The translations under genes were made by a program, and so were the position numbers. From assembly GCA_017462965.1 (NCBI GenBank), contig JAFTQC010000022.1, forward strand, positions 96,242 through 160,241: DNA of 64,000 nt, written 5' to 3'. Shown one piece after another: positions 1 to 64,000 of this stretch (the stretch's first letter is position 1; each line of letters starts with the position of its first letter). The notes under the pieces are model-generated. The model saw only the letters and a list, made by a program, of their open reading frames with translations. It was not told the DNA's origin and searched no databases. Source of the DNA: Clostridia bacterium. Lineage in GTDB: Bacteria; Bacillota; Clostridia; TANB77; UBA1234.

Positions 1-357
1 ACGGTATTATAAATTTTTTGAATATCTGAAACTTTAATATCAACCAACTTTTTATCATGAATAGGGAGTAGGTAGTTGTTGAAAATAGTGTCATAGTCTC
101 TTAAAGTATCTTCAGATAGATTCTTTAGGTTGGCTCGCATTTCTTTGTAAGAATGAAACCAATCTTTAAATATAATAGAATCATTTTTTGATGTAAGACC
201 TTTTTCATGCTTGTATATAAACTCTGTCATTTGTTTCTCTAGTTCTTTTTTATCCTTGTTGTAAAGCCATTTTCGCTGTTCTTTGCCGTTTGAATCTCTA
301 CCTAAATAGACAATTGCAGCCCAACGATCTTTATATTTTCTAATATGACCTCGCATA
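1..357 (-). CDS. int: Phage tyrosine integrase, N-terminal part (gene continues past window start)
   Basis: My translation of minus strand from ATG at 355-357: MRGHIRKYKDRWAAIVYLGRDSNGKEQRKWLYNKDKKELEKQMTEFIY..., typical integrase N-terminal arm-binding domain; RBS aggagg upstream. Confidence 0.75.
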
Positions 358-462
358 TAATACCTCCTTTAAGTAAACGTTTGTTCCACTTGAAGAAGGC
401 ACAAAATTACTGTAAAATTAAGGCATCTTTCAAGTGATTTTTCATTTGTAATTAGAGAAGAG

Positions 463-498
463 ATAACGAACATCTTGGCGGGTGGCGTTATCTTTTTT
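463..498. terminator. Stem-loop gataacg...cgttatc followed by T-run
   Basis: 7-bp inverted repeat plus tttttt at 493-498. Confidence 0.35.
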
Positions 499-541
499 AT
501 TGTTTTTATTTATGTAGTAGAATATAATAATCATAAAGGAG

Positions 542-754
542 ATGATTATTATGAAAAGTAAATTTTTGTATTATTTTACTAAAATAAATACTTATGTTTT
601 TATAACGTGTCTTCTTTATTACATTCAAAAATTTATTATAAATATCTTTTTGAAAATTCCAGAAAACTTATTGCTAGAAGTTATTTATTTTGCTTTAGCT
701 CTCTTGTTTATAAAAAAGCATGTAATAATTGATTCTCCATATTTAAAAGATTAG
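542..754 (+). CDS. Small hydrophobic hypothetical protein
   Basis: ORF with aggag RBS; AT-rich, weak. Confidence 0.3.
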   Translation: MIIMKSKFLYYFTKINTYVFITCLLYYIQKFIINIFLKIPENLLLEVIYFALALLFIKKHVIIDSPYLKD

Positions 755-1827
755 TTAGTTATATCATCGATGGAAATTTGATTTTCATCGATTTTTTTAT
801 TTGGAGTTGTGCGTTCTTCATAAGGTGCATAAGCTTTTAAAATTTCTTTGTGTTTCTTTAAATCATTTTTTGATTTTAAAATTTCTTGATTATTTTGATT
901 TTTTTCTTTTATAAATTCTAATATTGAGCCAGCTAATCCTTTAGTATCAATATTAAATTTTACAGTTCCAAGTAATTCTAAATTAAATTTGGCACCAAAA
1001 AGAGCTAAAGATATTGCACCTAATACTAGGCCTCCTCCAGTAGCATACCCAATAAATTCAATTGGTCCTGGAGATTGTACATTTAATCTTAAATCTATAT
1101 CATTTTTATCATAAGATGACTCTGTTATGGTGTTGAATACGTCTAGAATACTTAATACTGAAGAAATAAAACTAATAATACTAGTTGCTGGAATGTTTGC
1201 GGTTGTTGTCACATCATATACTACATGAACTAAATCGTCTTTCACAAAAATAGGAGAGAGGGTTCTATCTATATAGTTACTGTATGCACAAGCATCGCTA
1301 ATTGCAGCATGTGAACACATTAGTTTGTATAAATATGGATCTAATAAATCTCTTTTTACAATTTTAATCCAATTTACGTTACGTCTTCTGTTATAAGTAC
1401 ATTCTGGATATGTGGATTCTTCTTGAAAATCTATTTTCTTTTCATATGGATATACAACATCATCAATTAATTCTCCAAAGGCAATTTGAAATGAATTTTC
1501 ACTAGGTATTAGAACAATATCACCAGGACGCATTTCATAAGTAAATCTCATTATTTGATTATAAATTGCACCTGGTCTTTTTTCTTTTTCTTCTTCATAG
1601 AGTTTTGCTATTTCTTCTAATCTTTCTTTTTCAGGCATTTGAGAATATACATTTATATCTTCAATTTTATCCCAGCCTAATGCTATATAGTTATTAAAAA
1701 GAAAATCTTCAAAAAATTTTCCACTTTCAGTTCTTACTAACCAATATTTTCTATTCTTATCAATTATAGGTATGTTAAGTAATTGACATATTAGTTGCAG
1801 TTCTTGTAATTCTTTTTCTTGCATCAT
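751..1827 (-). CDS. Hypothetical protein: N-terminal soluble domain (EVE/PUA-like motifs YWLV...GW...PGD) plus two C-terminal TM helices; candidate superinfection-exclusion/abortive-infection protein
   Basis: 358-aa ORF between integrase and repressor; hydrophobic segments IPATSIISFISSVLSILDVF and IEFIGYATGGGLVLGAISLALFGAKF. Confidence 0.6.
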   Translation of the reverse strand: MMQEKELQELQLICQLLNIPIIDKNRKYWLVRTESGKFFEDFLFNNYIALGWDKIEDINVYSQMPEKERLEEIAKLYEEEKEKRPGAIYNQIMRFTYEMRPGDIVLIPSENSFQIAFGELIDDVVYPYEKKIDFQEESTYPECTYNRRRNVNWIKIVKRDLLDPYLYKLMCSHAAISDACAYSNYIDRTLSPIFVKDDLVHVVYDVTTTANIPATSIISFISSVLSILDVFNTITESSYDKNDIDLRLNVQSPGPIEFIGYATGGGLVLGAISLALFGAKFNLELLGTVKFNIDTKGLAGSILEFIKEKNQNNQEILKSKNDLKKHKEILKAYAPYEERTTPNKKIDENQISIDDITN

Positions 1828-1886
1828 TTCGTTCCTTTCAAACTTTGTTTAGTTCTTTGGTAAATTAATTCATGTTAATATAAATG

Positions 1887-2756
1887 TTATTCGTTAATAA
1901 ATGTATTTGTCTCACGCAATTCATAATTTTCTGTTTTTTCAATGCAAAAATCTCTAAATAATATTCCTGTTGCAAGAGCATCAGATAAAGCACGATGAGC
2001 GTTATCTCTATATAAATTTGCATATTCACAGACAGTAGTAAGTTTATAGTTTTTTATATAATCTGGATTTATAACTTTTCGAGCTAGTTCTAAAACATCA
2101 TAAAATTTTCGTTTTTCAGAAAATAAATCTAAATTATTTACATATAAAAATTTCAAATCAAATTCTAAATTATACCCAACAATGTTAAATCCTTTTATAA
2201 ATTCTGAAAATGAATCAATTACTTCTGAGATATTAGGACAATTCTGTAGCATTTCATTAGTTATATTGTTAATCTTTGTTACTTCTTCTGAAATTTCTTT
2301 TTTAGGTTTTACTAAGGTCGTCATATATTCTGTTGGAGCATAGTTTTTGAATTTAATGGCAGATATTTCAATGATATCATCATTTTTAGATGATAAACCC
2401 GTTGTCTCAACATCTAACACTATAAAATCTTTAAATATTTGTTTAGAAGTTTTTTTAGTTATTTGTGAAAATTTATATTCAGGTATCTCTTTTAATATTT
2501 TTTTAATATAATCAGTGTTATTTTTGATATTGACAGTTTTGATGTCCATGGCATTTAGAGTATTATTGAACGAAAGCTTTATCTCTTCAATTCTTTGTTT
2601 TCTTTTTTCTTGATATTCTTTTTCTTGTTTTTGCTGTTCTGTTTTCGAATCCTTTTTTGACTTATGAACAATATAGATTATTATGCTTATTATTAAAAGT
2701 AAAAAAACAAAATCCATTACACCTGATTCTCCTCCTAAAAGTATATTTTTATTCAA
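1887..2756 (-). CDS. DnaQ-like DEDDh 3'-5' exonuclease with N-terminal TM anchor and coiled coil
   Basis: Motifs VLDVETTGL (Exo I), ...HRALSDA (Exo III); N-terminal FVFLLLIISIIIYIV. Confidence 0.7.
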   Translation of the reverse strand: MNKNILLGGESGVMDFVFLLLIISIIIYIVHKSKKDSKTEQQKQEKEYQEKRKQRIEEIKLSFNNTLNAMDIKTVNIKNNTDYIKKILKEIPEYKFSQITKKTSKQIFKDFIVLDVETTGLSSKNDDIIEISAIKFKNYAPTEYMTTLVKPKKEISEEVTKINNITNEMLQNCPNISEVIDSFSEFIKGFNIVGYNLEFDLKFLYVNNLDLFSEKRKFYDVLELARKVINPDYIKNYKLTTVCEYANLYRDNAHRALSDALATGILFRDFCIEKTENYELRETNTFINE

Positions 2757-3423
2757 ATATTTTGCTAATTCTAGCTTCTACAACTTTACCAATAATCTTA
2801 AAATTACAAGTATTGTCTAATTTTCTGGGTGGGTAATAAGAATTAAAAGCAACTAAATCTATGTGATCATCATATTTAACAATCTTTTTTACAGTTGCTT
2901 CTTCACCATCTATTAAAACAATTCCAATTTGCCCATTTTCTACATCATTTTGCTGGTGAACTATAACAATATCATTGTCATAAAGTACTGGTTGCATACT
3001 ATCGCCAGTAACTTTTAATGCAAAATAGTTTTCTGGGTCTGATACATCTTTATCTAAATAGATATATCCTATAAAATTTTCTTCCACTAAGTAGTTATAT
3101 CCAGCTTTTACTGTTCCTAAAAGAGGGAAGACTTTTTTGGAGTCGATTGTTGTTTTAAATTGTTCTTTATATTTTTCTTCATTCAGATAGATTAATTGAT
3201 CATCATCTAATTTTTTCATTAAAACATCTATATCCATATCCATAGCGTTTGCTAAGGCTTTTAATGTTTCAATACTGGGACTAATAGGTTTATTAGTAGA
3301 AGGGTTTATGTTTTTTTCGAGCATATGAATGTAGCTTCTACTAGTTCCTATTTTGTTTGCAAAATCCTGAAGGGATAAGTTGTGTTCGTCTCTATATTCT
3401 TTTATAATTTCTCCTAAATTCAT
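2749..3423 (-). CDS. CI-like phage repressor (XRE HTH + S24 LexA-like peptidase)
   Basis: MNLGEIIKEYRDEHNLSLQDFANKIG HTH; GDSMQP and K-containing S24 motifs; RBS aggagg; start chosen at internal ATG 3423. Confidence 0.85.
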   Translation of the reverse strand: MNLGEIIKEYRDEHNLSLQDFANKIGTSRSYIHMLEKNINPSTNKPISPSIETLKALANAMDMDIDVLMKKLDDDQLIYLNEEKYKEQFKTTIDSKKVFPLLGTVKAGYNYLVEENFIGYIYLDKDVSDPENYFALKVTGDSMQPVLYDNDIVIVHQQNDVENGQIGIVLIDGEEATVKKIVKYDDHIDLVAFNSYYPPRKLDNTCNFKIIGKVVEARISKIFE

Positions 3424-3439
3424 AGTAATTCCTCCTTTC

Positions 3440-3550
3440 TTACAGTAACATTGTACAATATATTTTACAAAAAAACAATAATTTTTGTAAAATATACTTG
3501 ACACAAAAAAACGATAATGCTATATTGTATTTGTACAGTAAATAGAACAA
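3440..3550. promoter_or_regulatory. Divergent cI/cro promoter-operator region
   Basis: Repeated TGTACAGTAA operator motif at 3440-3461 and 3532-3550; ttgaca(3498-3503)-17nt-tatatt(3521-3526) for cro. Confidence 0.6.
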
Positions 3551-3567
3551 ACAAAGGAGTGATATGA

Positions 3568-3759
3568 ATGAAGAATCGAGTTAAGGAATTTAGAGAACAA
3601 CAAGGAATGACACAAGAAGAATTGGCTGAAAAGTCTGGAATTTCAAGAACTACAATTTCAGGATTTGAAAATGGTACTATAGAAATAACAACTAATACAA
3701 CTATGGATAAAATTTCTAAAGCGTTGGGAAAGAAGACAAAAACTGTATTTTTTTTATAA
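3568..3759 (+). CDS. Cro-like XRE-family HTH regulator
   Basis: EFREQQGMTQEELAEKSGISRTTISGFENG; RBS aaaggag. Confidence 0.8.
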   Translation: MKNRVKEFREQQGMTQEELAEKSGISRTTISGFENGTIEITTNTTMDKISKALGKKTKTVFFL

Positions 3760-3763
3760 TCTG

Positions 3764-3781
3764 TGTACAGTAAATAGAACA
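3764..3781. promoter_or_regulatory. Third copy of 18-nt operator TGTACAGTAAATAGAACA
   Basis: Exact repeat of 3532-3549 located just downstream of cro, upstream of ttgaca(3803-3808). Confidence 0.5.
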
Positions 3782-3883
3782 CAATGAAGGCATAAAACAA
3801 TCTTGACAAACAAAAACCTGTTTCTACTAATAGGAAAATTGTAGAAATCTTATGGGAGAAAGTAAAAGAAAAGGGGTGATGAA

Positions 3884-4102
3884 ATGGATGGCAAAAAAAT
3901 CTTAAGAATAAATGAAGCAGCGCAATACTTAGGAGTTAATGAATCAACTTTGCGAACTGCTGCCAAAAACAATGAAATACCGTTTAGGAAATTTTCAAAC
4001 AAATATTATTTTAGTCTAACGGCTCTTGAGATTTGGGCTGGTGGACTAGACGTAAAAACAGAATTTGCGAAAGCTTTAGCAATACAATTACAAAATGCTT
4101 AG
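3884..4102 (+). CDS. Excisionase/MerR-like HTH DNA-binding protein
   Basis: INEAAQYLGVNESTLRTAAKNNEIPFRKFSNKYYF resembles excisionase-family HTH. Confidence 0.5.
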   Translation: MDGKKILRINEAAQYLGVNESTLRTAAKNNEIPFRKFSNKYYFSLTALEIWAGGLDVKTEFAKALAIQLQNA

Positions 4103-4117
4103 AAGGAGGTTTTACAA

Positions 4118-4378
4118 ATGAAAATAGTTAATAAGAAAAGATTTATAACGTTTATAATGACAAATTTAACAATTTTAGTTTTACTGTTTAATGTTTGTTT
4201 AGCAAAAACAGAAACTGTAACGGAAGATTATACAGTTGCAGCAGGTGATACACTTTGGTCTATCGCTTGTGAAAATGCTGAAACTGATATTAGAGAGTAC
4301 ATATATGAATTGAGAGAAATAAACAACTTAAACGATTGTATGATCTATCCAGGTCAAACAATAAAAATTATCAAATAG
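4118..4378 (+). CDS. Secreted LysM-domain protein
   Basis: N-terminal hydrophobic segment; YTVAAGDTLWSIA...IYPGQTIKI LysM. Confidence 0.6.
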   Translation: MKIVNKKRFITFIMTNLTILVLLFNVCLAKTETVTEDYTVAAGDTLWSIACENAETDIREYIYELREINNLNDCMIYPGQTIKIIK

Positions 4379-4394
4379 GAAGGAGTGAAAATTT

Positions 4395-4697
4395 ATGATG
4401 GAAGAAAAGTATGTAAAAGATATGTTAGAAGATATTAAAAATTTAGCTTTAAATGAGAATACAAAAGGAATTGTAGCAATGTGCGAAAACGAAATTGAAA
4501 TGATTGAGAAGCGTACATTAAAACAAGAGGTTACTGATGCAGTTAAATTGATTGAAGATGCAAAATATGAAATCACAAGACTTAGACATGATGATACAGA
4601 TGATTTATATAATCTTTTGAATAGCGCAAGTAAATTTTTAAGAAATTTAGCAATAAAAATAGAACCAAACACAACCACTGGAAATGAGAATGTTTAG
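4395..4697 (+). CDS. Hypothetical phage protein
   Basis: ORF with RBS ggaaggag. Confidence 0.5.
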   Translation: MMEEKYVKDMLEDIKNLALNENTKGIVAMCENEIEMIEKRTLKQEVTDAVKLIEDAKYEITRLRHDDTDDLYNLLNSASKFLRNLAIKIEPNTTTGNENV

Positions 4698-4773
4698 TTC
4701 CACAAAAATACTTATATAAATATTTTATATAAGTATCTTAACATAATTCAAAAATCAAATCAAGGAGGATGTT

Positions 4774-5172
4774 ATGAATAAAGTTGTTTTGATGGGGCGC
4801 TTGGCTAGAGACCCTGAGGTTAGATATACAAATACCAATAACACACTTGTATCATCTTTTCCATTAGCAGTTAATAGAAAATTTGCAAAACAGGGAGAAG
4901 ACAGGCAAGCTGACTTTATTAATATTGTTGCATGGGACAAGACTGGTGAATTTTGCAGTAAATATTTTAAAAAAGGTCAACAGGTTGCTGTGATTGGAAG
5001 AATACAAACAAGAAATTACGATGATAAAGATGGTAAAAAAGTCTATGTGACAGAGGTTATTGCTGAAGAAGCATATTTTGCTGAAAATAAAAAGGATTTA
5101 GTAAACAACGCTGGACCTTTTGATAATACAAATACAGCAGCTGCTATAACAGATGATGATTTACCATTTTAA
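4774..5172 (+). CDS. ssb: Single-stranded DNA-binding protein
   Basis: MNKVVLMGRLARDPEVRYT... OB-fold; acidic C-terminal DDDLPF tail. Confidence 0.9.
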   Translation: MNKVVLMGRLARDPEVRYTNTNNTLVSSFPLAVNRKFAKQGEDRQADFINIVAWDKTGEFCSKYFKKGQQVAVIGRIQTRNYDDKDGKKVYVTEVIAEEAYFAENKKDLVNNAGPFDNTNTAAAITDDDLPF

Positions 5173-5262
5173 TAAACATATTCAATATAAAAGAGCGTAG
5201 AAGCAAGTCAGGGCTACGATTAACTTGTTCTATGCTCTTTTATTTTATTAAGGCGGTGGAGA

Positions 5263-6096
5263 ATGGCTATATTTAGGAATGTACACATTTCTTTTTGGGA
5301 AGATTCAAAAGTTCAAGAAGAAATGGACAAAGATGAAAGGTACTTTTTTCTCTATCTTTTAACGAATCCTCACACTAGTCAAATAGGTTGTTATGAAATA
5401 ACAATTAGGCAGATGGAATACGAAACGGGGTTAGATAAAAGTGAAATTGAACGATACATAGAGAGATTTGAAAATGAACTTGGAATTATAGAATATTCAA
5501 AAACGACAAAGGAACTTTTAATAAAAAATTGGTATAAATACAATTTTAACAAAAGTCCAAAAATGTTTTCACATATAAAAAAAGAAATACAAAATATAAA
5601 AAATATACCATTTAAAAACTATATAGATACCATATCTATACCCTATATATACGGTAACGCAATAAGAATAATAAAAGAACAAGAAAAAGAAGAAGAACAA
5701 GAAGAATCAAAGAATCAAAATGGTGACAGTTGTGTTGACGGCTTTTTGGAAGATTCGAATTGTGCTGATAAAGTTTTTATGTTTTATGAGCAAAACATTG
5801 GGACTGTAAGCCCATACACATATGAATTATTAAATAGCTATCGTGTTGATGGATTTAATGATGAGATATTGATTTATGCGCTGCAACTTGCTGTAAATGC
5901 AAATGCTAAAAATAATAATTACATAAAAGCTATTTTGAATAATTGGAAGAAGTCAAATGTGAAAACGTTAATTGATGCACAGAATGAGAATAAAAAGAAA
6001 AATATAGATGTTTTGAGAAAAAAAGAAAAACCTAACAATGCATATGAAGCAAAAGAAATTGGCAATGAGGATCTTAGTAAATTTTATTTAAACTGA
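5263..6096 (+). CDS. Phage replisome organiser / DnaD-domain replication protein
   Basis: N-terminal replisome-organiser-like region; C-terminal DnaD-like segment YEQNIGTVSPYTYELLNSY...AIL NNWKK. Confidence 0.7.
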   Translation: MAIFRNVHISFWEDSKVQEEMDKDERYFFLYLLTNPHTSQIGCYEITIRQMEYETGLDKSEIERYIERFENELGIIEYSKTTKELLIKNWYKYNFNKSPKMFSHIKKEIQNIKNIPFKNYIDTISIPYIYGNAIRIIKEQEKEEEQEESKNQNGDSCVDGFLEDSNCADKVFMFYEQNIGTVSPYTYELLNSYRVDGFNDEILIYALQLAVNANAKNNNYIKAILNNWKKSNVKTLIDAQNENKKKNIDVLRKKEKPNNAYEAKEIGNEDLSKFYLN

Positions 6097-6162
6097 GGTT
6101 GACTTTTAAATGTTTTTGAATTAATCAAGGCTATAAAAAATATGTAAAGGGGTGTAGTACGA

Positions 6163-6483
6163 ATGATAAGTAATGAATGTAGAAGGGATTCGAACGAATC
6201 TGTTAATAAAAACAAGAGATATATGCAAATAAGAGAAATATTAAAAGATGGTAGAGAGATGTCAGCAAAAGAAGTAGCAGTGGAAATGTACAGAAGGGGT
6301 TATACAGATTCAAATGAGAGAAATTATTCAGCACCAAGGCTTACAGAACTTGAAACGATTCATAGATTAGTAAAAATAGTTAGAAAAAAGAGATGTCAAT
6401 ATACGGGAAAATCTGTTTCTGTATATAAATTAATTGATAATAAAGAAAAATGGGAGCAAATTAAATTAAATATGGAGGCATAA
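6163..6483 (+). CDS. Hypothetical phage protein (possible wHTH); true start may be 6223
   Basis: ORF track. Confidence 0.4.
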   Translation: MISNECRRDSNESVNKNKRYMQIREILKDGREMSAKEVAVEMYRRGYTDSNERNYSAPRLTELETIHRLVKIVRKKRCQYTGKSVSVYKLIDNKEKWEQIKLNMEA

Positions 6484-6720
6484 AATGGATGGTTTAAAAA
6501 TATTTGCTGTAATACTTGTAAGTTATTTTGCATCAATTGGTATTTACTTCACACTTCTCAGAATTTGGCTGACTATTGATGCTAACAAGAGAATAAGACA
6601 ATTAAAACGAGGAAGAAGGGAGCAATTAAAATGGAAGGAATAATAATAACAGCAATAATATGCGTAACTATAATAATTTTAGCTGATTAATATTAACAAA
6701 AGAAAGTAGTGTGATTAGGA

Positions 6721-7290
6721 TGAACTACGTTGAACCGATTAGAGATAAAAATTTGATAGATGATATGTGTACATATTTAAAAAATAAAAATAAACGTGAT
6801 TGTATTTTATTTATGTGCGGAATCTACATTCGGGCTTAGAGTTTCTGATTTGCTTTTGTTCAAAGTAAAAGATTTGAAGAAACGTAGACAGATCTCAATT
6901 AGAGAAAAGAAAACAGGAAAGCAGAAAATATTTAATATACCTGATGAATTTTATTCTATTCTAAATCAATATTTGGATACAAGGAATGATGATGAGTATC
7001 TTTTTAAAAGTAGGCAAGGAAATAAAGCAATTACAAGGGCGCGAGCATATCAAATTTTAAACAAGGCTGGGAAACATTTTAATTTAGAAAATATAGGAAC
7101 TCATACAATGCGAAAAACTTTTCGGATATTGGTATTACAAAACGTATAACGATATTGTAGGGCTTATGCAAATTTTAAATCATTCCAGCGAAGCAATTAC
7201 TAAAAGATATATTGGAATTGAGCAAGAAGAATTAAATAGAAAACAGAAGAAATTTAAACTGATTGATAAATTTAATTGGGAGGTAGGTTA
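6721..7290 (+). pseudogene. Small phage tyrosine recombinase (integrase-like) disrupted by two 1-nt frame shifts
   Basis: Three consecutive frames: 6721-6840 MNYVEPIRDKNLIDDMCTYLKNKNKRDCILFMCGIYIRA*, 6796-7149 ...GLRVSDLLLFKVKDL...HTMRKTF..., 7150-7290 GYWYYKTYNDIVGLMQILNHSSEAITKRYIGI (box II with catalytic Y); shifts at cggg (~6835) and ctttt (~7120). Confidence 0.65.
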
Positions 7291-7291
7291 A

Positions 7292-7621
7292 ATGAACATA
7301 GCAGAAGCAGAGAAAATAATTAAAAATAGTTTTCTTTTTAAAGATGCAAACGAACATATACAGCTAAAAGAAGCTATTAGCATAGTATTACAAGCATTAG
7401 AAAACAGCATAAGCAAAGACAATATAAAAGAGAAAATAGAAGAGCAAACAAAAAGAATAGATAAGTTACTAGAAGATGTGGTTGATAAAAGTATAGGTTG
7501 TATAAATGTATCGTATTTAAGTAAAAAAGAAAAAGAAGAGGTAATAAATAAACGTAACTGTTTGCTAGTTCAAAAAGCAACATTGCAACAAGTAAAAGAA
7601 GAACTACTAAAAGGAGAGTAA
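7292..7621 (+). CDS. Hypothetical phage protein
   Basis: ORF with RBS gggagg. Confidence 0.5.
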   Translation: MNIAEAEKIIKNSFLFKDANEHIQLKEAISIVLQALENSISKDNIKEKIEEQTKRIDKLLEDVVDKSIGCINVSYLSKKEKEEVINKRNCLLVQKATLQQVKEELLKGE

Positions 7622-7625
7622 AACA

Positions 7626-7865
7626 ATGGAAGAACTTAAACAACAAATAAAAAACGAAATTTTAATAGAATTAGGCTCGTGTATATCTGTTATACAAGAC
7701 ATTTTAATTGAAAATGGTTTAGTTACAGATAAAGAAATTGCACAAAAAATAAAAACTAAAAAAGAATTATATGAGGACGTAAAAAACAAAATTGAAAAAT
7801 TAAGCAGAGAACAAAGAGAAGAACTTATAAAAGAATTGGAAGGGCGATGTATATGGAAGAAATAA
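7626..7865 (+). CDS. Hypothetical phage protein
   Basis: ORF track. Confidence 0.45.
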   Translation: MEELKQQIKNEILIELGSCISVIQDILIENGLVTDKEIAQKIKTKKELYEDVKNKIEKLSREQREELIKELEGRCIWKK

Positions 7866-8173
7866 AAGTTGGAGAGTATGTGAGAACTGAACATGACGGA
7901 ATAGGTAAAATATTAGAAGTTAGATACATGCCATTAAGATATGTCTATGACGTAGTTGGAAACATTGCATTTACAGAGGATATAACAAAACACAGCTTCA
8001 ACATAATAGACTTGCTTGAAAAAAGGGATATAGCAACCTTTAAATTCAGAGGCTTAACAGTAACTAAACTGTTAAGTGAAGAAGATATTGCAGATTTAAA
8101 AAGTGGAGAATTAAAGCTTGTAAATGTGTTAACGCACGAACAATTTGAATCTATGAAGTATGAGGTGAAATGA
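7847..8173 (+). CDS. Hypothetical phage protein
   Basis: ORF track. Confidence 0.45.
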   Translation: MYMEEIKVGEYVRTEHDGIGKILEVRYMPLRYVYDVVGNIAFTEDITKHSFNIIDLLEKRDIATFKFRGLTVTKLLSEEDIADLKSGELKLVNVLTHEQFESMKYEVK

Positions 8174-8637
8174 AAATGAACGTAATTTTTTTAGATGTAG
8201 ATGGTGTATTAAATAATAAAGAACATATATTGAAGCTTGTTGAGTTACTAGGAAAAGAACAATATTTTCAATTACATAGAGATTTAGGTGAAATGCCTTT
8301 TGATTATCAAAGTTGTATGCTTCTACATGGATTAATTAATAAAACGGGTGCAGAAATCGTTTTATCAAGTACTTGGAGGTTAAGTCCAAAACATATAGAA
8401 GTATTAGAAAAATATACAGACTTAAAAATAAAAGATAAAACACCTAGATTAAATACTATTCGTGGTGAAGAGATAAAACAGTATTTAGAAGGACATAAAG
8501 AAATAACAAACTATGTAATTATAGATGATGATTCAGATATGCTAGAAGAACAAAAAAGTCACTTTGTAAAAGTTGATACAAAGAAAGGTCTTACAATGGC
8601 AGAGATAGTCGAATGTGAAAGAATATTATCATTATGA
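8170..8637 (+). CDS. HAD-superfamily hydrolase (5'(3')-deoxyribonucleotidase-like)
   Basis: Motif I FLDVDGVLN; VIIDDDSDM motif. Confidence 0.55.
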   Translation: MKMNVIFLDVDGVLNNKEHILKLVELLGKEQYFQLHRDLGEMPFDYQSCMLLHGLINKTGAEIVLSSTWRLSPKHIEVLEKYTDLKIKDKTPRLNTIRGEEIKQYLEGHKEITNYVIIDDDSDMLEEQKSHFVKVDTKKGLTMAEIVECERILSL

Positions 8638-8647
8638 GGTGATATAG

Positions 8648-8980
8648 ATGGAAGAAGATATAAAGATATTAGAAAATAAATTAAAGCAATGGGAACCATA
8701 TAAAAACACAAAATTTCCAACACCAATAGAAAAAGAGATACAAAAAGAGAACCGAGCTATAGAAAACTTACTAAACAAATACAGAGAACAAGAAAAAACA
8801 ATAGAACTTGCTTTAGATTGTTTATCAGTATGGGCTATGTGTGCAGATGATGAAGGTTGTTTTTGTACTGTAAAAGGGAAAGAGTGTAATGTAGTAGCTA
8901 ATGAAATTGAGGGGCAAGAACATACTACTTGTAAAGAATGTTTAATAGATTATTTTAAAAAGAAAGCTAGAGGTGAGTAA
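8648..8980 (+). CDS. Hypothetical phage protein (Cys-rich C-terminus)
   Basis: ORF track. Confidence 0.45.
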   Translation: MEEDIKILENKLKQWEPYKNTKFPTPIEKEIQKENRAIENLLNKYREQEKTIELALDCLSVWAMCADDEGCFCTVKGKECNVVANEIEGQEHTTCKECLIDYFKKKARGE

Positions 8981-9179
8981 TATGAATAAGGAATTTTTAA
9001 AACATAGATTAGAAATGGTGACAAAGCAAATACAAATATATAAAACAAATGCTATTGAAAGTATTGAAAAAGAAGAAATGATACCAGCAACATGTGATTT
9101 GCTTATTATGAGAGATTTGAAGGAACAACAATTATTACTAAAACAAATAGTAGAAAGCGAGGGGCAAAGCAATGAGTGA
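8973..9179 (+). CDS. Hypothetical phage protein
   Basis: ORF track. Confidence 0.4.
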   Translation: MSNMNKEFLKHRLEMVTKQIQIYKTNAIESIEKEEMIPATCDLLIMRDLKEQQLLLKQIVESEGQSNE

Positions 9180-9405
9180 AGCAGATAAGATGTTTGAAGA
9201 GTTAGGATATAAGAAATACGAAAATTATGAAAAAACTAGAGAAATATTTATATGCAAAGGTATAGATAAAATTGTTTTTGATAAAGAATATAAGTATTTT
9301 ACTACTTCAATAATTAATGATGGATATTATGAACTTATTAAGCGTGTGAAAATCAAAGAACTAAAAGCAATAAATAAAAAATGTGAGGAATTGGGGTGGA
9401 TATAA
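9172..9405 (+). CDS. Hypothetical phage protein
   Basis: ORF track. Confidence 0.4.
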   Translation: MSEADKMFEELGYKKYENYEKTREIFICKGIDKIVFDKEYKYFTTSIINDGYYELIKRVKIKELKAINKKCEELGWI

Positions 9406-9668
9406 TGTTAAAGATTAACCATGATATAGATTTGAAAGAGCTTGCTAAAAAATATGATTTCATTTATTGCAGTAATTGGAGAGAACCATACGAAGATGAC
9501 AATTACGGCGATTTAGTTTATAAAGACTCATTATATATAAACTGGAGAGAAGATATACTTCTACCTAGGGGAGCGATTACAGTTAGACAATACGGAGATA
9601 TTGATGAGGCTATCGACAAGTTATACGAACTAATCCAAGCAGGTTTAGTAGAAAAAGTAGAGGAGTGA
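9396..9668 (+). CDS. Hypothetical phage protein
   Basis: ORF track. Confidence 0.4.
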   Translation: MDIMLKINHDIDLKELAKKYDFIYCSNWREPYEDDNYGDLVYKDSLYINWREDILLPRGAITVRQYGDIDEAIDKLYELIQAGLVEKVEE

Positions 9669-9837
9669 TAATGTGGGTGGCAAATACGAAGTAAGGTATT
9701 ACAGCAATACTGATTTAGCACAGCAATTGAATAATGGAATAGAAACCATGTATACAAACAATTGGTTTGAATTTATATGGGTAAGACTAACAAAGAAAGT
9801 CATATATTATAGAGTTTTTGTAGAGGAGTGATAAACA

Positions 9838-10002
9838 ATGAAAATATTAAAGAGATTGTTTTGCAAACATGAAGATGAACTAGTAAAGAAAGTTGAGCCG
9901 TTCGCTTGTATAAGTGGAGTGCAAACATATAAAAGATGTAAGAAATGTGGAAGAATAAAAGAACATATTTTCATGCAGTACGAAGGGATGGGATGGAAAT
10001 AA
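9838..10002 (+). CDS. Small Cys-rich (zinc-ribbon-like) protein, 54 aa
   Basis: My translation MKILKRLFCKHEDELVKKVEPFACISGVQTYKRCKKCGRIKEHIFMQYEGMGWK; RBS agaggagtgataa. Confidence 0.35.
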   Translation: MKILKRLFCKHEDELVKKVEPFACISGVQTYKRCKKCGRIKEHIFMQYEGMGWK

Positions 10003-10418
10003 TGACAAATAGACAATGGTTAATGGAACAAATGCAAAATATGAGTGATGAAGAGTTAGCAAAGAAGATACCTATTGATTTTAAAGATTTAGGGTGTTGG
10101 ACATTGAAGTGTGAACATATAAATTGTTTAAACTGTAGAGTTAACTGGCTAAAATCAGAACACAAAGAACCAATAAAACTATCAGATGCAGAAAGAGTAA
10201 TACTTGAGAATGTAGATAAAGACTATGAATGGATTTGCAGAGATAAAAACGGATATTTGAATGTTTATATTGGTAAACCTACAAAAAACGAAAAAGCACA
10301 AATATGGGCATGGCATACAGATTATAGAGGGATTGCCGCATTTCCAAATCTATTCCAATTTATAAAATGGGAAGATCCAGAGCCATATAATATAGAGGAA
10401 CTTTTGAAAGGAAAATAA
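10002..10418 (+). CDS. Hypothetical phage protein (Cys-containing); track ORF 9945-10418, start chosen at MTNRQW
   Basis: ORF track; RBS gggatgggatgg. Confidence 0.45.
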   Translation: MTNRQWLMEQMQNMSDEELAKKIPIDFKDLGCWTLKCEHINCLNCRVNWLKSEHKEPIKLSDAERVILENVDKDYEWICRDKNGYLNVYIGKPTKNEKAQIWAWHTDYRGIAAFPNLFQFIKWEDPEPYNIEELLKGK

Positions 10419-10420
10419 GT

Positions 10421-10618
10421 ATGGAGAAATTATATTTAAGATACAGTCTTTTATTGATGATATATCAATTTGCAGAAGAAAAAAATGAGAGATTATATAC
10501 AAATTCGATAAGTGCATTAGAAAACGCTTTTGATGCTGTGCAAATAAATAATGGTATTTCAAAAGATATAGTTTGGAACAAAATTGAAGAAATAGAAAAA
10601 ATATTAGAATATAAATAA
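10421..10618 (+). CDS. Hypothetical phage protein
   Basis: ORF track. Confidence 0.4.
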   Translation: MEKLYLRYSLLLMIYQFAEEKNERLYTNSISALENAFDAVQINNGISKDIVWNKIEEIEKILEYK

Positions 10619-10773
10619 TTTTTGTGTATGAGTTATCTTCAAATAAAAACTGTAAAACTCAAAAATAAAAATAAATAAAAAGCTATAAATATCAAGCTAA
10701 AAAATGTATGCATGAGTTTTACACAATATAAGATATGGAAAACTCAAAGAAATAAATTAGGAGGAAAAATAAG

Positions 10774-11223
10774 ATGAGAAAATTTGAAAAAGTAAGCAGA
10801 ATAAAAGAAGATATAAAATTACCTGAAAGAGCTACAGAAAAAAGTGCGGGGTATGATTTCTTTGCCATTGAAGATGTTGAAATTCCACCTTACAAATTAG
10901 GTGATAAACCATTCAACGTAGCCACAGGAATAAAAATTCAAATGTTAGATGATGAATCTTTAGAATTGCTAAATCGTAGTAGCAATCCAGAAAAGAAAAA
11001 TTTAGTAATACCACAATCACTAGGATTAATTGATGCAGATTACTATAATAACACTAAAAATGAAGGTGAAGTATTTTTTTCTTTTTACAATCTGAACACT
11101 CAATCTGTGTCAATTAAAAAAGGTGAAAAATTAGGGCAAGGTGTTTTTAGAAAATATCTTATTGTAGACAACGATAATGCTAAAGGTATTAGGCAAGGTG
11201 GGTTTGGAAGCACAGGAAAATAG
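10774..11223 (+). CDS. dut: dUTP diphosphatase
   Basis: dUTPase motifs SAGYDFFA, GLIDADYY, RQGGFGSTGK; RBS aggagg. Confidence 0.85.
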   Translation: MRKFEKVSRIKEDIKLPERATEKSAGYDFFAIEDVEIPPYKLGDKPFNVATGIKIQMLDDESLELLNRSSNPEKKNLVIPQSLGLIDADYYNNTKNEGEVFFSFYNLNTQSVSIKKGEKLGQGVFRKYLIVDNDNAKGIRQGGFGSTGK

Positions 11224-11230
11224 AAAGGAT

Positions 11231-11665
11231 GATATACATATGATGACGGGAAGTGAATTTAAAAATAAAATAAAAAATTATATAGACATTGTTCGTGGTA
11301 TTAGAGATTTAAATGAGCGAATAAAGAAATTAGAAACAACTTCTAAAATTGTTAAAGATAGCGTAAAAGGTTCATCGAATGAATATCCTTTTATTCAAAA
11401 AACTTGTGTTGTAGAAGGCATGGAGAGAAATGAGAGGTTGAAGCGAAAGAAAAAAATTTTAAAGAAAAAGCAAAAGGAGTTAGAAATAGTAAAAGATGAA
11501 TTAGAATTATATATAAATACAGAGATTAAGGAAGAACGAATAAGACAGATACTAGAATATAAATATATTGACGGATTTAGTTGGGTTAAGATTGCATTTA
11601 AAATGAAAGCTACTTCGGAAGAGTCTGTTAGAAAAGAACTTGAGAGATTTTTAAAGAAATTGTAA
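11231..11665 (+). CDS. Putative phage late-gene transcriptional activator (sigma-region-4-like/ArpU-like)
   Basis: C-terminal ...IRQILEYKYIDGFSWVKIAFKMKATSEESVRKELERFLKKL; position immediately upstream of packaging genes; RBS aaaggatg. Confidence 0.5.
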   Translation, partial: DIHMMTGSEFKNKIKNYIDIVRGIRDLNERIKKLETTSKIVKDSVKGSSNEYPFIQKTCVVEGMERNERLKRKKKILKKKQKELEIVKDELELYINTEIKEERIRQILEYKYIDGFSWVKIAFKMKATSEESVRKELERFLKKL

Positions 11666-11746
11666 GTTTGTCCGTTTTGTCCGCTTCTGTGTGTTAAATT
11701 GATATTGTAAGTAACTGGCATTAAGTATTATAATAAAAACCTTTTT

Positions 11747-11780
11747 AAAGACTAGCTAGAGCAGAGCTAGTCTCTTTTTT
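11747..11780 (+). terminator. Rho-independent terminator
   Basis: agactagct-agagcag-agctagtct followed by ctttttt. Confidence 0.7.
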
Positions 11781-11905
11781 ATGGCAAGTTAATCTAGAAA
11801 GTCTAGAGCTTCCCTGCTAAGGAATGCGTACATGGTGTTGTATGTAGTGCAAGTCTACAGCTTGTCGCCATTTTAATTAATAAAAAATCAAAGGAGAGAA
11901 AAAGT

Positions 11906-12166
11906 ATGATAAAAATAAAATGCATAATGAACTATAGAGATGCTATAACAAGGGAATTAAGAGAGTACGGAAATGAATATATAGAATCAAACGAAAGAGC
12001 AAAAGAAATTATTAGTAAAGGATATGCTGTTTTTGTTGAAGAAATAATGGAAGATGCAACTACTGAAGAGATAATTGAAACTATAACTACTGAGGAGATA
12101 ATAGAAGATGCAACAGTGAAAGTAGAAATGGAAACAGCGAGAAAGAAAACAAATGCAAAGAAATAA
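11906..12166 (+). CDS. Hypothetical phage protein with internal tandem TTEEIIE repeats
   Basis: ORF track; RBS aaaggagag. Confidence 0.45.
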   Translation: MIKIKCIMNYRDAITRELREYGNEYIESNERAKEIISKGYAVFVEEIMEDATTEEIIETITTEEIIEDATVKVEMETARKKTNAKK

Positions 12167-12449
12167 TAAAGAAGTAGCAGATTTTTATAATAGTCCTGCT
12201 TGGAAGAAAACAAGAAAAGCATATAAGTTATATCGAATGAATCTTTGCGAACGATGCAACGGGATTGGTTATTACGTACATCATAAAAAATATATAACGG
12301 CTAACAATGTACATGATTCAAATATAACTTTGAACTTTGAAAATTTAGAATTGCTTTGCAAATATTGTCATAATAAAGAACATTTTGAACAAGAGTTAGG
12401 TTATGAATTTGACGAAGATGGTCAACTACGCCCCCCTATTGAGGGTTAA
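12153..12449 (+). CDS. HNH endonuclease (packaging-associated)
   Basis: CERCNG...HHKKYI...N...CKYCHNKEH HNH/zinc motif; directly upstream of terminase. Confidence 0.8.
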   Translation: MQRNNKEVADFYNSPAWKKTRKAYKLYRMNLCERCNGIGYYVHHKKYITANNVHDSNITLNFENLELLCKYCHNKEHFEQELGYEFDEDGQLRPPIEG

Positions 12450-12536
12450 AAATTATTGATTGGGATATCGGTGTAAGGGGCTTCAAAAAATACGCAGGGA
12501 ATTTTTGCATAACCCCCCTAGAAAGGAAGTGAAAAA

Positions 12537-12875
12537 ATGGCGAAGAAAATTGCGTATAAAGATTTAAAAGTTATAGAGAAAACATTTAAGGAAGTAGATA
12601 CGGATAAAAGCAAATTAGCTTTGTCATTAATTGATGAAGCTTACTTTTTAGGCGAAACACTGAGCAAATTGAAAAAGAAAATTTTAAAAGATGGAGTTGT
12701 AACTGAAATGTGTCGAGGCAGTTATTCTATTGATAGAGAAAACCCTGCATTGAAAAGTTATAATGCTTCATTAAAAAATTATCAAGCTTTATTAAAACAA
12801 ATTACAGATTTGCTTCCACCTGAAATTGAAATTCCTAAGGATGATGGATTTGACAGCTTCGGGGATGATGCTTAA
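12537..12875 (+). CDS. terS: Terminase small subunit (P27-like)
   Basis: Size, position between HNH and TerL, RBS aaaggaag. Confidence 0.65.
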   Translation: MAKKIAYKDLKVIEKTFKEVDTDKSKLALSLIDEAYFLGETLSKLKKKILKDGVVTEMCRGSYSIDRENPALKSYNASLKNYQALLKQITDLLPPEIEIPKDDGFDSFGDDA

Positions 12876-14575
12876 TGACATATATTGAAGAATATTATAA
12901 TTTTCTATTAGATAATCCTGAAAAAGCTTGCCATAAAGTTTTAACTGTCTATAAGAAACTTGTTGAAGATATAAAGAATCCTAAACAAGTTTCTTTTTTT
13001 AATAAAATCACAGAATCAAATGAAACGCATACTTTTATTTTTAATGAAAAACGTGGTAATAAACCAATAGAATTTATCGAAAGATTTTGCAAGCATTCGA
13101 AAGGTAAATGGGCTGGACGACCTGTTGAATTAGAATTATTTCAAAAAGCTTTTATACAAGCATTATTTGGCTTTATAGATAAAGATACAGGAATAAGAAA
13201 ATATAAAAAAGGTGCTCTGTTTATTGGACGTAAAAATGGTAAATCAACCATGGATAGTGGCCTTGCAAACTACATGCTTACTAAAGACGGTGAAGGCGGT
13301 GCAGAGGTTTATTCTGTGGCTACTAAAAAAGACCAAGCAAAGGTTGTATGGGACGAATGCAAGAGGATGATAAAAAAATCACCTGCACTCAATAAGCGAA
13401 TTAGATGTCTGGTTGGAGGTATTTTTTATGATGAAACAGAGAGCTTTTTGAAAGCACTTGCATCTGACAGTAATTCTTTAGATGGTTTGAATGCACATTT
13501 TGTAGTTGCAGATGAAGTTCATGCTTGGAAGGATAAAAATTTATTAGATGTTATGTATGATTCGATGTCTGCACGCGAACAACCGATGTTATTAGAAACG
13601 TCGACAATGGGAACTATAAGAGAATCTGTTTTTGATAATGAATATGAGTATTTTTCCGAAATAATTAAGGGGTATGAAGGATTAAGCGATATCGTAGATG
13701 AAACGGTTTTACCTGTTATATATGAGTTAGACAGTCCTGATGAATGGCAAGATGAGAGAAAATGGTATAAAGCAAATCCAGGGCTTGGAACAATAAAGAA
13801 AATAAAGGATTTACGAGATAAGGTAAACAGAGCAAAAAATAATCCTAACGAACTTCTTAATTTGCTTTGTAAAGATTTTAATATTAGGCAAAATGGACAA
13901 GACAAATGGTTAAGTTATGAAATAGCAAATAATGAAGCCGTATATGAAATGAAAGATATTCAAGATACGTATGCTGTTGCAGGTGTAGATTTATCAAGTA
14001 CTACAGACTTAACTTGTGCGACTATTTTAATATTTAAGAACGGTATTAAATATGTTTTGCAGCAATATTTTATCGCTGAAGCAAATCTGCAAAAGAAAAT
14101 TCAAGATGATAAGATTCCATATGATATTTGGGAAAAGAAAGGACTGGTTACATTATGTGAAGGCGCAAAAATTAATTATACAGACGTAACAGAATGGTTT
14201 AATCGTATGCATAATGATTATGAGATTTCAGCAATGTATGTAGGCTATGATCCGTGGAACTCTCAATATTGGGTTGAGGAAATGAAAGCATATGGTTATA
14301 ACATGATTGAAATTCGTCAAGGTGCAAAAACGATGTCAAATCCTATGAAAGAACTATATGCAGATTTGTCGGAGAAAAAAGTTAATTATAATAATAATCC
14401 GATATTAAAGTGGTGTTTAACAAATACATCAGTTAAACGTGATGAGAATGATAATATAAGACCTGTAAAAGGACATCAGCAACGTGCACGTATTGACGGT
14501 ACAGTTTCGCTTATAATTGCGTATTGCGTATTAGCTGAAAAATACACAGATTACATGAATTTAATGGAGGAATAA
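12875..14575 (+). CDS. terL: Terminase large subunit
   Basis: 566 aa; ATPase region ...GRKNGKST..., VVADEVH Walker B-like, C-terminal nuclease region; synteny. Confidence 0.85.
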   Translation: MTYIEEYYNFLLDNPEKACHKVLTVYKKLVEDIKNPKQVSFFNKITESNETHTFIFNEKRGNKPIEFIERFCKHSKGKWAGRPVELELFQKAFIQALFGFIDKDTGIRKYKKGALFIGRKNGKSTMDSGLANYMLTKDGEGGAEVYSVATKKDQAKVVWDECKRMIKKSPALNKRIRCLVGGIFYDETESFLKALASDSNSLDGLNAHFVVADEVHAWKDKNLLDVMYDSMSAREQPMLLETSTMGTIRESVFDNEYEYFSEIIKGYEGLSDIVDETVLPVIYELDSPDEWQDERKWYKANPGLGTIKKIKDLRDKVNRAKNNPNELLNLLCKDFNIRQNGQDKWLSYEIANNEAVYEMKDIQDTYAVAGVDLSSTTDLTCATILIFKNGIKYVLQQYFIAEANLQKKIQDDKIPYDIWEKKGLVTLCEGAKINYTDVTEWFNRMHNDYEISAMYVGYDPWNSQYWVEEMKAYGYNMIEIRQGAKTMSNPMKELYADLSEKKVNYNNNPILKWCLTNTSVKRDENDNIRPVKGHQQRARIDGTVSLIIAYCVLAEKYTDYMNLMEE

Positions 14576-14577
14576 GG

Positions 14578-15774
14578 ATGAAAGAAAAAAGAAGCTTATT
14601 CAATTTTATATTTGGAAAGAAAGATAAAAACCAAAATTTACATCAAGCATATTTGCAATTATTGAATGGATATAATCCACATTTTAGTACATATGGAACT
14701 GATACATATGATAGTAAAGTTGCAAGACAGTGTATTGATAGAATTGCTACTCATTGTGCAAAATTGCTGCCTAAACACATTAAAGATACTGTGAGTAATA
14801 ACATTAAAGGTGATATCAATTATATGCTAGGGAATCAACCTAATCCATTAATGTCAACATTCGATTTTATATATAAGATAATTTCAATGTTATATACAGA
14901 TTCAAATGCTTTTGTATATATAGCAAAAGACAAAAATGGGTATATAACAGGTTTCTATCCTGTATTAGCACTAAATTACGATTTGCTTCAAGATAATGAT
15001 GGAATTATTTATTTACAATTTAAGTTTGTAAACGGACAAACATATACAATTCCTTATTTAGAGTTAATACACTTAAGATTGTTTTTTAATAAACATGATG
15101 TATTTGGAAGTCATAATAAAGTTTTAAAAACGGATTTAGAAACGGCACATACTGCATCAGAAGGAATTAAGAATGCAATTAAAAGCTCGAATAATTTAAA
15201 AGGTATCATAAAATTTACAAATTCTATGTTAAAAGATAAAGATATTAAAGCAAGTAAAGATGCTTTTGTAAAAGACTTTTTAAGTTTGGAAAATGAAAGT
15301 GGAATAGCAGGTTTAGATGCTAAAGCAGAGTTTCAAGAAGTAAACATGAAACCTATTACACTAGATAAAGAACAATTGGCACAAGTAAATTATAATATAT
15401 TCGATTATTTTGGAATATCCGAGAATATTGTAAGAAATAAATTTACATCAGAAGAATGGAATGCTTTTTATGAAGGTGTAATAGAACCAAGAGCAATTCA
15501 AATGAGTTATGCATTTACAAATAAGATATTTAATTATCAGGCGCGTAAAGATGGACATAGAATTATATTTTCAACTAATAGGCTTCAATATGCAAAGATA
15601 GAAAGTAAAATAAGTTTATTGAAAGAAGCTGGAGCGTTAGGATTATTAACTAAGGATGAGGCAAGGGAAATAATAGATTTACATCCATTAGGCGGAGAAG
15701 AAGGAGCTAAAATAATTCAATCATTAAATAATATAGATAGTTCAATAGCAAATCAATATCAAGGAGGGAATTAA
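14578..15774 (+). CDS. Portal protein (HK97 family)
   Basis: 398 aa immediately after TerL; synteny. Confidence 0.8.
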   Translation: MKEKRSLFNFIFGKKDKNQNLHQAYLQLLNGYNPHFSTYGTDTYDSKVARQCIDRIATHCAKLLPKHIKDTVSNNIKGDINYMLGNQPNPLMSTFDFIYKIISMLYTDSNAFVYIAKDKNGYITGFYPVLALNYDLLQDNDGIIYLQFKFVNGQTYTIPYLELIHLRLFFNKHDVFGSHNKVLKTDLETAHTASEGIKNAIKSSNNLKGIIKFTNSMLKDKDIKASKDAFVKDFLSLENESGIAGLDAKAEFQEVNMKPITLDKEQLAQVNYNIFDYFGISENIVRNKFTSEEWNAFYEGVIEPRAIQMSYAFTNKIFNYQARKDGHRIIFSTNRLQYAKIESKISLLKEAGALGLLTKDEAREIIDLHPLGGEEGAKIIQSLNNIDSSIANQYQGGN

Positions 15775-15775
15775 G

Positions 15776-16345
15776 ATGGAGAAAGCCATTAAGGAAGTAA
15801 GATTAGCAGAAGTGAGAGCTTTGGAAGAAAATGAAAGTAATGAGATGATAGTAGAAGGATATGCCGTTGTATTTAATCAAGTAACAGATTTAGGATGGTG
15901 TAAGGAAATAATTGATAGAAATGCTTTCAATGGTGCTGATATGAAAGATTGTGTATTAAAATACAATCATAATGATAGCTTTTTAATTTTAGCAAGGACA
16001 AGAAATAAAAGCTTAGAATTAAGTATTGATGATCATGGTTTAAAAATTAGGGCAAAATTAATTGATACTACAAATAATAAAGACGTTTATAAGATGATAA
16101 AAGAAGGATTATTAGACAAAATGAGCTTTGCATTTACTGTTGCAGAAAGAAGTTGGGATTATGAAACTGATACAAGAACGGTATTAAGAATTGCAAAACT
16201 ATATGATGTTTCAGTTGTAGATATTCCAGCATATGATAACACAGAAATATATGCAAGAAGCAAAGAAGAATACGAAAATGAAAAAAGAGAATATGAAGAG
16301 TTGAAATTAGAAAAACAAAAAATGAAGTTATTATTAAGTTTATAA
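15776..16345 (+). CDS. Prohead protease (HK97 family)
   Basis: 189 aa between portal and capsid genes. Confidence 0.75.
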   Translation: MEKAIKEVRLAEVRALEENESNEMIVEGYAVVFNQVTDLGWCKEIIDRNAFNGADMKDCVLKYNHNDSFLILARTRNKSLELSIDDHGLKIRAKLIDTTNNKDVYKMIKEGLLDKMSFAFTVAERSWDYETDTRTVLRIAKLYDVSVVDIPAYDNTEIYARSKEEYENEKREYEELKLEKQKMKLLLSL

Positions 16346-16459
16346 TCTCGAACAAAGACTGGTGGTATAACTGGTCTTTTTTAGTGCGGTAGAGCCTGAA
16401 TAGAGAATTTATAAAAGCGGTGGTATAACTGTTAAAAAGAAAAAAGGAGGAAATGAAAA

Positions 16460-17641
16460 ATGACTTTAAAACAAATTGAAGAAAGAAAAGCAGAACTTCA
16501 AAATAAAATTAGTGAAGCTAAATCTAAAGAAGAACTAGAAGAATTAAGAACACAAATAGAAGCTATTAATAAAGAGATTCCTGAAGAAGAAATCACAAAG
16601 GAAGAAGAAAGAAATTTAATAGCTGATACAGAAGAATTAGAAAAAAGAAATATAAAAAATTTAAAAATATTTAAGGAGGAAGAAAAAATGGAAGAAAGAA
16701 AATACACAATAGCTGATAAAGAATATAGAAGTGCATGGGCTAAAAAATTAATGGGATTAAGTGAAGATAAATTCACAGAAGAAGAAAAAAGAGCATTAGG
16801 AGATGCTGTTACAACAACAGATACAACATTTGTTCCATCAGCAGAGGGAACACAAGGAATTAATAATGGTGGGTTATTTATTCCAACTTCTGTAAGAACA
16901 GAGTTGTTAGAAATAATTGAAAAACAATCACCAATATTTAGAGATATAAGAAAATTACAAGTTGCAGGAAATGTTGATTTGCCTTATTTATTTAAAGCTG
17001 ATGATGCTGAATGGTATGCAGAAGTAACAGATACAAAGAACGAAGGTGCAGAATATAAAAATCTTCAATTAACAGGTTGGGAATTGGCAAAAGATGTAGT
17101 AGTTACATGGAAATTAGAAGAAATGTCAACAGAAAGTTTTATAGCATTTATTCTTGAAGAATTAGCTAATAAGATGGGTAAAGCATTAGTTAATGCTATT
17201 ATTTACGGCGATGGTGAAAATAAACCTACTGGAATAACACATGGTTTATCTGCTATCACAACAGGAGAAACTCCAGTTGATAATATCATTAATACTTACA
17301 AATCATTACCAGAAGATTCAAGAGTTGGTGCTAAAGCCTATATTTCAACAGGAGTTAATATTGAAATAGTAGGTTACAAAGATAAAAACGGAAATTATCC
17401 ATTCTTACAAGGTATGTCAACAAACAACTTAGTTTCTATCGAGCAAGATCCATATTTGAAAAATAATGATGTAGTAGTCGGCAATCCAAGATATTACATA
17501 CTAAACGAAGTAACACCAATTAGAGTTGAGAAAGAAAGAACTGTAAAAGGTAGAAAAACAACTTATGGTGGATATGCAATTTATGATGGTAAAGCTAAAC
17601 CAAATGCATTTGCATATGGTCAATATACACCAACAGTTTAG
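16460..17641 (+). CDS. Major capsid protein (HK97 fold), N-terminal delta/scaffold-like coiled coil
   Basis: 393 aa, charged coiled-coil N-terminus then capsid body; RBS aaggagg. Confidence 0.8.
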   Translation: MTLKQIEERKAELQNKISEAKSKEELEELRTQIEAINKEIPEEEITKEEERNLIADTEELEKRNIKNLKIFKEEEKMEERKYTIADKEYRSAWAKKLMGLSEDKFTEEEKRALGDAVTTTDTTFVPSAEGTQGINNGGLFIPTSVRTELLEIIEKQSPIFRDIRKLQVAGNVDLPYLFKADDAEWYAEVTDTKNEGAEYKNLQLTGWELAKDVVVTWKLEEMSTESFIAFILEELANKMGKALVNAIIYGDGENKPTGITHGLSAITTGETPVDNIINTYKSLPEDSRVGAKAYISTGVNIEIVGYKDKNGNYPFLQGMSTNNLVSIEQDPYLKNNDVVVGNPRYYILNEVTPIRVEKERTVKGRKTTYGGYAIYDGKAKPNAFAYGQYTPTV

Positions 17642-17666
17642 TTGGTAAAAGGAGAGTGTAATTGAT

Positions 17667-17960
17667 ATGGAAAATTTATTAAGTCTAGCAAAAGAAACAT
17701 TAGGAATTGTGTCATCTGCAACAGCAAAAGATGTATCCTTAAGAATGCTTATTAACTCAGCTATTGCTGATATAAAAAGAGCAGGAATTAAAATAGACAC
17801 ATCTAAAACAGATGATTTAATCAAAAATACAATAATGCTATATGTAAAAGCTAATTTTGGAATTTCAAATCCAGATGATAAGGCGAAATACTTTGAGGCA
17901 TATCAATTACACATCGCCAAATTAAGTCTTTCAGAAGATTATAAGGAGGCTAAACCATGA
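17667..17960 (+). CDS. Head-tail connector (gp6-like)
   Basis: Size/position after capsid. Confidence 0.6.
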   Translation: MENLLSLAKETLGIVSSATAKDVSLRMLINSAIADIKRAGIKIDTSKTDDLIKNTIMLYVKANFGISNPDDKAKYFEAYQLHIAKLSLSEDYKEAKP

Positions 17961-18268
17961 TTGATGTTACATGTAAGTTAGTTACACAGAATTATGAAAC
18001 TGATTCTGTAGGTAATCAATTATTAAGAAATTCTTTTATAGAAATCCCAATAATTGAAGTTCAAGATGTATATCAAAGTGAATTTTATAATGCATCTCAG
18101 CAAGGGTTGAAGCCAACTTTAAGATTACTGATTAGTGATTTAAACTATAGCGATGAAGAAGAACTTGAATACATGGGAAAAAGATATACAGTTATTCGTG
18201 TAGATAAGGTTGACAATGAAAGTGTTGCTCTTGTGTGTGAGAAAAGAGTTGGTGTAAATGCAAGTTGA
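17957..18268 (+). CDS. Head closure protein
   Basis: Size/position. Confidence 0.55.
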   Translation: MIDVTCKLVTQNYETDSVGNQLLRNSFIEIPIIEVQDVYQSEFYNASQQGLKPTLRLLISDLNYSDEEELEYMGKRYTVIRVDKVDNESVALVCEKRVGVNAS

Positions 18269-18635
18269 TAAATTAAGCAATGCCATTAACGAAGTATTAG
18301 AAGAATATTCTGATGAAATTACTGAAAAAGTAAAGAAAGTTATTGATAATGTTGCAAAAGAAACGAACCAAGTGATTAAAAATCATATAAGTTTTAAAGA
18401 AAGAACAGGAGAGTATATTAAGCATTTTAAAATTAAAAAGGCTTATGAGGATAAATTTAACAAACGTCTTATTTGGCATGTGGCGAGTCCTGAATACAGG
18501 CTTAGTCATTTGCTTGAATATGGGCATGCTAATAAAAATGGGGGAAGGACTCGAGCCTTTCCTCATATTCGTTATGGTGAAGAATTTGCAAAACAAAATC
18601 TTGAAAAAGAAATAAAGGAGGCAATTGAAAAGTGA
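18258..18635 (+). CDS. Tail component (HK97 gp10-like)
   Basis: Size/position. Confidence 0.5.
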   Translation: MQVDKLSNAINEVLEEYSDEITEKVKKVIDNVAKETNQVIKNHISFKERTGEYIKHFKIKKAYEDKFNKRLIWHVASPEYRLSHLLEYGHANKNGGRTRAFPHIRYGEEFAKQNLEKEIKEAIEK

Positions 18636-18946
18636 ATGAATTAAAAACTATTTTAGAACAATTAGATTATCCTGTTGCATATGATCATTTTAATACACCA
18701 ACAGTTCCCCCTTTTATTGTTTTTCGAAGATATGCAAGTAATAATTTTTTTGCTGATGGCGGAGTTTATAAAAAAATCAATAACATTTATGTTGAACTTT
18801 ACACAGATAAGAAAGACATTGAAATAGAAAATGCATTAGAGAAATTGTTTGATGAAAATCAAATTGTTTATAATGTTGAATCTGAAACATTTATTTCAGA
18901 AGAAAATGTATATGAAATAATTTATGAAATTAATAAGGAGGATTAA
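18632..18946 (+). CDS. Tail completion/terminator-like protein
   Basis: Size/position. Confidence 0.45.
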   Translation: MNELKTILEQLDYPVAYDHFNTPTVPPFIVFRRYASNNFFADGGVYKKINNIYVELYTDKKDIEIENALEKLFDENQIVYNVESETFISEENVYEIIYEINKED

Positions 18947-18949
18947 AAA

Positions 18950-19507
18950 ATGCAAAAAGTTAAATTTGGATTTAAAAATGCGTATTATGCAAAAATTACA
19001 GAAGCAGATGGAACTATTACATACGGAACACCTGTAAAATTAAATGGCGCAGTAAGTATGAGTTTAGCTGCTGCTGGAGAATTAGTACAATTTTACGCAG
19101 ATGATGGTTTGTATTTTAGCGACAATTCTAATAATGGTTATGATGGTACTTTGGAGTTAGCTTTAGTTCCAGATGATTTCAAAACGGATATATTAGGTGA
19201 AACATTAGATACAAATAAAGTGCTTATTGAAAATGCAATAGGTGTAAGTAATCCATTTGCATTATTATGTGAGTTCACGACAGATAATGGCGCTAAAAAG
19301 TTTGCTTTTTATAATTGTATTGCATCAAGACCAGAGCTTGCAGCAACAACCAAAGGTGAAACAAAAGAAGTTTCAACAGAAACATTAAATTTAACAATTA
19401 GACCTAACAAAGAGGGCTTGGTAAAAGTCTCAACAACAGACCAAACATCAACTGAGGTAGTTAATAAATGGTATACGGAAGTTTATAAACCGGTTGTAGA
19501 AGGATAA
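18950..19507 (+). CDS. Major tail protein
   Basis: 185 aa directly upstream of chaperone/TMP; RBS aaggagg. Confidence 0.7.
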   Translation: MQKVKFGFKNAYYAKITEADGTITYGTPVKLNGAVSMSLAAAGELVQFYADDGLYFSDNSNNGYDGTLELALVPDDFKTDILGETLDTNKVLIENAIGVSNPFALLCEFTTDNGAKKFAFYNCIASRPELAATTKGETKEVSTETLNLTIRPNKEGLVKVSTTDQTSTEVVNKWYTEVYKPVVEG

Positions 19508-19527
19508 ATTTATGGAGGTAAAAAGTT

Positions 19528-19896
19528 ATGGAGAAAGTTTTAAATATTAGCAATAAGGATATAAGAATGAAATCAACAGCAGGCACTTTAATGCGCTATA
19601 GAAATAACTTTGGAAGAGATTTAATTAAAGATATGGTACATTTACAAAATAAGCTAAAAAAAGTAACAGCTGGGGAAGAACAATTTCAAATTATTGAATT
19701 AGATATGTTTGAAAAAATTGCGTGGAGTATGGCTAAAACGGCTGATAATACAATACCGGATATTGAACATTGGCTAGATAATTTTGAAACTTTTGACATA
19801 ATGAAAGTGCTTCCTGAGATTATGCAATTACTTGTTGATAATTTACAACAAGAAAATGAATCAAAAAAAAAGTTAGCAGAACTAATAAACAAATAA
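19528..19896 (+). CDS. Tail assembly chaperone (G-like)
   Basis: Position between major tail and TMP; A9 slippery run near 3' end. Confidence 0.7.
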   Translation: MEKVLNISNKDIRMKSTAGTLMRYRNNFGRDLIKDMVHLQNKLKKVTAGEEQFQIIELDMFEKIAWSMAKTADNTIPDIEHWLDNFETFDIMKVLPEIMQLLVDNLQQENESKKKLAELINK

Positions 19897-20060
19897 ATGC
19901 GAGTATGATTATTTTACGAGCATTAAAAATGGGAATGAGCCTAGCGGATTTAGATGAAATCACGCTAGGCTTTATTCTTGATTTGATTGAACAAAACAAT
20001 ATCGAGGTTCGCGAAGATGATGAAATAGAAGCGACTATTGAAATGTTAGATAGATTTTAA
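19528..20060 (+). CDS. Tail assembly chaperone -1 frameshift product (GT-like)
   Basis: A-run 19863-19871; -1 frame open from 19860 to TAA 20058-20060 (…KKKVSRTNKQINASMIILRALKMGMSLADLDEITLGFILDLIEQNNIEVREDDEIEATIEMLDRF). Confidence 0.6.
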
Positions 20061-20073
20061 GGGAGGGAAAATA

Positions 20074-22261
20074 ATGGCTGAAATAAAAGGAATTACTGTC
20101 CAAATTGGACGGGGATACAACAGGTCTTGATAAAGCCCTTAAAGATACAAATAAAGAAATAAATACAACTCAAAAAGAGTTAAAAGAAGTTGAAAGACTT
20201 CTTAAATTAGATCCTAAAAATACAGAGTTATTAGCACAAAAACAAGAACTATTAGGAAAACAAATTGAACAAACTAAAACTAAAGTTACAGCATTAAAAG
20301 ATGCTCAAAAAAACGCGGATAATCAAATGAAAAATGGAGTGGAAATTTCTCAAACGCAGTATAGAAAATTGCAAAGAGAGATTGCTGCATCAGAAAATAG
20401 CATAGAGAAACTATCAAGCGAAGCTAAAAAATCAGAAGGTATCTTTGAAAATCTTGGTACTACTTTTTCAAAAGTAGGAAATGGAATGAAGTCTGTTGCT
20501 AGTTCTATTGGAAAGGGAATTGCATCAATAGGGGCCACGGCTGGCGCAGCAGTTACAGGAATAATAGCACTTGAACAGTCTACTAGGGAATATAGAAGTG
20601 ATTTGTCTAAATTAGAAACCAATACAAATCAAGCGGGGTTAAATTTTGGAAAAATGCAAGACAATTTAACTTCCTTGGTTGCAATAACAGATGAAACTGA
20701 CAGCTCAATTGAAGCACTTTCAAATTTGATGCAAACAGGTTTTGATGACGCAGGAATTGAGAAAACGCTAGATAGTTTGAGTGGTGCAATAATTGCATTT
20801 CCAGATACTTTGAAAATTGAAAGTTTAGCTGATGGCCTTCAAGAAACTTTAGCTACAGGAAAAGCAACAGGACAATTTGCTGAATTATTAGAACGTTCTG
20901 GAATGAGTTTAGATACTTTTAATGCAGGACTTGAAAAAGCAACTGAAAATGGAAAACAACAAGAATATGTATTAGAACAATTAGCAAAAACAGGAATGGC
21001 AGAAGTAAATAAGGCTTATAGAGAGGCAAATGTTAACCTATTAACTATAAAAGAAGCTCAGCAAGAATTTAATAATTCAATGGCTACATTAAGTACGATA
21101 ATGGAACCAGCTATTGCAAGTATAATGAGCTTTGGTGCAGAACTTTTAAATATTTTAACTAGTGCTTATGAAAGTGGAGGATTAGAAGGTTTAGTAGTAG
21201 CGATAGGAGATGTGCTTAATAGAATAGTGACTAAAATTGTTGAAAGTATGCCTAAGATAATAGAAATGGGAATGCAAATAATACAGGGCTTGCTCAATGG
21301 TATACAGCAAAATTTACCTCAAATAATGAGTTCAGCAGTAGAAATGATTAGTATATTTGTTAAGGCCGTTTTAGATATGTTACCTCAAATTATTGAAGTT
21401 GGAATGACAATAATAGCCCAGTTACTTATTGGAATTGCTGAGCAAATGCCAGAATTAGTTCCAGCAATAGTTGAATGTGTTTTGTTAATTGTTGAAACAA
21501 TACTTGATAATATAGATCAATTAATAGATGCTGGCTTACAAATTCTAATGGCATTAATTCAAGGTATTATAAATTCATTGCCATTAATAATTGAGAAATT
21601 ACCAGTAATAGTAACGCAAATATTTGAAGTAATAAACAACAATTTGCCTATTATTATTGAAGCTGGAATAACTATTTTATTAATGTTAATTCAAGGAATA
21701 ATAGAAACAATTCCAGAATTAGTAAAAGCAATTCCTCAAATTGTAACATCAATTGTAGATGGATTTAAGAAATTTTTTAGTACAATTTCTGATATTGGTA
21801 AAAACATCGTAGAAGGAATATGGGAAGGTATGAAAAACGCGAAGGATTGGTTGATTGAAAAAATACAAGAATTATGTTCTAATGCGTTAGGTGCTATAAA
21901 AAGATTCTTTGGAATTGAATCTCCTTCAAAAGTAATGAGAGATGAAGTTGGTAAATATTTGGCAGAAGGTATTGGTGTTGGATTTAATAGTAAAATGCCA
22001 AGTGTAATTGAAGCGATGAAAGAAAAACTTGCAACTGTGACAAGTGCTTTGAGTACAGAATTAAATTTTGCTGAAATACCACAAATTGAAGGAAATAAAA
22101 TAATAAGTGAAAATAGTTATGTGACCAAAAATTATACAAACACAATTGAAACAATTAGGCAACCAAGTAATATCGAATTAAGCTTAAATGGTATGAAATT
22201 TGCAAGAGCAATTATTCCTTCTCTAGATGAAGAATATGTGAGAATGGGGGTTAAGGTATGA
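20074..22261 (+). CDS. Tape measure protein; first 12 codons (MAEIKGITVQIG) are in a different frame from the rest (frame shift near 20107-20111)
   Basis: ATG 20074 + RBS gggaggg gives MAEIKGITVQIGRGYNRS*; main ORF from 20105 (DGDTTGLDKALKD...) 718 aa, coiled-coil and hydrophobic-repeat rich. Confidence 0.8.
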
Positions 22262-22632
22262 TTATAATTGACGGGCAAACTTTTGATGTTGGAATAACTA
22301 AAATAACAAGAAAAGCAAGTCAATCAGCAGAAAGTTTAGGGACCACACTTGATGGCAAAAAGCATTATGATGTAAAAGGCACTTATTATGATTATGATGT
22401 GACTTTTAATACCCGTGCGATGAATGTGGTGGCTTACGATAGACTTTATGAATTAATTACAGAACCTGTTGAACATCATACAGTTACTATTCCTTATGGA
22501 CAAAGTACAATAACATTTTTAGCAAGAACTAAAGTTGGAAATGATACTTTAAAATTTAATTATACAAATGCTAAAAAATGGGGAGGATTTACAGTAACAT
22601 TTGAAAGTTTAGAACCTCAAAGGGAGGTATAA
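22258..22632 (+). CDS. Tail protein (short distal-tail-like)
   Basis: Position directly after TMP. Confidence 0.45.
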   Translation: MIIIDGQTFDVGITKITRKASQSAESLGTTLDGKKHYDVKGTYYDYDVTFNTRAMNVVAYDRLYELITEPVEHHTVTIPYGQSTITFLARTKVGNDTLKFNYTNAKKWGGFTVTFESLEPQREV

Positions 22633-22635
22633 ATA

Positions 22636-24204
22636 ATGTTAAAAATTGTATATGAAAATATTCCGACAGGTTCAATGCAAGGAAGTTCTACTGATATAAA
22701 CTATAAACAACCTTTTTTGAATATGGCGGATTTTAAAATTGAAAGGAAGGTACATAAATATGCAACGTTAGAACATAATTTTTGGATTTTAAACGGAACA
22801 TTCCCGAATTTTCCAGATGTGCCAACTAATTTAGGATATATGAGTACAATAATGTCTGATGAAAATGGAAATTTTGAAAATGAAATTGTTATAACAAGAG
22901 ATTATGATGCAAATTATACCGCTCCTGGTTTAATGATTGAATTTGATTCAAATACAAACAACTATGCTAAAAATATGAATGTTAAATGGTATAGAGACAA
23001 TGAATTACTTTCAGAAAAAGACTATGTTGTGGATAATGCAATATATTTTTGTAACAACCAAGTTATAGCCTTTAATAAAGTTGTAGTGACTATAACATCA
23101 ATAAATAATGCATATAGATTTTTAAAAATTTTTAATATTAGTGATGGAATAATTAGAACATTTTTTCAAGATGAATTAGAAAATGTAGATATTTTGGAAG
23201 AAATATCTACAAAAAATGAAACATTGAGTATTAATAATACTTCTGTAAATATTATTAATAAAAATGATATAGGGATATTATTTCAAAGAACATTGCCATT
23301 CAAAGTATATAGAGATGATACTTTGTATGGCTGTTTTTTTATTGATACTTCTAGTAGTAATACAAAAAAGACTTTCTATACAATTAGTGCTAATGATTAT
23401 ATTGGTTTATTAGAATACCAAATGCATTTAGGAGGAATGTATTTTAATATTACAGTTTCTGATTTAATAACAGATATATTAGGTGACATTCCTTATGAAT
23501 TAGATGAAAGTATTAAAAATAAAACTATTACAGGATATCTGCCAATTCAAACAAAACGTGAAGCGTTAAGGCAGGTTGTATTTTCAATTGGAGGAATGGT
23601 GGATTCTTCGAGAAGTGAAAAATTAATAATTAAACCTTTATCGAATGAAATTGATTCTTATTTAGGAAATGACAGGATTGTAAATGTAAAAACGACTGAA
23701 TTAGCGATAACAACAGTAATAGAACTAAATACTCACAAGTATAAAATTAATTCAGAAGAAACGGAATTATTTAATGATACATTAAGTGGAACAACTTATT
23801 TAACATTTTCAAGCCCGATGCATGACCTGAAAATTACCGGTGGAACTATTTTAAATAGTGGAACTAATTATGCTACAATTCAAGCGAATGGATCAGTAAT
23901 ATTGACGGGACAAGGTTATGATGATGTGGTTGAAACTATCAAAAAAACAAATTCGGCTACTTCAACAACAGATTTAGAAAAGGTGGAAACTCATGAAACA
24001 ACTCTAAACTGCAATTCAAATGAATTATTAGATTCGTTAAAATTTGTTAAATCTAATGTGGACATTACTTTTAGAATGATTACAGAAAAAGTTGGAGATT
24101 TAATTGATATTAATGGAACTGTTTGTAGAATTAAATCATTAAGTTTTTCTGCAGAACAAAAAAATATATATGCTAGCTCGAAAATGGAGGTGTATGATGG
24201 ATAG
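22636..24204 (+). CDS. Tail-associated protein (Tal/prophage-tail-like)
   Basis: 522 aa after distal tail gene. Confidence 0.5.
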   Translation: MLKIVYENIPTGSMQGSSTDINYKQPFLNMADFKIERKVHKYATLEHNFWILNGTFPNFPDVPTNLGYMSTIMSDENGNFENEIVITRDYDANYTAPGLMIEFDSNTNNYAKNMNVKWYRDNELLSEKDYVVDNAIYFCNNQVIAFNKVVVTITSINNAYRFLKIFNISDGIIRTFFQDELENVDILEEISTKNETLSINNTSVNIINKNDIGILFQRTLPFKVYRDDTLYGCFFIDTSSSNTKKTFYTISANDYIGLLEYQMHLGGMYFNITVSDLITDILGDIPYELDESIKNKTITGYLPIQTKREALRQVVFSIGGMVDSSRSEKLIIKPLSNEIDSYLGNDRIVNVKTTELAITTVIELNTHKYKINSEETELFNDTLSGTTYLTFSSPMHDLKITGGTILNSGTNYATIQANGSVILTGQGYDDVVETIKKTNSATSTTDLEKVETHETTLNCNSNELLDSLKFVKSNVDITFRMITEKVGDLIDINGTVCRIKSLSFSAEQKNIYASSKMEVYDG

Positions 24205-24736
24205 TCTAATTTTCGATAGAACACAATCAGATATAACTAATTTAACTTCAAAAGGATACTATAACCATACTGATTTAAACAGAATTGAACAATGGTGCAA
24301 TTATTTGGCTGGAGTTCTTAACAATTATAATTATATTGTTAATATCACAACAAAAACAAATTGGACAATGTTGGATTTACCAACACAATCAAAAATCGAA
24401 CGAATAAGAAAAAACATAAATACGCTTAAACAAGCGTATTTTTCTTTTACTAAAATTCCATCGAATTTAGATTACATGACTTGCCAAAAAGCGAATGATA
24501 TTGAAAAAATATTACACGAAATAGATTACATTCTGATGTGGATGGAAAACAATTTTGTATATTCGGGTGTCGCCAATTGTGGACAAACTCGAACATGGCA
24601 ACAAAGGTTTAGAAGAATAAATAGTTACATTGTTCCTAGAACATGGCGACAATTAACTCAAGAATATTGGAATGAATTTGCTGAAAGTGATACATGGGAA
24701 GGAGTGACTACAATTGCAGAAAACTACGAATTATAA
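24197..24736 (+). CDS. Hypothetical tail/baseplate protein
   Basis: ORF track (start at MMDSLIF, RBS ggaggtg). Confidence 0.45.
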   Translation: MDSLIFDRTQSDITNLTSKGYYNHTDLNRIEQWCNYLAGVLNNYNYIVNITTKTNWTMLDLPTQSKIERIRKNINTLKQAYFSFTKIPSNLDYMTCQKANDIEKILHEIDYILMWMENNFVYSGVANCGQTRTWQQRFRRINSYIVPRTWRQLTQEYWNEFAESDTWEGVTTIAENYEL

Positions 24737-25346
24737 TTTAAATAAAATAGAGGTTGAAGATGCGGTCGAAGAGAGCATAATAGCTCTTGGAGAAAATGCT
24801 GAAAAAATAGACGGTTTAATAAAAAATGCAGAGGAATTGTTTATAGCAACATATGGCACGACTACTTTTGCACAAATTCAAACCGCGGTAAATGAAGGGA
24901 AAATAATATTGTTGGATTATGGTGGAAGCCACAGACTTCAACTTACATACATAAGTGCAGAACAATTTAATTTCGCTGGTTTTGTTGATGCAAGCAATAC
25001 TTTATTCAATGCCGTTTGTAAATCAACAAACGAATGGCTTTTAGAGTCAAAAGAAGTGGGTGCTGGAGGAAATGGCAATATACTAACATTTGAGAATATA
25101 ACAGTTACGACTACCGAGTGGGTTGAAGATACAACATATGAAGAATTTGGTTATAAAGCAGATATCCCATGTACAGGAGTAACAGATGACTTCTTTTCTG
25201 ATGTTGTTTTTGGTGTTTCAGAAGCAACAAGCGGAAATTATGCACCAATTAGTTTGACTGGCGCTGGAACAGTAACAATATATGCAGTAGAAGCTCCCGA
25301 AAGCACTATAACAATACCTACTATAATTTGCAGTAAGGGGGCTTGA
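24714..25346 (+). CDS. Hypothetical tail/baseplate protein
   Basis: ORF track. Confidence 0.45.
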   Translation: MQKTTNYNLNKIEVEDAVEESIIALGENAEKIDGLIKNAEELFIATYGTTTFAQIQTAVNEGKIILLDYGGSHRLQLTYISAEQFNFAGFVDASNTLFNAVCKSTNEWLLESKEVGAGGNGNILTFENITVTTTEWVEDTTYEEFGYKADIPCTGVTDDFFSDVVFGVSEATSGNYAPISLTGAGTVTIYAVEAPESTITIPTIICSKGA

Positions 25347-25348
25347 TT

Positions 25349-25924
25349 ATGCTTGGGAAAACTAATGTGAAAGTTAAGCCAAATGCGAAAAAGCCTCCAA
25401 TAGATTACGTGGAATATATAGAGAGTTCGGGAACTCAATATATTGATACTGGAATAATACCTAAGATTGATTATACGGTAGAAGCTGAATTTCAAGCAAC
25501 AGAAGCTACTGGTTCAGGAGAAGGTTGGCTTTTTGCTACGTGGGATAATTCTGCCGGTTTTAGAGTTGGAATAGTTAGAAATATGTTTAGTAATTCAAAC
25601 ATAACAGTTAATGCAAATGGAACTTCCGTGACATATTCGCAAACATCAATATTACAATACACACGTGTAACCGCTAAGGCTACCTCCGACAGAGCTTATT
25701 CATTATATTTGTTTTCTCAACACGAATCGACTGGAGCAACTCATACCTCAATGAGTAAATACAAACTTTATTTGCTAAAAATTTACGATAGTGGCGGTTC
25801 TCTTGTTCGAGATTTCAAGCCATGCAAAGACGAAAACGGAGTTTATTGTTTATATGATGAAGTGTCTAAAACATATTTCTATAATCAAGGAACAGGAAAC
25901 TTCACAGGAGGTGCAAGTTTATGA
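25349..25924 (+). CDS. Putative tail fibre/receptor-binding protein, paralog 1
   Basis: Shares N-terminal IDYVEYIESSGTQYIDTG and C-terminal VRDFKPCKD.NG.YCLYDEVSKTYFYN..GTG motifs with next gene; RBS aagggggc. Confidence 0.55.
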   Translation: MLGKTNVKVKPNAKKPPIDYVEYIESSGTQYIDTGIIPKIDYTVEAEFQATEATGSGEGWLFATWDNSAGFRVGIVRNMFSNSNITVNANGTSVTYSQTSILQYTRVTAKATSDRAYSLYLFSQHESTGATHTSMSKYKLYLLKIYDSGGSLVRDFKPCKDENGVYCLYDEVSKTYFYNQGTGNFTGGASL

Positions 25925-26478
25925 TAGGTCAAACAAATGCGATTGAGAAAGTGAATGCAGGTATAGATTATGTAGAATATATTCAATCATCGGGGACTCA
26001 ATATATAAATACTGGTTTGAAGCCAACGCAAAACACAAGAATTGTATGTGAGGTTGTTGATTTTGCAAGCAAAGGTGCTATTTTTGGCGTGGATAACGGG
26101 TGGTTAACACAAAGTTATACTGTTTTCCCAAACATTTCAGCATTTGGCACAGCCTCTTATGACATCTCAAATTATGTGTCTAATGGTACAATCGATTTTA
26201 GTAAAAATGGATTGATACATAACGGAAGTACTGTTTGGACACCATCAACAAGCGACTTTACAAGTTTATACGAATTGACACTATTTGCGTTAAATAGAAG
26301 TGGAGCGACAAGAGAATTGGGTAGTGGTAAATTAAAATATTTGCAATATTATGAAGCGGATGTTTTAGTACGTGATTTTAAACCTTGTAAAGATAAAAAT
26401 GGAACATATTGTTTATATGACGAAGTATCTAAAACATATTTCTATAATGCAGGTACAGGAAGTTTTATTGGAGGGTGA
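25921..26478 (+). CDS. Putative tail fibre/receptor-binding protein, paralog 2
   Basis: As above; RBS acaggaggtg. Confidence 0.55.
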   Translation: MIGQTNAIEKVNAGIDYVEYIQSSGTQYINTGLKPTQNTRIVCEVVDFASKGAIFGVDNGWLTQSYTVFPNISAFGTASYDISNYVSNGTIDFSKNGLIHNGSTVWTPSTSDFTSLYELTLFALNRSGATRELGSGKLKYLQYYEADVLVRDFKPCKDKNGTYCLYDEVSKTYFYNAGTGSFIGG

Positions 26479-27329
26479 TAAGAATGATAGAAGTAAAAGA
26501 TGAAATTTTAGGCGGAGAAGCGCGATACAGAATAATTGATAGTTCTGGGAATATTGTACATGCTGATGTAAATATTGAGATGATAACGCCTGTGCAACAA
26601 GAAGGGACACCAATCAACAAGGCTCTTTTTGATAGCATTAAAAGCGGAAATGATTTGGTTCAAACATATAGTGAGATTAATCCGATTATAAGCAACGGTT
26701 ATAATTACATAACGTTAAAAAATTCAATTACTAAATACGAAAAAGGACAAAGAGTTTTGATTGATACAACGATTAAACCAACATATTTTAATACATCAAT
26801 AATTCCTAAGTTTTCTAATACGGGAACGATGGAAGGCTTTACGTTATCAAATAGTACTTACGTTACGGATCCTCAAAAGGCATTTGATGGTGATTCGGAA
26901 ACGTATTCGACGATAGGTGCTGCTAGTGGAACAGAAGAAATTAGTTTAACATTTCCTTACAAAATTAAACCTACTAAAATCAAAGTTAAAGCGTTTAACA
27001 ATTCGTTTAATGTTTATGGCTATACAGATTCAACAACTAGTATTGTTTTAGCGTCAGCTAGTAGCACTGGCGATGAAGAAATTTACGAAATTGTTAATAG
27101 TGAGTTTGTTGAAAAAATTCGTATTATAGCAAATGATTATAGAATGAGCATGCGAGTTTATAATTTAGAAATAATAGAAGGTGAAGCGTATATGTTTAAT
27201 ACAAAATTGTATACATATATTAATATCAACAACTTAGGCAATGTTTTAATAGATAAACTTCTTGAACAAAATAAAAAATATGAGCTTGTATATGATGGAA
27301 CAATGTTTATCGCAACGGAGGTGGCTTAG
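26475..27329 (+). CDS. Tail fibre-associated protein with possible discoidin/F5-8-type-C-like domain
   Basis: 284 aa; segment DGDSETYSTIGAASGTEEISLTF... Confidence 0.4.
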   Translation: MIRMIEVKDEILGGEARYRIIDSSGNIVHADVNIEMITPVQQEGTPINKALFDSIKSGNDLVQTYSEINPIISNGYNYITLKNSITKYEKGQRVLIDTTIKPTYFNTSIIPKFSNTGTMEGFTLSNSTYVTDPQKAFDGDSETYSTIGAASGTEEISLTFPYKIKPTKIKVKAFNNSFNVYGYTDSTTSIVLASASSTGDEEIYEIVNSEFVEKIRIIANDYRMSMRVYNLEIIEGEAYMFNTKLYTYININNLGNVLIDKLLEQNKKYELVYDGTMFIATEVA

Positions 27330-27624
27330 AATGAATAATTATTTCAAATTACAGGATATTGAAAAACAGGAAGTGCCACATCAATATGGCTACAAAGCTG
27401 TGCTCGTCGAAGATAAAATAAACGAAATTGGATTTTATAGGTTAGAAAAAACAGAGGAATTAAAAGAGATAGAAAGTCTTAAACAAAAACTGTTAGATAC
27501 AGATTATCAAGCTATTAAATTTGGAGAAGGTCAAATTTCAGAGGAAGAATATACCCCTATTAAAGAAAAGAGACAAGCTTGGCGCGATAGAATAAACGAG
27601 CTTGAAGCTGAGCTGGAGGTGTAG
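27330..27624 (+). CDS. Hypothetical phage protein
   Basis: ATG 27330 (MNNYFKLQDIEK...) within track ORF 27262-27624. Confidence 0.45.
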
Positions 27625-27629
27625 TCTGA

Positions 27630-27883
27630 TGGAAAATAACTCTGAATTTAAGTTTGAAATTGAGGTGATTGAAAGACTAGTAAAAATTGAACAAAAATTA
27701 GATGACTACAAAGATATACAAAATACATCTCGTGAAGCAGATCACAGAAGTAAAACCAATGAAGAAAGAATAGAAGCGTTAGAAGATAGAAATAAATGGC
27801 TTTCAAGAACAATGATAGGTGCGATAATTTGTGAAATAATTGGATTAGGATTTTTAATTTTTCAAAACGGATTAGGAGGTTGA
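27630..27883 (+). CDS. XhlA-like lysis-associated membrane protein
   Basis: Coiled-coil N-terminus, C-terminal TM MIGAIICEIIGLGFLIF; precedes holin. Confidence 0.6.
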
Positions 27884-28089
27884 ATATTATGAAACAAAAT
27901 AGATTTAAAAGTAAAGTTGTATGGGCATCTATATTAGGTGCTCTTTTTTTATTATATAACGCAATAGCAGCTGAAATGGGATGGCCAACAATTGAAGATG
28001 GTACATTTAATACACTAGTTAATTCTGTGCTAAGTATATTAGTAGGTTTTGGTATTTTAAATAATCCAACAAGTACAGATAAGTTCTAA
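27880..28089 (+). CDS. Holin (small, two TM)
   Basis: 69 aa, two hydrophobic helices, between XhlA-like and endolysin. Confidence 0.7.
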   Translation: MNIMKQNRFKSKVVWASILGALFLLYNAIAAEMGWPTIEDGTFNTLVNSVLSILVGFGILNNPTSTDKF

Positions 28090-28102
28090 GGGAGTGATGT
28101 CT

Positions 28103-28754
28103 ATGAAAACAAATCTACGGATTAGTTGAATATTGTAAGGAACAGCTAGGCTTACCTTATTGGTGGGGTACATTTGGTCAAGTTGCAACGGAAGGTTTGC
28201 TAAGGCAAAAATCAGCACAATATCCTTCATATTACAAAGATGATGATTTCAAGACACAATATGGGAAACGAGTTCACGATTGTGTTGGACTTATTAAAGG
28301 GTACATGTGGTGTGATACGCCTAAATCTACACCCAAATATAATGTTGCTCAAGATAAGAACGTGTCAGGTATGTTAAATTGCTGTTCAAAATATGGCAAT
28401 ATTGGAACAATGCCAAATGTAAAAGGTGTATTAGTATTCATGAGTGGACATGTTGGTATTTATATTGGCGATGGTAAAGTTATAGAAGCTCGAGGCCATA
28501 AATACGGCGTTGTAGAAACAAACCTTGCAGATAGAGGATGGACCAAATGGGGAATGTTAGATTGGATAGATTATGTAGTTGAAAAGGAGATTGAATTGTT
28601 CAAAGAAGGCGATGAATTAAAAGCACTTGATTATTTAGTGGAAACTGGAAGAATTTTGGACAAAGAACAAGCATTAAGAAAAATGGAAATAATCAAAAAT
28701 GAAAATTGGACATATATTAAATGGGCTAACGATGTTAAAGCATTATTGAACTAA
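28103..28754 (+). CDS. Endolysin, NlpC/P60-family peptidase; N-terminus frame-shifted (A4 run at 28106-28109)
   Basis: RBS agggag; MKTN in frame 2 then (-1 nt) KQIYGLVEYCKEQLGLPYWWGTFGQ...HDCVGLIKGY...GHVGIYIGDG NlpC/P60 Cys/His motifs in frame 0. Confidence 0.7.
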
Positions 28755-28761
28755 AAACGGC

Positions 28762-29850
28762 TTGCGAGAATCTTTTAAAATCGATTTTTTTATAGGTGGT
28801 GATATAAGTTTGAATAAAGAAGAATTTGAGTTTCTAGGTATAACAAAATTTCATGAAGCGGGTTATAGAGGTCAAGGAATAATAATATGTTCAAAAGAGA
28901 ACATCATCGAGGGAATATTCGATGATGTTTTTTGTTTAGAATATGAAAAGCCTGATGAATGGTCGCGTCATGGAACAACTGTGATGGATTATATAAGACA
29001 AGTAGCACCTGAAGCTACAAAATGGGCTATAGAAACACAAGGAACTACAAAGAATGGTGTTTTATATAGTAAAGGTATGGATTACTTGCAGAAAAATGCG
29101 CCTGATATTCTAACAACTTCATTTTTCAAAAGTAGTGATATAAAAGAACCTAAAAAAAGCTTATATACGCAGTTATATGATAAAGGATGCTTTTTGATTC
29201 TATCTGCAGGAAATAAAGATGAAGAAATAGAAAAACTTGCAGAAGGTGATATGTGGAAAGCGGTTGGAGCATGTAGATTTAATAATGGAAAGCTAAAAGT
29301 AGAAAAAGATTATGCTGCTGGTCCTGAAATGGATTTTGTGAGTTTGCACAACTTATATTCTATGTGGGATGAATCAAAGCATAAGGGTACATCTTTTTCA
29401 GCTCCATTGTTTGCAGGGATGTGTGCTTTGGTTCAATGTTTCTTTTTGAAAAAAACAGGTAAAAAGTTATCTCACAAAAAAATGTTGAAATTCGTGATAG
29501 ACAATTGTCTAGATCTAGAAGATGAAGGTCGAGACCACAAAACTGGTCACGGTCTTTTTATTTTGCCTGACCCAGCAAATATAGATATTTCAAAATATTG
29601 TGAAGATTATGAAGAAAGTGGTGAAGAAGATATGCCTAAATATAACACTTTAGCTGAAGTCCCAGAATGGGGAAAGTCAACAGTTGAGAAATTAATCAAT
29701 AAAGGTGCTTTAAAAGGTGATGAAAACGGGAATTTAAATATTTCAGAAGAATTGCTGAGAACTTTTGTTATTCACGATAGATTAGGAATTTATGATTTAG
29801 TACTCTCTACAGAAAACTCTGCAGAGTCTGCAGAGAACGTTGCAGAATAA
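28762..29850 (+). CDS. Subtilase (S8)-like peptidase domain protein
   Basis: HGTTVMDY (His motif) and GTSFSAPLFAGMCAL (Ser motif); canonical Asp motif not obvious. Confidence 0.55.
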   Translation: MRESFKIDFFIGGDISLNKEEFEFLGITKFHEAGYRGQGIIICSKENIIEGIFDDVFCLEYEKPDEWSRHGTTVMDYIRQVAPEATKWAIETQGTTKNGVLYSKGMDYLQKNAPDILTTSFFKSSDIKEPKKSLYTQLYDKGCFLILSAGNKDEEIEKLAEGDMWKAVGACRFNNGKLKVEKDYAAGPEMDFVSLHNLYSMWDESKHKGTSFSAPLFAGMCALVQCFFLKKTGKKLSHKKMLKFVIDNCLDLEDEGRDHKTGHGLFILPDPANIDISKYCEDYEESGEEDMPKYNTLAEVPEWGKSTVEKLINKGALKGDENGNLNISEELLRTFVIHDRLGIYDLVLSTENSAESAENVAE

Positions 29851-29917
29851 TTTGTGATATACAAAAACTCACGTTTGTACAAACCGTTTGTAATCATAAT
29901 TTTTGTACAAACGAATA

Positions 29918-29951
29918 CGCCTTGAAATATAGATTTTTCAAGGCGTATGGT
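29918..29951. terminator. Strong stem-loop atacgccttgaaa/tttcaaggcgtat
   Basis: 13-bp inverted repeat between S8-like gene end and tmRNA 3' end. Confidence 0.6.
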
Positions 29952-29967
29952 GAGTTATATTATTTTT

Positions 29968-30331
29968 TGGTGGAGATGAGGAGAATCGAACTCCTGTCCG
30001 AAAATTCTTCCACATGAACCTCTCCGAGTGCAGTTTATCTTTTTAGATTCCCAAAGGTTAAACGCCGACAAACAGGCTTTTAATTTTGGTAACTTTATAA
30101 ATACCCACTATCTCAAAGTTTTGATAGTTTTGTTTCCACTTTAGATGACGCTTGTTCTTAATGAAAGTGGCACAAAAAGACAAACGTAGCCGCAACTAGG
30201 CAGCTAAAGCAACTTTATTGTTGTTAATTATTTATAATTCTCACATTTTTTAGATGGCCAAGTGAGAATCCATCACTCGCTATTCATCCTTCTAAATATC
30301 CGTCGAAACCTTTACATCCCCGTGTTTAGAA
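29968..30331 (-). ncRNA. ssrA: tmRNA (SsrA)
   Basis: Minus-strand 5' GGGGATGTAAAGGTTTCGACGGATA..., tag reading frame ending ...VALAA-stop (GTT GCT TTA GCT GCC TAG), 3' T-arm/acceptor GGAGTTCGATTCTCCTCATCTCCACCA; promoter TTGCAA-N17-TTATAAT upstream. Confidence 0.9.
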
Positions 30332-30544
30332 AGCAAGCTTATTATAACAAAATTTGTGGATAATTGCAATTTTTTTATATACACTTTTTGTACTTTATGT
30401 TATAATGTTTTTGGTAGAATGAAATATGCCTATAATGCTACGGCTATAAGCAATATACGTTTTGATAAATATACTTTTGGATATATAACATTTATAATAT
30501 TTTAAACTATATATTTTAAATAAAACCTTACGGAGGTAACCATT

Positions 30545-31288
30545 ATGAGTGCCGATAGAGCTCTTTTAATAAAAGGTATGTTATCTAGAAAAAAAGATAA
30601 AATCAAAGAGAAAAAAAGATTGAAATTTTTATGTTTTGTTATGTGCTTGACACTTGTTTTTGCGGCGTGTGTATATACTTATGCTGAAGAAACAGTAGTT
30701 GATTATAACCAAAAAACAGTTGTCTTACATGAAGATATTAAGAAAGTTGAATCTGAACAAAAAATAATTGAAGAAGAAAAAAAGGCGATTGAAGAGGAAA
30801 AACAAAATATAGAAGAAAGAGTTGAAGAATTAGTTATTACTGCTGAACAACTTGCTAAAAATAATCAAAGTATAATTGAAGAAAATATGCGCCTTCAAGA
30901 TACTTTGAAATTGGCGGCTTCTGTTGGAATAACTCCACAAAATTTTGATGATGCAGAAAAAGCTGATACAGTTGTTGATTATAGCAAACTTCAATATATT
31001 GGTGAATTTGAAGGAACTGCATACACTCCAAGTCCAGAAGAGTGTAGTAATAATTTAGGTTTTACAGCTTCAGGAAAACCTATTGTTGCTGGAGTTTCAA
31101 TTGCAGTTGATACTAATTATTGGAAGCTTGGCACAGAGTTTTATATAGAAGGTCTTGGCTATGTTGTGGCTATGGATACAGGCAATGCAGTAAAAGGAAA
31201 ATATAGATTTGACTATGCGGTTTTTGATAAAGATTTTGCATGGGAACTTGGAAGAAGAGATTGGAAGGTATATAAAGTTATCGAATAA
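30545..31288 (+). CDS. 3D-domain (MltA-like) cell-wall protein with N-terminal TM and coiled coil
   Basis: C-terminal GTAYTPSPEEC...ASGKPIVAGVSIAVD...GYVVAMDTG 3D domain; -10 tgttataat upstream. Confidence 0.7.
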   Translation: MSADRALLIKGMLSRKKDKIKEKKRLKFLCFVMCLTLVFAACVYTYAEETVVDYNQKTVVLHEDIKKVESEQKIIEEEKKAIEEEKQNIEERVEELVITAEQLAKNNQSIIEENMRLQDTLKLAASVGITPQNFDDAEKADTVVDYSKLQYIGEFEGTAYTPSPEECSNNLGFTASGKPIVAGVSIAVDTNYWKLGTEFYIEGLGYVVAMDTGNAVKGKYRFDYAVFDKDFAWELGRRDWKVYKVIE

Positions 31289-31315
31289 TATTTATAAAAT
31301 AAATTTAGATTTTAT

Positions 31316-31360
31316 AAAGTGCTTAAGTGATAAGAAATTAATTCATTAAGCACTTTTAAA
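31316..31360 (+). terminator. Rho-independent terminator
   Basis: aaagtgcttaa...ttaagcacttt stem then T-run. Confidence 0.65.
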
Positions 31361-31394
31361 TGCAAAAATAAAAGAGAAATGGAGGGATTTATAT

Positions 31395-32342
31395 ATGATG
31401 AAAATATATAAAACAGTAGATGAACAAGGACTATTTAGAGAGACGACGAAACTGGAACGAGGTTGTTGGATAAATCTCGTGAATCCCACCACTCAAGAAA
31501 TAAATACAATTGCAAATAGTGTTGGTGTTATGGAAGATTTCTTGCGCTATCCTTTGGACCAAGAAGAAAGAGCCAGAATTGATATTGAAGATGATCAAAC
31601 TCTTATACTTATTGACTTGCCAATAGCTGAAAAAAGTGAAGATGGCATAAATGGTTTTTCAACAATTCCGCTTGGTATGATAGTTGTTAGAGATGATTAT
31701 TTCATTACAGTATGTACACAAGATACGCCAATTATAAATGATTTTGTGGAATGTAGGGTTAAAAATTTCTTTACATTTAAAAAGACAAGATTCATTTTGC
31801 AAATATTGCTTAAGAATGCTACATACTACTTAAGATATTTAAAATATATTAATCGTGAGACTGATAAAGCAGAACATAAACTTCAAAAAACTATGAAGAA
31901 TCGTGAGCTTATCAAACTTTTAGAATTAGAAAACAGCTTGGTTTATTTCACTACATCTTTGAAATCTAATGAAATAGTTATGGAAAAGTTGCTTCGTACA
32001 AAATGTATCAAGATGTATGAAGAGGATGAAGATATACTAGAGGATGCTATCGTCGAGAACAGACAGGCTATTGAGATGGGCACTATTTATAGAGACATTT
32101 TGAATGGAACGATGGAAGCGTATGCATCAATTATTTCAAACAATTTGAACTTGGTGATGAAATTTTTAGCATCAGTTACAATCGTAATGTCAATTCCTAC
32201 GATAATTGGTGGACTTTGGGGCATGAATGTAAAGGGGCTTCCTTTCGCGGAAAGTCCTTATGGATTTTGGATTGTGCTTGGATTTACAGGTTTAGTTTCT
32301 TTTGTTTCATGGTTGATATTAAAAAAGAAAGACATGTTTTAA
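31395..32342 (+). CDS. corA: CorA-family Mg2+/Co2+ transporter
   Basis: GMN motif (LWGMNVKGLPF) and two C-terminal TM helices. Confidence 0.85.
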   Translation: MMKIYKTVDEQGLFRETTKLERGCWINLVNPTTQEINTIANSVGVMEDFLRYPLDQEERARIDIEDDQTLILIDLPIAEKSEDGINGFSTIPLGMIVVRDDYFITVCTQDTPIINDFVECRVKNFFTFKKTRFILQILLKNATYYLRYLKYINRETDKAEHKLQKTMKNRELIKLLELENSLVYFTTSLKSNEIVMEKLLRTKCIKMYEEDEDILEDAIVENRQAIEMGTIYRDILNGTMEAYASIISNNLNLVMKFLASVTIVMSIPTIIGGLWGMNVKGLPFAESPYGFWIVLGFTGLVSFVSWLILKKKDMF

Positions 32343-32357
32343 TAGAGGGATTGAAAG

Positions 32358-32879
32358 ATGAAATATATTTTTGTTTCTGATATTCATGGAAATGTTGAAA
32401 AATTTAGAGAAGTTATCCGCATTTTTAAAGAAGAAAATGCGGATAAACTTGTTTTTTTGGGTGATACATCTTCTGAATATAGTAAAACTTCGGATGAAGA
32501 AATTGCGGATATTTTGAATAGTATGAAAAGAGATGTTCATGTTATACGTGGAAATTGTGATACTAGAAGATTTGAAGAATTGTTAGAATTTGAAATGTAT
32601 GGTTTAGATAATTTATATGTTAATGGAAAATTTGTGACGATTACACATGGCCATTATTATAATATGTACAGTTTGCCTGAAAATTGTGGAGACATCTTTA
32701 TTCAGGGACATACTCATGTTCCAATTCTTCAAGTGATAGATGGTAGAATATTCTCAAATCCTGGTTCAGTCAGCAGGCCAAGAGGAGTAGACTTAAGGTG
32801 TTATATATTGATTGATGAAGAAAAAATATATCTGAAAACTTTGGATGGAAAAGTAGTAAAAAAATTGGAATTGAGCTAG
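32358..32879 (+). CDS. YfcE-like metallophosphoesterase
   Basis: MKYIFVSDIHGN, GDT, GNCD, GHTH motifs. Confidence 0.8.
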   Translation: MKYIFVSDIHGNVEKFREVIRIFKEENADKLVFLGDTSSEYSKTSDEEIADILNSMKRDVHVIRGNCDTRRFEELLEFEMYGLDNLYVNGKFVTITHGHYYNMYSLPENCGDIFIQGHTHVPILQVIDGRIFSNPGSVSRPRGVDLRCYILIDEEKIYLKTLDGKVVKKLELS

Positions 32880-32938
32880 CAAGAGGGACGCCCCTTTTTG
32901 TGAAAATATTTCACAAAAAGGGGCGTCCCTCTTGCTGG
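32876..32938. repeat. Perfect ~57-bp palindrome of GGGACGCCCC family
   Basis: gcaagagggacgcccctttttgtgaaa-ata-tttcacaaaaaggggcgtccctcttgc. Confidence 0.85.
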
Positions 32939-32967
32939 AAAAAGGAACCGTCCCAATTTCCAAATTT

Positions 32968-33375
32968 TTAGTTCACGAAAAAGTTGAGGACTCTGATGAA
33001 TTCATCTTTGTCGTCGAGTCCGATTTCGGTGGAACACACGAAATGGACGGGTTTGTCAGTGCAAAGGTTGGGAAGGTCTTCTTCGAGCGCGGAAAAAAGA
33101 ATTTGCTGGGATGTGCGAATGGGACCACCGACTCGCCTTTGACTTGCGGGGGTGGGATCTTCTTCATATTTCGGCTCCATCATCTGTACGAGTTCTTCTT
33201 TGGAGTCAAGTTCGCTCAGGAACTGCCGAAGGATGCCACTCATTCGCTTAAGCTCCGGACCGCGTGCGGAGTACGTGTAGTCACCCATGTGTCCCCAAAA
33301 GCCAGAACGCTCGCGAGTGATTGCGAAGAGAAACTGGTACTTGGGAGTGTTTGTAGGTTTGTCGAACCATGCCAT
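32968..33375 (-). CDS. Hypothetical protein (GC-rich gene)
   Basis: 135-aa ORF, GC-rich codons; plus-strand overlapping ORF judged spurious. Confidence 0.45.
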   Translation of the reverse strand: MAWFDKPTNTPKYQFLFAITRERSGFWGHMGDYTYSARGPELKRMSGILRQFLSELDSKEELVQMMEPKYEEDPTPASQRRVGGPIRTSQQILFSALEEDLPNLCTDKPVHFVCSTEIGLDDKDEFIRVLNFFVN

Positions 33376-33421
33376 AATATCACCTCATTTAATTTGATGT
33401 CGAAGAGTGTTTGAAGATGCG

Positions 33422-34210
33422 TTAAACAGTGAAGTAACGTCCTTCATCGAGAGCTATAGTGTTGCCGAAAACCTTAGATGCTTCGCGAACGTATTTGTTC
33501 ACATCTTCTTCGGGCCAGAAGTGAGTCAGTGCCAGCTTTTTGACACCAGCTTGGAGTGCAATCGTGGCGGCTTGCTTTGCGGTCAAATGGTTATTGATTT
33601 CAGGGTAACCATAGGATTCGAGCAGGCTTGATTCGCAGATGAGCAGGTCAGCTCCTTTTGCAAAGTCTGCAATCTTGTCTTTTGCAGCGAAAGAAGTGTC
33701 GCTTGTATAGACGAGTGACGAATTCTTGGATTGGACTTTGACTGCAAATGTGAGAATATTGTGCTCTGTTGTGCAGAACGTAAGTGTGAGATTGCCAAGC
33801 TCTATTTTGGTATCCTCGGTTAGAGGATGGTATTTGGCAAAAGCGTTTTGCTCAGTGCAGATATCCCGAGAAATCGAGATAGGGGAAGCTGGTAGATAGA
33901 TGTCAAGAGGCTTCTTGAGTCGCCCAAGCTTGTGAAAAACGTATGACGCATACTGGAAGATGAAGATATCGTTGTAGTGATCTCGGTGCAGGTGAGAAAG
34001 GACAATGGTTAATCCATCAAGAGAATCTGGAAATTTCAGATTATTGTGGATTCCACTGCCGCAATCAAGCAGAATCTTTGTTTGTCCATCCCTGACAAGA
34101 AATCCAGGGCAATGATGGGCACCAGTACTGTATGGGGATTGAGTGCCAAGAACTTTAAGCTGCATGAGATAATTCCTCCCTTTGCTTGTACGTAATTGTA
34201 TACTAATCAT
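33422..34210 (-). CDS. MBL-fold metallo-hydrolase
   Basis: HLHRDHYND (HxHxDH) motif. Confidence 0.75.
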   Translation of the reverse strand: MISIQLRTSKGRNYLMQLKVLGTQSPYSTGAHHCPGFLVRDGQTKILLDCGSGIHNNLKFPDSLDGLTIVLSHLHRDHYNDIFIFQYASYVFHKLGRLKKPLDIYLPASPISISRDICTEQNAFAKYHPLTEDTKIELGNLTLTFCTTEHNILTFAVKVQSKNSSLVYTSDTSFAAKDKIADFAKGADLLICESSLLESYGYPEINNHLTAKQAATIALQAGVKKLALTHFWPEEDVNKYVREASKVFGNTIALDEGRYFTV

Positions 34211-34391
34211 AAAACCAATGTAAGTTCGCAGAAATTATATCAACATAATACCGGTATTTCAACATAATTCACAAATTTTATCGAAAGCTTCCTTAATTTT
34301 ATCAGGATTTTCATCACTCGTATCAAGTGTCCATAAATTTCCTTCGTTATCAGTATTTATAATGTTTTGTGCAAGTTTGATTTTAGAATCG

Positions 34392-35378
34392 TTACCGAAG
34401 TTGACTAGACACACGATGAGAAATTTGTTCTTCTGTTAAACCGCGTAATTTAAGGCGTTCATGCTGTTTTTCTTCATTAACTGTCATAATCAAAATATTA
34501 TTATTACTATAGTGGAGAAGCCCTTTTTCAAGGAGTAGAGCAGCATTAATTAGAATTATTCCTTTTTTATTGTACATTTCTCGGCGCATACGTTCTTCAA
34601 GTGGATTTTGCATAAGTTCGTCTAATTGTGCTAATTTTTCTGGGTCATTAAAAACAATTTCTCCAAGAATTTTTCTGTTTATACTACCGTCAGGATTTCT
34701 GATGGCTTCGCCAAATTTCTTTACAATAGTTTCTCTAAGCTCAACATATTTTGGTTCTTTAAGTGTACTTAAAATATCATGTGAAATTTTATCTAAATCA
34801 ATGTTATGAACTTCGATTCCTTTTGCTTTTCCAAGTTCTACAAATTTCTCTGTTACATAAGATTTGCCAGAACCTATAGTTCCAGTAACTGAGATTATAT
34901 ATTGTCCAAGCATTTTTTCTTCTAATTTTTGTTTAACATGCATTGGTACAAATGAAATAAGTTTTCCTTGTTCTTTTGTCATTGCTTTTACAACACTAGA
35001 GCTTACGTGAGAAAATTCTGGTGCAGTAAAAAGAGGAATTGTTTCAAATTGCATTCCTTGACTTTTTTGAGCAAGGTGAAGTGTATATTCATCATTCAAA
35101 TCTTTAGAATTTCTGATCCCTCTAATAACAACATCAATGTTATTTTCATAGACAAAATCAACAAGTAATCCGGTGTAACTAACAACTTTTATATTAGGCA
35201 AATGCTTAGTGCAATGTTTTACCATGTCTAATCTTTCTTCAAGTGTAAAAGTATATTTTTTTTCGGGATTGACGCCAATTCCTATAGTTAAATTAGGGAA
35301 CAAACGATAAGCTCGCTCAATTAAGTCAAGATGTCCTCTGGTAATTGGGTCACCAGAAAATGCATAAAGTGCGTTCAT
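34392..35378 (-). CDS. Bifunctional phosphopantetheine adenylyltransferase / dephospho-CoA kinase (CoaD-CoaE fusion)
   Basis: N-terminal MNALYAFSGDPITRGHLDLI (PPAT H/TxGH motif); C-terminal GTIGSGKSYV P-loop of CoaE. Confidence 0.75.
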   Translation of the reverse strand: MNALYAFSGDPITRGHLDLIERAYRLFPNLTIGIGVNPEKKYTFTLEERLDMVKHCTKHLPNIKVVSYTGLLVDFVYENNIDVVIRGIRNSKDLNDEYTLHLAQKSQGMQFETIPLFTAPEFSHVSSSVVKAMTKEQGKLISFVPMHVKQKLEEKMLGQYIISVTGTIGSGKSYVTEKFVELGKAKGIEVHNIDLDKISHDILSTLKEPKYVELRETIVKKFGEAIRNPDGSINRKILGEIVFNDPEKLAQLDELMQNPLEERMRREMYNKKGIILINAALLLEKGLLHYSNNNILIMTVNEEKQHERLKLRGLTEEQISHRVSSQLR

Positions 35379-35419
35379 AAAATCACTCCTTTCAACAGCC
35401 TTAATTATAGCACAAAATT

Positions 35420-35575
35420 TTGTACAAAGGGACGGGGCTTTTTTCGGGACAAAGGGACGGTTCTTTTGTCCTTTTTTTATAAAAAATAATTAGTAAATAT
35501 TGAGTAATAAAAAAGGACAAAAGAACCGTCCCTTTGTCCCGAAAGAGAACCGTTCTCTTGTCCTTTTTTTATTTA
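35420..35575. repeat. Compound inverted repeat: two GGACAAAGGGACGGTTCTTTTGTCC hairpin arms around AT-rich core
   Basis: Left arm 35441-35466 is exact reverse complement of 35508-35533. Confidence 0.8.
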
Positions 35576-35579
35576 GCAA

Positions 35580-36230
35580 TTATCTTGCACGGAGCAAAAT
35601 GAATTGCGTTCTGGCTTCATCCAAGATTTGGTTGAAGTTTTTGTCCAGTCGTTCTTGCGTTTGCTCGAACTGATAGAAGCATTCGCCCATTGTCGCGTGG
35701 TGCTTAGCGGTGATTTCTTGAAGTACAGGATTATTTCTGAGTTTCTCGGATGCGTTTTCGAAAGTGCAGGTAAGGTCGCGATCATAGTAAAGGGCCATCA
35801 GATTTGCATCGAGTTTGTCGCACATGTAGGCAAATTGTGCTTCAGGTGTTTCGTGCCCATCGAATTCGAGAATAAGCTTTTCGTATTCTTCTGCTTTGAG
35901 AAGGGGAGAAAGAAGCTTGTGTACGGCTTGATGTCCGCTATCAAGCTTGTCCTCGGCAGATACACCGTCAAACGGGGTGATATCAGAAATGAGGATTTCT
36001 TCGAGTTCGTGTACAGCAAGCATAAGAATTACTTTTCGAAGGTCGATGGAGTATTCGAATTCGGAGTCGATTGCAATTGCAAGCATGCATGTGCTGAAAA
36101 TGTGTTCAGCAACGCTTTCAAGACGTTCGTGTGAGACGTTCCACTGTTTCCAACCGCTTCGTACGAGCGTTTTGAGGTTGTTGGTAAGATAGTAGAAATC
36201 AAGTACAGTTTTGCTGCTATGATTGTTCAT
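35580..36230 (-). CDS. HD-domain hydrolase (YfbR-like 5'-deoxynucleotidase family)
   Basis: AEHIFSTCMLAI...LMLAVHELEEILISDITPFD HD motif. Confidence 0.65.
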   Translation of the reverse strand: MNNHSSKTVLDFYYLTNNLKTLVRSGWKQWNVSHERLESVAEHIFSTCMLAIAIDSEFEYSIDLRKVILMLAVHELEEILISDITPFDGVSAEDKLDSGHQAVHKLLSPLLKAEEYEKLILEFDGHETPEAQFAYMCDKLDANLMALYYDRDLTCTFENASEKLRNNPVLQEITAKHHATMGECFYQFEQTQERLDKNFNQILDEARTQFILLRAR

Positions 36231-36326
36231 GAAGATCCCTCCTATTGAAAAGTCGTCTGGATATTAAAGAATCTTTTAATTGTCAAGTAATTATAATTGC
36301 TAAAAAAATAAAAGTCAATAAAAATG

Positions 36327-36357
36327 CACTTTAAGAGATGTCCCCAAAGTGCATAAA
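36327..36357 (-). terminator. Stem-loop atgcacttt...aaagtgcat
   Basis: 9-bp inverted repeat downstream of 36364 gene, T-run on minus strand. Confidence 0.5.
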
Positions 36358-36363
36358 TTTGAT

Positions 36364-36603
36364 TTAAAATTCTTGGTTTTCGATACCGTTTATTTGAACA
36401 TATATTAATCTGTAACTATCGTTTTTGCTCCAAATGCATGAGTTTATGCCAGGCTCCATTTTCCAATCTTTTAATTCTTGTGAAAGGGCATCACATCTTG
36501 ATTTATAGTAAGCAAGAGCTTCATCTTTATTTGATTCAAACGATTTTTCTGCTATTGTATTTTTTGTATCTTTTTCAATTACTGTATAAGTTAAGTTATC
36601 CAT
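36364..36603 (-). CDS. Hypothetical small protein
   Basis: ORF with RBS aaaggagg. Confidence 0.5.
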   Translation of the reverse strand: MDNLTYTVIEKDTKNTIAEKSFESNKDEALAYYKSRCDALSQELKDWKMEPGINSCIWSKNDSYRLIYVQINGIENQEF

Positions 36604-36727
36604 TAAAAATCCTCCTTTTAAAGAATATTGTATATGATAAGAAAATGAAGTTCAATTAGAATATTTTGGCGAAAAAAAGGCCCTTGGTACGACCACCTAT
36701 AGTGTGATCGCGCCGAGGGCTTACGAG

Positions 36728-37276
36728 TTACGCAAATTCGCTGAACCGCCAGAGCAGGGAATGCTTCAGCGGTACGATTTTGGTAACAATGGACCCAAGT
36801 ACCACCCCGCAGACCAGGGTAGAGAGGCCCAACATGATGGGGAAGAACCAGCCAGATCCGTGCTGGAGTTCCATCCAGGGATGAGAAGAGCTCCAGGACC
36901 AGGTCATCCATGAACCATCCCATGCTTTGATACACAGGATGCGCTCTGTGGTCTTACCTTCGTCGATCCAGTACCCAGCGGGAAGCTGATCAGTCGCATC
37001 CGGATTTGCCAGAATGATTTCTGCAGCATTGTGCAGTCCAGCATACGTGTCCGGATAGAGGGCGGTCAGAGCATCGCTCAGGAACGGGAAGCCCAGAAGC
37101 ATCATGCACACAAACCATGCAATGATGGTGTTGAAGATTTTCCGATGAAAGTGAAATTTCATGAAAAATTCATGACGCTCGCTTCGGGTCATCTGAGCAA
37201 GATAGATTTCGTCGCGTTCTTTCTTGGTCAGAGCGGGAGTAGAGGGATAGCGGACGTACTTGGGGTTGGTGGTCAT
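36728..37276 (-). CDS. Hypothetical membrane protein (GC-rich)
   Basis: 182 aa, three hydrophobic helices; RBS aaggaggtt. Confidence 0.55.
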   Translation of the reverse strand: MTTNPKYVRYPSTPALTKKERDEIYLAQMTRSERHEFFMKFHFHRKIFNTIIAWFVCMMLLGFPFLSDALTALYPDTYAGLHNAAEIILANPDATDQLPAGYWIDEGKTTERILCIKAWDGSWMTWSWSSSHPWMELQHGSGWFFPIMLGLSTLVCGVVLGSIVTKIVPLKHSLLWRFSEFA

Positions 37277-37343
37277 ATAGGGAACCTCCTTAAAAAAATG
37301 ATTTTAGGGTTTACACTTATATGTTAACATAAAAATGGCAAAA

Positions 37344-37420
37344 AAGCAATTCATCAAGAGGGACGCCCCTTTTTGTGAAAATTTTTCACAAAAAGGGGCG
37401 TCCCTCTTGATGAATTGCTT
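37344..37420. repeat. 77-bp near-perfect palindrome of GGGACGCCCC family
   Basis: aagcaattcatcaagagggacgcccctttttgtgaaaa / ttttcacaaaaaggggcgtccctcttgatgaattgctt. Confidence 0.85.
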
Positions 37421-38561
37421 ATTTACTTAATCGCTCGTTTACGTTTTCTCTTAGAAGCGTGTAGATAACTGATGTTACAGGTACGCCTAGAAGCATTCCG
37501 ACAAGTCCAAATAGGCTGCCGCCAACGCTGACTGCAACAAGAACCCAAATGCCAGGAAGGCCGATCATGTCGCCTACAACTTTAGGGTAAATTAAATTTG
37601 TCTCAACTTGTTGAAGGATAAGTACAAAAATAATAAATGTGATTACTTTAATTGGCTCTACAGATACTATTAAGATTGCACCAATGATAATTCCTATAAA
37701 TGCACCAACTACAGGGATTAAAGCTGTAACGCCGACAAAAACACCAACTGTAACGGCATAAGGAATTTTCAAAATTAACATTCCAAGAACACAAAGAAGT
37801 CCTAAAATTGTAGCTTCAATGCATTGCACAGAGAAGAATGTTGAAAATGTATTTTTAGTCAAATTAGAAATTTTTGTGATTCTCTTATACCATTTAGGGC
37901 TAAGATATGCTTTAAATAGTCGATCAAATTGGTTTAAAAGTTTTTCTTTGCTTACTAAAATGTAGGCTGCAAAAACGATTGAAATAATAGAATCAATTAT
38001 TACTCCAAATGTTGCTCCGACAAATGAAACAGAAGAGCTAAGAACACCTGATACTACTTTGAGAAGGTCATTTTTTATAGTATCTGGATTAATTTCGATA
38101 TTTGCTAGAACTTCTTCAATAAATTTACCTGTTTCATCAGAATTTTGTAAGTAAAGCTGAACTTTTTCGGCGTAGTATGGCACTTTTTCAATTAATAATT
38201 TGATTACATTTATAAGTTCTGGAACAACCAATGTAACTATTCCAAACAAAATAAACGCTATAAAAATAAGTGATAAAATTAATGATAAAGCGCGTGCGAG
38301 TTTTTTATTTAGCTGAAATTCTTTACCTGTTTTCTTATTTTTCCTAGTTTTAAGCAATCTTTTTTCAATTGCTGCCATAGGAATGTTAATAATAAAAGCA
38401 AGGAATCCACCTAAAATAAATGGAGAAATAATTTCGATAAAGTTGTTTAGGAATCCCATTACGATATCGACATTGCTTACACCCCAAAAAATAATTGCTG
38501 CAAAAAGTACAATTTTAAAAATTCTTTTTAAATCATCTTTGTTTTTTTCCAAGATGTTCAC
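37419..38561 (-). CDS. AI-2E family transporter (PerM/YhhT-like)
   Basis: 380 aa polytopic membrane protein with characteristic AI-2E topology and C-terminal GLPG...VLL region. Confidence 0.7.
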   Translation of the reverse strand: MNILEKNKDDLKRIFKIVLFAAIIFWGVSNVDIVMGFLNNFIEIISPFILGGFLAFIINIPMAAIEKRLLKTRKNKKTGKEFQLNKKLARALSLILSLIFIAFILFGIVTLVVPELINVIKLLIEKVPYYAEKVQLYLQNSDETGKFIEEVLANIEINPDTIKNDLLKVVSGVLSSSVSFVGATFGVIIDSIISIVFAAYILVSKEKLLNQFDRLFKAYLSPKWYKRITKISNLTKNTFSTFFSVQCIEATILGLLCVLGMLILKIPYAVTVGVFVGVTALIPVVGAFIGIIIGAILIVSVEPIKVITFIIFVLILQQVETNLIYPKVVGDMIGLPGIWVLVAVSVGGSLFGLVGMLLGVPVTSVIYTLLRENVNERLSK

Positions 38562-38594
38562 ATCCTTTCATATGGTAGTATTATACAATAATTT

Positions 38595-38795
38595 TATCAA
38601 GAGGGACAGCCCTTTTTTGAGAAATGCATCAACAGGGACAGCCCTTTTTGAGAGAGTGCATCATCAACGGGGACAGCCCTTTTTGATAAACAAGTAAAAA
38701 TAATTTGCACCATTATTAATATTTACATTTATCAAAAAGGGCTGTCCCCGTTGATGATGCACTCTCTCAAAAAGGGCTGTCCCTCCTGATACGTT
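38595..38795. repeat. Compound MITE-like inverted repeat of GGGACAGCCC family (~63-bp arms, ~40-nt AT-rich centre) plus extra solo unit
   Basis: Arms 38625-38690 and 38731-38795 complementary with 2 mismatches. Confidence 0.8.
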
Positions 38796-38871
38796 TGTCG
38801 AAAAATAGCGAGCAAAAGTGATTGAAATTTGGCATAAATGCTAGTAAACTGGAACAGTCGCGCAAATAAAG

Positions 38872-39567
38872 TTGAGAAGAGGCCGTGAGTTGGAGACTAT
38901 AAAAAGTTTGAAACTGAAAATTGAACAATTAGAGTCACAAAATAAAGTTTTGTTAAATATGTATGAAAGTGTTAGAGAGTTTAAGCATGATTACGGGAAT
39001 TTCATCCAGATTCTCGATGGTTACAGTAAGATGAATAGTATGGATGGTGTTAAGAAGTTGTGTAATAAAGCAAAGCTAATTTATAAGGATGTTAATAATA
39101 TGGGAATGCTTACACCTGAACTTATAAATAATCCTGTAATTTATAATATTATTGTGAGTAAATTTTTTACTGCGAAGGACTTTGGTATAAATATTAATTT
39201 AGAAGCTGCTATTGATTTCGAAAGTATAGAAGATAAGATTTCCGGAGAGGATTTTTTGTATATATTTACAGAACTTTTAGATAATGCAATTGAATCGGCA
39301 AAGTTTAGTGATAAGAAAGAGATTAATATTACTTTTTCGGAAGATATTAGTCAAAATTGTATATATGTAATAATTGAAAATACGTATAAAGTAGATGAAT
39401 TGAATTTAGATAAAATATATGAAAAAGGGTACACTACGAGAAGTGAGAAGAGCAAAGAACATGGATTTGGGCTTTGGAATGTTAAAAAGATTCTGAAACG
39501 TTCGGATAGTCTGGAGTTGTATACTTCGAAGGGAGATATGTTTATTCAAGAGATAAAAATAAAGTGA
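38872..39567 (+). CDS. GHKL/HPK10-type histidine-kinase ATPase fragment lacking a membrane sensor domain
   Basis: H-box FKHDYGNF; N-box ELLDNAIES; G-box GFGLWNV. Confidence 0.6.
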   Translation: MRRGRELETIKSLKLKIEQLESQNKVLLNMYESVREFKHDYGNFIQILDGYSKMNSMDGVKKLCNKAKLIYKDVNNMGMLTPELINNPVIYNIIVSKFFTAKDFGININLEAAIDFESIEDKISGEDFLYIFTELLDNAIESAKFSDKKEINITFSEDISQNCIYVIIENTYKVDELNLDKIYEKGYTTRSEKSKEHGFGLWNVKKILKRSDSLELYTSKGDMFIQEIKIK

Positions 39568-39641
39568 ATATATTTTTGTTGTGCGCAGAAAATTATAATG
39601 CTAAAATATTTTTGAAGAAAATTTTTTAGGAGGTTATTTGA

Positions 39642-40796
39642 ATGGCTAATAGATTTATTTTAAATGAAACATCTTATTTTGGAAGAGGTGCTAGAGAGGT
39701 TCTTAGCACAGAGATTAAAAATAGAGGATTCAACAAAGTTCTTGTTGTTACTGATAAAACTTTACTTGAATGTGGAGTTGCTGGAAAGGTTACAGCAAAG
39801 CTTGATAATGCAGGGATTGCATATGATGTGTTTGCTGAATTAAAGCCAAACCCAACTGTTAAAAATGTACAAGATGGTGTTGAAGCTTGTAAAAATTCTG
39901 GAGCGGATGTTATTGTTACTGTTGGTGGCGGTTCTGCAATCGATACTGCAAAAGGTATTTCTATTATAATGACAAATCCAGAACATGCTGATGTTGTTTC
40001 TTTAAATGGTGTTGTTGAGACTAAAAATCATGGTCTTCCTATAATTGCGCTTCCTACAACAGCTGGTACTGCGGCAGAAGTTACAATTAACTATGTTATA
40101 ACAGATGAGGAAAGAGATGTTAAAATGGTTTGTATCGATCCACATGACATTCCTGTTCTTGCAATTGTTGATACTGAATTAATGGAGACTATGCCAAAAT
40201 CAATTGCTGCTGCAACTGGTCTTGATGCGTTGACACATGCCATTGAAGGATATATCACAAAAGGTGCAAACTTGATGTCAGATATGTTCCATATGAAAGC
40301 GATTCAATTAATATTCGAGAATTTACCTGCTGCGGTAAACGAAAAGAATCCAGAAGCTGTTGAAAAAATGGGATATGCTCAATATATTGCTGGTATGGGC
40401 TTTTCAAATGTTGGTCTTGGAATAGTTCATTCACTTGCGCACCAACTTGGTGCTGTTTATGATACTCCTCATGGAATTGCAAACGCAATATTGCTTCCTT
40501 ACGTAATGGAATTTAACGGAGAAGTTTGCTATGAAAGATTTAGAGAAATTTTGTTAGGGCTTGGAATTACAGAAGCTAAAGAAATGAATAAAGAAGAATT
40601 AATTGCAAGAATGGTTTCTGAAATTAGAGAGCTTTCTGCAAAAGTTGGTGTTACACAAACTGTTTCAGAGGTTGGTGGAAAAGAAGAAGATTTAGACATG
40701 CTTGCAGAAAAAGCATTTGTAGACCCTTGCTATGGAGGAAATCCTAGAACAGCAAGCGTTGAAGATTTGAAAAACTTATATAAAGCTGCTATGTAA
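39642..40796 (+). CDS. Iron-containing alcohol dehydrogenase
   Basis: GGGSAIDTAKG motif, His-rich metal site HAIEGY...HSLAHQLG. Confidence 0.85.
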   Translation: MANRFILNETSYFGRGAREVLSTEIKNRGFNKVLVVTDKTLLECGVAGKVTAKLDNAGIAYDVFAELKPNPTVKNVQDGVEACKNSGADVIVTVGGGSAIDTAKGISIIMTNPEHADVVSLNGVVETKNHGLPIIALPTTAGTAAEVTINYVITDEERDVKMVCIDPHDIPVLAIVDTELMETMPKSIAAATGLDALTHAIEGYITKGANLMSDMFHMKAIQLIFENLPAAVNEKNPEAVEKMGYAQYIAGMGFSNVGLGIVHSLAHQLGAVYDTPHGIANAILLPYVMEFNGEVCYERFREILLGLGITEAKEMNKEELIARMVSEIRELSAKVGVTQTVSEVGGKEEDLDMLAEKAFVDPCYGGNPRTASVEDLKNLYKAAM

Positions 40797-40862
40797 TAAA
40801 AAAAGGACAAGGGGCGTCCCCATTGCTAAAAAAGAGGCTAGCCTACAAATAGGCTAGCCTTT
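40797..40862. repeat. GGACAAGGGGCGTCCCC unit plus self-complementary aggctagcct x2 hairpin
   Basis: aggctagcct-acaaat-aggctagcct between convergent genes. Confidence 0.7.
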
Positions 40863-40868
40863 GAAGTG

Positions 40869-41693
40869 TCAGGGTTCGCTGGTAATTTTGAATGTGATGA
40901 CGTGTCCCAGCATGGAGGGGAGAGCGGCCATAAAGCTATCAAGTATGGCGTCTATTCCGCCATTTTCGACTTTTTCTTCCATGCTTTCGAAGTTTTTGAT
41001 TGCTTCAATTGACAATTGTAATTGCTCGTCTGTGGGTGTAGAGAGGATTAGGTACTGCAGTCCTCTGTGAACTTGGTATTTTGTGCAAAGGAAGCAGAAA
41101 AGTAGCAAGATGGCTAAACCAATTGGATATGCTAGTGTGTTCGAACCACCAAAAAGTGCGTAAATGATACACAAAGTTACACCGTAGATGAGCTTGAGAA
41201 ACATTGAGTTTGAACCACAATGCTTGGAAATCCTTGAAGAGTTTTTTACTTCTTCGAGTGTCGGAATTCGCTGGAGCTTGGCGTACGCACTGATTACCAT
41301 GTGTTCTGCAGAGTGAAATTGTGAAACTTTATAGAACGGACTTGATTTCCGCTTGTACATGTACCAAACTCGGAAGAATGACAGCAGATTTGGCAGTGCG
41401 AAAAAAGTGAAGAAGAGTGAGATAAAAAACTCGTGTATGCTGGCAGAAAGGATTCCAAGAATGATGATTAATCCACTCAATAGAATCTGTAATTTCGTTT
41501 CAGAAAACTTGAATGTTTTCTTGATTTTTGACTGTTCGATTCCACGGAGAAACTGTATCGGTGCTGTTATGCTACATATTTCGTTTTGTTCGTTGAAGTA
41601 CGTTTTTACCCCCATTCCCTGAACTGTATTGGAGTGAAAAATGATTCCATCCCGGTTGGACTCGGCTTCTTGGACGTGTTTATTGTTCGCCAT
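40869..41693 (-). CDS. Membrane protein, DUF1385 (YqhQ)-like
   Basis: 274 aa with several TM helices and HSAEHM motif; assignment tentative. Confidence 0.45.
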   Translation of the reverse strand: MANNKHVQEAESNRDGIIFHSNTVQGMGVKTYFNEQNEICSITAPIQFLRGIEQSKIKKTFKFSETKLQILLSGLIIILGILSASIHEFFISLFFTFFALPNLLSFFRVWYMYKRKSSPFYKVSQFHSAEHMVISAYAKLQRIPTLEEVKNSSRISKHCGSNSMFLKLIYGVTLCIIYALFGGSNTLAYPIGLAILLLFCFLCTKYQVHRGLQYLILSTPTDEQLQLSIEAIKNFESMEEKVENGGIDAILDSFMAALPSMLGHVITFKITSEP

Positions 41694-41796
41694 AACAAGT
41701 CTCCTTTTTCAAGATTTTTTACCAATAGAGTATACAACAATTTACATAAAAATTCAACAAGAAAGCACCTGAGGACATCCCCAAGTGCTTTCTTTT

Positions 41797-42567
41797 TTAT
41801 ACTCCTTTCTCGAGTGCAAGTTCATACACCCATTCCCAGAAGAAATCTTCCAGGAAGACAAGTGGTGCTTGTCCATGGGACCAATTCCCAACCATGTAGG
41901 CGTTTTTGGTTATGCCATCTGTGACTTGACATCTTTTTGCGTATTTGCTTTTGGAAATATCGAGGTCGAACAGATTGCTGAAGTCAGAACGCCTGTGAAT
42001 GCTGTCGTTTTCACCGTAAGCGACAAAACAATTTTTTGTGAATTGAAGCTTAGATGATTCGGCAGGTTTGTTTCCTGAAATGAAGACGTATCCGTCTAGA
42101 TACGGATTTTCAGCAATTGCAACTTTGTATGCTGCAATGGCGCCGTTTGAGTGTCCTGCAAGAAGTAGCAAAGCATCAGGAAATTTATCGTGGATGTCTT
42201 TTATGACATTGGACAAATCCTTTTGTTGCTTGCGAAATTGAGCGTTGCCACGGGATTGCGGACAGATTATGAGGACTTCATCAGTCATTTGCAAAGTATT
42301 TTCCTTTGCGTATTTCAGTGGATGGTTGACTTTTGACATTACCCAGAGGTCGTTTATGTTACTGCCGCCATTGTTTCCATCGCCGTGAAGGTAAATGATT
42401 ACAATGTTTGGTGTAACGATGTCGTCTTCTGGATAAATCCATGCTTGGTTCCAAGGATTGCTACGTTTTTCAACTACAGTGATTGCTTTTGCTGGACACA
42501 AAGTGGCAGAAAAAAGAATCACTGTTACTGTAAAACATAGCAAGCACCGCATGAAAATAGATTTCAT
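41797..42567 (-). CDS. Secreted alpha/beta-hydrolase esterase
   Basis: Signal peptide; GHSNGA nucleophile elbow. Confidence 0.7.
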   Translation of the reverse strand: MKSIFMRCLLCFTVTVILFSATLCPAKAITVVEKRSNPWNQAWIYPEDDIVTPNIVIIYLHGDGNNGGSNINDLWVMSKVNHPLKYAKENTLQMTDEVLIICPQSRGNAQFRKQQKDLSNVIKDIHDKFPDALLLLAGHSNGAIAAYKVAIAENPYLDGYVFISGNKPAESSKLQFTKNCFVAYGENDSIHRRSDFSNLFDLDISKSKYAKRCQVTDGITKNAYMVGNWSHGQAPLVFLEDFFWEWVYELALEKGV

Positions 42568-42630
42568 GGAAAATGGTAACCTCCTTTTTGCGAATTTACA
42601 TAATTATACCACAAAATCTGTAAAAAGGGA

Positions 42631-42663
42631 ATCGTCCATTTAACGGACGTCTCTCGTGGATGA
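42631..42663. repeat. GACGGACGTC-type palindromic unit
   Basis: atcgtccatttaacggacgtctctcgtggatga; related copies at 49360-49390 and 57430-57463. Confidence 0.7.
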
Positions 42664-42763
42664 AAATTATGTTTACTTTAGCAAGATGCTGTGATATAAT
42701 CCTGCATGGTAAATATCCCTGATATACAGACGTTTTCTACACTAAGAATGTCAATTTTAGGAG

Positions 42764-44398
42764 GTGCAGTATGTGAATCTGAACAATGCAGTCGCAGTTA
42801 AACGGTTGGTTCCGAAAAGCTATCATTTCGATGGCTACAATGAGCTCAATCGTCAGAATTCCCGGGACAAGCCATTTTTCAGTCAGAACACAGTGAGTTT
42901 CGGTGAACGGTACTATCTTCACATAAGACCGTGGGCCGATGAGATTGTATTCCTGGATTTCGAGAGTCCTTGCGGATTTGGACGGATTGCGTTCGAGTCT
43001 TATCATCTCAGTCTTGATGAGTTTGTCAGCAAGCTTACTAAGGCGGTACAGGATGATGCGGACTTCATAACGTTCGAAATTCCGGTGAGGTACAGAGAAC
43101 GGAAGATTTGCGGTGGTTGTGGAACTGAAAACGAGGCATGTATGATGCTTCTGAAGACTAAGCCCAAAAGCGTCATGGCAGCGGTTTCTTTCGACATGGA
43201 TGAGGTAAAATATGCCCTGGCTAGATACCATGGCATTGTAGCTAACAACGAACCAATTAGAGGAGGAATTAACATGAAGGGCAAGAAGAACTTTTTCGGC
43301 ATGAATTTCGAGTTTGGTCGTTCTCGTGACATCAACCTGGCCTCTACGCTGATGGGCGTCGCGGTGCGCAACAGTGCGAGTGGCAATTGGTATGTCTTTG
43401 ATTCTGCGAACAACACCCGGAAGAACCTGGCCAATCTGAAGATGGGCAATTTCCCTGTTTTCCTGTTGCCGGTTGCGCAGCTCTCCGTCGGTGATCTGAC
43501 GAAGATCGACGGTCAGTACTACTACGTTCAGGAGAAGAAGCCGAACAATTCCATGGTGCTGGTGAGCGCGGCCGACGGCTTTGTCCGCGAGATGATTCCG
43601 GAGCAGGGCCTTATTCCTGGCATGAGTATCCATACCAAGGTGGTTGCGTTCGACATCAATTCCATGACGAATCCTTCTTCGAAGGAGAACATGGGTGGCA
43701 GTGTTCTGGCGGCCATGTGCATGATGGGCTGGGCTGATGGCGGCAAGCATGAATTTTCTCTGGACAACATTCAGGATGATTCTTTCAATGGTCTCGGTGC
43801 CTGCCTGCCCATGTTGATGGCGGCGAATAACGGTGGCGATTTCGGCAGTCTTTTCAAGAGTGCCGACGGTAGCCTGAATCTGACGACTCTGATGATGCTG
43901 GGCTCCGATTCTGGTGGAAATGATATGGACAACATGATGCAGCTCGTGGTTCTACAGCAGTTGCTTGGCGGTGGCCAGGGCGGCATGCCGAATATCCTCG
44001 GTCAGAATGTTGTGGTTCCTGGCGCTCCTGTTACTCCTGTAGCTTCGGCTGGCGAGGTATCTGCTGATGAAGTCGAATGCGAGAAGTGTGGCCAGAGCTA
44101 TCCGGCGGGTACGAATTTCTGCCCCAAGTGCGGAGGTAAGACGGCATCCAAGATTACTGTTTGCCGGGCCTGCGGTGCTACGCTCATGAAGGGTGCATCA
44201 TTCTGCCATAAGTGCGGTACCAAGGCTACGCTGACGGTGTGCAGCAAGTGCAATCGCGTTCTGGGCCCCGATGAGCTGTTCTGCATGAATTGTGGTACGA
44301 AGGCCGGCGAAAAGGCTGAGGATACGAATCCCGTCAAAGCATGTGGAGAGCATCCCAAGCTTCCGGAAGTGATCGAATCCGAGCCCTGCAACGGCTGA
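42764..44398 (+). CDS. GC-rich hypothetical protein with C-terminal array of zinc-ribbon motifs
   Basis: C-terminus CEKCG..FCPKCG, CRACG..FCHKCG, CSKCN..FCMNCG; GTG start (42764 or 42773) with aggagg RBS. Confidence 0.65.
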   Translation: MQYVNLNNAVAVKRLVPKSYHFDGYNELNRQNSRDKPFFSQNTVSFGERYYLHIRPWADEIVFLDFESPCGFGRIAFESYHLSLDEFVSKLTKAVQDDADFITFEIPVRYRERKICGGCGTENEACMMLLKTKPKSVMAAVSFDMDEVKYALARYHGIVANNEPIRGGINMKGKKNFFGMNFEFGRSRDINLASTLMGVAVRNSASGNWYVFDSANNTRKNLANLKMGNFPVFLLPVAQLSVGDLTKIDGQYYYVQEKKPNNSMVLVSAADGFVREMIPEQGLIPGMSIHTKVVAFDINSMTNPSSKENMGGSVLAAMCMMGWADGGKHEFSLDNIQDDSFNGLGACLPMLMAANNGGDFGSLFKSADGSLNLTTLMMLGSDSGGNDMDNMMQLVVLQQLLGGGQGGMPNILGQNVVVPGAPVTPVASAGEVSADEVECEKCGQSYPAGTNFCPKCGGKTASKITVCRACGATLMKGASFCHKCGTKATLTVCSKCNRVLGPDELFCMNCGTKAGEKAEDTNPVKACGEHPKLPEVIESEPCNG

Positions 44399-44435
44399 GC
44401 AACAATGGCTTCACATGAAGTAGAGGTGAGTTACG

Positions 44436-44714
44436 ATGGGGCTTAACATCCGCAAACGAGTCCTCATTCATGAGGAAGTGGTTCATAGATGCAAATCTTG
44501 CAACGTCATATTTGGCAAAGATGCTTTGTTTTGCTCTCAATGTGGTAAACCGCTCGAAAAAGAGAAAACAAAAATCTATGCTAATTACGGCAAAAAAGGA
44601 CTTACATCTCTTAGCTATGTCTCGCCTGACGGCACAACGTTCAACACTAAAGGAAAGCTCACTCAAAAAATCGCAGACGGCGTTTCATACACAACGAACA
44701 TGAACAAATCCTGA
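44436..44714 (+). CDS. Small zinc-ribbon protein
   Basis: CKSCN...FCSQCG motif. Confidence 0.55.
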   Translation: MGLNIRKRVLIHEEVVHRCKSCNVIFGKDALFCSQCGKPLEKEKTKIYANYGKKGLTSLSYVSPDGTTFNTKGKLTQKIADGVSYTTNMNKS

Positions 44715-44728
44715 TAATTCAGGACAAC

Positions 44729-44770
44729 AAAAAATGGACAAGGGGACGGTTCTCTTGTCCATTTTTTTTA
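44729..44770 (+). terminator. Rho-independent terminator (repeat-family hairpin)
   Basis: aaaaatggacaag-gggacggttct-cttgtccatttttttt. Confidence 0.7.
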
Positions 44771-44912
44771 GCAAGAGGCAGCAAGAGGGAACGTCATCAA
44801 CGGGGACAGCCCTTTTTGATAAACATAAACATTAATAAAAGTGTAAATTATTTTTACTTATTTATCAAAAAGGGCTGTCCCCGTTGATGACGTTCCCTCT
44901 TGCTGCCTCTTG
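44771..44912. repeat. Compound MITE-like inverted repeat of GGGACAGCCC family (52-bp perfect arms, 37-nt AT-rich centre)
   Basis: 44771-44823 exact reverse complement of 44861-44912. Confidence 0.85.
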
Positions 44913-44980
44913 ATGATTCCGTCTCCATGTCCCAAAAAGGAGCGTCCCTCTTGCTGAAAAAGGAAACGCTCCAATTTGTC

Positions 44981-46204
44981 TTAATACGTGAGCTGCTGGA
45001 TTGTATCTAGCTTTTTTAGCTCGTGCACCAAAATTGATTGGGCGAGCTGGTGAAAGGTGTTAAGTGAAGTGTTTGGAAGGCTTTTCAAAGCCCTTTGCCT
45101 GTAGTAGTATAGAGTGTCATTTACTATTTGATCGAGGCAGGTGAATGTAACGTTCACAGTATGCGGAATCGAAATACCGTTGAGGTGCAACAAATCCTTG
45201 TTTATTGCAGAGGCGAGCAGGTCAAAGTCCAAGTATCCGAATCTAATGGAGCCTTGGAATTTATTGTGAACATTTGTAGGGTCATATACTTTGGCATAAG
45301 GCTTGCCCAAAACTTCTCGAGGGAACGGGCCTGCGCCATGGCGGGTGAGATAGCACCTGCTCATGTAGTAAAGATCCATTTGTCCTTGATAACTCATATC
45401 TGTCAAGCTTTTGAGCACATTTTGAACGCCGGTGTTTGATGTTGTTACGTGAGGAAAGAACTCTTGATTATTCTGATCCAAAAGGAGTCCTTGAGCACCT
45501 TCGAACACGACATCATTGAAACGTGAGAAAATTTCGTTTCCTCGAATGCTTACATTTGCCAAAAATTCTTGCGCGAAGAATGAGAAAAATTCCCAATTCA
45601 TTTGATCACCAAAAGCATCTTGAAATTCTTCTGGTAAATCACATAACTCGAGGCCATATTCTTCGTGAAGACGCTTGGGCACGTATTCATTGCGAATCGC
45701 AGAAAATTTTCTCTGAAGAGTTGCAAACGAGAATAAATCGGTAACTGTAATTTTGAAGTCATCGATTGAGCTTCTTATTACAGTTTCGTTGATTCCTAAG
45801 CCGCAACTACCGTGACGATTTGTACCGCGCATTGTCTCAACAGCTTGATTAATATAGATATCCCAAGGTGTTGTCACGATGGCATCGGGATGTACGAAAA
45901 CATTAGGATGGAGCTCAAATTTTTTCTGAAGCTCACTAAGTTCCATACAAAAAGCCATTGGATTAACTATAAAATCTTCTGAGAGATATGTTTTGGCACC
46001 ATTGAAAGAACCAGATCCAAAGTGGCTGAAAGCATGGCGCTTTCCGTCTTTGGAAATCGCTGTATGCGAAGCTTGTGCTCCACCATTGAACCTAACATTC
46101 AATGTATTGTTGTTGCAAAATCGGCTAGTCATGTGGCCTTTACCTTCGTCGCCCCATAAACTTCCGATTACAACAGAGCATTTGTCCAAGAAACTCACCA
46201 CCAT
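44981..46204 (-). CDS. Divergent adenylosuccinate synthetase (PurA)-like enzyme
   Basis: PurA motifs GSLWGDEGKGH, VFEGAQGLLLD...HVTTSNTG, YLTRHGAGPFP; GC-rich. Confidence 0.75.
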   Translation of the reverse strand: MVVSFLDKCSVVIGSLWGDEGKGHMTSRFCNNNTLNVRFNGGAQASHTAISKDGKRHAFSHFGSGSFNGAKTYLSEDFIVNPMAFCMELSELQKKFELHPNVFVHPDAIVTTPWDIYINQAVETMRGTNRHGSCGLGINETVIRSSIDDFKITVTDLFSFATLQRKFSAIRNEYVPKRLHEEYGLELCDLPEEFQDAFGDQMNWEFFSFFAQEFLANVSIRGNEIFSRFNDVVFEGAQGLLLDQNNQEFFPHVTTSNTGVQNVLKSLTDMSYQGQMDLYYMSRCYLTRHGAGPFPREVLGKPYAKVYDPTNVHNKFQGSIRFGYLDFDLLASAINKDLLHLNGISIPHTVNVTFTCLDQIVNDTLYYYRQRALKSLPNTSLNTFHQLAQSILVHELKKLDTIQQLTY

Positions 46205-46211
46205 TCAATTT

Positions 46212-46268
46212 AGAAATTGGGACGGTCCCTTTTTCCAATTTGGAAAATAGAACCGTCCCAAATTCCAA
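46212..46268. repeat. GGAAATTGGGACGGTCC-type imperfect palindrome inside operon intergenic gap
   Basis: ggaaattgggacggt ... accgtcccaaattcc. Confidence 0.65.
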
Positions 46269-46272
46269 TTAT

Positions 46273-47232
46273 TTAGAAGACGTCAATAGGATGATCATTC
46301 TTCTTATTGGATGCGTCAGTGCTTACGGTTTCTTCGTGATACCGCAGTGCATCACGGACAATGCCTTTGGCACGTTCGCCTTGAATCAGGTCGATTGCCT
46401 CAGTTTTGCTAAGGCCTTCGTACATCTTGATGATTGTAGTGACGAGTTCAGGCATGAACTTGTGGTCGGAAAGGTCGCATGCGTGGCCTTTCATGAGCCT
46501 GCGCCATTCGGAAACTGTGCGCTCAGGATGGTGAGTGTAATAGTTGCCGTGCAGGATGATGTGGTAACAGTAGAACTTCTCCGATGCCATCTCAAGGCAG
46601 TCAGAAGCTGTTACGAGACGTACCGGATGAGGGTCGTTCTTACCAAACACGCTGCGAATCTCCCTGTCCGTCAGGTGGGGCGTGGGACATTCATCACCAA
46701 AAGTGAAGAGAAAACCTTTTTCGCCGCGCTTGTCGACACAGTCCATCTTGATGAACTTGCCAGCGAAGTACCACGGCAGGATGTAGCTTTCGTAGTGGTT
46801 GCCACCACCGCCTTCTTCGAGATAAATTTTCTCGAGCTGTTCGAGGATTCTGATGTCGGCCTCAAACTGAGTGACTTGAAGCGGTGCTTCGTCGTAGCCA
46901 GCAACGTCACCGACGCCCATGAACATGATGTGGGGATCGAAGTTGACGCTGTTATAAATGAGATTGGTCAGACGCGGGAACTCGGTTTTCACGAGACTGA
47001 GCAGGAATCGTGACATGGAACCAGTCACGTCCTCAGCAAAAATGATGCCGCGAGAATTCGGGCTTGTTGCAGAGTCACATGCTTCGCGAGGAAGCTTCAT
47101 TTGTGCCGGATCGAACAGGGGATGCATTTTGGTTTCCTTGAAAACCTGATTTGCAGTCATGACCCTGTCGATGGAACGAGATGCGTAAAAGTTCTTCATG
47201 TCGGAATGAGAAATTCGACCTCCACCACCCAT
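46273..47232 (-). CDS. von Willebrand factor A (vWA) domain protein
   Basis: MIDAS motif DVTGSMS (DxSGS). Confidence 0.65.
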   Translation of the reverse strand: MGGGGRISHSDMKNFYASRSIDRVMTANQVFKETKMHPLFDPAQMKLPREACDSATSPNSRGIIFAEDVTGSMSRFLLSLVKTEFPRLTNLIYNSVNFDPHIMFMGVGDVAGYDEAPLQVTQFEADIRILEQLEKIYLEEGGGGNHYESYILPWYFAGKFIKMDCVDKRGEKGFLFTFGDECPTPHLTDREIRSVFGKNDPHPVRLVTASDCLEMASEKFYCYHIILHGNYYTHHPERTVSEWRRLMKGHACDLSDHKFMPELVTTIIKMYEGLSKTEAIDLIQGERAKGIVRDALRYHEETVSTDASNKKNDHPIDVF

Positions 47233-47256
47233 AAAAAATTCCTCCTTAGATGGTAA

Positions 47257-48309
47257 TTATTTTATCGAAATGTCCAGCGGGACAAATCTTCGTGAGGGGA
47301 AACTTTGGCTTAAAACCTCGTCGTAGATTCCAAATTGCTCGTATGCATTTTTTTCTACAGAAGACGAGTTAAGCCAAGTTGCAAGTGGCTCTGGGACATC
47401 AGTTCTGAAATGTGCACCATTCGGATCACCAAGCAATTCGCGTGCAATACGTTTGATTGCAAGCGAATCAACAGCAAAGTTAGAAAAACCATGCTCCTTG
47501 ACGGATGCAGGGGCAATGTCAAGAATTTCTTTTGGCATCCCTTTGATTTGCTCGTCTGTCCATGTCGAAAAGAACCATCCGCCATACACACCGACAATTC
47601 TGATGTCGTCGAGAGTAACCTTTTGGCCATTTTCAACGAAGTTGCCAGGAGCGAAAAAGAGATTGTCGATTGTGATTGCGTTGTGTGTAATCCCGATGAG
47701 ATCAAGATAACACGCAAAGTAATGAAGCCTTGTGAGAATGGATGTGACAACTTCTGCGCTCAAACTTCCGCCGCAATACTCCAAAATTTCCCGGAGGGGA
47801 TAAATTTTGTTTTTGGGCTTTTTGAGGATGATTGCAAAATCGCCATCTTCGCATTCAAAGTGGCTTGCGAGCTTGGGAAGAGAGTACTTGACTTTATCCC
47901 AAATTTCCTTGGAAATCTTGGTAAAGCTGGATGCTTTCTGAATGTAATTTTCGTAGTATTCTTTGTATTCACTGTGTACCACGAAAATGATGTTCGCATC
48001 AGAAACATACATCGTACCAAGCTTACTGTCGTAGAAGTTGTAGATATTGTAAGAACAATCTGATTGTCCATCCTTTGAAACAAGTTGCAATGTAGATTCA
48101 TGATCCGGGGCCTCAAGCAATTCCAAGGCTTTTCTATAGAGTTGAATGACTTTTTGGCTTGCCATGAAGTGTTTGACTGTATTGTATGGAGCTGGTTTAA
48201 AGAGCTCCAGATACTCGTCGCGCTGCATTTCAAGCGTATCCAAGTTCAGCTCAAATAGTTGCCGTGGAGACGTTGCTCTTATGACTTCATCAGCCGTTTT
48301 GAGTTTCAT
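47257..48309 (-). CDS. Hypothetical protein, possibly kinase-like fold
   Basis: 350 aa; 24-nt gap to vWA gene; segment LDLIGITHNAITIDNLFF weakly reminiscent of kinase catalytic loops; no confident family. Confidence 0.55.
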   Translation of the reverse strand: MKLKTADEVIRATSPRQLFELNLDTLEMQRDEYLELFKPAPYNTVKHFMASQKVIQLYRKALELLEAPDHESTLQLVSKDGQSDCSYNIYNFYDSKLGTMYVSDANIIFVVHSEYKEYYENYIQKASSFTKISKEIWDKVKYSLPKLASHFECEDGDFAIILKKPKNKIYPLREILEYCGGSLSAEVVTSILTRLHYFACYLDLIGITHNAITIDNLFFAPGNFVENGQKVTLDDIRIVGVYGGWFFSTWTDEQIKGMPKEILDIAPASVKEHGFSNFAVDSLAIKRIARELLGDPNGAHFRTDVPEPLATWLNSSSVEKNAYEQFGIYDEVLSQSFPSRRFVPLDISIK

Positions 48310-48422
48310 GTCATCACACCTTTCTAAAATTGGTCGTAAAATTATCGTGAACCGTGTGAAAAACCGATTAAATTAACATAAAATATATACCATAAAAAGC
48401 GTGCTGAGTCAAGTAGCAAGCT

Positions 48423-48446
48423 AGCAAGAGGGACGCCCCTCTTGCT
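48423..48446. repeat. Short GGGACGCCCC hairpin
   Basis: agcaagagggacgcccctcttgct. Confidence 0.7.
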
Positions 48447-48455
48447 AGAAAAAAA

Positions 48456-48490
48456 GCACCCCACACGTATTTGTGCGGGGTGCAGTAGTA
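48456..48490 (-). terminator. Stem-loop gcaccccacacg...cgtgtggggtgc with T-run on minus strand
   Basis: Perfect inverted repeat then aaaaaaa (plus) downstream of 48497 gene. Confidence 0.65.
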
Positions 48491-48496
48491 GAATAG

Positions 48497-49264
48497 TTAT
48501 TCTTCTTTTTCGGCTTCGGTAGCTTCAGCAGGCACATCAGAGACTACGAGATGTTCCATGGCGTATTTCACGCCTTCGACATAGCCTTGGCTGTGACCTT
48601 CGTCGAAACCGTATTCATACGTATCATCCATACCCTGGCCAAAGCCGGCTGTACGTCCTTCGACGTAACCTTCGTCGTATCCTTTCTTAAAACCGGCATC
48701 ATATGCCTCTTTCTCACGAGCAGCATCAGGATGCTTTTCGGCATCTTCCTTGGAGATATTGAATATTGCCATATTCTTCGTGGTGGTATACTCCTCGCAA
48801 AGGGATTTGATGCGATTTACTACATATTTGATGCCTTTGATGATCAGGAAAAGAATGCCGTAGAAGATGTAGTAGAGCAGAATAGTAGAAATGGCCAATA
48901 CAGTTACAAAAGCAGCATAGTACGAGAACATGCCCTTATCAGACTCAAAGTGATACGTTCCGTCGGGATTGAGCGTTGCTGTAGCACTTTCAAATGTGCT
49001 GCGAGCGTTGAGTTCCACGACAGAACCCTCCATCTCCAGAGTGTAGCGCGAGGTGTCGATGCCGACAGCAGGATTCTCGATGTACTCCCTGAGCTCGTTC
49101 TCACAAGCAAGGACTCCTTCATCAGTAGAAGGATAGACATTGCTGATGCAGAAAGAAAAAGAGAGGATCAGCGCGAGGCAAAACAAGATAGCTTTTTTGA
49201 GCTGTCCGCTGTACTTATGCCCCATGGTCTGAAGCGTCTGAGCGTTAGCCGACCGATTCTTCAT
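48497..49264 (-). CDS. Membrane protein with C-terminal GF.KGYDEGYVEG repeats
   Basis: Signal/TM, internal TM ILLYYIFYGILFLII, repeats AGFKKGYDEGYVEG/YGFDEGHSQGYVEG. Confidence 0.55.
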   Translation of the reverse strand: MKNRSANAQTLQTMGHKYSGQLKKAILFCLALILSFSFCISNVYPSTDEGVLACENELREYIENPAVGIDTSRYTLEMEGSVVELNARSTFESATATLNPDGTYHFESDKGMFSYYAAFVTVLAISTILLYYIFYGILFLIIKGIKYVVNRIKSLCEEYTTTKNMAIFNISKEDAEKHPDAAREKEAYDAGFKKGYDEGYVEGRTAGFGQGMDDTYEYGFDEGHSQGYVEGVKYAMEHLVVSDVPAEATEAEKEE

Positions 49265-49359
49265 AGTTTTCTACCTCCTATTTTCTGGTAGTCGTTTGGG
49301 TTAACATTGAAACACAAAAATATTATCATATAAAAATTATGAAGTCAAATTGCAAATTT

Positions 49360-49425
49360 CGTCCATTTGACGGACGTCCGCCATGGACGAAAAAAAGGAC
49401 AAGAGCCCCGTCCCCTTGTCCTTTT
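49360..49425. repeat. GACGGACGTCC unit followed by GGACAAG-AGCCCCGTCCC-CTTGTCC hairpin
   Basis: Read directly; second hairpin doubles as terminator of 49424 gene. Confidence 0.75.
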
Positions 49426-50500
49426 ATTTTAAAATTGGTTTCAGTAAAAAGTCACGAACTAAAATTAACAGTTTTGCTGAAACGTATGTAAGAGCTATTG
49501 TTATGAGAACCATGATAATCATGTGATAGTCCAAATACATATACATCATCTTGTCGGTGATACTTGAAATCAAATACATTTCAAAAGAGCAAATTGAAAT
49601 TTCTGAAATTATTTTTCCGACAACAGGAATTTTTTTATTCAAATCATAAAATGCTAAAAAGATAAATGTTGCTGTAAGTGCAGTTGGCAAAGCTTCGAAG
49701 CCATTGAAGTTAAACCATGCATATTGCTCTGGTGTAGATAAGATATAGCAAGATAAGCAAGTTAAGCCAAGTGATGTTAATGGCAACAAAATCCTTTGAT
49801 ACAACTTCAAATTTGGTCTATATTCATGAATGTATTTTCCTATAAAAAAGTAGGTTAGAGGATAAGCAATTTGCCAGTAATCTGGCGTAATGTTAAGCCA
49901 CATGTCGTATGCTTTGAATGTTTTTACAACTTGTGGAAGAAATGTCAAAAACGCTAAACTTCCAATCAAAATTTGTTTGTATTTTTTATCTTTTAAATTA
50001 TCATACAAGATATTTAAAAATGGAATCAGCAAGAATAATCCGATGTACATTTCAAAATACCATGCATATCCATTTGCGCTGAAATTCAAAATGTTAATAA
50101 CTGAAAGTCCAATATTAATAGGCGTTTTACTATAAATTGCGGTTGCAATAATTTCTACGATACAAATTGCAACGTAGGAAAAAATCAGAGGAATTATTCC
50201 TTTATAGTATTTTTTTGAAATTTCTTTTTTGTTATTTAAAAATCCGGTAAGTAGCATAAATAGCGGAACTGCGGTCATTGCTAAAAATCTAAAAATCATG
50301 TAAATTGTCCATTTAAAAGATAGTTGGTCTACATTCATCACTCCGCGTAAATTAATGCTATGAGTTATAAAAACAAAAAGAATTGCTAGAACTCTCAAAA
50401 TATCAAGACCTAAGATGCGTTCTTTTTTAGTTTTTGTAGGAACAACGGCCAACTCTTTTTTTAGTTCATCTTTTTCTATAATAGTTGTTTTCAAAAACAT
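49424..50500 (-). CDS. Acyltransferase family 3 membrane protein
   Basis: 358 aa, ~10 TM helices, N-terminal LDILRVLAILFVFITHS. Confidence 0.65.
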   Translation of the reverse strand: MFLKTTIIEKDELKKELAVVPTKTKKERILGLDILRVLAILFVFITHSINLRGVMNVDQLSFKWTIYMIFRFLAMTAVPLFMLLTGFLNNKKEISKKYYKGIIPLIFSYVAICIVEIIATAIYSKTPINIGLSVINILNFSANGYAWYFEMYIGLFLLIPFLNILYDNLKDKKYKQILIGSLAFLTFLPQVVKTFKAYDMWLNITPDYWQIAYPLTYFFIGKYIHEYRPNLKLYQRILLPLTSLGLTCLSCYILSTPEQYAWFNFNGFEALPTALTATFIFLAFYDLNKKIPVVGKIISEISICSFEMYLISSITDKMMYMYLDYHMIIMVLITIALTYVSAKLLILVRDFLLKPILK

Positions 50501-50538
50501 CCCTCCTCCTGCAATCAGTATTTTATCATAATACTACA

Positions 50539-50614
50539 AAAAAGGACAAGGGGACGGGGCTTTTGTCCTTTTTCGTCCCAATTTCCAAAAAAAAGATCAC
50601 CAGTTAAGGTGATC
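50539..50614. repeat. GGACAAGGGGACGGGGC hairpin + partial GTCCCAATTTCC unit + gatcacc hairpin
   Basis: Read directly. Confidence 0.7.
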
Positions 50615-50626
50615 TTGTAGCAATGT

Positions 50627-51289
50627 TCAGCAAGTTTTGTTGTCAGTAATGTCATCATTCGTGTCTGAGTTTTTTGACTCTTCATCAATCTTTTTACCAG
50701 AAGAACTGTAATAAAGATCATAGTATTTTCTACGCCGTTCCTCGAGTCCTATTTTGTTGAGTTGACTCGTGATAAAGAGCAGGAATCCAACTAGTCCTAG
50801 GAATGCAATTCCAACAGCTGGTACGAAGAGAATTAAAGTGAGTTCCCTAAATTCAGAGATATAATTCTCCTCTGTAAAATTTCGTGAAGTAGTTATTTGT
50901 TCGAAATTTGTACCTTCCTGATCAACGGTTACAATCAGATTAATGAAGAAACGTGTGGTTCCGGGGACTGAATAGGTTGATGTGATTTTCCCTTTGGAGA
51001 TGGAACAACTGTAATCGACGTTTTCAGGTAATGCAGAAAAATCAGTTAGAGAGTTGTGCTTAGTTGCATGGGAAATGGCAATTTCTTCGAGTTCCTCGTA
51101 AGCTTCGAATGGATAGAGAATCTCATCCTTTAGATTTACTTCGTAGTGGATGAGTCCGCAAGAAGCAATGATTAGCGCAACAAGCAACCAAGAGATGATT
51201 GAATGTTCAATAAAAATCCAATGTATGTACGAATTGATTTTGTTGAAGAATCCATAGCAGTTCCGGCAGTAGTCTAATGTGATTCGCAT
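50627..51289 (-). CDS. Hypothetical membrane protein (N-terminal Cys pair, two TM)
   Basis: ORF track. Confidence 0.5.
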   Translation of the reverse strand: MRITLDYCRNCYGFFNKINSYIHWIFIEHSIISWLLVALIIASCGLIHYEVNLKDEILYPFEAYEELEEIAISHATKHNSLTDFSALPENVDYSCSISKGKITSTYSVPGTTRFFINLIVTVDQEGTNFEQITTSRNFTEENYISEFRELTLILFVPAVGIAFLGLVGFLLFITSQLNKIGLEERRRKYYDLYYSSSGKKIDEESKNSDTNDDITDNKTC

Positions 51290-51403
51290 AAGTGTATGCC
51301 TCCTTAAAAATTTTTATTTGTCGTCGGGTAGGGCTAATAGAGAAACGTGGAGAACGGTAAAACTGAATTAAATACGTATGAATATTAACATAATTTTAAA
51401 AAG

Positions 51404-51470
51404 CTAGCAATGGGGACAGCCCTTTTTGCTAAAAATTTCAGCAAAAAGGGGCGTCCCTCTTGCAAGATTC
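51404..51470. repeat. Hybrid imperfect palindrome (GGGACAGCCC left / GGGGCGTCCC right)
   Basis: gcaatggggacagccctttttgctaaaa / ttttcagcaaaaaggggcgtccctcttgc. Confidence 0.7.
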
Positions 51471-51491
51471 AAACTTTTGTTCGTGATTTTG

Positions 51492-51520
51492 TTGACAAGA
51501 ACAAACATTTGTGATAGTCT
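51492..51520 (+). promoter_or_regulatory. lexA promoter ttgaca-N17-tagtct with embedded palindrome ACAAACATTTGT
   Basis: Read directly upstream of lexA. Confidence 0.45.
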
Positions 51521-51554
51521 TTTTTCAGAATATAAGGGTTTTGGGAGGAATAGT

Positions 51555-52187
51555 ATGAAAAAAACACAAGCGACTGATAAACAACAAAGGGTGCTTGATT
51601 ATGTTAAAGAACAAATAAAAAAGGATGGATATGCTCCGTCTGTTAGAGAGATTTGTAAAGCTTTAGACTTGAAATCAACTTCAACGGTTCATGGATATTT
51701 AGCTAGACTTGAAAAGAAGGGATTAATTCAAAAGGCTGCATTAAAGCCTAGAACTCTTAGAATTGTTGGTGCTGCCGGCGATGATGAAGAAAAAGGATTC
51801 TACACTTCAAAAGAGATGGTTGATGTGCCAATAGTAGGGAAAGTTACAGCGGGTATGCCAATACTTGCTGTGGAAAATATTGAAGATAGTTTCCCACTTC
51901 CAGTTGATTTTGTTGGAAATTCAGAATCATTCATGCTTAAAGTTAGAGGTGATAGCATGATTGATGCGGGAATATTAGATGGTGACTTGGTTCTTGTAAA
52001 AAAACAAAATACTGCACAAAATGGAGACATTGTTGTTGCTTTGATTGAAGATGAAGCGACGGTTAAAAAATTCTATAAAGAAAAAGGCTTTATTAGACTA
52101 CAACCACAAAACCAATTTATGCAGCCAATACTTGTTCCAACATGTACTATTCTTGGTAAAGTTGCTGGTGTTTTTAGAAAGTTATAA
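51555..52187 (+). CDS. lexA: LexA repressor
   Basis: [17 protein letters not shown]...; S24 motifs VRGDSM and K; RBS gggagg. Confidence 0.85.
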
Positions 52188-52245
52188 AATTGGAAATTGG
52201 GACGGGTCTGTTTTCTAAATGCATTTTTAAGGGACGTTCCAAATG
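52186..52245. repeat. TTGGAAATTGGGACGG unit plus GGGACGTTCC partial
   Basis: Read directly. Confidence 0.55.
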
Positions 52246-52311
52246 TTCATATTTTTTCAGTTAAGTAAAGAAAGAGACGACAAATTAATGTCGTCTCTTT
52301 TTGTAAATGTA

Positions 52312-53424
52312 TCAGAGTTTTTCGTCAGGGATTTCGCTTGCAAGCCGATAGTTGCTGTAATGAATGTCGTTGGTTACATCTTGCAATGCTTTGATGAAAT
52401 CGGGAATCTTGAATTTGGAAGCTTCAGAAGAAAGTTCTACCTCGAGAATAGCGACACCATCCCAGAAGGGATAGATATCGAGTTCGAAGTAGAGATTGTC
52501 GTGAATGAAGCAATAGCGTGTTTTCTGGATTTGACGCTTGCGACAATCACTTTGAACCAGCAAATCAAAGTATTCCTTTGCAGAAATTTTTCGTTCGTTT
52601 TCGATTCGTACGCCTTTGCGAATAGTACGCTTTTCAGTGTAGAAGAAAGTGTAGTCTCCGTCGATGCCGCGCATGCGGAGTCTTCTTTCCAAGCCAGAGC
52701 CATTATCACAAAGGTAGGTCTGAATGATTTCAGATTTGGAAAGATTGACGAACTTAGCAAGCTCATCAATATTCGGTTTCTTGATGAGAAATTTCTTCTC
52801 GATTTCAAGAGGTTCGGGTTTTCCAATGACTGCACAGATTTCAGCTATGAAACGCGTGATCTTCTTGGAAAAGCTGGTGCTGTTGTCGATGATGCGAAGG
52901 TGAGGATGACCCGTCCAGACTTTTTTAAGAGCTCTGTCAGCAGCGATGGCTTCTTCAACATTTTCATATCGAGCCTTGTTGCTCTTCATGTTTGCAATGT
53001 AAGCTTCCTCGGCACCATCAGCTGCAGTAATCATGTGAATCACGGCATCATAACGATTCATGAGAGAGTTAATCGTTTGTCCGTTTCTCCGCAGAATTTC
53101 CTCGACATCTTCAGGAGAGCTGTAAGCAAGTCCGTCAAGCAATCCTCGATCGTAGATGATTATGATGTTCTCGTCTTCGCACTTTTCAGCAGCTTCATTA
53201 AGGATAGCCTCCATATGAAGTTGCGTCCGGAAAAGCATGTCCTGGAATTCCACATTGCGGTATTCACGAAGCTTAATGCCACAGCCATACAGCGTGGTGA
53301 ATGTTTCAGGAGCGATGAATACCTTGAAGCCAAGAGCCGAAAGCTCTGGTTCAACACGTGCGAAAGCAGTTGTTTTACCCGCACACGGTCCGCCTGTAGA
53401 CACAATTCGATAGATTTTTTTCAT
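52312..53424 (-). CDS. P-loop NTPase (NadR/AAA_28-like) fused to CYTH (triphosphate tunnel) domain
   Basis: Walker A GGPCAGKTT, Walker B IIIYDRG; CYTH ExExK EIEKKFLI and Arg-rich strands; start at MKKIYRIV with RBS ggaggg. Confidence 0.6.
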   Translation of the reverse strand: MKKIYRIVSTGGPCAGKTTAFARVEPELSALGFKVFIAPETFTTLYGCGIKLREYRNVEFQDMLFRTQLHMEAILNEAAEKCEDENIIIIYDRGLLDGLAYSSPEDVEEILRRNGQTINSLMNRYDAVIHMITAADGAEEAYIANMKSNKARYENVEEAIAADRALKKVWTGHPHLRIIDNSTSFSKKITRFIAEICAVIGKPEPLEIEKKFLIKKPNIDELAKFVNLSKSEIIQTYLCDNGSGLERRLRMRGIDGDYTFFYTEKRTIRKGVRIENERKISAKEYFDLLVQSDCRKRQIQKTRYCFIHDNLYFELDIYPFWDGVAILEVELSSEASKFKIPDFIKALQDVTNDIHYSNYRLASEIPDEKL

Positions 53425-53543
53425 CGAGGCTTCCCTCCTATAAGAATTATTTGATCCAGCCAAAGTATATCAACCTCAAGGTTAAAAGTAAATATAGGAA
53501 TAAAAAATAAATATTGCCATAAAATAAAACAGAGGTGATGTTA

Positions 53544-53699
53544 TGTCTGAAAAAATTTTTAGGACAAAGGGTAAGGGAATCATAGAAGATGCAACGGAAT
53601 ATGGCGAATTTATAGCAACATTTGATGCTTGGATGACGCCAGAAGAACAAAAAAAGAGAGCACAGCATTTAGAAAATTTGAAGAAAAAAAGAAAATAAG
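53544..53699 (+). CDS. Small hypothetical protein (51 aa)
   Basis: My translation MSEKIFRTKGKGIIEDATEYGEFIATFDAWMTPEEQKKRAQHLENLKKKRK; RBS agaggtga. Confidence 0.35.
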
Positions 53700-53730
53700 A
53701 AGTATTGAATCAACCCCCGGGGAAGGAGTC

Positions 53731-53823
53731 ATCAAGAGGGACAGCCCTTTTTGATAAAGGTAAATGCTAATTAAAGCGCAAATTTTGTTTATTTTTTATC
53801 AAAAAGGGCTGTCCCTCTTGATA
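53731..53823. repeat. Compound inverted repeat of GGGACAGCCC family (28-bp arms, ~36-nt AT-rich centre)
   Basis: atcaagagggacagccctttttgataaa ... tttatcaaaaagggctgtccctcttgat. Confidence 0.8.
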
Positions 53824-53852
53824 GAAAATCCCCGATGGTCGATCAAGAAACT

Positions 53853-54200
53853 TTAGTCACAATCGCATTCTTTGCAATCTGGCTTTAACTCACAGTCAAC
53901 AAACAAATCATCAATATGAGTATCTGCTGAAAAATCGATAGGTATTTCAACTTTCATCTTTTGAACAATAGTAAATTTGCAGTGACAATCATTCATATCT
54001 TTATGGCAATTCTCAGGTCTCTTTAGTGAAATTATTGGATTACCACAACATTCTGTTTTAATCTTTCCAACACAAACATTTGGCGTTGTTGTAACAGGAA
54101 GGCAAATTGTTAAGAATTTTTCGATAATTGAACAACAATTTCTGTCAAAGTCATGTTCGTGATTATGATCATGATGCTCATTTTTGTCATTTTCAAACAT
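53853..54200 (-). CDS. Cys/His-rich small protein (putative metal-binding)
   Basis: HHDHNHEHD and multiple CC/CxC motifs; RBS aaggagg. Confidence 0.5.
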   Translation of the reverse strand: MFENDKNEHHDHNHEHDFDRNCCSIIEKFLTICLPVTTTPNVCVGKIKTECCGNPIISLKRPENCHKDMNDCHCKFTIVQKMKVEIPIDFSADTHIDDLFVDCELKPDCKECDCD

Positions 54201-54389
54201 TAAAAGTTCCTCCTTAAATTTAGAAATATTAAGTTACTAGAATAAAGTTTTATCCCAGTAAATAGGCACATTCTAATAACATGATATGCTGCTCTTCAAA
54301 ATTTGATAACAAAAATAAAAATTTTAAATATAAAAGTTTTGAGGATATGATATAATTGCTGAAAATCTAGGATTTATAAGGAGAACACA

Positions 54390-55877
54390 ATGAAGATATT
54401 ATTAACAACGTTAAATACGAAATATGTACATACGAATATTGCTTTGAAATATTTGTATGAAACGATAAGAGAAAAAGATGTTGCGCTAAAAGAATTTACA
54501 ATTAACGAACCGTTGGGAAAAATTTTAAGAGAGATTGTACGTGAAAATGCTGATGTAATCGCATTTAGTGTGTATTTGTGGAATATTGAAGAAATTTTGA
54601 AGCTTTCTGAGAATATTAAGAAGATATGTCCTGAGGTGAAAATAATTCTTGGTGGTCCCGAAGTTACATACCAAAGTGAAAAGATTTTAAAAGAAAATTT
54701 TTCGGTGGATTTTGTGATTTGTGGTGAAGGTGAAGAAACTTTCCCTAAACTTATTGACTTTGTTGAAGAACCGGATGTTGAAAAGAAAGATTTTTTGAAA
54801 TATGTTTCATACAGGGAAAATAATGAAATTCACGTTGGTGAAATTGGAATTGTTTGCGATACAAATAAAATTCCTAGAATTGCTGAAAAAATAGCCAAAG
54901 ATTATGATGGAAGAATTGTTTATATAGAAACCGTTAGAGGATGTCCATACAATTGTAGCTATTGCCTGTCTTCGACGATTAAAGGAATTCGTCCTTTTGA
55001 TATGGAGCGAGTAAAAGCAGAACTTTTGATTTTGATGAAAGCAGAGGTTAGATTAATTAAATTTGTTGATAGAACGTTTAATTATGATAAAAAACGTGCG
55101 CTTGAAATTTGGAGATTTTTGCTTGAAAACAATATTTCTTCAGAGTTTCATTTTGAAATTTCTGCGCATTTAATTGATGATGAAATTCTAGAGTTTTTTG
55201 ATACTGTTCCGGAAAATACTTTTAGATTGGAAATTGGCGTGCAGTCTACGAATCCTGAAACTATAAAGGCGATAAATAGAAATACAGATTTTGAGGTGAT
55301 TACAAAAGTTACAAAAAGAATCATGGAGAAAAATAATATAACCACTCATCTGGATTTGATTGCAGGACTTCCTTTTGAAGGATATGAAAGATTTAAACAA
55401 TCTTTTAATGATGTGTATAAATTAAGACCGACAGAGCTTCAACTCGGCTTTTTAAAGTTACTTAGCGGATGCCAAATTACGAATGAAAAAGAGCTTTATG
55501 AGTATAAGTATACGAGCTATCCGCCATATGAAATTTTAGAAAATAAATTTATTTCATTCGAAGAAATAACAAAATTGAAAAATGTAGAAGAAATGGTTGA
55601 CGTTTTTTATAATTCTGGAAGATATAAAAATTCATTAAAATTTGCGGAAGAAAAATTTAAAACGCCGTTTGAATTTTATTTTGAACTTTCGGTTTATGCT
55701 GAGAAAAATGGATACATGGAACGAAAAATAAGCGCCGAAGAATGGTTTGACGTCTTAGCAAGATTTTATTTTGAAAATAGATTTGAGGATTATGCAGATT
55801 TTTTAGAAAATCTGAAAAAAGATCATTTTAACAATTTTGGAAATAAGAGAAGAAGAGGATTATTTTTGTTTAAATAA
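54390..55877 (+). CDS. B12-binding-domain radical SAM protein (DUF4080-type C-terminus)
   Basis: CPYNCSYC radical SAM cluster motif; N-terminal B12-binding-like fold. Confidence 0.8.
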   Translation: MKILLTTLNTKYVHTNIALKYLYETIREKDVALKEFTINEPLGKILREIVRENADVIAFSVYLWNIEEILKLSENIKKICPEVKIILGGPEVTYQSEKILKENFSVDFVICGEGEETFPKLIDFVEEPDVEKKDFLKYVSYRENNEIHVGEIGIVCDTNKIPRIAEKIAKDYDGRIVYIETVRGCPYNCSYCLSSTIKGIRPFDMERVKAELLILMKAEVRLIKFVDRTFNYDKKRALEIWRFLLENNISSEFHFEISAHLIDDEILEFFDTVPENTFRLEIGVQSTNPETIKAINRNTDFEVITKVTKRIMEKNNITTHLDLIAGLPFEGYERFKQSFNDVYKLRPTELQLGFLKLLSGCQITNEKELYEYKYTSYPPYEILENKFISFEEITKLKNVEEMVDVFYNSGRYKNSLKFAEEKFKTPFEFYFELSVYAEKNGYMERKISAEEWFDVLARFYFENRFEDYADFLENLKKDHFNNFGNKRRRGLFLFK

Positions 55878-55892
55878 GAGGGACGCCCCTTG
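55867..55892. repeat. Solo half-unit AAGAGGGACGCCCC
   Basis: No inverted partner adjacent. Confidence 0.5.
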
Positions 55893-55969
55893 CTTGAATG
55901 TTTACATAAAACATGATATAATAGATACGGTTTCATACCATTTTGTAAAAGAAAGGACTGTGGTTAGGA

Positions 55970-56779
55970 ATGACGGACAAGTTGGAACTGGTGCGGAAAT
56001 ACCACGAGGAAAATGCTCTCGAGCGTCTTTTTGTTGGGAGCAAGGAACTGGAAATCAAGCTCATGCACATTTGTGGCATGGCGGACATCGCGATGGAAAT
56101 CGCAAGTGTTTACAAGGCAAATTTTGACCGTGAGCTTCTGAAGCTCTGTGCTTTGCACCATGATGACGGTCGAGTGCTGCAGTACAAGTATCTGGGCAAT
56201 TTCAACGACAGGGAGCTTTCCCACAATGAACTCGGAGCTATGGCTCTGAACCAGTGGTGCATCAAGAATAAGATTACGCCGGATAGCGCTATTCATGTGC
56301 TTCGCGACGTGATGATGTATCATGGACGCTTGGCTCTTTGCGAATGCAGAGTCACGTGGGAATCTCGGCCGTATATCGAAATTATCAGTGATGCTGATGA
56401 TATCGAGAATGGCTGCATCGGGGCGGTCGGCTATCTTCTGAATGAATGCCGGACTGATGCAAAGGGGTACAACACTACGCATCCTGAACATTTCGGCAAA
56501 ATCAAGCCGGAGTTGTGGGCATTTTACGAGCTTGGACAGTGGTTCGACAAGATGAAGTACTGTGAAAGCTATGCGGAATACGTACTCTTTGCAGCCACTC
56601 TGGCAATGAAGTCCATCAAGAAGTATGGGTGGATCGCCAAGAAGGCTATGCTGAAGCCCAGCTATGGCTACGCAAGTGCTCTTCAGGGCTACGAAGACAT
56701 TTTCTCGCAGGTGATGTCTTACGAGGATGCCAAGCATGCTATCAATGTTCTGCGCAAGGCATGCACCGTCGAAGAGTAA
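55970..56779 (+). CDS. HD-domain phosphohydrolase (GC-rich)
   Basis: LCALHHDDGR HD motif. Confidence 0.6.
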   Translation: MTDKLELVRKYHEENALERLFVGSKELEIKLMHICGMADIAMEIASVYKANFDRELLKLCALHHDDGRVLQYKYLGNFNDRELSHNELGAMALNQWCIKNKITPDSAIHVLRDVMMYHGRLALCECRVTWESRPYIEIISDADDIENGCIGAVGYLLNECRTDAKGYNTTHPEHFGKIKPELWAFYELGQWFDKMKYCESYAEYVLFAATLAMKSIKKYGWIAKKAMLKPSYGYASALQGYEDIFSQVMSYEDAKHAINVLRKACTVEE

Positions 56780-56881
56780 AAGTCCAATCGGAGAGAGATG
56801 CAATCTGCATCTCTCTTTTTTGTCCCAAAAGCACAAAAAATCCCCCAACACAAGAGCGTGTTGGGGTGCAGAATCACTTGA

Positions 56882-57325
56882 TTAGTGAGGCAACATGACA
56901 AACTTGCGCTTCCCTGAAGGCGTTTTGAACTCTGCGATATGAAGTTCTAAAAGCCCGTTGTTATAAAATACATAGGGAAGATAGCCAGTAATATCATTTT
57001 GTTTGCAGACTTCAGAAATCCACTCGTTGTGGTATCCTTTGCGAAGTGCATCCACAATTTCATGTACGAATATCAAGCCGTTTTCTTCGGCCATTTTTTT
57101 GATTTCGTCAGTGGTGATGAGATTGAATTGCGGTGTAGGTGCGAGCATCCGATAAGACGTTCCTTCAGAAGATTTCTCTTCTAAAATATCGATCACAAGG
57201 TCTGTGCCGTTGAAGTATGCATGCGTGCAGGCATCTTCTTTGCAAAAGCGAGAGTGTTCTGTGCAAATGTTGTTCCAACCGAAAATAACGACCGGTTCGG
57301 TTAAAACATGTTTTTCTATGGCCAT
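56882..57325 (-). CDS. Hypothetical protein
   Basis: 147-aa ORF; RBS aaggaggtc. Confidence 0.5.
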   Translation of the reverse strand: MAIEKHVLTEPVVIFGWNNICTEHSRFCKEDACTHAYFNGTDLVIDILEEKSSEGTSYRMLAPTPQFNLITTDEIKKMAEENGLIFVHEIVDALRKGYHNEWISEVCKQNDITGYLPYVFYNNGLLELHIAEFKTPSGKRKFVMLPH

Positions 57326-57429
57326 TGATAGTGACCTCCTTTGTACAATAAATTCCGTGCAGGCGTAATTTTATCACACTTAACATAATTAATCAAGAAA
57401 AAATAAATGTATGAATTTTATTAAACTAA

Positions 57430-57463
57430 ATCGTCCATTTGACGGACGTCCCTCGTGGACGAT
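57430..57463. repeat. GACGGACGTCC-type palindromic unit
   Basis: atcgtccatttgacggacgtccctcgtggacgat. Confidence 0.7.
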
Positions 57464-57477
57464 TTTATAAAAATATC

Positions 57478-57531
57478 TTGACAATAAATAATTTGGTGAT
57501 AAAATCTGATTAAAGGTCAAAGAAAGTCAAA
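57478..57531 (+). promoter_or_regulatory. ctsR promoter (ttgaca-N16-taaaat) with CtsR operator GGTCAAAGAAAGTCAAA
   Basis: Direct heptad repeat matching CtsR box consensus at 57515-57531. Confidence 0.75.
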
Positions 57532-57550
57532 GTTAAAAAGAGGTGATGTA

Positions 57551-57997
57551 ATGAGATTGTCTGAGGTGATAGAAGAATATATCAAAGCTTTAATTGCTGA
57601 TAGTGATGATTTTGTAGAGTTTGGTAGAAATGAACTAGCTGAATATTTCAATTGCGTGCCATCTCAAATTAACTATGTAATAAGTACGAGATTTAGTCCA
57701 GAAAGAGGTTATTATGTAGAAAGTCGAAGAGGTGGCGGTGGTAATATCAAAATTAAAAGAATAGATATTACTAAAGATCGATACATTATGCATTTAATAA
57801 ATTCTCTTGAAGAAAGTTTATCTCAACAAGAAGCGGGAATAATTATTAATAACTTAATTGATTATAATGTGATAGATAGTAAAACTGCTAAACTTCTTAA
57901 AGTTGCTACAAATGATAAAGTTTTAGGACTTCCTAGAGAATATAGAGATTTAGTTAGGACACGAATTCTGAAGAATATGTTGATAAATTTAATATAA
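57551..57997 (+). CDS. ctsR: Transcriptional repressor CtsR
   Basis: MRLSEVIEEYIKALIADSDD...RRGGGGNIKIKRI. Confidence 0.9.
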   Translation: MRLSEVIEEYIKALIADSDDFVEFGRNELAEYFNCVPSQINYVISTRFSPERGYYVESRRGGGGNIKIKRIDITKDRYIMHLINSLEESLSQQEAGIIINNLIDYNVIDSKTAKLLKVATNDKVLGLPREYRDLVRTRILKNMLINLI

Positions 57998-58005
57998 GTA
58001 GGAGA

Positions 58006-58557
58006 GTGATTTTTATGAAATGTCAAAATTGTGGAGAACACGAGGCAAATATTAAGTATATGCAAATGATAAATGGAGAAAAAGATGAGATGTATCTTTG
58101 TGAAAAATGTGCAAAGGATATGAAAATTGATATGAATTTTGATATGCATTTTGGATTTAATAATATCTTTTCTTCGTTATTTGGTGGAGAAACTATTGTA
58201 AAACCAGTTGAGCTTTCTGATGAGCTTTCTTGTGACGTTTGTGGAATGAAATATGATGATTTTGCTACAATCGGAATGCTTGGTTGTGAAAATTGTTATA
58301 AAGTTTTTAACAGACGTTTAGATAATGTTATTAAAAGACTTCATGGAAGCAACCGTCATGTTGAATTATCTCATCATCAAAGACCTAAAGTTAACAGAAA
58401 GAAAGATGCTAATAAAGATGTTAAATCAGAAATTGCCAAGCTTAAAGAAGAAATTGAAAAATGCATTAAAGTTGAGGATTACGAGCAAGCTGCGATACTA
58501 AGAGATAAAATAAAAATTTTAGAAAAGTCATTGGATGAAAGAGAAAGAGGTGAATAA
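58006..58557 (+). CDS. mcsA: McsA (zinc-finger/UVR-domain activator of McsB)
   Basis: CQNCGEHEA...CEKCA and CDVCG...CENCY zinc fingers; UVR motif YEQAAILRDKIKILEK. Confidence 0.85.
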   Translation: MIFMKCQNCGEHEANIKYMQMINGEKDEMYLCEKCAKDMKIDMNFDMHFGFNNIFSSLFGGETIVKPVELSDELSCDVCGMKYDDFATIGMLGCENCYKVFNRRLDNVIKRLHGSNRHVELSHHQRPKVNRKKDANKDVKSEIAKLKEEIEKCIKVEDYEQAAILRDKIKILEKSLDERERGE

Positions 58558-58559
58558 GC

Positions 58560-59561
58560 ATGAGTTGGTATTTTGAAAATGGTCCAGAATCAGATGTCGT
58601 AGTTAGTACAAGAATTAGATTTGCGAGAAATTTGAAAGGATATAAATTTACGTCAGTAGCTGATGAAACAGAACTTAAAAGGGTTTTAGAAAATTTTAAA
58701 GGAAATGGAATGGTTTCAGGACTTCAATACATTAAGCTTGATGATTTAGATGAACTTATGAGAATGAGCTTAGTTGAAAAACATATAATTAGTAGAGATA
58801 TGCTAAAACAAAAAGATGCTGCTGTTTTACTTAATACAGCAGAAGATGTTTGCGTAATGCTAAATGAAGAGGACCATATACGAATTCAAGTTTTAAAACC
58901 TGGATTAGAATTAGAGCAAGCATTAAACGATGCACAAAAAATAGATGATGAAATTGATGAAAAATTAGAATATGCATATAGTGATTTGTATGGTTTCTTG
59001 ACAACTTGTCCAACTAATCTTGGAACAGGTCTTAGAGCATCGGTAATGTTACATTTGCCAGCGCTTAGAATGACAGGAAAAATTGGAAAAGTTATAGATG
59101 TTATTAATAAGGTAAATATAAACGTTAGAGGTGTATACGGTGAAGGAACTGATGCAATTGGAGATATGTATCAAGTTTCGAATAAAATAAGTTTAGGATT
59201 AACAAACTTGGAAATAATTAATAATGTTAAGTCAGTTGTATATAAATTGATAGAACAAGAAAGAAATGCACGTGAATTTTTAAAGTCAAGAGGAATTGAA
59301 TTTGAAGACAAACTTTACAGAGATTTTGGTGCATTATCATGCGCTAAAAAACTTACTTATGCCGAATGTGCAAAGTTAATTTCAATGGTTAAACTTGGCG
59401 TTTCAATGGGAATTATAACAGAAATTGATTCGAGAAAAATCAACGAAATCAACGTCGTTTCAAAATCGGCAACACTTCAAAAATGCATAAAAGAAACTGT
59501 AAGTGCTAAAGAATTAGACATAAAGCGAGCAGAGTTGATACAGAAAATAATACAGAGGTAA
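58560..59561 (+). CDS. mcsB: Protein-arginine kinase McsB
   Basis: Phosphagen-kinase-like CPTNLGTGLRASV motif; operon context. Confidence 0.85.
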   Translation: MSWYFENGPESDVVVSTRIRFARNLKGYKFTSVADETELKRVLENFKGNGMVSGLQYIKLDDLDELMRMSLVEKHIISRDMLKQKDAAVLLNTAEDVCVMLNEEDHIRIQVLKPGLELEQALNDAQKIDDEIDEKLEYAYSDLYGFLTTCPTNLGTGLRASVMLHLPALRMTGKIGKVIDVINKVNINVRGVYGEGTDAIGDMYQVSNKISLGLTNLEIINNVKSVVYKLIEQERNAREFLKSRGIEFEDKLYRDFGALSCAKKLTYAECAKLISMVKLGVSMGIITEIDSRKINEINVVSKSATLQKCIKETVSAKELDIKRAELIQKIIQR

Positions 59562-59566
59562 ATTCG

Positions 59567-59603
59567 AAAAAAGGACAAAAGCCCCGTCCCCTTGTCCTTT
59601 TTT
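59567..59603 (+). terminator. Rho-independent terminator (repeat-family hairpin)
   Basis: aaaaaaggacaa-aagccccgtcccc-ttgtcctttttt. Confidence 0.6.
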
Positions 59604-59620
59604 CAAAAAGGAGGTTTGGT

Positions 59621-62047
59621 ATGGTTTATAAGTTTACGAATAGAGCTGAGAGAGCGATTGCGCTGGCGCAGGAGGTTGCAGGCGAGTTTGGTCACAATTA
59701 TGTAGGGACTGAGCATCTGCTTTGTGGTCTTGTAAGAGAAGGAACTGGACTTGCGTATAAGGTTCTTGAAGAGCAAAATGTAACTGAAGAAAAAATAGAA
59801 GAGTTGATAGAAGAGTTGATTGGTAGAGATGAGCCTTTAAGTATTCCGCCTGATGGATTTACTCCAAGGACGAAACGAGTTTTTGAAACGAGTTTTATCG
59901 AAGCTAAAAGACTGAATAATAATTTTATTGGTACAGAACATCTACTTCTTGGAATTTTAAAAGAAGGGGATAGCGTAGCTTCTAGAATTATTGCAGAACT
60001 TGGTGTTGATATTCAAAAACTATTTTCGACTTTAATAAAAATGCTAACAGACGAAAAGAGTGGTAATACAATAACTCACAAGAAGAATCCTAATAATCAA
60101 ACTCCAACATTAAATCAATTTGGAAAAGATTTGACCTTTGAGGCAAGTGAGGGAAAACTTGATCCGATAATTGGAAGAGAAGAAGAAATTGATAGAATTA
60201 TTCAAATTTTGAGTAGAAGAACAAAGAATAATCCTTGTTTGATTGGTGAACCTGGTGTTGGTAAAACAGCTGTGGTAGAAGGACTTGCTGAAAAAGTTGT
60301 TGCTGGAGAAGTTCCTGAAAATTTGAAAAATAAAAGAGTAGTAACGTTAGATATTTCTTCAATTGTGGCTGGCGCAAAGTATAGAGGAGACTTTGAAGAA
60401 CGACTAAAGAAGTGCCTTCAAGAAATAAAAAAAGCTGGCAATGTAGTTTTATTTATTGATGAAATTCATACGATTGTTGGTGCTGGTGCTGCAGAAGGGG
60501 CAATTGATGCTGCTAATATTTTAAAGCCTTTACTTGCAAGAGCTGAGATTCAGGTGATTGGTGCAACAACTTTAAATGAGTATAGAAAATACATTGAGAA
60601 GGATGCGGCTTTGGAAAGAAGGTTTCAACCAGTATTAGTTGGCGAACCGACTACAGAAGAGGCAATTCAAATTTTGGCTGGAATAAGGGATAAATACGAA
60701 GCGCACCATAAAGTGAAAATAACGGATGATGCTATAAAAGCTGCGGTTGAGTTATCTTCAAGATATGTTAATGATAGATATTTGCCAGATAAGGCAATCG
60801 ATTTGATGGATGAAGCTGCATCAAGAGTGAAATTGCAATCTCTTACTGCTCCAAAAGAAGTTAAGAAAATTGAAGAAAAAATTGCTGAAATTGTAAAAGA
60901 AAAAGAGGATGCAATAAACACTCAAAACTTTGAAAAAGCTGCAAAACTTAGAGATAAAGAGCAAAAAGAAAAGGAAAAATTAGAAAAAGTAAAATTAGAA
61001 TGGACTCAAAAAAATCAAATTGCGACAACTAATGTTACTGAAAATGAAATTGCAGAAGTGATTTCAAAATGGACCAATATTCCGGTAAATAAACTTACTG
61101 AAGCTGAAACTGCAAAACTTAAGAATTTAGAGGAAGAACTTCATAAAAGAGTAATTGGTCAAGAGGTTGCAATCACTGCAGTTAGTAAGGCTGTAAGAAG
61201 AGGAAGAGTTGGACTTAAAGATCCAAAGAGACCGATTGGTTCATTTATTTTCCTTGGACCAACAGGTGTTGGTAAAACTGAAACTTGTAAAGCGCTTGCA
61301 GAATGTTTATTTGGCGATGAAAATTCGATGATAAGAGTTGATATGTCCGAGTACATGGAGAAGCATACAGTTGCAAAGCTTATAGGTTCACCTCCTGGAT
61401 ATGTTGGCTATGAAGAGGGTGGTCAATTAACGGAGAAAGTTAGAAGAAAACCTTATGCGGTAATTTTATTTGATGAAATTGAAAAAGCGCATCCAGATGT
61501 ATTCAATATATTACTTCAAATCTTGGAAGACGGACGATTAACTGATTCTCAAGGAAGACTTGTTGATTTTAAAAATACAGTTATAATTATGACGTCAAAT
61601 GTAGGAGCAAGAAACATTACAGAGCAAAAAACAATAGGTTTTAATAATGCGGAAAATAAAGAAAAAAATTATGAGCAAATAAAAAATGATGTAATGTCAG
61701 AATTGAAAAAAGCCTTCAGACCAGAATTTTTGAACAGGGTTGATGAATTAATAGTATTCAAGCCTTTGGATGAAATGGAAATAGAGAAAATTGTAGAGAT
61801 AATGATAAGAAATTCTACAGGAAGACTAGCTGAAAGAAACATTACTATTGAAGTTACAGATGCAATGAAAAAACACATTGCTAAAAAAGGATTTGATCCA
61901 GCATATGGCGCAAGACCGCTTAGAAGAGCGATACAATCACTAATTGAAGACACATTAGCAGAAGAAATTTTGGATGGAAAAGTTCAAAATGGAAACAATG
62001 TGGTGATAGATTTTGTGGATGAAAAAGTCAGTGTGAAAGTAAAATAA
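59621..62047 (+). CDS. clpC: ATP-dependent Clp protease ATP-binding subunit ClpC
   Basis: Two AAA+ modules (GEPGVGKT twice), N-terminal Clp repeats, UVR-like linker. Confidence 0.95.
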
Positions 62048-62102
62048 AATTGGAAATTGGGACGGTTCCTTTTTGGGAGAGGGACCGTCCCAATTTCCAA
62101 AA
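62048..62102 (+). terminator. Rho-independent terminator (repeat-family hairpin)
   Basis: ttggaaattgggacggttcc...ggaccgtcccaatttccaa. Confidence 0.65.
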
Positions 62103-62187
62103 TCGTTTTGCCTCTTGTTTTAAAATTTTCATATATATGATACTATAATTATGGAATAAAAAATATTATAGAGAGGATATATGTGAA

Positions 62188-64000
62188 TATGAATGGAAAA
62201 AAGCTAATTATAGGATTGTTAGTTGTTGTGATTGTATTGTTAGCAGGCAATTTGTATTTCTTAATAAAAGGTCAGAATGGTTTTGAAAATAATTTGCCAA
62301 TAAATAATTCTGGTGATGTTATAAATTCTGAGAATAATGAAAATTCGGGAGATTATAAAGAATCTGGGGATGCAGAGTTTGTTGAGAGTGGTGAAATCGC
62401 ACCATCAGTTATAGAAAAAGAAGAAGTCGAAATAATTCCTGAAGAGGTTGAAATGCCGATAAATGGGGAATACGATGTTATAGTTTTTGGTGCGGAACCT
62501 GAAGGAATTGTTACAGCAATTTCAGCTGCAAGAAATAATTTAGATGTGTTATTGGTGGAAAAGAGAGATGGCCCTGGCGGGCTTATGACGTATGCTATGC
62601 TTAACACAATTGATATGAATCAAAATGTGTATGGAGAACTTTTAAGCCAGGGTATTTTTGAAGAGTTTTATGAAAAAATCGGTAATAACGAATCGTTTGA
62701 TGTTGAACTTGCGAAGGATGCTTTTGAAGATATGCTTGATGATGAAGAAAATATTACAGTGATGTATGAGGTTGAAGAATACACGGTTGGTTCTACTGGA
62801 ACTGAGATTGAGTATGCGATGATTGATGGTGAAAAGTATGTTGCAAAAGCGTATATTGATTGTACTCAAGATGCTGATATAACGGTAGCTGCAGGTGCTG
62901 AATATGTTGTTGGTTGGGAAGATGTAAATGAAAAAAATAGAATCATGTCGGCTACTTTAGTTATACATATGGACAATGTTGATTGGGATAAAGCTTGCGA
63001 AACGATTAGAGTTGAGGCTAGACCAAATACAGGGTATTCTGACGACAGCATTTGGGCGTTTGGAAATATTACAGAGACGTATGTTCCGAAGCAAACTAAT
63101 ATGAGATTAAAAGCTTTAAACATAGGAAAGCAAAATGATGGAAGTGTTCTTATAAATTCGCTTCAAATAATAAATGCAAATATGCTTGATGAAGATGCAA
63201 AGGAGAGAGCATATAAGAAATGTGTAAAAGAAGCTGAATATGTAGCTGAATTTTTAAAGGCGAATGTTCCAGGGTTTGAAAAGTCAAAATTAGTTGGTGT
63301 TGCACCGGAGCTTTATGTCAGAGAAACTAGACATATAATAGGTGAATATAGACTTACAGTAAAGGATATATTAGAATCAACAACTTTTACAAATACTATA
63401 GGACACGCTTGTTATCCAATTGATGTTCAAACAACTAGTATTTATGATTATGGATACATAATTGGTGCGCCTATACAATATTCAATTCCAATGGGAACAA
63501 TAATTCCAAAAGGATTTACGAATCTACTTACAATAGGACGTTCTGGATCATACACTTCAATTGCAGCAGGTTCTGCAAGAGTAATACCTACAGGAATGAC
63601 ACTTGGAGAGGCAGCTGGAATAATAGCTGCGGTATCGATTGAAAAGAATATAGATTTTCAAGAAATTCTGAAAAATATATCTACTACGAAGGACATTCAA
63701 AAAAGAATGACAATGCAAGGAATGTACTTAAATAAAGAATCTAAGCCAGTTGTAGACGTCGATGGAAGGTATTATGATTTCATAATAGAAATGTGTGAGA
63801 AGGGAATATTAAGTTTGGGATATGATAATAAATTCAATCCAGAAGAGACAATGTCAGAGAGGGAGTTTATAGTATTTCTTCAAACATATTTAAAGAGAAG
63901 TTTTATTGCTGAGGAATATTGGAAGACGGAACATATAAACTTGCTTGATGCTAGTGAAGAACCAATTACACCGAATAGAGCAAGAGAAATTATGGCGGAT
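62188..64000 (+). CDS. FAD-dependent oxidoreductase-family protein with N-terminal TM anchor (partial, continues past window end)
   Basis: MNGKKLIIGLLVVVIVLLAG TM; DVIVFGAEPEGIVTAISAA dinucleotide-binding motif; open to window end. Confidence 0.6.

Follow-up and report, generated by a model that had tools for sequence, protein, structure and literature searches.

Organization of the locus

The window (the whole 64-kb stretch of DNA that was analysed) contained, on its minus strand, three genes that were identified in its open reading frame (ORF) listing as real and as forming one operon. Gene A (47257..48309; 350 aa) encoded a degenerate J domain (approximately residues 1-65) and a kinase-fold domain without catalytic residues, gene B (46273..47232; 319 aa) a vWA-fold protein with a MIDAS-like site, and gene C (44981..46204; 407 aa) an enzyme of the PurA superfamily belonging to a separate clade. 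The A-B and B-C gaps measured 24 nt and 68 nt, respectively, on ORF coordinates, and the G+C content of the cassette reached 46.1%, compared to about 36% in its flanks and 33.9% in the whole window, in agreement with the GC-rich three-gene operon of the first-pass annotation. On an identical contig, the gene caller placed the start of C at an alternative TTG codon (46189; 402 aa), so that the B-C gap could be 83 nt. Two additional genes were located on the plus strand: D (44436..44714), encoding a 92-aa zinc-ribbon protein and convergent with C, and E (42773..44398; 541 aa), whose product comprises a conserved N-terminal domain, then a central E-core domain and a Met/Gly-rich stretch, with three zinc ribbons at the C-terminus. 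With D and E included, the window has the five-gene form (A-E) of a widespread module.

A putative promoter for A-B-C was read by eye at 48384..48412 (minus strand; TTGACT, 17 nt, TATATA, with TGn before the -10 element); it was missed in the consensus scan because the scan demands a T at position 6. Downstream, a very stable hairpin occupied the B-C gap (46210..46268, minus strand; inverted repeat I13; RNA dG -36.1 kcal/mol, z -6.97) and represented one member of the GGGACGG palindrome family of the window. Directly past the stop codon of C, a hairpin followed by a U-run (44938..44972, minus strand), the first hairpin in the minus-strand fold of 44985-44715, is likely the operon terminator. 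The region between the convergent genes D and C also contained a perfect 52-nt inverted repeat (44772..44912, not assigned to a strand; repeats I1, D3 and I6), with a related copy at 53728-53824, and the RNA fold of 44715-44985 reached a dG of -150 kcal/mol (z -18.9). A promoter-like site for E-D was found at 42672..42700 (plus strand; TTTACT, 17 nt, TATAAT, with TG; 10/12 consensus matches), and the GTG start of E (42773), 8 nt past GGAGG, fits the 541-aa gene call. No Rfam RNA or riboswitch was detected near the operon, the only match being the tmRNA at 29968-30321.

The membrane-protein gene upstream of A (48497-49264), which had been suggested as an associated effector or sensor, was ruled out: its strong intrinsic terminator (48456..48483, minus strand; an 11-bp stem with 8 G-C pairs, then TTTTTTT) separates it from A, and none of the other loci with a readable upstream side contained it. 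The repeats had likewise been taken for mobile-looking flanks of the operon; they were discarded as such, as the same palindrome family occurs in many intergenic regions of the window. Concerning the proposed horizontal acquisition of the cassette, the G+C contrast and the different insertion sites in other lineages speak for it, but no integrase, transposase or other mobility genes were found near the cassette, which is flanked by chromosomal genes (LexA, CtsR, DUF1385 and Fe-ADH). A mobile-element context was ruled out on these grounds and on the E-side synteny, which was kept in a relative of 77% identity, on a contig beginning at A.

Characterization of the encoded proteins

The five motifs previously reported for C (GDEGKG, NGGAQASHT, FEGAQG, TTSN and TRHGAGPFP) were all present exactly. 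C matched PF00709 (E 6.5e-44; profile positions 1-314 of 416), with scores below the cut-offs of both the PurA equivalog TIGR00184 (124.8 bits; cut-off 395.55) and the PurZ model NF038379 (40.9 bits; cut-off 300), and identities of approximately 24% to PurA and 17-20% to the PurZ of phiVC8. In a neighbor-joining (NJ) tree with four canonical PurA sequences and one PurZ (phiVC8) as outgroup, C and its relatives, including the phage members, formed a monophyletic clade apart from PurA and PurZ in 50/50 bootstraps. The third gene was thus rightly described as a divergent PurA homolog; C grouped with neither family, and the clustering with ordinary PurA that would have spoken against the first-pass annotation was not seen. 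Apart from C, no PurA match was found within the 64-kb window. By its sequence, C was shown to be a separate, third branch of the PurA superfamily, beside PurA and PurZ.

The active site of C combined conserved and altered positions. The GTP P-loop and the catalytic D13 and H41 were invariant among the 76 bacterial and 3 phage members, Q224 and T239 were invariant across the family, and K16 and D333 were also kept. Among the ligands of the IMP 5'-phosphate, the substitutions N38Q, T128S and T129C were invariant and R143 was not conserved; V273H altered the same pocket, and Q298 and the replacement of K331 by Cys (C331) completed the family signature. The aspartate loop had a four-residue deletion corresponding to G302-R305 of Escherichia coli, as placed by MAFFT (its position could shift), together with a T301 to L/I/M change, which left one arginine instead of the three of canonical PurA (R303, R305 and R306).

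The vWA fold of B was shown, supporting the earlier assignment of the second gene as a vWA protein with a MIDAS site, here in the variant form D68-x-T70-G-S72 with T121 and D180, residues that were invariant or near-invariant among 127 sequences. B is a vWA protein with a conserved predicted metal site. More than 20 polar residues were invariant in the same 127 sequences, a conservation like that of a ligand-binding or catalytic protein. A Met-Gly N-terminus was present in 126/127 B proteins, both bacterial and phage, and the C-terminal residue was usually F or L. Across Pfam, NCBIfam, PHROGs and PADLOC, B matched only one unnamed PHROG.

The kinase fold of A was likewise shown; A combines a degenerate J domain with a pseudokinase. 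The first-pass annotation was right in suspecting a kinase-like protein; the catalytic residues (VAIK Lys, HRD Asp and DFG Asp) are gone, however, and the J domain had been overlooked. The equivalent of the catalytic loop read HN(A/G)I(T/S)x(D)(N/T), GGW stood in the place of DFG, and the A homologs showed no conserved Lys in beta-3. In the helix II-III loop of the J domain, the A protein of the window had K-P-A instead of HPD, a motif found in 0/21 members of the close clade compared to 47/50 distant homologs, and also kept in the A homolog of a Mycobacterium phage. The assignment of the J domain is supported by these HPD-bearing homologs and by weak, sub-threshold Pfam DnaJ matches. Searches of A against Pfam, NCBIfam, PHROGs and PADLOC returned nothing useful, and only chance matches to PDB chains were obtained with the A and B sequences.

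D showed weak zinc-ribbon Pfam matches, all below curated cut-offs, and was kept beside E in close-clade loci, convergent or divergent to A-B-C. E, also conserved in the close clade, had Pfam DZR/zinc-ribbon matches, and its profile matched ORFs directly upstream of B-C in two viral contigs (L138 and L143). For the Met-rich proteins of phages Va1 (Vibrio) and RHph_TM40 (Rhizobium), homology to E is only suggestive, as HMMER detected nothing and the hhalign probabilities (17%, 2% and 70%) were confined to the low-complexity tail. D and E (42773-44714 in the window) co-travel with A-B-C only in the clade of the window, and had been overlooked in the first-pass annotation.

Linkage and distribution of the module

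The A-B-C order was kept in 68-79 of the 80 best genomic loci (C in 79, A in 68), which spanned Clostridia, Melainabacteria, Proteobacteria, Acidobacteria, Geobacter and Nitrospirae, and the overall spread was patchy (346 matches among 185,579 species genomes). In viruses, B and C were adjacent in 45/47 IMG/VR contigs, a set that may include misassigned bacterial DNA, and phage records with B and with C paired one to one (approximately 200 in Mycobacterium, 10 in Rhizobium and 6 in Vibrio phages); phage Caravan, for example, possessed gp251 (A homolog, hhalign 95%), gp252 and gp254. The module was also present on large plasmids, mostly non-mobilizable, with one homolog on a conjugative plasmid; on plasmid pAtS4e, the module genes overlap and a divergent NUDIX gene lies upstream.

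The linkage of A, B and C is far beyond chance, and their order recurs across phyla and phages. As proposed by the first-pass annotation, the neighbourhood of C homologs was inspected, and vWA and kinase-like genes adjoined them almost always. The invariant core of the module is the B-C pair, usually preceded by a partner gene. The partner is the J-domain pseudokinase A or, in some cases, a true Ser/Thr kinase (in the place of A in two Melainabacteria loci); in some phages it is an E-core or Met-rich protein. The A-B-C module probably has no part in housekeeping purine synthesis. A literature search returned no paper on the A-B-C gene set, and no description of it as a system was found; de Souza & Aravind 2012 and Barriot et al. 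2020, which may mention it, lay outside the reach of the search.

Genes related to NAD and ADP-ribose recurred around the module. Genes for NrtR-like regulators, a type that senses ADP-ribose, were present in 27/60 distant loci, mostly directly upstream (Pfam NrtR_WHD, E 2.9e-26), and a Pfam census of 144 flanking genes was headed by NUDIX (15), NrtR_WHD (14), AraR_C (11), NAMPT (4) and isochorismatase (4). PncA also recurred adjoining the module, a microbial PARG lay directly upstream of A in Clostridium loci, NADAR was found near the module in Vibrio phage Va1, and PRTase and NMNAT/Nudix genes were located approximately 3 kb upstream in Rhizobium phage RHph_TM40. As no NrtR or NAD genes adjoined the cassette of the window or those of its clade, it is from distant relatives that the link to NAD and ADP-ribose is carried over.

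Proposed function and alternative explanations

The best reading of the module, held tentatively and with slightly less than even confidence, is a NAD/ADP-ribose-linked, chaperone-assisted purine-nucleotide ligase that would use an amine other than free aspartate. C would phosphorylate the 6-oxo group of a purine nucleotide with GTP, as the P-loop, D13, K16, H41, Q224, T239 and D333 are kept; with D333 conserved but K331 replaced by Cys, the phosphoryl donor is not certain. C would then join the purine C6 to an amine that is not free L-aspartate, because the loss of G302-R305 leaves one arginine of three. The exclusion of aspartate is not proven, since the divergent aspartate loop of PurZ still takes aspartate and the placement of the deletion could shift. 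The MIDAS metal site of B may hold a carboxylate-bearing partner or substrate for C, and A may scaffold the complex and, where HPD is intact, recruit DnaK/Hsp70; in the clade of the window, where HPD is lost, the zinc-ribbon proteins E and D may act as partners in its stead. Induction of the operon by ADP-ribose via NrtR, i.e. during NAD+ breakdown, is probable in many lineages, and phages may carry the module for the same metabolic situation.

A true adenylosuccinate synthetase isozyme (IMP + Asp + GTP), with which phages and some bacteria would boost AMP/ATP and hence NAD+ resynthesis, B and A only regulating or stabilising it, is unlikely. Such an isozyme would fit the retained GTP P-loop, D13, K16, H41, Q224 and T239, the neighbouring NAD-salvage genes, which need ATP and PRPP, the common occurrence of nucleotide-metabolism genes in large phages and the precedent of PurZ for aspartate binding by a divergent loop. 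However, every C member shares the non-PurA signature (Q38, S128, C129, H273, Q298, C331 and the G302-R305 loss, with R143 not conserved), the equivalog score falls far below its cut-off, the vicinity is free of purine riboswitches and other RNA regulators, and an ordinary metabolic isozyme would not require, in phages and across phyla, a vWA partner that is obligate and translationally coupled.

The first-pass annotation had put forward a candidate nucleotide-based conflict or signalling system. Anti-phage defence or abortive infection, in which a vWA or pseudokinase sensor would trigger C to make a toxic or signalling nucleotide, was considered improbable, despite the patchy distribution, the different chromosomal sites, a G+C content above that of the flanks in low-GC hosts, the plasmid occurrence, the likeness to kinase and vWA triads, and the presence of both vWA proteins and NrtR-like regulators in conflict systems of predicted anti-ADP-ribosylation function (PMC9503650). 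PADLOC-DB v2 gave no match for eight proteins of the region, including the five module proteins; the neighbours are housekeeping or NAD-salvage genes with no recurrent defence genes or islands, and no obvious effector (nuclease, pore or NADase) was found. Moreover, the module is fixed in approximately 200 virulent Mycobacterium phages and in large Vibrio and Rhizobium phages, which counts against simple host defence and fits counter-defence or metabolism better.

A distinctly improbable reading is that C uses no free amino acid whatsoever and couples the C6 of a purine nucleotide to the N-terminal glycine, at its alpha-amino group, of either B or a client on the metal site of B, yielding a protein-N6-adenylate-type conjugate, an undescribed post-translational modification; it was retained in view of the Met-Gly terminus of B, the lost arginines of C and the B-C adjacency, often with translational coupling. 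The SIMIBI class of P-loop proteins, of which PurA is a member, also comprises metallochaperone GTPases. C as a GTPase without ligase function, working with the vWA protein to deliver metal or assemble complexes (cf. CobW/UreG-type chaperones or MoxR-vWA pairs), would fit this class, the role of vWA proteins as partners of NTPase chaperones (PMC7824862) and the new invariant C129, H273 and C331, but is highly improbable, as a pure GTPase switch would not need the invariant lactam-chemistry residues D13, H41, Q224 and T239 and no metal-enzyme client genes recur nearby.

Overall, C constitutes a third branch of the PurA fold, marked by an invariant active-site signature not shared with the others and linked to a J-domain pseudokinase and a vWA protein in a module common to diverse bacteria, large plasmids and large virulent phages, and repeatedly found under or beside ADP-ribose/NAD+ genes. 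PurA was long assigned a single job, until the PurZ paralog was shown to rewrite phage DNA chemistry. If C makes a new nucleotide or nucleotide-protein adduct, this would be a new reaction for purine biochemistry and the module a new player in the phage-bacteria NAD+/ADP-ribose arms race. Being small and soluble, and occurring in culturable hosts (Clostridium carboxidivorans P7, Allorhizobium ampelinum S4 and Mycobacterium smegmatis phages), the module lends itself directly to testing.

Comparison with known systems

C shares with PurA (EC 6.3.4.4) the superfamily PF00709 as well as GDEGKG, D13, H41, Q224, T239 and D333, and differs from it by its low identity (~24%), its separate clade, a score of a third of the equivalog cut-off, the changed IMP-phosphate ligands, an arginine-rich aspartate loop shortened by four residues and a nearly constant coupling to a vWA gene. 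PurZ, a phage PurA paralog with a non-canonical product (2-aminoadenine, Z-genome; PMC12884076), offers a precedent for a phage-carried paralog with new chemistry in this fold, but is only 17-20% identical to C (NF038379 score of 40.9 vs 300). None of its partners datZ, mazZ and dpoZ was seen in the C loci examined, and PurZ phages, unlike C loci, have no vWA and pseudokinase partners (phiVC8 map).

ARG-centric systems have been predicted (Iyer et al. 2022, PMC9503650) to reverse viral ADP-ribosylation; they combine vWA 'peptide-binding chaperones' with regulators of the Nudix-HTH (NrtR-like) or WYL type. They resemble the module in the NrtR-like regulator that adjoins it in distant loci, the vWA component, the chaperone theme and the Macro/PARG or NADAR neighbours; however, the enzyme of the module is PurA-like, no ADP-ribosylglycohydrolase occurred among its 25 commonest neighbour families, and PMC9503650 contains no mention of adenylosuccinate, PurA or DnaJ/J-domain proteins.

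Rki of phage RB43 is a phage-encoded J-domain protein that engages the host DnaK (PMC3486835). The HPD-bearing A homolog of the Mycobacterium phage is comparable, whereas the J domain of A forms one protein with a pseudokinase, its gene lies together with those for the vWA and PurA-like proteins, and the copy in the window lacks HPD. TerY-P triads, predicted systems attributed to Anantharaman et al. 2012, reportedly combine a vWA protein, a Ser/Thr kinase and a PP2C phosphatase. The module differs from them in having no phosphatase, in place of an active kinase normally a J-domain-fused pseudokinase, and as third component a PurA-like ligase, but similarly couples a vWA gene to a kinase-fold protein; the TerY-P-type analogy drawn by the first-pass annotation is reasonable, since an active Ser/Thr kinase replaces A in the two Melainabacteria loci.

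Gene organization in the window

The module consisted of three minus-strand ORFs, encoding a J-domain and pseudokinase protein (A; 48309..47257, 350 aa), a vWA protein with a MIDAS-like site (B; 47232..46273, 319 aa) and a PurA-like enzyme (C; 46204..44981, 407 aa). The ORF coordinates bore out the first-pass annotation, which had described three minus-strand genes separated by gaps of 24 nt (A-B) and 68 nt (B-C). In the gene calls for the identical public contig, C starts five codons later, at a TTG (46189) preceded by a Shine-Dalgarno-like GGTGGTGA run. A hairpin in the B-C gap was very stable (dG -36.1 kcal/mol, z -6.97), and a further hairpin with a U-run (44972-44938) directly followed the stop codon of C. 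Two zinc-ribbon genes were convergent with C: D (44436..44714, 92 aa, zinc ribbon) and E (42773..44398, 541 aa, three zinc ribbons at the C-terminal end), the latter with a GTG start 8 nt after GGAGG.

A membrane-protein gene upstream of A (48497-49264, minus strand) had been proposed as an associate of the operon, but it is transcriptionally separate, being set apart from A by a strong intrinsic terminator at 48483-48456. Downstream of this terminator, a promoter-like site was read from the sequence (TTGACT-17-TATATA, 48412-48384). The membrane protein (255 aa) possessed a hydrophobic segment and C-terminal G(F/Y)xxGYxEG repeats, and its FliH and Yae1_N matches were weak and all far under the cut-offs.

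The cassette had a G+C content of 46.1%, compared to ~36% in its flanks. Among the low-GC gut Clostridia loci checked in the close clade (L007-L026), the five-gene cassette was likewise 4-14 points above its flanks (e.g. 0.473 and 0.329, respectively, in L016); cassette and flank G+C matched in Clostridium and Melainabacteria loci, and proteobacterial cassettes were merely 2-6 points above their flanks.

Palindromic, G+C-rich repeats of one family, with cores GGGACGG...CCC and CAAGAGGGAC, populated the intergenic regions across 40.8-53.8 kb of the window (e.g. 44730-44765, 46206-46241, 48418-48449, 49391-49426, 50538-50573, 51404-51469, 52186-52221 and 53728-53824) and also occurred at 62081-62091. 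Many of these repeats double as terminator-like hairpins, and the family resembles a REP- or MITE-like element of the source genome. A perfect 52-nt inverted repeat was found at 44772-44912, and a 77% copy of it lies at 53728-53808. Rfam yielded a single family in the window, a complete tmRNA gene (RF00023, 164 bits; 29968-30321, minus strand). Between 4000 and 30000, where G+C was 27-34%, the G-over-C skew was unusually strong (most 2-kb windows between +0.22 and +0.38) and the A-over-T skew positive, whereas the skew was weaker and patchier over most of 34-58 kb.

The A and B proteins

Because neither A nor B had a match in Pfam, NCBIfam or PADLOC, both were studied by homolog collection and structure prediction. 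The catalytic loop of A reads H-N-x-I-T-x-D-N, GGW occupies the DFG position, and the beta-3 lysine was not conserved in the homolog alignment; A is therefore best called a pseudokinase, judging from these motifs. Residues 1-65 formed helix-loop-helix elements that carry WHPD in distant homologs, and the Pfam DnaJ model matched A homologs, including that of Clostridium carboxidivorans, weakly and under the curated cut-off; A is accordingly a J domain fused to a pseudokinase. The HPD motif was kept in 47 of 50 distant homologs and gone (K/R-P-x) in all 21 A proteins of the window's clade, which is the same clade that carries D and E. HPD is also intact in C. carboxidivorans P7. In two Melainabacteria loci (L077:8412-9626 and L083:8413-9627), an active Ser/Thr kinase with canonical GxGxxG, YRDLKPSN and DFG motifs replaced A directly upstream of B-C.

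Of 1.84 billion cluster representatives, 1252 fell in the B family at E<=1e-3 and 248 at E<=1e-30. A Met-Gly start was present in 126 of the 127 B proteins inspected (L007-L146, including the phage loci L087-L089), the sole exception being truncated by a contig end, and was common to bacteria and all three phage groups. The C-terminal residue was F or L in 88 of the 127.

Phylogeny and active site of the PurA-like protein

C matched PF00709 (E 6.5e-44) over profile positions 1-314 of 416 only, and fell under the cut-offs of both the PurA equivalog (124.8 bits; cut-off 395.55) and the PurZ model (40.9 bits; cut-off 300). The alignment comprised 76 C homologs from bacteria and 3 from phages, together with the PurZ of phiVC8 and 4 canonical PurA sequences, those of E. 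coli and Listeria among them. Mean identity was ~24% to PurA and 17-20% to PurZ. The divergence from PurA noticed at first reading was upheld by phylogeny against PurA and PurZ: in a distance-based NJ tree with few outgroups, the C family, including its phage members, formed a separate monophyletic clade (50/50 bootstraps), and canonical PurA was also monophyletic (48/50). By these sequence criteria, the C family constitutes a third clade of PurA proteins.

Retained throughout the family are G12-D13-E14-G15-K16-G17, H41, Q224, T239 and D333 (E. coli numbering). Its invariant changes are N38Q, T128S, T129C, V273H, G298Q and K331C, and conservation is lost at R143. Four residues (G302-R305) are also deleted, at a position that depends on the alignment, and the aspartate-loop region retained one Arg compared to three in canonical PurA (R303, R305, R306). 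From this pattern of kept and changed residues, phosphotransfer and 6-oxopurine chemistry look intact, and the nucleotide 5'-phosphate and aspartate pockets both look remodelled.

Distribution in bacteria and plasmids

A scan with the B alignment, restricted to one genome per species, recovered 346 loci. The proposed linkage of PurA-like, vWA and kinase-like genes held when neighborhoods were inspected: among the best 80 of the 346 loci, C was present in 79 and A in 68, in the order A-B-C, with ORFs defined by a simple longest-ORF rule. The loci belonged to uncultured gut Clostridia, Clostridium (C. carboxidivorans P7, C. drakei, C. butyricum), Melainabacteria/Obscuribacterales, Proteobacteria (Dyella, Massilia, Roseomonas), Acidobacteria, Geobacter and Nitrospirae.

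D and E travelled with A-B-C in the window's clade only, either convergent downstream or divergent upstream, and the cassette occupied differing chromosomal sites (ruvAB/dcw, der/plsY, LexA/DUF1385). Such rearrangement with linkage kept argues that, in this clade, D and E form one unit with A-B-C.

Large plasmids carried relatives of B as well (21 plasmids, of which 15 are predicted to be non-mobilizable). On the conjugative plasmid pAtS4e (Allorhizobium ampelinum S4), A, B and C overlap one another, and a NUDIX gene runs divergently from them. Genes for an AAA ATPase and for two further proteins (DUF5682 and DUF4132) lie downstream of C on this plasmid (L147:8405-12849) and a T6SS VgrG gene upstream of A-B-C; these neighbors may be an unrelated adjacent system.

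Phages and viral contigs

B-like and C-like genes occurred one to one in ~200 Mycobacterium phages of cluster C1 (Bixzunavirus) and in phages of Rhizobium (10) and Vibrio (6). Phage Caravan has gp251 first, followed by gp252, which is the B homolog, then a small ORF and finally gp254 (annotated 'PurA-like'); gp251, annotated 'serine/threonine kinase', is an A homolog (hhalign 95%, E 3.6e-8) with HPD present. In IMG/VR, where 'viral' metagenomic contigs may contain misassigned DNA, B was found on 47 contigs, many of 100-490 kb, with C adjoining in 45 and A encoded in 24. Directly upstream of B, 6 of the 47 encoded a Met-rich protein resembling the one in Vibrio phage Va1, and on two contigs the ORF upstream of B matched the E central domain (profile positions 196-361). 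The core of the module is B-C, and its first partner is variable.

Phages devoid of A encoded homologous 240-265-aa proteins with a Met/Gly-rich tail directly upstream of B-C (Vibrio phage Va1, in an unannotated gap, L087:5219-5932; Rhizobium phage EVB94_016, L088:4771-5565). This tail resembled that of E in the window (hhalign 70%), the similarity being confined to a low-complexity region. In Rhizobium phage RHph_TM40, a small HIRAN protein (EVB94_017, L088:5676-5993; Pfam E 4.7e-6) directly preceded B.

NAD/ADP-ribose genes in the neighborhood

The commonest neighbor in distant loci was an NrtR-type regulator (NUDIX and NrtR_WHD, E 2.9e-26), present in 27 of 60 and mostly directly upstream, with the Nudix catalytic glutamates substituted in the one representative sequence read. 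In a Pfam census of 144 flanking genes, NUDIX (15), NrtR_WHD (14) and AraR_C (11) ranked on top, followed by NAPRTase/NAMPT (4) and isochorismatase/PncA-like (4). Clostridium loci had the order pncA-like, NAMPT, A-B-C, and in two of these a microbial PARG gene separated NAMPT from A. Vibrio phage Va1 possessed a NADAR gene close upstream of the module, RHph_TM40 possessed PRTase-like and NMNAT/Nudix genes ~3 kb upstream, and neighbors on viral contigs included NAMPT (2), PncA (3) and NADAR (3). The NAD link was absent from the window's own neighborhood. The release of NrtR from DNA by ADP-ribose is established (cited in section 3.8 of PMC9503650).

Proposed function and comparison with known systems

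Taken together, C may be a GTP-dependent ligase that would activate a 6-oxopurine nucleotide and link it to some amine, though not to free aspartate. The metal site of B would hold a carboxylate-bearing partner or substrate, and A would scaffold the complex and recruit DnaK where HPD is intact. Many lineages would express the module when NAD+ is being broken down, as signalled by ADP-ribose.

That C is instead a true PurA isozyme under regulation is unlikely, yet deserves serious consideration. A role of the module as a defence system is improbable; PADLOC had no model for any module protein. A function of C as a GTPase chaperone is very improbable. A further reading, conjugation of a nucleotide by C to the invariant N-terminal glycine of B, is quite improbable.

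Full-text literature searches returned nothing on the combination of a pseudokinase/J domain, a vWA protein and a PurA-like protein. A 2026 PurZ survey groups other phage PF00709 proteins as 'PurA homologs' (PMC12884076), and the Aravind-group survey of jumbo phages mentions DnaJ and MoxR-vWA but not the A-B-C set (PMC7824862). A 2022 survey of NAD/ADP-ribose systems by the same group described ARG-centred systems that include Nudix-HTH regulators as well as vWA chaperones (PMC9503650). Although these contain no PurA and no J-domain component, unlike A-B-C, they are the closest concept to the module.
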